Shown here: piece by piece, positions 1 through 26,184 of the stretch | How the letters are laid out: each line of letters begins with the position of its first letter | Position numbering within the stretch: position 1 is the stretch's first letter | Origin: a virus | Taxonomy: Duplodnaviria > Caudoviricetes | Length of the DNA: 26,184 nt | Reading direction: 5' to 3' (one strand) | IMG/VR virus record: IMGVR_UViG_3300048895_000139 | Span: 1 to 26,184 of that record | Program-made: the position numbers and the translations under genes | The notes under the pieces: model-generated | The model's database searches: none | What the model was told of the DNA's origin: nothing | Seen by the model: only the letters and a program-made list of their open reading frames with translations

Positions 1-64
1 ACGGCGACCGCGATCTGAAATCCGAAGTTTACCCAGGCCAGAACAAGCAATATTTCACACCGTT

Positions 65-274
65 TCATTGCCACCCTTGGCGCTCCCGAAGCTCGATAAG
101 GCTCCGAAGCGAGTGCAGGGTTATACCATCGAGAATGTGGGCGACGGCCCGCTCATCAGGATCAAGGTGCGGATACTTCGCCCGCAGCGCGCCGCTTTCG
201 CGAGCCCGGCTCAACGTCTCGCCGCAGACGTGAACAAGCAGATCGTGAATGTTGTCGATGTGCTGGATCGGCAT
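65..274 (-). CDS. hypothetical phage protein (69 aa)
   Basis: Start moved to the ATG at 274, which overlaps the upstream stop (TGATG) and follows GAGGAG. No recognisable motif. Confidence 0.65.
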   Translation of the reverse strand: MPIQHIDNIHDLLVHVCGETLSRARESGALRAKYPHLDPDERAVAHILDGITLHSLRSLIELRERQGWQ

Positions 275-498
275 CAGAGCCACTCCTCGTCGCCGCATAC
301 CCGGCAGCGGTAGATCGTGAACACGCTGCCCACGATCACCGCGCAGTCATGGCGCGTAGGGGCGCAGGGGGGCGTCGTGGCCCGCACCTTGTCCCAGTAT
401 TCGCATTCTAGCCGAACAGCCCGGCGCGCCGCCTTGTGGGCCTGTTCTCGGGCCTTCTCGATCGCGGCCAGGGCGGCGGTGCGATCTTCGGGGCTCAT
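274..498 (-). CDS. hypothetical protein with C-terminal Cys/His cluster (HDC...CRVCG), possible zinc ribbon
   Basis: TGATG coupling at 498 and 274. Confidence 0.65.
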   Translation of the reverse strand: MSPEDRTAALAAIEKAREQAHKAARRAVRLECEYWDKVRATTPPCAPTRHDCAVIVGSVFTIYRCRVCGDEEWL

Positions 499-770
499 CA
501 GAGCCACACCTCGACAATGACCGGGTCGTCGGCCGGGTCGCGCATCAGTTTTGTCAGGCCGAGCGCTTCGAGCACGTCCTGTAGAGGTTCAAGCTCGGGG
601 TGCTTCAGCGTGAAGTTCGTCGGCGTGTTCTGGGGCAGGGTCAGGTAGAGCCGGGCGACGAAATACTCCGGCTCATCGCTCGGGTGATCGGTGACGACGA
701 ACATAGGCAACTGCGAGCCGAGGGCGTGCAGCATCTTGGCCGTCTCCGCGAAGTCGAAGCCGCCGCTCAT
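498..770 (-). CDS. hypothetical phage protein (90 aa)
   Basis: ATGA overlap with the upstream gene; phage-like composition (DHPSDEPEYFVAR...DDPVIVEVWL). Confidence 0.75.
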   Translation of the reverse strand: MSGGFDFAETAKMLHALGSQLPMFVVTDHPSDEPEYFVARLYLTLPQNTPTNFTLKHPELEPLQDVLEALGLTKLMRDPADDPVIVEVWL

Positions 771-1396
771 GCTGGCACCAACTTCAGGGCGCGGCCGAGC
801 ATCCCCTCGAACATGGCCACCGCGTCGGGGCCGTCCAGTTCAGCGTAGCGCCGCAGGATCGGCTCGCCGCTCTCGATGCTGGCCATGACCTCGGCGCGCG
901 TCGCGGCCCGGCCTTCCGCGAACCATTCGAGGCGATGGGGGGTGCCGATCCTGAACAGCCACCCCTCATGCGAGCGCTCGGCCCGGTAGTGGCGGCAATG
1001 CCAGATCAGGGTCACGCCGGGGTTGCGCTCGATCATGATCCCCGGCGGCGGCTTGCCCTCTTCCATGGGGCGGCGCTTGGCCATCGGGCGGGTCAGGAAG
1101 GGGCAGGCCGTGGCGGCGAAGCGGGCGCAGTCGGGGTGCGACGGCGGCTCAGAGCTGACCCGGTTGACGGCGCACATGGGGCCGATGGGGAAGGCCCGCA
1201 CCGCGCCGCTGAAGGTCCGGCCGCACACCCAGCACAGCTTTTGCCGGTGGGCGTGTTCGACCTTGCGGGGATCGACCGCCCGGAACTCGGGCAGGCCGTC
1301 AATCCACGAGACGAAGAATGGGACCGGATAGCCGCGCGCATCGACCTTGAGCGCCTTGATCTGCGGCGGGGCGTCGGGAAAGCGGGAGATCACCAC
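767..1396 (-). CDS. hypothetical Cys/His-rich phage protein (209 aa)
   Basis: Motifs GYPVPFFV, CWVCG, HPDCARFAATACPFL; part of a chain of overlapping genes. Confidence 0.8.
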   Translation of the reverse strand: MVISRFPDAPPQIKALKVDARGYPVPFFVSWIDGLPEFRAVDPRKVEHAHRQKLCWVCGRTFSGAVRAFPIGPMCAVNRVSSEPPSHPDCARFAATACPFLTRPMAKRRPMEEGKPPPGIMIERNPGVTLIWHCRHYRAERSHEGWLFRIGTPHRLEWFAEGRAATRAEVMASIESGEPILRRYAELDGPDAVAMFEGMLGRALKLVPA

Positions 1397-1623
1397 GATT
1401 GGTCCTCGGCGAGCTTGAGAAAGACCAGCTTGTCGCCCCGGCGCTCGATCTCGGCGAACACCTTCGGGCGTTCATGAAGCTCCCGGCGAAGCCAGGACGG
1501 CAGGTCGGCGAAATGGACGATGGTCTGATGCGCCCGCCCTTCGGCATAGACCAAGATGTCGGGCTGCTTGCGCTTCATCGGGAAGTCGTACCCGGCCACC
1601 GGGCGCTGCACCTTGACGATCAT
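1390..1623 (-). CDS. hypothetical phage protein (77 aa)
   Basis: ATG start, AGGAGG upstream, overlaps the next gene. Confidence 0.7.
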   Translation of the reverse strand: MIVKVQRPVAGYDFPMKRKQPDILVYAEGRAHQTIVHFADLPSWLRRELHERPKVFAEIERRGDKLVFLKLAEDQSW

Positions 1624-1632
1624 CCTGGCCTC

Positions 1633-2019
1633 CTAGTTCAGCGTTCGCGGCGGCTCGTCGGGTGGCACCTCGCCGCGCAGCAGGGACATGCGTTCGACAT
1701 GGGCCGCGAAGAATTCCATGTCGGCCTTGCCCCATTCCTTCAGGCGGGCGGCGGCGGTCAGCCAGTCCCGGTGGGCGCGGACGCCGATCAGCATCAGGTT
1801 CGGAACCCAGATGAAGACCCAGGCGGTTTGGAGCACCAGGCCGAACGGCTTCCAGGCCGAGATCGCGGGAACGAACAGGCTGGCCAGCGTGAACGCCATG
1901 TAGGGGGGCAAGGTGAACAGGCAGAACAGGTTGTAGCGCCGCCCGACCTTGTTCAGCGTCTCGTCGGAGACCTCTTCGAAGAGCTTCAGGATCATGACGC
2001 GCTCTCCGTCCAGGGCCAC
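1633..2019 (-). CDS. small membrane protein (2 predicted TM helices)
   Basis: Hydrophobic stretches LFCLFTLPPYMAFTLASLFV and FGLVLQTAWVFIWVPNLMLIGV; start uncertain (2019 or 1995). Confidence 0.7.
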   Translation of the reverse strand: MALDGERVMILKLFEEVSDETLNKVGRRYNLFCLFTLPPYMAFTLASLFVPAISAWKPFGLVLQTAWVFIWVPNLMLIGVRAHRDWLTAAARLKEWGKADMEFFAAHVERMSLLRGEVPPDEPPRTLN

Positions 2020-2219
2020 GCCTGATCGGGAAGCTCGCGCTCAAGGGCGAACGCGAGCGCCGCCGCCGAAGCCGGGCAACCGCCACCGAGCAGGAAGCCG
2101 ATCCCGAGAACCGCGTTCGTCAGGATCAAAAGCCTCCGCTCTTCGGGTCCGGCCTGGGCGATCTCCTCGCGGTGCTTTCGGAAGCGCGCGACGACGCCCT
2201 CGTTGGTGATCTCCATCAT
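1992..2219 (-). CDS. hypothetical protein (75 aa)
   Basis: GGAGG RBS, ATGA overlap with the upstream gene. Confidence 0.6.
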   Translation of the reverse strand: MMEITNEGVVARFRKHREEIAQAGPEERRLLILTNAVLGIGFLLGGGCPASAAALAFALERELPDQAWPWTESAS

Positions 2220-2590
2220 TCCGGCCTCCCTAGCACCGCCAGGAAGGCGGGCGGCAGTTCACAGTTCGGCGGCGCGTTGCGGAAGAGCGGCGCGATCTCT
2301 TCCGGGCTGTAACCGGCGAGGCCGCAGCCGATCGGCGTCACCTCGAACCGGCGGCGCGAATAGATCACCTCGGCCTGGGCCAGGAAGGCGGCGACGTAGA
2401 GGCCGATTTCCGAGAGCGGCAGAACCTCTAGGTGATAGCCCTTGGTCGGGATGGCCCAGCTGTCGCCCTGGAGGCCGACGCCCTTGCCATAGATCGCGCC
2501 GCGCTCGCGCAGGGCGAACGCCGCCGCGCCCTTGCCGTGGCGACCGGCGAGGTTGGAGCCGAAAACGAAGATCGGGGTCTCGTCGCTCAT
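2216..2590 (-). CDS. macro-domain-like phage protein (A1S_2505-type, IFVFGSNxxGxHGxGAA family)
   Basis: Motifs IFVFGSNLAGRHGKGAA, GLQGDSWAIPTK and VTPIGCGLAG; the last resembles the macro-domain diphosphate-binding loop. Confidence 0.8.
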   Translation of the reverse strand: MSDETPIFVFGSNLAGRHGKGAAAFALRERGAIYGKGVGLQGDSWAIPTKGYHLEVLPLSEIGLYVAAFLAQAEVIYSRRRFEVTPIGCGLAGYSPEEIAPLFRNAPPNCELPPAFLAVLGRPE

Positions 2591-2778
2591 TGCAGGGTCC
2601 TCGCCTGGGCGTCGGCCTGTTCGTATTGCCGAAGGCTGGCCCGCATGTTCAGCAGGAACGTGACCAACGGCGGCGGCAGATCGGTTGAGGCCGCGAGTTG
2701 CTCGTCGGTCAGATGGGCGACCGGTTCGACCGTCATCCGGCAGGCGTCCACGAAGCGGCTGAAGGGACGGCTAGGCAT
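2587..2778 (-). CDS. hypothetical protein (63 aa)
   Basis: Start moved to ATG 2778 (MPSRPF), overlapping the end of the upstream gene. Confidence 0.55.
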   Translation of the reverse strand: MPSRPFSRFVDACRMTVEPVAHLTDEQLAASTDLPPPLVTFLLNMRASLRQYEQADAQARTLQ

Positions 2779-3031
2779 CGTCAGGCCTCGCGGCTGGAGG
2801 GTCCGAAGGGTGGGGCAACGGATCGGCCCCCAGCACCGCCCTGAAGGCGTTGACCGCGTCGCCCGCCTCGTCATCGGTCTGCACGGCCATTTCGCCCATA
2901 CGCTGATAGAGCAGCGGCGGGGTGTTCGGCGGCAGGGCTCGATAGGCGCACTGCCAGCGCGTCGCGACGGCGACCTTCGTCACCACGGCTTCGAGCAGGT
3001 AGAGCATGGCGTCGCGGTCAGCGTCAGTCAT
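2771..3031 (-). CDS. hypothetical protein (86 aa)
   Basis: Start moved to ATG 3031 (ATGA overlap, GGAGG RBS). Confidence 0.65.
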   Translation of the reverse strand: MTDADRDAMLYLLEAVVTKVAVATRWQCAYRALPPNTPPLLYQRMGEMAVQTDDEAGDAVNAFRAVLGADPLPHPSDPPAARPDDA

Positions 3032-4197
3032 GCCGCCTCCTGCTCCTTGGCCGTCCACATCGGCTCCGGCCATTCGACGCCCAGGCCGCGCCAGTAGGAC
3101 ATCGCCGCCCGAACGAACTCGACCGACTGTTTCATCTGCTCGGCGATGGCCTTCGGGCCGTGGCCCTTCAGCCGGAGGTCCCGAACCTCGATCCGCGACG
3201 CCTCGTAGGCTTCAAGGCTTTTGAAGCCCCATTTCTTCGCGGCGATGATCCGCGCCGCCTGCGCGCTGGCCGGGCCGTTTTTGTTGCCGGGCTTGGACGG
3301 CGGCAGCAGGGAGGCTTTGACCGGTTCAGGCGTCGGTTCTTGCGCCTCGTCGTCGCGGCCTAGCAGCGCCTTGGCCTCGGCGGCGTAGTGCGCTGACTGC
3401 GCTTCGCTCATCAGGCTTCGACCGACCTTGGCCAGGAGCCCGTAAACCTGAAAGGCGCTGATCCTCATGTCGATCGAGACCTTGACCGGCTTCTCGCCCG
3501 CATCGATCCGCCGGAGGACTTCGTAGCGTTGGGCGATGTACTGCCGGAGCGTCATGTTGTGCCGGGCGGCGGCGTTGGACATCGTCGTGTGGGACCGGCT
3601 GTCGAGCGGGCCGATCCCGGCCATGGAGCCCTCGGCCTTGACCGACAGTGTCGGAAGCAGCTTCGGGTTATCCCAGATCGGCGAGGCGGGGTCTTCCCAC
3701 CAGTACGGGGGCGGCGGGATGGGCACCCCTTCGAGCTTCCGGCCCTTTCGCGGGTCGCCCTTGGCCTTGCTCTTGGTCTTGGCGTTTCCCGGCTTAACGA
3801 TCGCGTCGCCTGGAAACTCTAGCCCGCCCTCTTTTCGAGCCTTGTTCTTGAGCCGCTCGACCAGCCCGACTGAAGACCCGAGGTCGGCGGCGATCGAGGC
3901 CGACGCCTCGCCACGCAGCGCCCGTTCGATGATCTGGCCCTCGGCGCTGGCCGACTTCAGGTCCTCGGTGAACGGGCTCGCTAGGCGTTTCGGAGCCGCT
4001 GGAGCGAGCCGCTCCGGTTGCCCCGCTCCGAAAGGGGCGTCTGCGATCCAGCCGCAATGTCGGGCGATGACCTGAACGTGCGTGACCGCGCTGTCCCGAA
4101 GCTCGCCCGGCGGGATGGCCGAGAACGCTTCCACCAATTCAGCCGCGCCAGGGAGCGCGAAGAACTGGGCCATTTGCAGGGGATCAATGCGCGACAT
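3028..4197 (-). CDS. putative multi-HTH DNA-binding protein (389 aa) with an N-terminal segment resembling the C-terminal domain of alphaproteobacterial XRE regulators
   Basis: AGGAG RBS. Three HTH-like segments: IIERALRGEASASIAADLGSSVGLV, VLRRIDAGEKPVKVSIDMRISAFQV, VRDLRLKGHGPKAIAEQMKQSVEFV. The ORF is solid; the function is inferred. Confidence 0.7.
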   Translation of the reverse strand: MSRIDPLQMAQFFALPGAAELVEAFSAIPPGELRDSAVTHVQVIARHCGWIADAPFGAGQPERLAPAAPKRLASPFTEDLKSASAEGQIIERALRGEASASIAADLGSSVGLVERLKNKARKEGGLEFPGDAIVKPGNAKTKSKAKGDPRKGRKLEGVPIPPPPYWWEDPASPIWDNPKLLPTLSVKAEGSMAGIGPLDSRSHTTMSNAAARHNMTLRQYIAQRYEVLRRIDAGEKPVKVSIDMRISAFQVYGLLAKVGRSLMSEAQSAHYAAEAKALLGRDDEAQEPTPEPVKASLLPPSKPGNKNGPASAQAARIIAAKKWGFKSLEAYEASRIEVRDLRLKGHGPKAIAEQMKQSVEFVRAAMSYWRGLGVEWPEPMWTAKEQEAA

Positions 4198-4576
4198 GGA
4201 CGCGCTCCTCCTGGCTGCGCTTGATCGACCTTACAGGCTTCTCGGCCTGCTTCGGGGCGGCGGTCGGAGCCCAGGTCTTCGTCCATCCGCAGGCCATGGC
4301 GACGATTGTCATGGTGTAGTTCTGAGGTCGTCTGACTGAGCCGTAGAGCCAGCCCATGATCGTGTAACGGGAGACCTTGTGGCCGAGCTTTTCGGTCTCA
4401 TGCTCGATGTCCTCGGGGGACATGCCGGTCTCGCCGATTATGCCCACGATGAGGTCCATGTCCGGGTCTTTGTCCAACCACGAGTAAGCGAAGTAGTTCG
4501 GCGTGGTGGGGATGAAGTTCGGCCGACGAGGGGCGGCGCGCTGAGACTTTTTGGTGTAACCCGACTGATCTGACAC
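4184..4576 (-). CDS. putative XRE/Cro-like HTH protein (130 aa)
   Basis: GMSPEDIEHET...VSRYTIMGWLYGSVRRPQNYTMTIVAMACG fits the XRE pattern; GTG start with GGAG upstream. Confidence 0.65.
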   Translation of the reverse strand: MSDQSGYTKKSQRAAPRRPNFIPTTPNYFAYSWLDKDPDMDLIVGIIGETGMSPEDIEHETEKLGHKVSRYTIMGWLYGSVRRPQNYTMTIVAMACGWTKTWAPTAAPKQAEKPVRSIKRSQEERVHVAH

Positions 4577-4599
4577 GCGATCTTCTCCGATCTAATGGA

Positions 4600-4615
4600 G
4601 GGCGAACTTTCGCCC
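4600..4615. promoter_or_regulatory. palindromic operator-like site GGGCGAA-CT-TTCGCCC
   Basis: Its 12-bp core is the reverse complement of GCGAAAGTTCGC at 7952-7963 and 7987-7998. Confidence 0.7.
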
Positions 4616-4659
4616 CCTGGTGGCATGAACTCCCATTCCGGGCCTGCTGGCAAGCTTGC

Positions 4660-4710
4660 AAGCGCAGCGCGAGTGCGTCGCTGGACTGTCAATAGGGTGA
4701 ATACCCTAGA
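4660..4710 (-). promoter_or_regulatory. putative internal leftward promoter (-35 TTGACA) with adjacent inverted repeat TAGGGT-GAAT-ACCCTA
   Basis: TTGACA on the minus strand at 4692-4687, inverted repeat at 4693-4708, in a 140-bp intergenic gap; -10 is weak. Confidence 0.5.
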
Positions 4711-4718
4711 GATCGACT

Positions 4719-4934
4719 TTAAAGGCGCTTAGTCGGAGCCCCTCCGGCGGCGTTTTTATGCTTGTCGCAGTAAGCAGACTTCACCGCCCTCGACTCACCG
4801 CAGACGACCATGTCGGCCCCCGCGCCGGAGATTGGCCACAGGCACAGCCGCCCGGCGGCTTCGATGAACGGGACGCCAGGAAGCCGAGCGGCCTCGGGGC
4901 GGATCGGGGCGGGTCGGTGGCCATGATGGCTCAT
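4719..4934 (-). CDS. gcrA: GcrA-like protein, C-terminal Cys/His domain only (71 aa)
   Basis: CLWPISG...CGESRAVKSAYCDKH matches the GcrA C-terminal pattern CxWPxG...CG....xYCxxH; the N-terminal HTH is absent. Confidence 0.75.
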   Translation of the reverse strand: MSHHGHRPAPIRPEAARLPGVPFIEAAGRLCLWPISGAGADMVVCGESRAVKSAYCDKHKNAAGGAPTKRL

Positions 4935-5200
4935 GCTGCATCCTCCGTTCTGACCGGCGCGTAGACATAGGTCTGTCCGCTTTCGCCGGGGATCAGGGTG
5001 TCCAGGCTGACCAGCAGGCCGAGCCGTTCAAGCCGTCCGCAGACGTTCGGGTCGGCGCTCCGGCCGCTGTCGAACCACGTCCAGAAAGCGCCATGCGCGG
5101 CGTCGGCGCTCATGGTCTTCATCAGCACCGCGCCGCCGCGCAGGCGCTTCTCGGTTAGGTGTCGAACGCGGGTCATTTGACTGCTCCGGGTTTCTTTCAC
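4931..5200 (-). CDS. hypothetical protein (possible winged-helix-like)
   Basis: ATGA coupling to the gcrA-like gene; start may be ATG 5176 because the GTG at 5200 lies in an iteron half-site. Confidence 0.6.
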   Translation of the reverse strand: MKETRSSQMTRVRHLTEKRLRGGAVLMKTMSADAAHGAFWTWFDSGRSADPNVCGRLERLGLLVSLDTLIPGESGQTYVYAPVRTEDAA

Positions 5201-5359
5201 AGGGGTCGTTTTTGGGGGTCGAAAAAGGGGGGTGAAAGATTGAAGTGAAAGATTGCTGAAGTCGTGGAAAAACCGACACTTAGCTTTTCATGTTCCTAGC
5301 CTGTTCCGCCAATCTTTCACTTCTTTCACCCCTATAGAGAGGGGGCCGGTGAAAGATTG
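5193..5359. repeat. iteron array GTGAAAGATTG, putative replication origin
   Basis: Full copies at 5232-5242 (+), 5245-5255 (+), 5310-5320 (-), 5349-5359 (+); partial TCTTTCAC at 5193-5200 and 5322-5329; relatively AT-rich; directly downstream of the primase-helicase. Confidence 0.75.
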
Positions 5360-5362
5360 GCC

Positions 5363-7186
5363 CTAGTCGTCGTCCTTTTCGTCGGTTCGTGGGCGGAACG
5401 GGACCACGACATCGCCGTCGATCTCGGTCTCGGGCAGGCCGTATTTCCCCCGCCCGGCCTTGATGACTTCGCCAGCCTTGAGCATTCGGAAAAGCTGCAC
5501 ATCGACCACGCTGCGCTTCAGCCCGGTCTGGGAGGCGATCTCGCTGACGGTCATGAACCAGCCCGCGTCGCGCATGTGCCGGATGATCTTCCGCCGGTTC
5601 TCAGAGGTGCGGTTCTCGCCCGCCTCGCCGAGCAAGGACCAGCGGCAGCTTTCCTTCTCGAATTTCATGGCCATCTCGAACTCTTCGATGTCGCGGCCCC
5701 GGCCCTTGAAGACCGTCGCGCCCTCGGCTTGGCGTTCGAGAACCATGACCGCGTCGCATCCGCCGGTCAGGCCGTTCGTGCCGCTGATGCTTTCGAGGTA
5801 GTCGTCGGCGGCGGACTTGCGGGTGTGGTGGATCAGAATAATTGCGATCCCGAACTCGCCCGCGAGCCGCTGAAGGGTGGTCGCCGATCTGTAATCATAG
5901 CTGTAAGGGTCTTCGTCGCGGTTCCGGTCGGGGCGGATATAGTTCAGCGTGTCGATGATAATCATGCGCGGTTTGGGCTTGGACTTCAGCCAGTCCCGCA
6001 GCCGGTCCTCGCAGCCGTTCCCGAGCCGGGGAAGGTCGTCGCCGAACCAGACCGTCAACCGCTCCGGCGCGCGCTTGGCCAGTTGGCAGACGATCTGAAG
6101 CCGGGACTTCATCCGGCGCGGGCTGTCTTCCAGGGCGCAATACAGGACATCGCCCTCGGCGCACTTCTGATCGCCCAGCGTGAAGCCGCCGGTCGCCACC
6201 GCGCAACACAGGTCCAGGGCGAGCCACGACTTGCCGCGCTTCGGAGCCCCGGCCAGGAGCGTCAGCCCCTCGGCGATGTAGCCTGGCACCGCGAAGTTGA
6301 TCGGGGGAAAGACCATGTTCCACAGGTCCGTCGCCCGGTACCCGCGAGGCGGCGGTCCCTCATCCATCATTTCGATGGTCGCCGGGTCGCCCCCGGCCGC
6401 GAGGAAGTCGTAGACATCGCCCCCGGAGGCCAGCCCTGGCAGATGAATGACCCTGACCGAGGCCGCGACACCTTCGAGGTTCTTTTTGACCTTGGCGGCG
6501 TGTTTCTGGCCCGGCTCGTCGTTGTCGGCCAGGACGATGACCTTCGCGCCCTCGAACCACTTGGCGAAATGATCCGGCCACTTGCCCGCGCCCCCCGGCG
6601 AACAGGTCGCCGGGTATCCGGTGCCGATCAAGGAGAGCGCGCCCTTCTCGCCCTCGGTGATGAACACCGTCCGGCCCAGCGCTATGGCTTCGATCAGGTC
6701 GCCCAGGCGGAACGGGACCTTGTCCGCGTCCGCGATCCCGCCCCAGTCCCAGCCGCCGCGACCGTCGGGCTTCTGCTGTAGGAATTTCTTCGCCTTGGTC
6801 CGGTTTACCAACAGGACCGGCGCGCCCTCGGCGTCGGCGTACTCGTATTTCGCCACGATCGGATCGCGGGGATTGCTGGCCTTGCCGTTCCCCGGCTTGA
6901 AGGCGGGGAGGCCAAGCTCGGCCCGCGCCCAGTCCTTAAGCCGGATCGGGTCGTCATCCTTCGGCGAGAAGGACAGGACCCAGAACCCGCCCGAGGCGTC
7001 GTCGTCCAGGCCGATCGTCAGCGAGGCGTCGCCCGCCGAATGGTCCGGGCCGGGACAGCGGACAACCTGCTGGCCCTTGTCGTCCACGCCGATCTTGCCT
7101 TTGAGCCGGGCGGCGATGTCCGCGAGCGAAAGCCGAGGCCGGAAAGGCTCGATGGTTCCGTCATCCCTGCCGTTGCCCAGTGCCAT
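5363..7186 (-). CDS. DNA primase-helicase (TOPRIM + RepA/AAA_25-type helicase, C-terminal winged helix)
   Basis: TOPRIM motifs ITEGEKGA and LADNDEPG; Walker A GAPKRGKS; Walker B IIIDTL; IHHTRK; SGT; C-terminal MTVSEIASQTGLKRSVV. Confidence 0.92.
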   Translation of the reverse strand: MALGNGRDDGTIEPFRPRLSLADIAARLKGKIGVDDKGQQVVRCPGPDHSAGDASLTIGLDDDASGGFWVLSFSPKDDDPIRLKDWARAELGLPAFKPGNGKASNPRDPIVAKYEYADAEGAPVLLVNRTKAKKFLQQKPDGRGGWDWGGIADADKVPFRLGDLIEAIALGRTVFITEGEKGALSLIGTGYPATCSPGGAGKWPDHFAKWFEGAKVIVLADNDEPGQKHAAKVKKNLEGVAASVRVIHLPGLASGGDVYDFLAAGGDPATIEMMDEGPPPRGYRATDLWNMVFPPINFAVPGYIAEGLTLLAGAPKRGKSWLALDLCCAVATGGFTLGDQKCAEGDVLYCALEDSPRRMKSRLQIVCQLAKRAPERLTVWFGDDLPRLGNGCEDRLRDWLKSKPKPRMIIIDTLNYIRPDRNRDEDPYSYDYRSATTLQRLAGEFGIAIILIHHTRKSAADDYLESISGTNGLTGGCDAVMVLERQAEGATVFKGRGRDIEEFEMAMKFEKESCRWSLLGEAGENRTSENRRKIIRHMRDAGWFMTVSEIASQTGLKRSVVDVQLFRMLKAGEVIKAGRGKYGLPETEIDGDVVVPFRPRTDEKDDD

Positions 7187-7196
7187 CGCCGGAACC

Positions 7197-7709
7197 TCAC
7201 GCTGATTGTTGGACTTGGCGCACCGGGAGCCGGTTCGCGCCGTGCAGCGCGATCAGCGCCGCCTCGGCCCGGCCGTGGTCTTTGACCCGCGACCATTGAT
7301 CGGACCACTTGGGGAAGATCGCCGACGCCCGGACCCGGCTGGCGTCCTTGTCCCCGGTTACGCGGAGCGCCTGTTTCCAGCCCGCCGCTGTGACCGTTTC
7401 CGTGGGGATGAAGTTCGCCGCCAGGACGCCGCGAACGATCCCTAGGCCCATCCAGAACGTCGCGGCCCCCACGCGCCCGTTCTGGGGCCGCACGCCGCCC
7501 TGTTCGATGATCGCGGCGGCGAGGGGTTCACCGGCCACGGTCAGCCGGGCGTCGATCTCGCGGGCGAGGCTGTAGGCGTCGAGGTGCGAGCGCTTGCCGA
7601 TCATCTGGGTCGGGATGTCGAGGCATTCCAGGGCGACCGGCAGGCCGTCCACGATCGTCAGGAAGCAGAGCGCGCCCGTGCTGCCTGGATCGATCCCAAG
7701 GACCCGCAC
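7197..7709 (-). CDS. RuvC-like Holliday junction resolvase
   Basis: VLGIDPGSTGA, IIEQ, WKQAL, KDASR, DHGRAEAALIA. Confidence 0.88.
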   Translation of the reverse strand: MRVLGIDPGSTGALCFLTIVDGLPVALECLDIPTQMIGKRSHLDAYSLAREIDARLTVAGEPLAAAIIEQGGVRPQNGRVGAATFWMGLGIVRGVLAANFIPTETVTAAGWKQALRVTGDKDASRVRASAIFPKWSDQWSRVKDHGRAEAALIALHGANRLPVRQVQQSA

Positions 7710-7713
7710 GGCG

Positions 7714-7920
7714 TCACGCGGCCGAGGACGAACGGGCGTCGATGCGCTCGGCGGCGGCGATCAGCTTCAAGCAGGTGGGCAGGCTCTTCAGTTCCCAATC
7801 GCGGTCGCGGAACGACCGGACCGTGGTGATCGGGATACCGGCCTCGCGCGCCAGACGCGCCGGACCAACCCGCGCCGCGACGGCGGCGACCCGCCTCATG
7901 CCTTCGTCAAGGTTTTCCAT
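7714..7920 (-). CDS. Cro-like HTH regulator (68 aa)
   Basis: GPARLAREAGIPITTVRSF HTH; first gene of the leftward operon at the divergence point. Confidence 0.8.
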   Translation of the reverse strand: MENLDEGMRRVAAVAARVGPARLAREAGIPITTVRSFRDRDWELKSLPTCLKLIAAAERIDARSSSAA

Positions 7921-7949
7921 GGTTGCGCTTGCTACTCATCTAAACCGGG

Positions 7950-8000
7950 AGGCGAAAGTTCGCCTTGACGGGCTCTAAATACAAGAGCGAAAGTTCGCTC
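7950..8000. promoter_or_regulatory. divergent control region: two palindromic operator-like sites flanking a rightward -35 (TTGACG)
   Basis: AGGCGAA-AG-TTCGCCT at 7950-7965, TTGACG at 7965-7970, GAGCGAA-AG-TTCGCTC at 7985-8000, which covers the expected -10. Confidence 0.75.
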
Positions 8001-8025
8001 CCTGGTTAAACCCCGAGAATTCGCC

Positions 8026-8346
8026 ATGCAAGGACATGCTGACCACTACGGCCTAAGGGTAATCCCTGATGCGGGTGCTTCACCGGCATCAGGTGAACAC
8101 CCTAGAACGGCGACGAATACTGACCGTCAACCTGTCCAGCGGCGTCCAGTGGCGTCCAGCGGCGTCCAGAAATGCGAAGTCTGCGGCGGCGAAGCTGAAG
8201 GCAAGCGGGTCAACCGCGAAATGCGGGACGAGACCGGCATGACGGTCTGCAAAGCCTGCATCGACGAGGCGCTGTGCCTGCTGTGCGCGTCGCCGCCCCT
8301 GGCCCGGCTGATCGCCCGCATCATTTCGGAGCGGCCCCATGGTTGA
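8026..8346 (+). CDS. small C4 zinc-finger protein (CxxC-x21-CxxC); true start may be GTG 8149
   Basis: CEVC...CKAC; the 5' part overlaps the hairpin and repeats and looks non-coding. Confidence 0.55.
   Translation: MQGHADHYGLRVIPDAGASPASGEHPRTATNTDRQPVQRRPVASSGVQKCEVCGGEAEGKRVNREMRDETGMTVCKACIDEALCLLCASPPLARLIARIISERPHG
8056..8103. other. long imperfect hairpin in the leader of the rightward early operon
   Basis: AGGGT..CCTGATGC-G-GGTG-CTT-CACC-G-GCATCAGG..ACCCT. Confidence 0.55.
8132..8169 (+). repeat. 10-bp tandem repeat (GTCCAGYGGC) x ~4
   Basis: ctgtccagc ggcgtccagt ggcgtccagc ggcgtccag; reverse complement of the repeats at 12029-12057 and 12094-12118. Confidence 0.85.
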
Positions 8347-8626
8347 CCCCGGCCCAACCAAGCCCCGGCCCGCGCCGGAGCCCGACCCCCGCTTCGCCCG
8401 CGTGCCGCTGATCCGGCAGGCCTGGGCGCTCACTGTTCCGAAGGGTGCGCCCATGAACGGCAGGATCACCATCCTGGAGAACAAGTACGGCGGGCGGGTC
8501 ACGCTCCAAGAGGGCGACCTGTCCGAGCGATCCGTCGAACTGAACGTCATCGAGCTTCGCGCCCTGGCCGACCATGCCAACCGGATCGCCCGCCGCGTCG
8601 CCAGCCGCCCGGAGTACCGGCCATGA
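8339..8626 (+). CDS. hypothetical protein (start 8339 or 8453)
   Basis: ATGA coupling to the ERF gene. Confidence 0.55.
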   Translation: MVDPGPTKPRPAPEPDPRFARVPLIRQAWALTVPKGAPMNGRITILENKYGGRVTLQEGDLSERSVELNVIELRALADHANRIARRVASRPEYRP

Positions 8627-9303
8627 GCGCAATCGAGACGACCGCCGATATCGGCGAACTGGCCAAGGCGCTCCCCGCCGCCCAGGCCGCAATCGCCAAG
8701 ATCACGAAGGACACGGCGAACACCCACTTTAACAGCCGCTATGCGAGCCTGACCGAGATCGCCGAGGCGATCCTCCCGGCCATGAACGCCAACGGGTTCT
8801 CCGTCATCCAGGGCGTCACCGCCGCGCCGAACGCGGGCGTTCAGGTCACGACCCGCCTGTTGCACACCTCGGCGCAATGGATGGAGGCGACCCACTTCGT
8901 CCCCGTCAGCCGCCAGGACGCGCAAGGTGTCGGCTCGGCCCTGACCTATGCCCGGCGGCAAGCCCTTCAGGCCTTCTTCACGGTAGCGCCAGCGGGCGAA
9001 GACGATGACGGCGAGGGCGCTGTAGGGCGCGGGGCCGGACGGCCGCCCTTGAACCCCGGAGGGCCGCCCAGCACGCCACCGAAGACCCAGCGCCCGGCGC
9101 GGGTGGCCCGGCTCGAAAAGACCCTGACCGACGTGAAGACCATCGCGGACCTGACCCGCGCCTGGGACCTCGCGAAGGCGCTGCGGGCTGAACTCGCGGC
9201 CGAGGAGCCGGAGACGGCGAAGCGCCTGGACGCCCTGCACAAGGCCAGGAGCGACGCGCTGCTCGGCGGCGACTTCGATCCGGCGACGGGAGAGGTCCGA
9301 TGA
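8623..9303 (+). CDS. erf: ERF-family single-strand annealing protein
   Basis: NTHFNSRYASL, QGVGSALTYARRQAL, EDDDG. Confidence 0.9.
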   Translation: MSAIETTADIGELAKALPAAQAAIAKITKDTANTHFNSRYASLTEIAEAILPAMNANGFSVIQGVTAAPNAGVQVTTRLLHTSAQWMEATHFVPVSRQDAQGVGSALTYARRQALQAFFTVAPAGEDDDGEGAVGRGAGRPPLNPGGPPSTPPKTQRPARVARLEKTLTDVKTIADLTRAWDLAKALRAELAAEEPETAKRLDALHKARSDALLGGDFDPATGEVR

Positions 9304-9926
9304 TCCAGCAAGGCACCTCCGATTGGCACGCCCAGCGCTGCGGCAAGGCGACCGCCAGCCGCATCGCCGACATCATCGCCAAGACCAAGACCGGCCCGAG
9401 CGCGTCGCGGCTGAACTACCGGGCCGAACTGATCGCCGAGCGGCTGACCGGCGTCACCGCCCCGAGCTTCACGTCCGGCCCGATGCAATGGGGCCTGGAC
9501 CACGAAGCCGAGGCGCGGGCGCTCTACGCCGACCGCTGCGGCCTGCTCGTCACCGAAGCCGAGTTCGTGGATCACCCCGAGATCGCTTGGTCGGGCGCAA
9601 GCCCTGACGGCCACGTCGAAGACGGCCTGGTTGAGATCAAGTGCCCGAACACCGCGACCCATATCGACACGCTCCTGGGCGCGCCGATCGACGGGCGGCA
9701 CGTCACTCAGATGCAGTGGCAGATGGCCTGCACCGGGGCGGCGTGGTGCGATTACGTCTCGTTCGATCCGCGCCTGCCGCCGTCCATGCAGCTGCATGTT
9801 CAGCGGGTTCACCGGGACCTGACGATGATCCTCGGCCTCGAAGACGAGGTGTCGGCCTTCCTCGAAGAGATCGAGGAGCGGGTCGCCAAGCTGACGGCCA
9901 TCTACGGTCGCCAGGAGGCCGCGTAG
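9300..9926 (+). CDS. YqaJ/lambda-exonuclease family protein
   Basis: QGTSDWHAQRCGKATAS, MQWG..HE..AR, GASPDG, EIKCP, QMQWQM. Confidence 0.93.
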   Translation: MIQQGTSDWHAQRCGKATASRIADIIAKTKTGPSASRLNYRAELIAERLTGVTAPSFTSGPMQWGLDHEAEARALYADRCGLLVTEAEFVDHPEIAWSGASPDGHVEDGLVEIKCPNTATHIDTLLGAPIDGRHVTQMQWQMACTGAAWCDYVSFDPRLPPSMQLHVQRVHRDLTMILGLEDEVSAFLEEIEERVAKLTAIYGRQEAA

Positions 9927-10316
9927 ATGGCCCAGGCGGCGATCAGGCTGACCGACATCGCCGCGCGCCGTGACGCCGTTTCCTGGGTCTGGGGATCGGA
10001 GCCGGAGACGATTGTCCGGTTCGAGACGCCGGGCAAGCGGACGGCCAAACAGAACGCCGCGATGTGGGCCATGCTGACCGACATCGCCGAACAGGTGTCC
10101 TGGGGCAACCAGCAGTTGACGCCGGACGATTGGAAGCTGCTTTTTCTAGCCGACATGGACCGGGGCTCGCGCATGGCCCCGGCCCTGGACGGTCGCGGGT
10201 GGGTGAACCTCAACACCTCGTCCAGCGCCCTGAAGGTCGCCGAATTCGAACAGCTTCTCGACGCTATCCACAAGTTCGCCGCCGCCCACGGCGTGATGTT
10301 CAGGGCAGGGTTCTAA
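9927..10316 (+). CDS. ninB: NinB (lambda Orf) family recombination protein
   Basis: RTAKQNAAMWAMLTDIAEQVSW...DDWKLLF...EFEQLLDAIHKFAAAHGV. Confidence 0.85.
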   Translation: MAQAAIRLTDIAARRDAVSWVWGSEPETIVRFETPGKRTAKQNAAMWAMLTDIAEQVSWGNQQLTPDDWKLLFLADMDRGSRMAPALDGRGWVNLNTSSSALKVAEFEQLLDAIHKFAAAHGVMFRAGF

Positions 10317-10350
10317 CCAGCCGAGGGAGAACCTCGCGCCAGGAGTAACT

Positions 10351-10587
10351 GTGATGGTTGAGGCTAACGATTTGCTTCCGGCCGACCGGCCGCTCTACAC
10401 GATCCCCGAAGCCGCCAAGGCGCTGCGGATCAGCCGCTCGACGGTGTACGAGCTTCTCAGCGCAGGCCGTCTCCGAAAGGTCAAGGTGGGGTATCTCTCC
10501 TTGATCCGCCGGGACGACCTCGCCGACTTCATCAACTCGGCTTCGTCAGGCGGCGAAGCGCAACACCTGACCGGTGGTAAGCACTGA
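10351..10587 (+). CDS. xis: excisionase / recombination directionality factor (HTH_17-like)
   Basis: LYTIPEAAKALRISRSTVYELLSAGRL...IRRDDLADFI; AGGAG RBS; convergent with the integrase. Confidence 0.88.
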   Translation: MMVEANDLLPADRPLYTIPEAAKALRISRSTVYELLSAGRLRKVKVGYLSLIRRDDLADFINSASSGGEAQHLTGGKH

Positions 10588-11976
10588 CGCCTCGTCGCGG
10601 ACCGGCGCGGCCTTCCGGGGCCGGTCGGTGCCGTCGATGAACGCCGACCATTCCCGCATGACGATCTTGCGCTGACCGAGCAGCGGGTCCTCGCCGTTGT
10701 TGGCGTAGGAGCCCAGCGCGGCCGAGTGCCGGGCCTTGCCGTCTTCGTTGCCCGTAGAGGCCCCGATCAGATGGCCGATCGCCCGGTCCATCAGCGAAAG
10801 CTCGAAGGGCGGGTGGTTCCGGTGCGGGATGGCGATCCCCCAGGCCACGAACGACGAGCGGAAGCCGTGAACGGTGATGTCGTTGTTCAGCAGCTTGACC
10901 CGCTCAAGGACCGCGTTCGTGGTGTACGGCTGAACCGGGCAACCCGCCCGACGCCAGACCGGGGCGTTGCGGAACATTCCCATTCCAGGGAACAGCAAGT
11001 CGGTCGGCTTGAAGTCGGTCCGGTTCACAGCGGCGCGGCGCAGGACCCGGAGCATCCCCAAGGACAGCGGGACCATGAACGGCTTAGCGACCTTGGCGTC
11101 CTTGTTCCGCTCGGTCTTCAGGCGCTCCGGCGGGATGATCCAGAGGCGGCGCTTCCAATCGATCTCCGACCACGTCGCCCCGCAGGCCTCGTTGACCCGG
11201 CACCCGGCCAAGATCGTCCACTCCGCGATCCGCGCCGCCATGGTGCAGTCCTGGCGAAGCCGAGCCACGAAGGCCGGGACATCCTTGAACGGCAGAGAGG
11301 GGCGGTGTTCCTCATGGTGGGGCTTGTTGCCGAGCATGATGCAGAGCGCCGCGAAGTCGGCCGGGTTCTGCCAGTAGGGAGCGTCGCGGCGCTGCATGAC
11401 GTGCCGGTGCTTGAACAGCCGGGCCAGGGCTCCTGTGATCCGCTTGGCTGAGGGCGACGGCCGCTGATCCTTCCAATAGCGACGAAGCGCCGCCTCGACG
11501 TGGCTGGTCTGGATGGCGTCGATTTTCATCCGGGCCAGGGAGCCGACGCGGACGGTCACGTCGCGGAACCAGGGCGCGGCCTCGATCCCCTTGGCCTTGG
11601 CGATCTCTAGCTCGCGGGGCGGGGCAAGCCGCGCGAAGTGGGCGCGGGCGTATTCCTCCAGGGTGGGGTTCGCCTTGCCTCCGGTTTCGCGGGCGGCGGC
11701 GGGATCGACCCGCTCATCGAGAAGCGCGGCGTTCGCGTCCCTCCAAGCCCTCGCCTCGGCCAAGGACACGTCGCGGGGATAGGCTCCCTCGTGCCAGATG
11801 CTCTTGGTCTTTCCCGCGAAGGCGTAGCGGTAGAGGAACCGCGCCCGCCCGGCTTCGGTGACGACGAGGACCAGGCCGTCGCCGTCGTTGAACCGTTCGG
11901 TGGCTTGATCTTTCTGCGCCTTGGCGACCGCTTCGCGCAGCCGAAGGTCGTTAAGTTGGTTCTGTTTCGCGGCCAT
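10546..11976 (-). CDS. int: tyrosine integrase, P4-like, with N-terminal arm-binding domain (476 aa)
   Basis: Start moved to ATG 11976. DGDGLVLVV..FLYRY arm domain; catalytic R (GCRVNE), K (LKT), HGFR, GH, Y (GSYA). Confidence 0.93.
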   Translation of the reverse strand: MAAKQNQLNDLRLREAVAKAQKDQATERFNDGDGLVLVVTEAGRARFLYRYAFAGKTKSIWHEGAYPRDVSLAEARAWRDANAALLDERVDPAAARETGGKANPTLEEYARAHFARLAPPRELEIAKAKGIEAAPWFRDVTVRVGSLARMKIDAIQTSHVEAALRRYWKDQRPSPSAKRITGALARLFKHRHVMQRRDAPYWQNPADFAALCIMLGNKPHHEEHRPSLPFKDVPAFVARLRQDCTMAARIAEWTILAGCRVNEACGATWSEIDWKRRLWIIPPERLKTERNKDAKVAKPFMVPLSLGMLRVLRRAAVNRTDFKPTDLLFPGMGMFRNAPVWRRAGCPVQPYTTNAVLERVKLLNNDITVHGFRSSFVAWGIAIPHRNHPPFELSLMDRAIGHLIGASTGNEDGKARHSAALGSYANNGEDPLLGQRKIVMREWSAFIDGTDRPRKAAPVRDEASVLTTGQVLRFAA

Positions 11977-11991
11977 ATCCGTGATGATCCC

Positions 11992-12303
11992 TGCATACAA
12001 AAACGTGCGTACATTTTGCCACGACGTGGCTGGACGCCAGTGGACGCCACCGGACAGTGAAATCAACCAGGGCCTTGTACGGTAAGGGAAAGTTGGACGC
12101 CGCTGGACGCCGCTGGACTACTGGCGAGGGTTGGCCAGGTACCTGGGCCAGGCCAAGCTAACCCGTTTTGGTGATTGAATAATCTCAGCGGCTCCAAAAT
12201 CCCTAGGGACAGAAAATGCGAACAGCGGAGGAAACCGCGCGAACGGGGGGTGCGGCATCATGCCGCTCCTCTCCTAAGTTGTGAGCATGATTGCACACAC
12301 TTT
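11992..12303. mobile_element. putative attP region
   Basis: Arm-like repeats TGCATACA (11992), TGCGTACA (12006), TGCACACA (12292); 10-bp repeats TGGACGCCRS at 12031-12055 and 12094-12118; palindrome CCAGGTACCTGG at 12135-12146; phage genes on both sides. Confidence 0.65.
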
Positions 12304-12306
12304 TGA

Positions 12307-12340
12307 TTGCAATTTCCACTGAAGCCGTTACAACGGTTTC
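12307..12340 (+). promoter_or_regulatory. putative promoter of the accessory block with an inverted repeat over the -10
   Basis: TTGCAA 12307-12312, 16 bp, TACAAC 12329-12334; GAAGCCGTT-AC-AACGGTTTC 12321-12340. Confidence 0.5.
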
Positions 12341-12373
12341 AGAAGATTTGCACAACCCACCGAGAAAGACCCC

Positions 12374-12715
12374 ATGACCACCGAGACCAAAACCCGCGCC
12401 GAAAAGATCGCCGCCGCCATCGCCGATGTCGAAGCCTCCCGCGCCGAATTCATCGCCGCCCTGAACCCCGACGATCAGAGCATGGTCATCGCCTACGAGA
12501 ACGGCCTTTGCGTCGGCATCGGCTCGAACGGAAAGTGCGGGATCGTCGGCCCGATCGCCGCGCCCCTGGCCGAGGTGATCGAGCGCATCGGCACCGCCCG
12601 GAACGGCCACGGCGAGATCGCCAAGCGCCGCCGCCGCCAGGACGTGATCGCCCAGCGGGTCGCCGAATGCGAGCAATCGATCCAGATGTTCCGCGACATG
12701 GAGGCGGGCCAATGA
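12374..12715 (+). CDS. hypothetical protein (113 aa)
   Basis: ATG start, strong C-ending codon bias, ATGA coupling to the next gene. Confidence 0.75.
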   Translation: MTTETKTRAEKIAAAIADVEASRAEFIAALNPDDQSMVIAYENGLCVGIGSNGKCGIVGPIAAPLAEVIERIGTARNGHGEIAKRRRRQDVIAQRVAECEQSIQMFRDMEAGQ

Positions 12716-13377
12716 AGGTGGTCGCCTCCAAGTCCAACCCGCCCGAGGTTCAGGTCCGCGAGGCTTGGCTCCTGGCCCTGGCCGTCGAGTTCATGCGCGA
12801 GATTGAAGACCGCTGCGGCCTGACCTTTCCGCCGGTCCGCGTCACCTGCGGCTTCCCCAGCAAAGGCGGGGAAATGGGCCGTTCCACGCGGGTTCGCGGC
12901 CAATGCTGGTCGGCTGAAGCCTCGGAAGATCGCCACGCGGAAATCTTCATTTCCCCGGTGGAAGCCGAAGCCGAAACCGTCGCCGCGATCCTGGCGCACG
13001 AACTTGTTCACGCCGCCCTGCCCGACGCCGGGCATGGCAAGACGTTCAGCAAGGCGATGAAAGCGCTGGGGCATGTCAAGCCGTTCACCACGGCGACGCC
13101 TACGGATGATTTCTGGGAATGGGTTCGGCCGCTGCTGGCCGACGCCGGGCCGTATCCGCACGCGATGCTGGTCGCCATGCGCCCGGTCGCCGCCCCGAAG
13201 AAACAGGCGAACCGGATGATAAAGCTGTGCTGCCCGGATTGCGGTTACACGGTTCGCACCGCCCGCAAGTGGATCGTGGAGGTCGGCCTGCCGATCTGCC
13301 CGAAGGACATGGTCAAGATGACCGGCGAGGGCTTGGACGGCGAAGACCCCGACGAACTAGAGGAGGAGGCCGCATGA
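12712..13377 (+). CDS. SprT-like zinc metalloprotease with C-terminal zinc ribbon (221 aa)
   Basis: Start moved to ATG 12712 (GGAGG). LAHELVH (HExxH), GHGKTF, CPDCGYTVR...ICP. Confidence 0.85.
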   Translation: MKVVASKSNPPEVQVREAWLLALAVEFMREIEDRCGLTFPPVRVTCGFPSKGGEMGRSTRVRGQCWSAEASEDRHAEIFISPVEAEAETVAAILAHELVHAALPDAGHGKTFSKAMKALGHVKPFTTATPTDDFWEWVRPLLADAGPYPHAMLVAMRPVAAPKKQANRMIKLCCPDCGYTVRTARKWIVEVGLPICPKDMVKMTGEGLDGEDPDELEEEAA

Positions 13378-13619
13378 CACCCGGCCAAGCCCGGAAGATC
13401 GTCTGGCGGCGATTGACCGAGGCCAGGAACCTCAAGAACCGGATTGACGCCGGGCGGGCCTTCCCTTGGGAGCCCGCCCGGCTATCGGCGCTGGTGGCCG
13501 AGGCGCGGCTATATCACCGGCTTGCGCGATCCGCCGCAGCGCCCACTGTCTTGGCGACGGTTGCAAGCGGCTTTACACACAAAGCTGCATTCATCCACCC
13601 CAGGAGACGAACCCTATGA
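13374..13619 (+). CDS. hypothetical basic protein (81 aa)
   Basis: GGAGGAGG RBS, ATGA overlaps at both ends. Confidence 0.55.
   Translation: MTPGQARKIVWRRLTEARNLKNRIDAGRAFPWEPARLSALVAEARLYHRLARSAAAPTVLATVASGFTHKAAFIHPRRRTL
13561..13592 (+). promoter_or_regulatory. putative internal promoter with operator, upstream of the RHH gene
   Basis: TTGCAA 13561-13566 followed by inverted repeat GCGGCTTT-ACACAC-AAAGCTGC 13567-13588; AGGAGA RBS at 13602. Confidence 0.5.
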
Positions 13620-13828
13620 CCCGCCCCTCGACCCGCGTCAGACTGCCGCCGCCGGAGCCGCTTGATCCGCTGTCGGTGCAGATCGCGACCCGCATGACCC
13701 CGGCCAGCCGGGAGGCGATCCGGCAGCTTGCCGAACAGAAAGGCGTCAGCCTCCAGGCCCTCGGGGTCTATGCGTGGTCGCTGGTTCTGGACGCCTACGG
13801 CAAGCCGCCGCTGCCGGAGGCCCGCTGA
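13616..13828 (+). CDS. ribbon-helix-helix DNA-binding protein (70 aa)
   Basis: Start at ATG 13616; VQIATRM strand, then TPASREAIRQLAEQKG and SLQALGVYAWSLVLDAYG helices. Confidence 0.75.
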   Translation: MTRPSTRVRLPPPEPLDPLSVQIATRMTPASREAIRQLAEQKGVSLQALGVYAWSLVLDAYGKPPLPEAR

Positions 13829-14328
13829 TGGACGACATGACCGTCGAAGAGATCGCGGACATGCTCGCCAAGCAGCACGCGGCCTTCTACGCCGCGAACC
13901 CGAAGTCGGAAATTCCGCACCACTGTCTGATCTTCACCGAGGGCGGCGACAGCTTCGTCGTGGACTGCGGCTGGTCCAGCGCCCAGGAGCGGAGCGCGAT
14001 GCTCGACGCCCTGGCGGCGCTGATGGCGTCGATGCACGCCGTCCGTTACGCGATCTCTTCCGAGGCCTGGATGGTCATGCGGAAGACCACGGACCCCGCG
14101 CCGTACCTCGCCAATTACAAGCACGGCGACGCGGCCAAGAACCCCGAACGGGTAGAGGTGGTCACAACCCTGGTGGTTGATATCTCGGGGAAGATCGCGA
14201 ACCGCTTTCAGGAGATCGTCCGGGACCGGCGCGGCCGGGTCGTGGCGCTGAAGCCCGTCCTCGGTGAGGACGGCATGGCCGGGGCGGGCGCGATGTCCGA
14301 GCTACTGCCGCGCCGGTCGGTCCACTGA
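13828..14328 (+). CDS. hypothetical protein (166 aa)
   Basis: Start at ATG 13828; TGATG coupling at both ends. Confidence 0.75.
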   Translation: MDDMTVEEIADMLAKQHAAFYAANPKSEIPHHCLIFTEGGDSFVVDCGWSSAQERSAMLDALAALMASMHAVRYAISSEAWMVMRKTTDPAPYLANYKHGDAAKNPERVEVVTTLVVDISGKIANRFQEIVRDRRGRVVALKPVLGEDGMAGAGAMSELLPRRSVH

Positions 14329-14981
14329 TGGCCGACGCCCTCGCAGCGATCCGGGCCAGGAGAGCCGAACGGTTGCGTTCAAGGCTGACGCCCGCCCGAT
14401 CCTGCGACGGCTGCGATCTCTGCTGCACCGCGCCGGGGATCAAGGAAATGGACAAGCCGCCCGGCGAGCCCTGCAAGAACCTGTGCGGTGAGCCCGGCCG
14501 GTCCTGTTCGATCTATTCGAAGCGCCCGCCGGTCTGTGTCGAGTTCCACTGCCTGTGGCGTCTGACCGAGGCGATCTTGCCGTCTTGGCTGCGGCCCGCC
14601 GACTGTGGGTTCATGCTCTCGTTCAACCGCCACGACCAATGGCCGGGCGTCATCACCGCACACGTCGATCCGGCCCGGCCGGACGCTTGGCGCAACCAGT
14701 GGGCCATGACCGTCTTTGCCGAGATCGCCGGGGCCTGGAACTGCCTCGTGGCGGTCGGCCAATCGCCGGGGTGCGTGGCGATCTTCTGCCCGAACGGGAC
14801 CAAGATCGAGCTAGGGGATTACACGCCGGAGGAGCGGGCGGTCTTGGTCGGCGCGGACGGCTGGGTCGGCGCGCCGGACTACGTCTTCGGCCCTGACCGG
14901 CGTCCGCTTTCGGAGCGGATACCGGAAGCCGAATTCTCCTGGGGATTGCCCTTGCCGCCGTGGGCCGGAGGAACGCCATGA
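14328..14981 (+). CDS. CxxCxxCC (YkgJ-like) cysteine-cluster protein, long form
   Basis: CDGCDLCC...PC...CSIYSKRPPVCVEFHCLW, then RPADCG. Confidence 0.85.
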   Translation: MADALAAIRARRAERLRSRLTPARSCDGCDLCCTAPGIKEMDKPPGEPCKNLCGEPGRSCSIYSKRPPVCVEFHCLWRLTEAILPSWLRPADCGFMLSFNRHDQWPGVITAHVDPARPDAWRNQWAMTVFAEIAGAWNCLVAVGQSPGCVAIFCPNGTKIELGDYTPEERAVLVGADGWVGAPDYVFGPDRRPLSERIPEAEFSWGLPLPPWAGGTP

Positions 14982-15424
14982 CCACCGTCATCGACATCAG
15001 GGCTGGCGGGCGCTCCCTGTTCGCCCACGTCCCCGAATGCGCGAACTGTCCCGGCACCTGCTGCAAGGGCGACACGATCGTCCTGTTTCCCGAGTACGGC
15101 GACAACCCGCCGCTCTACGACACCCAGCTGATCGGCGAGGACCCGAAGACCGGCCAGCCGATCCTGGCGCTCAAGCACAAGCCGAACGGCGACTGCGCTT
15201 ACCTGACCGAGGTCGGGGGCGTCGGCCGCTGCTCGGTCTACCTGAACCGGCCGGTGGTCTGCCGCAGCTTCGATTGCGGTCAGCAATACGCCCAGACCAG
15301 CCGGGCTGAACGCCGCCGGATGGTCCGCGAAGGGATCGCCGACCCCGCGACCTTTGAACGGGGTCGGCAGGTTCATGAGGCCCGAGCCGCCAGGAAGGCC
15401 CAGGAAGGCCCGGAAGGGTCCTAG
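14978..15424 (+). CDS. CxxCxxCC (YkgJ-like) cysteine-cluster protein, short form
   Basis: Start at ATG 14978; CANCPGTCC...GDCAYL...CSVYLNRPVVCRSFDC. Confidence 0.85.
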   Translation: MTTVIDIRAGGRSLFAHVPECANCPGTCCKGDTIVLFPEYGDNPPLYDTQLIGEDPKTGQPILALKHKPNGDCAYLTEVGGVGRCSVYLNRPVVCRSFDCGQQYAQTSRAERRRMVREGIADPATFERGRQVHEARAARKAQEGPEGS

Positions 15425-15433
15425 GCCACCGAA

Positions 15434-15453
15434 CTAAGGCCCGAGGGCTTTAG
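15434..15453. terminator. possible terminator hairpin between convergent operons
   Basis: CTAAGGCCC-GA-GGGCTTTAG; no clear U-tract. Confidence 0.3.
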
Positions 15454-15492
15454 GCCCCTGTGGCGCGATCCTGGGCGGTTGGGCGGGGTTCC

Positions 15493-18111
15493 TTAGCTGA
15501 TCCCTGTCCCACTGATGCTCCACGCTCCGCTAGCGGAGCAGATCGTCACCATGGCCCCCTGAGCCAGAGTGCGGTTCCCGGAGATAAGCCCCGTTGGGCT
15601 GTACCAGTAGAGGCTCGCCCCTGGCTCTTGGATGAACGAGACTGGCCCGCCTGAAAAGTTGATTAAAAGAAAATTGTATCCATGGGTGAAGGCTAGTTGC
15701 GCCGGGGTGTGTGCGCGCAGCGAGGCCCCGGCGCTTGGATAGATCAGGGAGCCAGACGGAATATTCGCCAGGAAAGTCGGAGCCGAAATGCCCACCAGCT
15801 TGTATTGCGACGTGACCGACCCCGCGTAGATATCGCGGACCTTGTTGGCGGGCGAGCCGATGTCCACCGACTGAAGCGGCAGAAGGTTGCCGTTGTTCTC
15901 GACGGCCCACATGCCGAGCGCGTTCAGCGTCCCGTTCGGCGTGACCGCCCAAACAAGCGCGCAGCCGGTCGCGGTGTCGGTCCAGGGTTCGGTCGTGACC
16001 CAGTACATCGTACCCGCCGTGTTGGCTTTCCAGCCGGACGGCGTTCGGCCCGAGACGCTGACCGATCCGATAGCCGCGCCGTTTGTAATCGCGGTCGGTG
16101 CGGCGGCGGTGCCGCCAGCGCGGCGCATGTGGAGGTTAGGGCCGAGGGCGATATGGCTGGTAAGCTCGATCCCCGCCTCTTCGCCGTGACCCCGCAACAC
16201 CGTCCCGGCGTAAAACGGCGCGGGCGGAACAGCAGGGCTCGCGAGGTTGACGTGGACCGGCCCCGCAAAGTACCCGGAGCGGACCGGGTTCGCCGTCGCG
16301 CCGAGGTCATAGGCCCGCGCTGCAACCGGAAGAAAATGGCCGGTCGGTTGCATCGTCCAACGCGCCGCCGAGGCGGCTTCGCCGACCATCGTCGTGTTGA
16401 AATCGATCTGGGTTCCCTGCGCCGTGTCGGTCCAGTTCTCCGAGGCGCTGAAGCTGACCGAGGCGCGGTTCGATGTTGACCAAGTGGTCGCGCCATAGCC
16501 TCGCGCTCCGATAACAAGGAGGCTATCGCCGATCTTGCTCGCGGTCGGTACGGCGGCGGTGCCGCTGGCGCTCCGGCCGTTAAGCTGCGGCCCGGCCGCA
16601 AAGCCGTTCAGTTCAAGCCGAGGCCCCAGGCCCGCCGTACCGGTAACTTGCAAACCCACGCTGGCGTCGATGGGCGCTGGCGCTGGCGTCGGGCCGAGGT
16701 TCACCGAGAGCAGGCCGCCGAAGTAACCCGATCGGATCGTCAGGGCCGTGGTCCCGAGGTCATAGGCCTTGGCCGCGCCCGGCTTGAGCCCGCCATCCTG
16801 ATCGAAGGTCCACGAAATGAAGCCTGCGGTCGATCCGTTCGGCGTGACCTGAACAGCGGCCTTCGCGCCCTGCGCCGTGTCGGTCCAGTTCTCCGTGGCC
16901 TGTAGGTTGATCGAAGCCCGTCCGCCCGCGCTGTAGCCCGTCGCGCCCCAGCCCCGGCCCTGGAAAGCCGCGAGATAATCGTTCGCCACGATCGCCGCCG
17001 GAGCCGCGCCCGTACCCCTCGCGGTCTTGCCGACGAACAGGGGCGTGCCGCCGCCGAAAGCGTTCAGTTCAAGCCGGGCCTGACCGGCGGCGCTGGCCGA
17101 GATCAGCGTGTCCGTCGCCAGCGGCGGCGGGACCGCTCCGCCGGTCGTGTTGATGACCGCCGTGCCGCCCGCGTAGAGGCTGCGCACCGGCACAGCCGCC
17201 GACCCGAGGTCATAGGCGCTCACCGCGCCGGGAATGAAATGACCGTCGTGCGTTATTCCCCAGCGCGGGGTCGTCACGACTGTACCGTTCGCGGTCGTTT
17301 GAAAATGAAGGCTCGCGCCCTGCGCCGTGTCGGTCCAGTTCTCTGAGGTTTGAAAGTTCATCACCGCGCGAGCGGCGGAATACCCGGTCAAGCCATAGCC
17401 TCGCCCTTGGAAGGCGGCGAGATAGTCGTTCATCGCTGAAGCGGCCGGAGCCGCCCCGGTGCCTCTCGCGCCCTTCCCGATGAACAGCGGCGTCGCGCCA
17501 AGCGGAGTCCCGCCAAACCCAGCGAGTTCAATCCGCGCCGGACCATTGGCGTTCGCCGAGATCAGGGTATCCGGCGCGAGCGGCGCAGGCACCGCGCCGC
17601 CGGTGTTGTTGATCACCACCGTCCCAGTGAACAGGCCCTTGACGAAGCTGACCGCCCCGTCGGCCGCGATCGTCAATTTCGAGACGCCGCCCACGATCCA
17701 TTCGAGCAGGCCGGTCGCCCAGGTCAGCCGCCAGCCGGTGCCGCCGCCGTTCGCGTCCAGGGTCAGCTGTGCGGAAGTCGCCGCGACGCCGTCCAAGCTG
17801 GCCCGGCCATCAGCGCCGAAGACGACCCGCTTGGCGGCAAGATCGCGGGGCCGGAAGTCGAGCCCGGCGCTCGCCGGATCGATGTCGGCGGGCTTGAGGA
17901 ACTCGGCCCGCCAGACCGGCCCGGAGCCGCCGTCGCGGACGATCGGAACCTTCTGCTCGTCGCCGGGGATCGGCTCGGGGATTTGACCGCCAGGGACACC
18001 GGGAATGCCCTGCGAAACATACGCCTCGACAAGCACCACCTGCTGGGTCGGGTTCGCTCCGACGATGACATCGGTCGGCTCGGCAACAGGGGCAAGGTCT
18101 TTAACGCTCAT
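15493..18111 (-). CDS. tail fibre / receptor-binding protein with four ~150-aa repeats (872 aa)
   Basis: Start moved to ATG 18111 (ATGA overlap). Gly/Ala/Thr-rich; repeated E[NP]WTDTA and YDLG motifs; last gene of the tail module. Confidence 0.85.
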   Translation of the reverse strand: MSVKDLAPVAEPTDVIVGANPTQQVVLVEAYVSQGIPGVPGGQIPEPIPGDEQKVPIVRDGGSGPVWRAEFLKPADIDPASAGLDFRPRDLAAKRVVFGADGRASLDGVAATSAQLTLDANGGGTGWRLTWATGLLEWIVGGVSKLTIAADGAVSFVKGLFTGTVVINNTGGAVPAPLAPDTLISANANGPARIELAGFGGTPLGATPLFIGKGARGTGAAPAASAMNDYLAAFQGRGYGLTGYSAARAVMNFQTSENWTDTAQGASLHFQTTANGTVVTTPRWGITHDGHFIPGAVSAYDLGSAAVPVRSLYAGGTAVINTTGGAVPPPLATDTLISASAAGQARLELNAFGGGTPLFVGKTARGTGAAPAAIVANDYLAAFQGRGWGATGYSAGGRASINLQATENWTDTAQGAKAAVQVTPNGSTAGFISWTFDQDGGLKPGAAKAYDLGTTALTIRSGYFGGLLSVNLGPTPAPAPIDASVGLQVTGTAGLGPRLELNGFAAGPQLNGRSASGTAAVPTASKIGDSLLVIGARGYGATTWSTSNRASVSFSASENWTDTAQGTQIDFNTTMVGEAASAARWTMQPTGHFLPVAARAYDLGATANPVRSGYFAGPVHVNLASPAVPPAPFYAGTVLRGHGEEAGIELTSHIALGPNLHMRRAGGTAAAPTAITNGAAIGSVSVSGRTPSGWKANTAGTMYWVTTEPWTDTATGCALVWAVTPNGTLNALGMWAVENNGNLLPLQSVDIGSPANKVRDIYAGSVTSQYKLVGISAPTFLANIPSGSLIYPSAGASLRAHTPAQLAFTHGYNFLLINFSGGPVSFIQEPGASLYWYSPTGLISGNRTLAQGAMVTICSASGAWSISGTGIS

Positions 18112-18497
18112 GGCGCTGGCTCCGTCAGAAAGCCTCGGGTTCTCGCGGCGCGGGCGGCGAGCGAACTGTCGGTGATGTCGCCCGTCACCTTGACCGGCCC
18201 GGCCAGGATCGTCGCGACCCGTCCGCCGATGTCGGTCAGCTGCAAATCCCATCGGCCGGACGCCGGGCAAGCGCGGGTGTCGGCCGGGTTCAGGGTCACG
18301 TCGATCCGGTTCGGCAGCGTAACCAGCACATGCGCCGCGACGATCGTAACCCCGCCGGGGCGCTCCCTGATCTCGGCCTTGACCGTCATGCCGGTCAAAT
18401 CAACCGCCTCGGTCTTCTCGACATCGGCCCACAGGACGAAGCGCCACGCGTGGTCGTCCCCGGCATAGATGCTGAGCGCGTAGGTTCCTGGCATCAT
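18108..18497 (-). CDS. BppU-like baseplate/fibre adaptor protein
   Basis: LSIYAGD...VDLTGMTVKAEIR...WDLQLTD...TILAGPVKV pattern; position before the fibre. Confidence 0.7.
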   Translation of the reverse strand: MMPGTYALSIYAGDDHAWRFVLWADVEKTEAVDLTGMTVKAEIRERPGGVTIVAAHVLVTLPNRIDVTLNPADTRACPASGRWDLQLTDIGGRVATILAGPVKVTGDITDSSLAARAARTRGFLTEPAP

Positions 18498-18655
18498 GGC
18501 GGCGGCTCCTCTGGCGGCGGCTCGGCCCCCATCATGCGCTCTAGCGTGACGGGCTCGAAGCGCCCGCCCTCGGGGACGTTGACTGCGATCTGATCCTCGG
18601 GGCCGTCCATGTAGATCAGCAGCACGTCGGCGGCGTCGTAGATGGCGACGATCAT
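18494..18655 (-). CDS. small tail-associated protein (53 aa, absent from the ORF track)
   Basis: ATG 18655 to TGA 18494: MIVAIYDAADVLLIYMDGPEDQIAVNVPEGGRFEPVTLERMMGAEPPPEEPPP; fills the gap exactly with coupling. Confidence 0.7.
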   Translation of the reverse strand: MIVAIYDAADVLLIYMDGPEDQIAVNVPEGGRFEPVTLERMMGAEPPPEEPPP

Positions 18656-18657
18656 CC

Positions 18658-21600
18658 TCACGCCTCCGTCTTCGCGTCGGTGATTGTGAGATAGAACCGC
18701 GTGGCGGTCGCGAAGGCGTGGGAAGAGGTCTGCCAGCCGTTCAGCCGGTAGTTATGAACGCCCGGCGCTGGCTTGTGTCGGAACAGGTAGGACACGGAAT
18801 TGAAGGCCGAGCTTGAGGCCATGCCGACGCCAAAGTCTTCGATCGCGACGCCGTCAACGTAAAGGCGGAACCCGACGCTGCCGCTGGTCTCAGGCTCGCT
18901 GTCGCGGCTGACCGAGGCGTTCCCCCAGACATCGATTTCGATGTATCCGCCCGAGGCTGCAAAGTTGACGTTGAGCAAGTCATAGCCGCCGCCGCTTGGG
19001 CTGTAAGGCAGATCGACCGCGCCCGCCGTCGCGGCCCGCGCCGACACGCTGATGTTGTTCGCGACGATCTTGTCCGTGTAGATCGTGTGCGCCTTGATGT
19101 CGTCGGCCTGGAAGTTGGTCGCGTAGACTTTGCCGCCGACCACCGCCAGCGGGTAGACGTTGTCGGCCCCGTTGGTGAAGCCGATCTGATCGGCCGCGAA
19201 GACGATCGAGGAGACCGCCGGGTTGGCGGCGACCTTGATCCCGGCCACTCGCGCATAGCCCGGCCCGGTCGAGGCCACGGACAGGACCCACTGAGCGTTC
19301 AGGCCGTTGACCGAGTTTTGCAGGTTGGTGATCGACGCGGAGTTGCCGCCGACCGTGGTCGAGAGATTGTTGATCGACTGAGCCAGCGCCGTGTCCTGTC
19401 CGGCCCGGACGTTCGCCTCGTTGGTGATCGCCGCGTTCGTGGCCGTGAAGTTCGCCTGGATGCTGGTCCGGTACTGCCCCCAGGTTTCGGTCGGGCTCGC
19501 CCATAGGGTCGTGTCCGACATCTGAAAGGACAGGTTGTCGCCGCGAAGTATGCCCATCGCATCGACCCGCTTGATCGAATACTGATCGGCGGTGTTCAGG
19601 GCGTTGACGCTATTGACCGTGTAGACTTCGAGCGGCGTCCCATCGGCAAGGTGGGTGCTGTCGTAGAGGTTCTGGTTCGTGACCAGGATGTCGGCCGCGT
19701 TGTCAGCGGCCTTCTCCGAGGTTTCCAGGCCAAGGGCCGTGGTCTCGTTTAGCTGATCGATTAGCTCCTGCGGCGTCTGTCCGCCGATCTGCGTCACGCC
19801 CGAAGAGATCAGCGAACCGACCGTGACCAGCCCGAGGTCCAGGGCCAGCGCCCCCTCGACATCGCGGACCGATTTATAGCGGACTTGGACGTGATAGGTG
19901 CCGCCGGAGATGACCGCCCGGAACTCCATCCGCCGGGTGGTCTGCGGGTGCGAGCTTGTGACCCAGTCGCCGAACATCCCCGGCGAAAGTTGCAGGCGGT
20001 AGTCGATGATGACCGACGAGACGTTCGGATCGCTGATTGCGCCCGTTACAACGAGTGCAGGAACCTGCGCCCCGTCCGCGCCGGACAGCACGCCGCCCCA
20101 AGCGACCCAGGACCCAGCATCAGGCCGCGAGACAAAGGTCGGGTCGATCGGCTGGAAGCCCGAGACCGGCGGCGGGTTCGGCACTCGGCCAAGGGCGTAT
20201 TCGTGCTTTCCAGGCGTCTCGCTCCGAAGCGTCAACGTCACCTGTCCGGTGGCCGGATCGATCTCCCGCTGCTGAACGATCAAGGGCTGGGCGACCAGCC
20301 CGAACTCCGGCTCATTGACCGCGATGCAGTCGCCCGGCTTCAGGCCCATCCACCGGGGGCCGACCGGGAAGACCATCGGCTCGAACTCGCGGGCGTCCAC
20401 CAGATCATAGGCCGCGAGTTCCGCCGCCTGCTTCGGCTGCTGGACCAGCTGATAGGTCGCCTCGCGGGACCGCAGCCCGCCATCGGCGGTGACATAGGCG
20501 TCAACCCGGACCGGCCCGGCCGGGACGATCTGCCACTGATGCTCTTCGGAGCGGTAATTCGGAATGATCTGGTTGAGCCGGTCCCGGCGGCGCTTGGTGC
20601 CGGTGATCGAGACCTCGGCCACGGCCTCGCGGCCGGTCAAATTGGCCAGGATCACGCGGGGGGTGCGGATCATGCAGGACAGCCGCCCGCCCATCCGCAG
20701 GGGCTCGCCGCCGCCCGCCTGAAGGATGGTCCGCAGAACGTCCCACTTGCGATCCGAGGACAGAACCTCGCCGCCGACCTTCCAGTCGTTGGCGTCGGCG
20801 ACGTTCGCCCCCTCAACGAAGGCCGCGACATCAATGGCCTCGATCGGCGCGCCGACCCCGAAGGACAGCACGCCGTTATCCCGGCGACCGATGCACCAGG
20901 CCAAGCCCTGAAGGTACGGGTTCTCGTTCCCCGCCAGCGACCAAGTCGTCTCGTCGTTCCAGCGCTGCGGCCCTGAACCGCCCGGCCAGGTGCTATCGGC
21001 GCGCGGGTCGTAGACCGTAGGACCCAGGACCACGAACAGCGGCTTGGGGACGCCGGTCGGATACTTCTTCGCGTCGAACAGCAAGGTCAGCCAAGCGCAG
21101 GCCATGCCTGAAAGCTTGTGGTTCGGACCCCATTCGGGACGCCACGCGGGCTGAACGCCGGGCGGGTAATAGGCGGTCGCGTCGGGCTTGTTCCCCGGCG
21201 TGTAGGAGATCGACATCGCCCCGGCGAACTGGGCCGGGGACGTAACCCCGGCGTCGCCGCCGATCATCAGCGGGAACTCGTTCGCGGAGGCGGCTTCGAC
21301 GCCGCCCATCGGCCCGGCGGTCAGCGCCAGCAAAAACCAGAGACGGGCGTTCTTGTCTGCCTGCCCCGAGGTGTTGCTGTGAAGGACTTTCCCGGCGGTC
21401 GCCGAACGTCCGAGGATCAGCGGCATACCCGCATAAGGGTCGGCCTGCATATCGACCTGGGAGCCCGCGTTCCCCCGGCCGACCGACTTCGGTCTAAGCG
21501 CCATGGACGCGATGAGCCCGACCGTTCCCCAGGCCTGTATCCCGGCCGCGATCCCCGCGCCGCCGATCAAGGCCGTCCCGAAACCGGCCATCGCCGTCCC

Positions 21601-21708
21601 AGCCGCAGCAAGGCCCCCGGCGAGACCGCCAGCGGCGATCCCGGCGGCGACCGGGGCGGCGACGATCGCGAGGACCGCGAGCCCGGCGACGGCTAGGACT
21701 TTCGCCAT
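18658..21708 (-). CDS. central tail / host-specificity protein (gpJ-like)
   Basis: Start at ATG 21708 (GGAGG). VYDPR, ENPYL, hub-like core, FnIII-like region, coiled coil, AGIKV..FAADQI J-like C-terminus. Confidence 0.88.
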   Translation of the reverse strand: MAKVLAVAGLAVLAIVAAPVAAGIAAGGLAGGLAAAGTAMAGFGTALIGGAGIAAGIQAWGTVGLIASMALRPKSVGRGNAGSQVDMQADPYAGMPLILGRSATAGKVLHSNTSGQADKNARLWFLLALTAGPMGGVEAASANEFPLMIGGDAGVTSPAQFAGAMSISYTPGNKPDATAYYPPGVQPAWRPEWGPNHKLSGMACAWLTLLFDAKKYPTGVPKPLFVVLGPTVYDPRADSTWPGGSGPQRWNDETTWSLAGNENPYLQGLAWCIGRRDNGVLSFGVGAPIEAIDVAAFVEGANVADANDWKVGGEVLSSDRKWDVLRTILQAGGGEPLRMGGRLSCMIRTPRVILANLTGREAVAEVSITGTKRRRDRLNQIIPNYRSEEHQWQIVPAGPVRVDAYVTADGGLRSREATYQLVQQPKQAAELAAYDLVDAREFEPMVFPVGPRWMGLKPGDCIAVNEPEFGLVAQPLIVQQREIDPATGQVTLTLRSETPGKHEYALGRVPNPPPVSGFQPIDPTFVSRPDAGSWVAWGGVLSGADGAQVPALVVTGAISDPNVSSVIIDYRLQLSPGMFGDWVTSSHPQTTRRMEFRAVISGGTYHVQVRYKSVRDVEGALALDLGLVTVGSLISSGVTQIGGQTPQELIDQLNETTALGLETSEKAADNAADILVTNQNLYDSTHLADGTPLEVYTVNSVNALNTADQYSIKRVDAMGILRGDNLSFQMSDTTLWASPTETWGQYRTSIQANFTATNAAITNEANVRAGQDTALAQSINNLSTTVGGNSASITNLQNSVNGLNAQWVLSVASTGPGYARVAGIKVAANPAVSSIVFAADQIGFTNGADNVYPLAVVGGKVYATNFQADDIKAHTIYTDKIVANNISVSARAATAGAVDLPYSPSGGGYDLLNVNFAASGGYIEIDVWGNASVSRDSEPETSGSVGFRLYVDGVAIEDFGVGMASSSAFNSVSYLFRHKPAPGVHNYRLNGWQTSSHAFATATRFYLTITDAKTEA

Positions 21709-22175
21709 GGATGGACCTCCCAAGCCGCGACGGCCGCGCCGAGGTTCGCGGCGATGACCGCGCAGCCGCCATCGGCCACCGTCTCGCTGAAGCCGAGAAC
21801 CCGGCCGTTCCCCAGCACGACGGTCAGACCGTGCCAGCCGCCTTCGCCGGGGAAGGCGATCAGGTCGCCGGGCAGGGTCGCCGCCGGGGCGATCCGCCGG
21901 ACGCCCTTGATCCCATCCACCCAGTCGAGGACGGTCTTCATCTTGTGGGCCTTCAGCGCCCGCGCCGCCGCCCGGTCGGTCCGGTACTCGCCGAACCGGG
22001 CAAGGCTCGGCTTGTACCCGGCCCGCCGCAGGACGAAGGCCGCGAGCTTGGCGCAGTCGTTCGAGCCCCAGGCGAACGGCTTCCCCTGGAAATGATCGAG
22101 CGCCGCCTGGGCGATCTCGACCCGCGCCACCAGGGCGCTATCGAGTTGTGACGTTTGGTCTTGTGTAAAGGACAT
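21693..22175 (-). CDS. NlpC/P60-like tail-associated protein
   Basis: PFAWGSNDCAKLAA (Cys), PGDLIAF, HGLTVV; gpK-like position. Confidence 0.8.
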   Translation of the reverse strand: MSFTQDQTSQLDSALVARVEIAQAALDHFQGKPFAWGSNDCAKLAAFVLRRAGYKPSLARFGEYRTDRAAARALKAHKMKTVLDWVDGIKGVRRIAPAATLPGDLIAFPGEGGWHGLTVVLGNGRVLGFSETVADGGCAVIAANLGAAVAAWEVHPWRKS

Positions 22176-22770
22176 CAGAGATCACCTGGGGCCTCGGGGT
22201 GTCCGCGCCCCACGGAAGCTGTCGGCGCACGTCGGTGACGAACTCGAACCCGAGTTCTCCTGGCCATGCCGACTGGTGGTAGGCGTTCGAGAGCCGGACG
22301 CCCTCGTTGTCGTCGAACAGGCGCTCCCAGATGCTCACGCATTCGAGGATCAGGGTTCGGGTGCCGCGCCCGATCTGCATGGTCGCCTGATCGACTTCGC
22401 CCGCGAAGATCAGCAGCGGGTCGGGGATCACTGAGGCGCTGGCCGGGTTGAAAGCCCCCAGCCAGAGATAGGCGACCCGGCCCTGCATATCCTGGCCCCC
22501 GAGGATCGCGGCGGCGTCGGCCGTGGGCGTGTTGATCCCCACCGAAAGACTCGGCGCTTCGTCGCCGACCCCGTCCGTGACGCTGGCCAGCGTGGCGATC
22601 GATCCGAAGTCCGGGTCGAGGCCGAGGAAGGTTCGACCGCTGAACGTCACCTGCCCGGAGCCGTCCAAGAGCCGGAGCGCCCCGCCGCCCGGCAGGCCGA
22701 TTTCCAGGGTCGCGAACATGGTGATTTGCGGCCGATCGAAGGCCGCGAGGAAACCGCTGTCGTCGGCCAT
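22138..22770 (-). CDS. minor tail tip protein (gpL-like position)
   Basis: FAGEVD, HQSAWPGELGFEFVT; synteny after Dit. Confidence 0.8.
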   Translation of the reverse strand: MADDSGFLAAFDRPQITMFATLEIGLPGGGALRLLDGSGQVTFSGRTFLGLDPDFGSIATLASVTDGVGDEAPSLSVGINTPTADAAAILGGQDMQGRVAYLWLGAFNPASASVIPDPLLIFAGEVDQATMQIGRGTRTLILECVSIWERLFDDNEGVRLSNAYHQSAWPGELGFEFVTDVRRQLPWGADTPRPQVISDVLYTRPNVTTR

Positions 22771-22773
22771 GGC

Positions 22774-23337
22774 CTAGGCGCTTTCAGTCAGGGTGAAAGC
22801 GTGGCCCACGTACTTGAACCATTCCAAGGACCACTCGGTGTCCTCGCAGAAGCCTTCGAGCTTCGGCGCGATGAAGTCCAAGGCGGTGGCGTTCAGCGGG
22901 ACACGCAGGGCGGGCGAGATCGTCAGCCGGTTGGCGTTCGGGACGCCGGTTACGAGGTGGAGATAATTCCGCCCGCCGGACACGAACGAGAACCACGTCC
23001 CCGGCAGGATCGCCGCCGGTCCGAGGATGTCGATGACCACCGCCCCGGCCGGGCCGGTGCCGGTCGGCGTCCCGGCGTAGGGCGGGACCGTGAGGGCTTG
23101 CGGCATGATCAGCGTCAGGGTGTCGCCGTTGGCCTCGGCCGCGAGGGGGCAGGCCAGCCAGCGCCCGGCGCAGACCGCGTCCAGGGTCGGCAGTTCGACC
23201 GTGACCGCGTAGCGCGTCCCGAACCGGCTAATTCGCTGCGTCGGCCCGCCCAGCGTTGAGATCAGGTCGCCGCCGTAGCGGACAAGCCGGGGGGTCACGA
23301 CCGCGCCGCGAGGCAAGACCGGAAACTGAACGGTCAT
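22774..23337 (-). CDS. distal tail protein (Dit-like)
   Basis: Directly after the tape measure; GGPTQRISRFGTRYAV motif. Confidence 0.78.
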   Translation of the reverse strand: MTVQFPVLPRGAVVTPRLVRYGGDLISTLGGPTQRISRFGTRYAVTVELPTLDAVCAGRWLACPLAAEANGDTLTLIMPQALTVPPYAGTPTGTGPAGAVVIDILGPAAILPGTWFSFVSGGRNYLHLVTGVPNANRLTISPALRVPLNATALDFIAPKLEGFCEDTEWSLEWFKYVGHAFTLTESA

Positions 23338-25229
23338 CGTCCGAGCCTCCGTCCGCTTTCCCTGGCGAGATCGCTGGGCGTCGCCCGGCGCGCGATGCTG
23401 ACCGCGCCCAGGCCCGAAGACGCCGCCGCCCGGTCCGCATAGGACATCATCGACTTCGCGGCCTGCTCCCAGATGACCGCGCCGCGATTGTCGAACACGA
23501 CGGTCTGGGTGGCCGACTTGCCGCTGCCCATCCCGACGTTTCGGAGCTTCTGGTTGGACATCACCTCGGAGCCGCCGGGCAGGTTCACCAGTTCGGGACC
23601 GCGTTCGCCGACCAGGGCCATGCCGTGCTTGGACGACATCGTCCCGGCCGCGTACTTCGGGCCGAACAGGGCCGAGGCCAGGGAGGTAAGCAGCCCGCCT
23701 TGCCCGCCCTTGCTGCCCTGAAGGACGGCGTTCGTCAGGCCTTCCGCGACGCTGTCGAGGACCGACCGCATCAGGGCGTCTTGCAGGTAGCTCAGGACGC
23801 CCGGAAGGCCGTCGTGGAACCCGGCCTCCAGCCCGCCCATGATCCCGGCCTTGACGCCGTCATGGAGGTCTTGCTGCGCCCACCGCGCTTCCTCTTCCCA
23901 GCGCGCCTGAGTTTCCTCGACGGTCGTCAGGTCCCGGAAGTCGAACGGCTTGGCCAGGTTGTTATCGATCGCGGCCTTTTCGGCTTTCTGCGCGGCCTTC
24001 TCGACATCGGCCCAGTGCTTTTCAATCAGCTTGATCGTTTCGAGCGCGTCCTTGTTCGCCTGTTCGGCGGCGCGCTGCGCTTCGGTCTTGGCCGACGACG
24101 CCCGGCTCGATCCGCTCCGCGTGCCGGTCTTCGGCTTGGGCGTATCGGGGGTGTCCGGCGTGGTCGGCTTGTCGGTCGCCTTGGGCTTCGGGGTCGCGGC
24201 GGGCTTAACCGGCGGGGTGAAATCAACCTGCTTGAGCCCGAGCTTGCCGCGAACCCAGTTCCCGGCCTTCTGGCCCGCCGCGAACGGGTCCAGGGCCTTG
24301 TTCCACTGGTTCAGAACCTCCATGACCTTCGGGTGTTCGGCGATCAGCTGACGGAACCACTTGATGAGGTTCTCGACCGTCGCCGCCGCCGCGCTGATCT
24401 CGTTCGCCATGGCGACGAACACCGGGATGAACTGGGCCTTGATGACCGAGGTCGTGATTTCCATTTGGCGGTCGGCGTCGGCCAGCGACTGGACCATCTC
24501 GTCGCTGACCACGAGGCCAAGCGCGCGGGCTTCGTCCGTCATCGCCTTGAGGCCATCGGCCCCGTCTTGGAGCATCGGCAGGAGGTCTTCGATCCCGAGC
24601 TTTTTCGCGATCTGAACCTGTTCGGCCTGGGTGCCGACCGCCGCGATCCGTTCGGCGATCAGCGGCAGCAGATCGGCCGCGTTATCGATCCCGGCCAAGT
24701 CCTCCGGCGTGATCAGAAGTTGCTCGAACGCCCCTTTGACCTTGGCGTCGCCGAGGCCGGTCTTCATCGCGCCAATGGAGCCGTTCAGCCGTTCAAGGCC
24801 GGAGCGCAGGCTTTCGATCGGAACGTCCGTCTCGTCGGCCGCGAACTGAAGCTCTTGCAGCGCCTCGGTGCCGATCCCGATTTTCGCCGCCGCCGTGGCG
24901 AGTTCGTCGCCCCAGTCCATCGCCGCCGTGGTTTGCTGAAAGGCGATGGCCAGCGCGCCCAGGCCAGCCGCCGCGCCGATCGCCATGGGGCCGAGGGAAC
25001 TCAGCGCCGAGCCGACGATCGGGATTTGGTTCGCGGCGCTGGTCATCGACTGGGTCAGGTCGTTGAACCCGGACTGAAGGACCCCGCCCGCGCCGTCCTT
25101 ACCCCAGGACTTTTCCACCTTGGCGGCGGCGTTCTGGTTGGAGCGAATGACCTTGTTTAGCTTCTCCTCCATCCGCGCGAAGTTCGCGTCGAAGACGACG
25201 ACAAGCCGGTCAACCTCGGTGCCTGCCAT
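23334..25229 (-). CDS. tail tape measure protein (631 aa)
   Basis: Ala-rich helical; EALQELQFAA, EARALGLV; C-terminal YAAGT...ALVGERGPELV. Confidence 0.92.
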   Translation of the reverse strand: MAGTEVDRLVVVFDANFARMEEKLNKVIRSNQNAAAKVEKSWGKDGAGGVLQSGFNDLTQSMTSAANQIPIVGSALSSLGPMAIGAAAGLGALAIAFQQTTAAMDWGDELATAAAKIGIGTEALQELQFAADETDVPIESLRSGLERLNGSIGAMKTGLGDAKVKGAFEQLLITPEDLAGIDNAADLLPLIAERIAAVGTQAEQVQIAKKLGIEDLLPMLQDGADGLKAMTDEARALGLVVSDEMVQSLADADRQMEITTSVIKAQFIPVFVAMANEISAAAATVENLIKWFRQLIAEHPKVMEVLNQWNKALDPFAAGQKAGNWVRGKLGLKQVDFTPPVKPAATPKPKATDKPTTPDTPDTPKPKTGTRSGSSRASSAKTEAQRAAEQANKDALETIKLIEKHWADVEKAAQKAEKAAIDNNLAKPFDFRDLTTVEETQARWEEEARWAQQDLHDGVKAGIMGGLEAGFHDGLPGVLSYLQDALMRSVLDSVAEGLTNAVLQGSKGGQGGLLTSLASALFGPKYAAGTMSSKHGMALVGERGPELVNLPGGSEVMSNQKLRNVGMGSGKSATQTVVFDNRGAVIWEQAAKSMMSYADRAAASSGLGAVSIARRATPSDLARESGRRLGR

Positions 25230-25232
25230 CGA

Positions 25233-25382
25233 TCATCCCCACTTCGCGATCATCGCGTCATGCTCGGCCGCTGTCGGCGGCGGCGTCTGTTCGGGAGCGG
25301 AGTTCGCGTTGATCCAGCCGTCGCGGCAGGCCAGGAATTCCCAGAGCGAACAGGCGTCGATCTGGGCGGGCGTGAAGCCCAT
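25233..25382 (-). CDS. tail assembly chaperone T-segment (49 aa ORF, probably expressed as a G-T frameshift fusion)
   Basis: MGFTPAQIDACSLWEFLACRDGW...; frame open upstream to a GGGGGAA slippery site. Confidence 0.75.
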   Translation of the reverse strand: MGFTPAQIDACSLWEFLACRDGWINANSAPEQTPPPTAAEHDAMIAKWG

Positions 25383-25864
25383 TACGGCACCGGCTCCGTA
25401 GTAGGCGGCGAACCGGAGCTTTCCTCGGGGGAGGGGCGGCTCGTCGCCTTGGCCGGACCCTCCCCCTCGGCTTCCCCCACCGTTTCGTCCCCGGCCCCGA
25501 CCAACGAGGCCAGGACCACCGCGAGCGCGAGATCGAGGTTCTCCATCAGCGGCCGGTCGTCGTGCAGTTCGCGGACCACGGACGCGGCCTCGGTCGGGTT
25601 CAGCCCGCCGCCGACCAAGCCGCGCAGAAGGGGTTCGCGGACATCATCGATCCGCCAAGCGCCGACCCCGCCCGCCGCGAGCAGTTGCAGGAAGCCCGCC
25701 CGAGGATTGGCCTGCCGCAGCGCGACCCAGGCCGCGAGCCGGGCGGCGATCTCCCCCGGCCCGGCGTCGCACGTCTCCTGGATTTTTCGCCACTCGCCGA
25801 TCCCCAGCCGGAACGTCCGGTCGGCGTCGCCCCAGGCCCGGACGATCTCGCCGGACCGGCTCAT
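25382..25864 (-). CDS. tail assembly chaperone G (GTA-like)
   Basis: FRLGIGEWRKIQETCDAGP...DVREPLLRGLVGGG; lies between tail tube and tape measure. Confidence 0.85.
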   Translation of the reverse strand: MSRSGEIVRAWGDADRTFRLGIGEWRKIQETCDAGPGEIAARLAAWVALRQANPRAGFLQLLAAGGVGAWRIDDVREPLLRGLVGGGLNPTEAASVVRELHDDRPLMENLDLALAVVLASLVGAGDETVGEAEGEGPAKATSRPSPEESSGSPPTTEPVP

Positions 25865-26184
25865 GCGGCTTCAGGCACCCGGCGATTGCGGGTCGTTCGG
25901 GTCGGCGTCCGCAGCGCTTCCTCTTCGTCGGCGGTCAGCGCGGCGACCTGGGTCACGGTCACTTCGCCGTCGCTGACCATGGTGATCGACGCCTCCATCT
26001 TCGCGCCGCGATCCCCGGTGATCTCGAACGTGGTCAAGTGGAACTTGCCCGCGAAGACGACCCCGCCGTCCACGGCCGGGACATCGACGATGATCTCGCA
26101 GTTTCGCGAAAGCGGGTCGGCCAGGTACTCGGCGAAGACGATGACATCGGGGGTGTTCAGAATGCCCGAGCCGTTCAGCGAATA
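25861..26184 (-). CDS. major tail tube protein (partial, 5' end beyond the window)
   Basis: Frame open to the window edge: YSLNGSGIL...FAGKFHLTTFEITGDRG...ITMVSDGEV. Confidence 0.85.
   Translation of the reverse strand, partial: YSLNGSGILNTPDVIVFAEYLADPLSRNCEIIVDVPAVDGGVVFAGKFHLTTFEITGDRGAKMEASITMVSDGEVTVTQVAALTADEEEALRTPTRTTRNRRVPEAA

Follow-up and report, generated by a model that had tools for sequence, protein, structure and literature searches.

Anatomy of a CI-less lambdoid switch: a single small Cro protein and its putative operators in a clade of integrase-bearing phages

Whether lysogeny can be both maintained and ended by a single small repressor is an old question. In textbooks, the model of a bistable decision is the two-repressor switch, with Cro as its pro-lytic half, and the lambdoid CI/Cro immunity region is known from lambda, 434 and P22. 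The DNA studied here, a 26,184-nt stretch that makes up the entire record and is hereafter called the window, comes from a GC-rich tailed phage. It represents a diverged natural clade that combines an integration module with Cro alone, which opens the question to testing. The original prediction described an integrase-bearing phage with only a Cro-sized HTH protein at the switch and no CI. That description is confirmed and extends to 15 loci, and the int and xis genes, the hairpin, the repeats, the palindromes and the small zinc finger in the cI position were all found in the sequence (Table 1).

To the left of the switch, the gene order is a 68-aa ORF, a RuvC-like resolvase, a primase-helicase, a GcrA-like gene, a 130-aa HTH gene and a 389-aa HTH gene. 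To the right are a zinc-finger ORF, erf, yqaJ, ninB and xis, followed by a convergent tyrosine integrase gene. The GcrA-like gene and a GTA-type tail chaperone suggest an alphaproteobacterial host; the GcrA C-terminal-like gene (4719-4934) varies in orientation among relatives. Two cysteine-rich genes of the CxxCxxCC type (phrog_9155; 14328-15424 in the window) recur at varying places in relatives. Several relatives encode DNA-modification genes near the terminase (L046:682-1617, L072:13392-15406, L044:12874-15424), their types including a TET-associated glycosyltransferase, radical SAM, C5 methylase and QueC-like proteins, and a DUF6456 gene near the terminase (L072:11539-12102) is a possible late activator.

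Table 1. Features of the switch region and of its target and integration modules in the window.
Feature	Position	Strand	Comment
389-aa multi-HTH protein	3028-4197	-	coupled to the 130-aa gene; candidate lytic activator
130-aa XRE-like HTH protein	4184-4576	-	highly conserved; downstream of O3
Operator O3 (putative)	4602-4613	.	perfect copy; the 130-aa HTH gene starts 26 nt downstream
Likely replication origin	5232-5359	.	GTGAAAGATTG repeats, direct and inverted, immediately behind the primase gene; putative role
Primase-helicase with C-terminal HTH	5363-7186	-	in the cro operon
RuvC-like resolvase	7197-7709	-	begins 4 nt past the cro stop
cro, proposed sole repressor	7714-7920	-	68-aa Cro/C1-type HTH; mRNA likely leaderless, beginning at the start codon
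Candidate -10 TAGCAA, leaderless cro promoter	7929-7934	-	TA upstream of the cro ATG
Operator O1 (putative), GCGAAAGTTCGC	7952-7963	.	spans the leaderless promoter's -35 region as well as the -10 of the upstream cro promoter
Putative -35 TTGACG, recombination/xis operon promoter	7965-7970	+	TTGAC directly after O1 in CI-less loci
Candidate -35 TTGTAT, upstream cro promoter with -10 inside O1	7979-7984	-	from aligned upstream regions; putative
Operator O2 (putative), GCGAAAGTTCGC	7987-7998	.	over the -10/start region of the recombination/xis promoter
Weak operator-like site	8013-8024	.	overlaps the ribosome-binding region of the zinc-finger gene; 1-2 mismatches there in 7 loci
C4 zinc-finger ORF, 106 aa (C50, C53, C75, C78)	8026-8346	+	divergent from cro, in the seat of cI; accessory
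Hairpin	8065-8093	.	real in the window phage, not conserved
Direct repeats of 10-bp period, GTCCAG unit	8134-8169	+	match the attP repeats; likely Xis sites
erf, yqaJ exonuclease, ninB	8623-10316	+	recombination genes, operon behind O2
xis (HTH_17 excisionase)	10351-10587	+	last gene behind O2; profile matches
Tyrosine integrase, 476 aa	10546-11976	-	R260, K287, H370, R373, H402 and Y424 present
Arm-type-like repeat pair	11993-12013	-	just upstream of int; putative role, from the same layout in relatives
GTCCAG repeat, two clusters	12032-12055, 12095-12118	-	attP/int promoter region; likely Xis sites

The record is estimated to be only 38% complete, and the absence of CI therefore had to be demonstrated in relatives. 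Peptidase_S24 is absent from the window at E<=10, in agreement with the earlier observation that it encodes no S24 repressor. Extended beyond the window, the PF00717 search gave no match in 11 records with the 68-aa protein, including G004 (96% complete), G005 (100%) and the circular G010 (100%), and it recovered the CI of G014 as a control (E 6e-4). No CI gene is present between the 68-aa gene and the divergent recombination/xis operon in any of the 15 loci (window included), and in all of them ruvC directly follows cro with no cII-like gene between; for L067, only 264 bp upstream of cro are available, and the start of the zinc-finger ORF is visible there. Five CI queries from relatives, one of them out of frame, had no match in CI-less loci. 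HTH_3 matches in G001, G002 and G005 are distant from the switch and not common to the clade; none was found in G003, G004 or G010. A Pfam scan of 70 of the 87 called ORFs of G010 revealed no repressor; almost all of the 17 omitted ORFs belong to the structural block. That a repressor lies beyond the window, a possibility left open before, is unlikely, since a complete circular relative has the same switch and neither an S24 nor an HTH_3 candidate. We conclude that the absence of CI is genuine and clade-wide. These counts leave aside the distant RuvC loci L002-L026 as well as L060, a Cro homologue that has neither clade neighbours nor a clear start; L032, which holds a Cro fragment only, was counted for O3 alone. 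The clade is diverse: its primases are 57-71% identical to that of the window, and its integrases are mostly 25-56% identical among themselves.

The seat that is empty here is occupied in two sister phages (G008 and G009), where recombination genes, cI, cro, ruvC and primase are found and cI encodes an HTH_3 repressor of 186-210 aa. The yqaJ, ruvC and primase genes of L057 are 63-71% identical to those of these sisters, yet its switch is CI-less, which argues that the switch moved as a module. Loss of CI by deletion between the right and left operators appears to be the simplest origin, a proposal made without a tree.

The 68-aa protein itself has no Pfam or PHROG match, and its HTH nature is deduced from a structure model and from its protein family. 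The AlphaFold2 model (pLDDT 92) has four helices; its Foldseek matches are XRE-type proteins, none of which reaches E 0.001, with C.AhdI and C.BclI as weak top matches. A profile search with the family yielded 101 proteins, mostly of 60-100 aa. All three distant homologues in this set of loci (L062-L064) lie opposite canonical CI repressors and are accompanied by similar CGAA-type sites; S24 exceeded the cut-off for one of the three repressors. Because distant homologues oppose canonical CIs and sister phages carry CI in the empty seat, the 68-aa protein is identified as a true Cro.

The promoter assignments rest on conservation, since a sigma-70 consensus scan of positions 7600-8700 identified no promoter or terminator. 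In 13 of the 15 CI-less loci and in 3/3 CI-bearing ones, a TA dinucleotide lies at -12 to -14 relative to the cro ATG, compared with 15 of 382 called ORFs; this points to a leaderless transcript. The candidate upstream cro promoter would also give a leaderless start in L052 and L066.

The palindrome GCGAA-N2-TTCGC has three perfect copies in the window, two at the switch and one at 4602, versus a mean of 0.47 and a maximum of 2 perfect 12-mers in 60 Markov-3 simulations. The copy at 4602-4613 (O3) had been overlooked earlier. O1 and O2 are spaced by 34-36 bp and TTGAC follows O1, so that divergent putative promoters are overlapped by common palindromic operators. Over 18 sequence sets, 32 perfect 12-mers were found: 17 at the switch, nine before the 130-aa gene, two before the operon beyond attP and four elsewhere. 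The 52.9 kb of G010 contain exactly three CGAANNTTCG sites, namely O1, O2 and O3. Some members have extra operators at other promoters (L052 5023, L066 1276, G002 23330 and G003 26365). A perfect Cro-type operator also lies inside attP, adjoining an arm site (L069:595), and another within the start of a primase gene (G003 21428). The weak operator-like site at 8013-8024 may simply be the ribosome-binding site.

Distribution and variation of these sites point to their binder. O3 is present in 10/10 loci having both Cro and the 130-aa HTH gene (nine perfect copies and one with a single mismatch) and absent in 3/3 loci with the 130-aa HTH gene but without a detectable Cro of this family; two of these three carry their own full-size repressor and integrase. 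O3 also covaries with the switch operator, being of the CCGAA type in G001 and the ACGAA type in G004, and these two members with altered operators show altered residues in Cro helix 3. Tyrosine at the second position of helix 3 accompanies ACGAA in L053 and L062-L064; L057 is an exception, with Tyr in helix 3 but a GTGAA-type site. O1 is degenerate in L059 and L057. Co-occurrence and co-variation, seen in few related sequences, make it likely that Cro binds O1, O2 and O3. The 130-aa HTH protein is an unlikely binder, as its recognition helix is identical between phages whose operators differ and the site is absent where this Cro is missing. Host LexA was also rejected: its alpha-type box occurs 0-2 times per stretch and in no common place. 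Neither an SOS box nor an antirepressor was found in the clade stretches scanned.

The position of O1 bears on how Cro would act on its own gene. Its centre lies at -41.5 to -43.5 relative to the leaderless promoter in 9 of 15 loci, alongside a poor -35; lambda OR2 is placed alike relative to PRM. Elsewhere, it is found at -35.5 (window), at -21.5 (L058) or over the -10 (L052 and L066), and it is degenerate in two loci. The operator of CI-bearing homologues overlaps the core of the leaderless cro promoter, and helix 2 of Cro lacks acidic residues at what we take to be the positions of the activating patch of lambda CI. Self-activation from O1 is thus possible for part of the clade and not a general feature; at -35.5, as in the window, repression seems more likely than activation.

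The genes behind cro are closely packed, with gaps of 4 nt between cro and ruvC and 10 nt between ruvC and the primase-helicase gene. Origin-like repeats linked to cro and the primase-helicase gene were observed in 8/8 loci inspected, and, besides the window, they lie directly after the primase gene in L027, L028, L029, L030, L032, L052 and L066. The repeat unit varies between phages, with AAAGATTG, AAAGTTT and TAAGAAAC types, and these varied units provide a test set for origin recognition by the C-terminal HTH of the primase. The genes for the 130-aa and 389-aa HTH proteins, downstream of O3, are always adjacent, in CI-less and CI-bearing phages alike, and the former is the most constrained gene measured (dN/dS 0.075). 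The pair is possibly a middle or late activator module. We rejected the 130-aa protein as a displaced CI, since G008 and G009 encode it along with a full-size repressor.

A full-length integrase is encoded in 11/11 loci that reach the int position, that of the window having PF00589 and Arm-DNA-bind_3 domains; the catalytic set is kept in 10/10 aligned integrases (in G004, Gln takes the place of the second His), and the one close pair, L052/L066, has a dN/dS of 0.27. The attP region is unsplit in every locus reaching it. In the window, attP (12120-12300) has no evident distal repeat cluster and arm pair of the kind seen in G001, L052, L066 and L069, and no tRNA-like core was recognised there by eye; it may be rearranged or diverged. 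A conserved ribbon-helix-helix protein (13616-13828) is encoded in the operon beyond attP; the TGCAA-type direct repeats that precede this operon (window 12280-12310) may serve as its operator. The operon beyond attP also contains an Imm_superinfect gene (PF14373) in L047:5763-6020, L050:10101-10301 and L074:1541-1816, and none was seen in the window. The superinfection-exclusion gene found beyond attP in G004, G005 and G010 could supply part of immunity.

The repeats in the leader match those at the attachment site of the same phage. The GTCCAG clusters beside int had been overlooked earlier. When leader and att repeat words were compared over 10 phages, the diagonal score was 95, against a permutation mean of 17.6 (0/100000 permutations). 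Leader and att repeats clearly match in the window, G001, L052, L066 and L069, of which L052 and L066 are close kin, and weakly in L054; there is no match in 4 of the 10 scored phages (G003, G004, G005 and L068). Leader and att repeats of G010 match by eye, and its leader is non-coding. The orientation of the repeats relative to transcription varies between phages, which together with the non-coding leader of G010 indicates that the repeats are DNA sites. Two xis-like genes were found in G003, G004 and L068 (L043:17074-17444; L047:10228-10506 and 13838-14080; L068:3902-4265). Their presence in three of the four mismatching phages suggests swapped int/xis modules. Xis probably binds the leader as feedback on its own operon, and most likely it brakes both this operon and int. 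Regulation by Xis of its own operon is reportedly the subject of a study on Gifsy-1.

These elements can be combined into a scheme in which Cro would bind CGAA-N2-TTCG palindromes as the only repressor of a lambda-type switch devoid of CI and CII. At high levels, Cro would close O2 and block the strong TTGAC promoter, so that neither Xis nor the recombination genes are made, and would close O3, shutting off the 130-aa and 389-aa HTH regulators that would be needed for lytic growth. The int gene would be driven by its own promoter, a target of repression by Xis at attP; through the repeats at 8134-8169, Xis would in addition act as a brake on the operon that encodes it. The amount of Cro would be set at O1. 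Int would then integrate the phage and Cro would hold the prophage quiet, and a low level of Cro would lead to Xis synthesis, excision and expression of lytic genes. That Cro is the immunity repressor and that Int integrates by default when Xis is off is, on these sequence patterns, a reading we consider just as apt to prove right as wrong. Among the options for immunity named in the original prediction, the small HTH protein is the best supported; RNA, Xis and proteolysis are much less likely. A bolder version is tentative, and we rather doubt it: after deletion of CI and CII, Cro as immunity repressor would activate its own leaderless promoter from O1, its action at O2 and O3 would silence the operons for excision and for the lytic regulators, and the 300-bp module could move into other backbones, replacing cI-cro.

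The main weakness of the Cro model is that the primase gene and the likely origin share the cro operon and that no prophage was found. With ruvC, the primase-helicase gene and the likely origin behind cro, a lysogen that makes Cro would also transcribe replication genes, which raises the question of how these are kept off. In lambda, a Cro-making state with the replication genes on kills unless O/P are defective. The model would need replication to depend on the O3 operon, or on levels that autoregulated Cro forbids. As to the prophage, a single genome scan for a prophage or host gave one spurious 18-residue match in Frigoribacterium, which was discarded. Contigs of sequencing run X1, a possible source of the window, are identical to it over 5233-9113 and 10676-12815 and contained no attL/attR joint; contigs drop rare forms. 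No match for Cro or the 130-aa HTH protein was found among cultured phages, to which the primase is only ~30% identical, and a single-sequence scan of viral contigs gave no relative.

Cro might instead be a lytic throttle only, damping early promoters late in infection, with dormancy imposed by a host silencer or by a phage protein that escapes HTH and S24 searches. Cro retains the lytic seat ahead of the replication genes, some members have its operators at additional promoters as would suit a global brake, and many small ORFs belong to no family. We nevertheless find this unlikely: no other regulator is both conserved and confined to the CI-less clade, given that the 130-aa HTH protein is shared with the CI-bearing sisters and the HTH_3 matches are not clade-wide, and the operator varies with the phage's own Cro, contrary to what a host binder would produce.

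It is also rather improbable that cro, ruvC, primase and origin form a self-limiting replicon like lambda dv, maintained by Cro autorepression as a low-copy carrier state with integration secondary or unstable. The linkage of Cro, primase-helicase and repeat-rich origin-like region in the eight loci inspected would fit such a replicon, as would an O1 that overlaps the core of the cro promoter (window, L052, L058 and L066) and the unsplit state of all attP regions; virion-derived contigs, however, would show unsplit attP too. Against this reading, the members whose sequence extends to them have retained integrase, xis and matched attP repeats (repeat match in 6 of 10 scored), and a plasmid search with one query, the 130-aa HTH protein, found no relative.

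Immunity could be borrowed, with integration only into hosts where a related prophage is already resident and supplies a CI that binds these operators. CI-bearing phages with a homologous Cro do use ACGAA-type sites, close to those of the clade; the age and diversity of the clade and the way operator variants follow its own Cro make this very unlikely.

We give still less credence to immunity through a P4-like leader RNA, Xis or proteolysis controlled by the zinc finger. The leader of the window has a fold z of -2.7 and its repeats are real, but z falls below -2 in only 2 of 14 leaders and an Rfam search brought no family near threshold, so the structured leader once proposed as a possible seat of RNA immunity is not supported. 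The zinc-finger ORF is missing in 4 of 15 loci (G004, G005, G010 and L057), is nearly neutral in the one close pair (dN/dS 0.82) and has no fold match: the model of its L069 homologue (pTM 0.42) gave a best Foldseek E of 3.7, to generic zinc fingers. The zinc finger is dispensable and the hairpin unconserved, which leaves RNA immunity unsupported. A ClpX-like or DksA/TraR-like role of the zinc finger gained no support, with no ClpX row in the profile search and zf-dskA_traR at E 3.3 in one member. Many Cro proteins of the clade end in Ala-Ala or x-Ala; the idea of a C-terminal degron was dropped, as the Ala-Ala end also occurs in the CI-bearing phage L064, and proteolysis has no specific support. 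Xis lies behind O2 and would excise the prophage, which speaks against it as an immunity factor. Finally, a conventional CI in the missing 62% of the genome, conceivable for a record this incomplete, is scarcely credible given three near-complete or complete relatives with the same switch and without CI.

The locus resembles the lambdoid switch in its back-to-back putative promoters with common palindromic operators, in the position of cro before replication genes, and in the placement of recombination genes and xis on the opposite arm with int beyond. It differs from it in the lack of cI and cII, in early promoters ~100 bp apart and in a third operator 3.3 kb off, before another regulator operon. 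Lambda dv plasmids and the Cro-dominated anti-immune lambda cI mutants are laboratory derivatives; as in these, Cro without CI would autoregulate an operon with replication genes and an origin, but the arrangement described here is natural, clade-wide and tied to a maintained integration module. P4, the immunity of which relies on CI RNA, likewise has no CI-type repressor, and it shares a similar integrase domain set and a primase-helicase with a C-terminal HTH; the clade, unlike P4, has no conserved leader structure or Rfam match and possesses protein-type palindromic operators that track Cro.

Dual-function excisionases include 186 Apl, P2 Cox, P4 Vis and the KplE1 RDF, and their mark is a set of repeats spaced by one helical turn that occurs both at att and at a second, distant site (PMC7498355); RdfS of ICEMlSym provides a further comparison (PMC11963761). 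As in these five systems, att of the clade and a remote regulatory site carry direct repeats spaced by 10-11 bp, with repeats beside the int promoter. The clade departs from them in that xis of the window is the last gene of the recombination operon rather than the first lytic gene; the distant repeats are located downstream of O2, 140-180 bp into the transcribed region, and not between face-to-face promoters; and a separate Cro is present. The restriction-modification controller C.PvuII, whose activating box lies just upstream of the -35 of a leaderless promoter (PMC2175313), is likewise a small XRE-fold protein, that fold being modelled in our case. In both systems, although with candidate promoters in ours, an operator precedes the -35 of a leaderless promoter, and a weak promoter further upstream has a -10 that falls within the operator region; operator sequence and context differ, and the geometry that would allow activation is confined to 9 of 15 loci, the window not among them.

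The anatomy of this CI-less lambdoid switch is well supported, its mechanism less so. No description of natural, CI-less lysogeny held by Cro was found in the literature searched by titles and abstract starts, a coverage that stops short of subscription journals, and silencing of the early promoters by Cro alone, its likely role here, would be an undescribed route to phage dormancy. The parts are tiny, ~300 bp plus three 12-bp sites, and the natural variants of operator and helix are suited to tests of specificity. For genome annotation, lifestyle calls based on CI would misjudge the phages of this CI-less clade.
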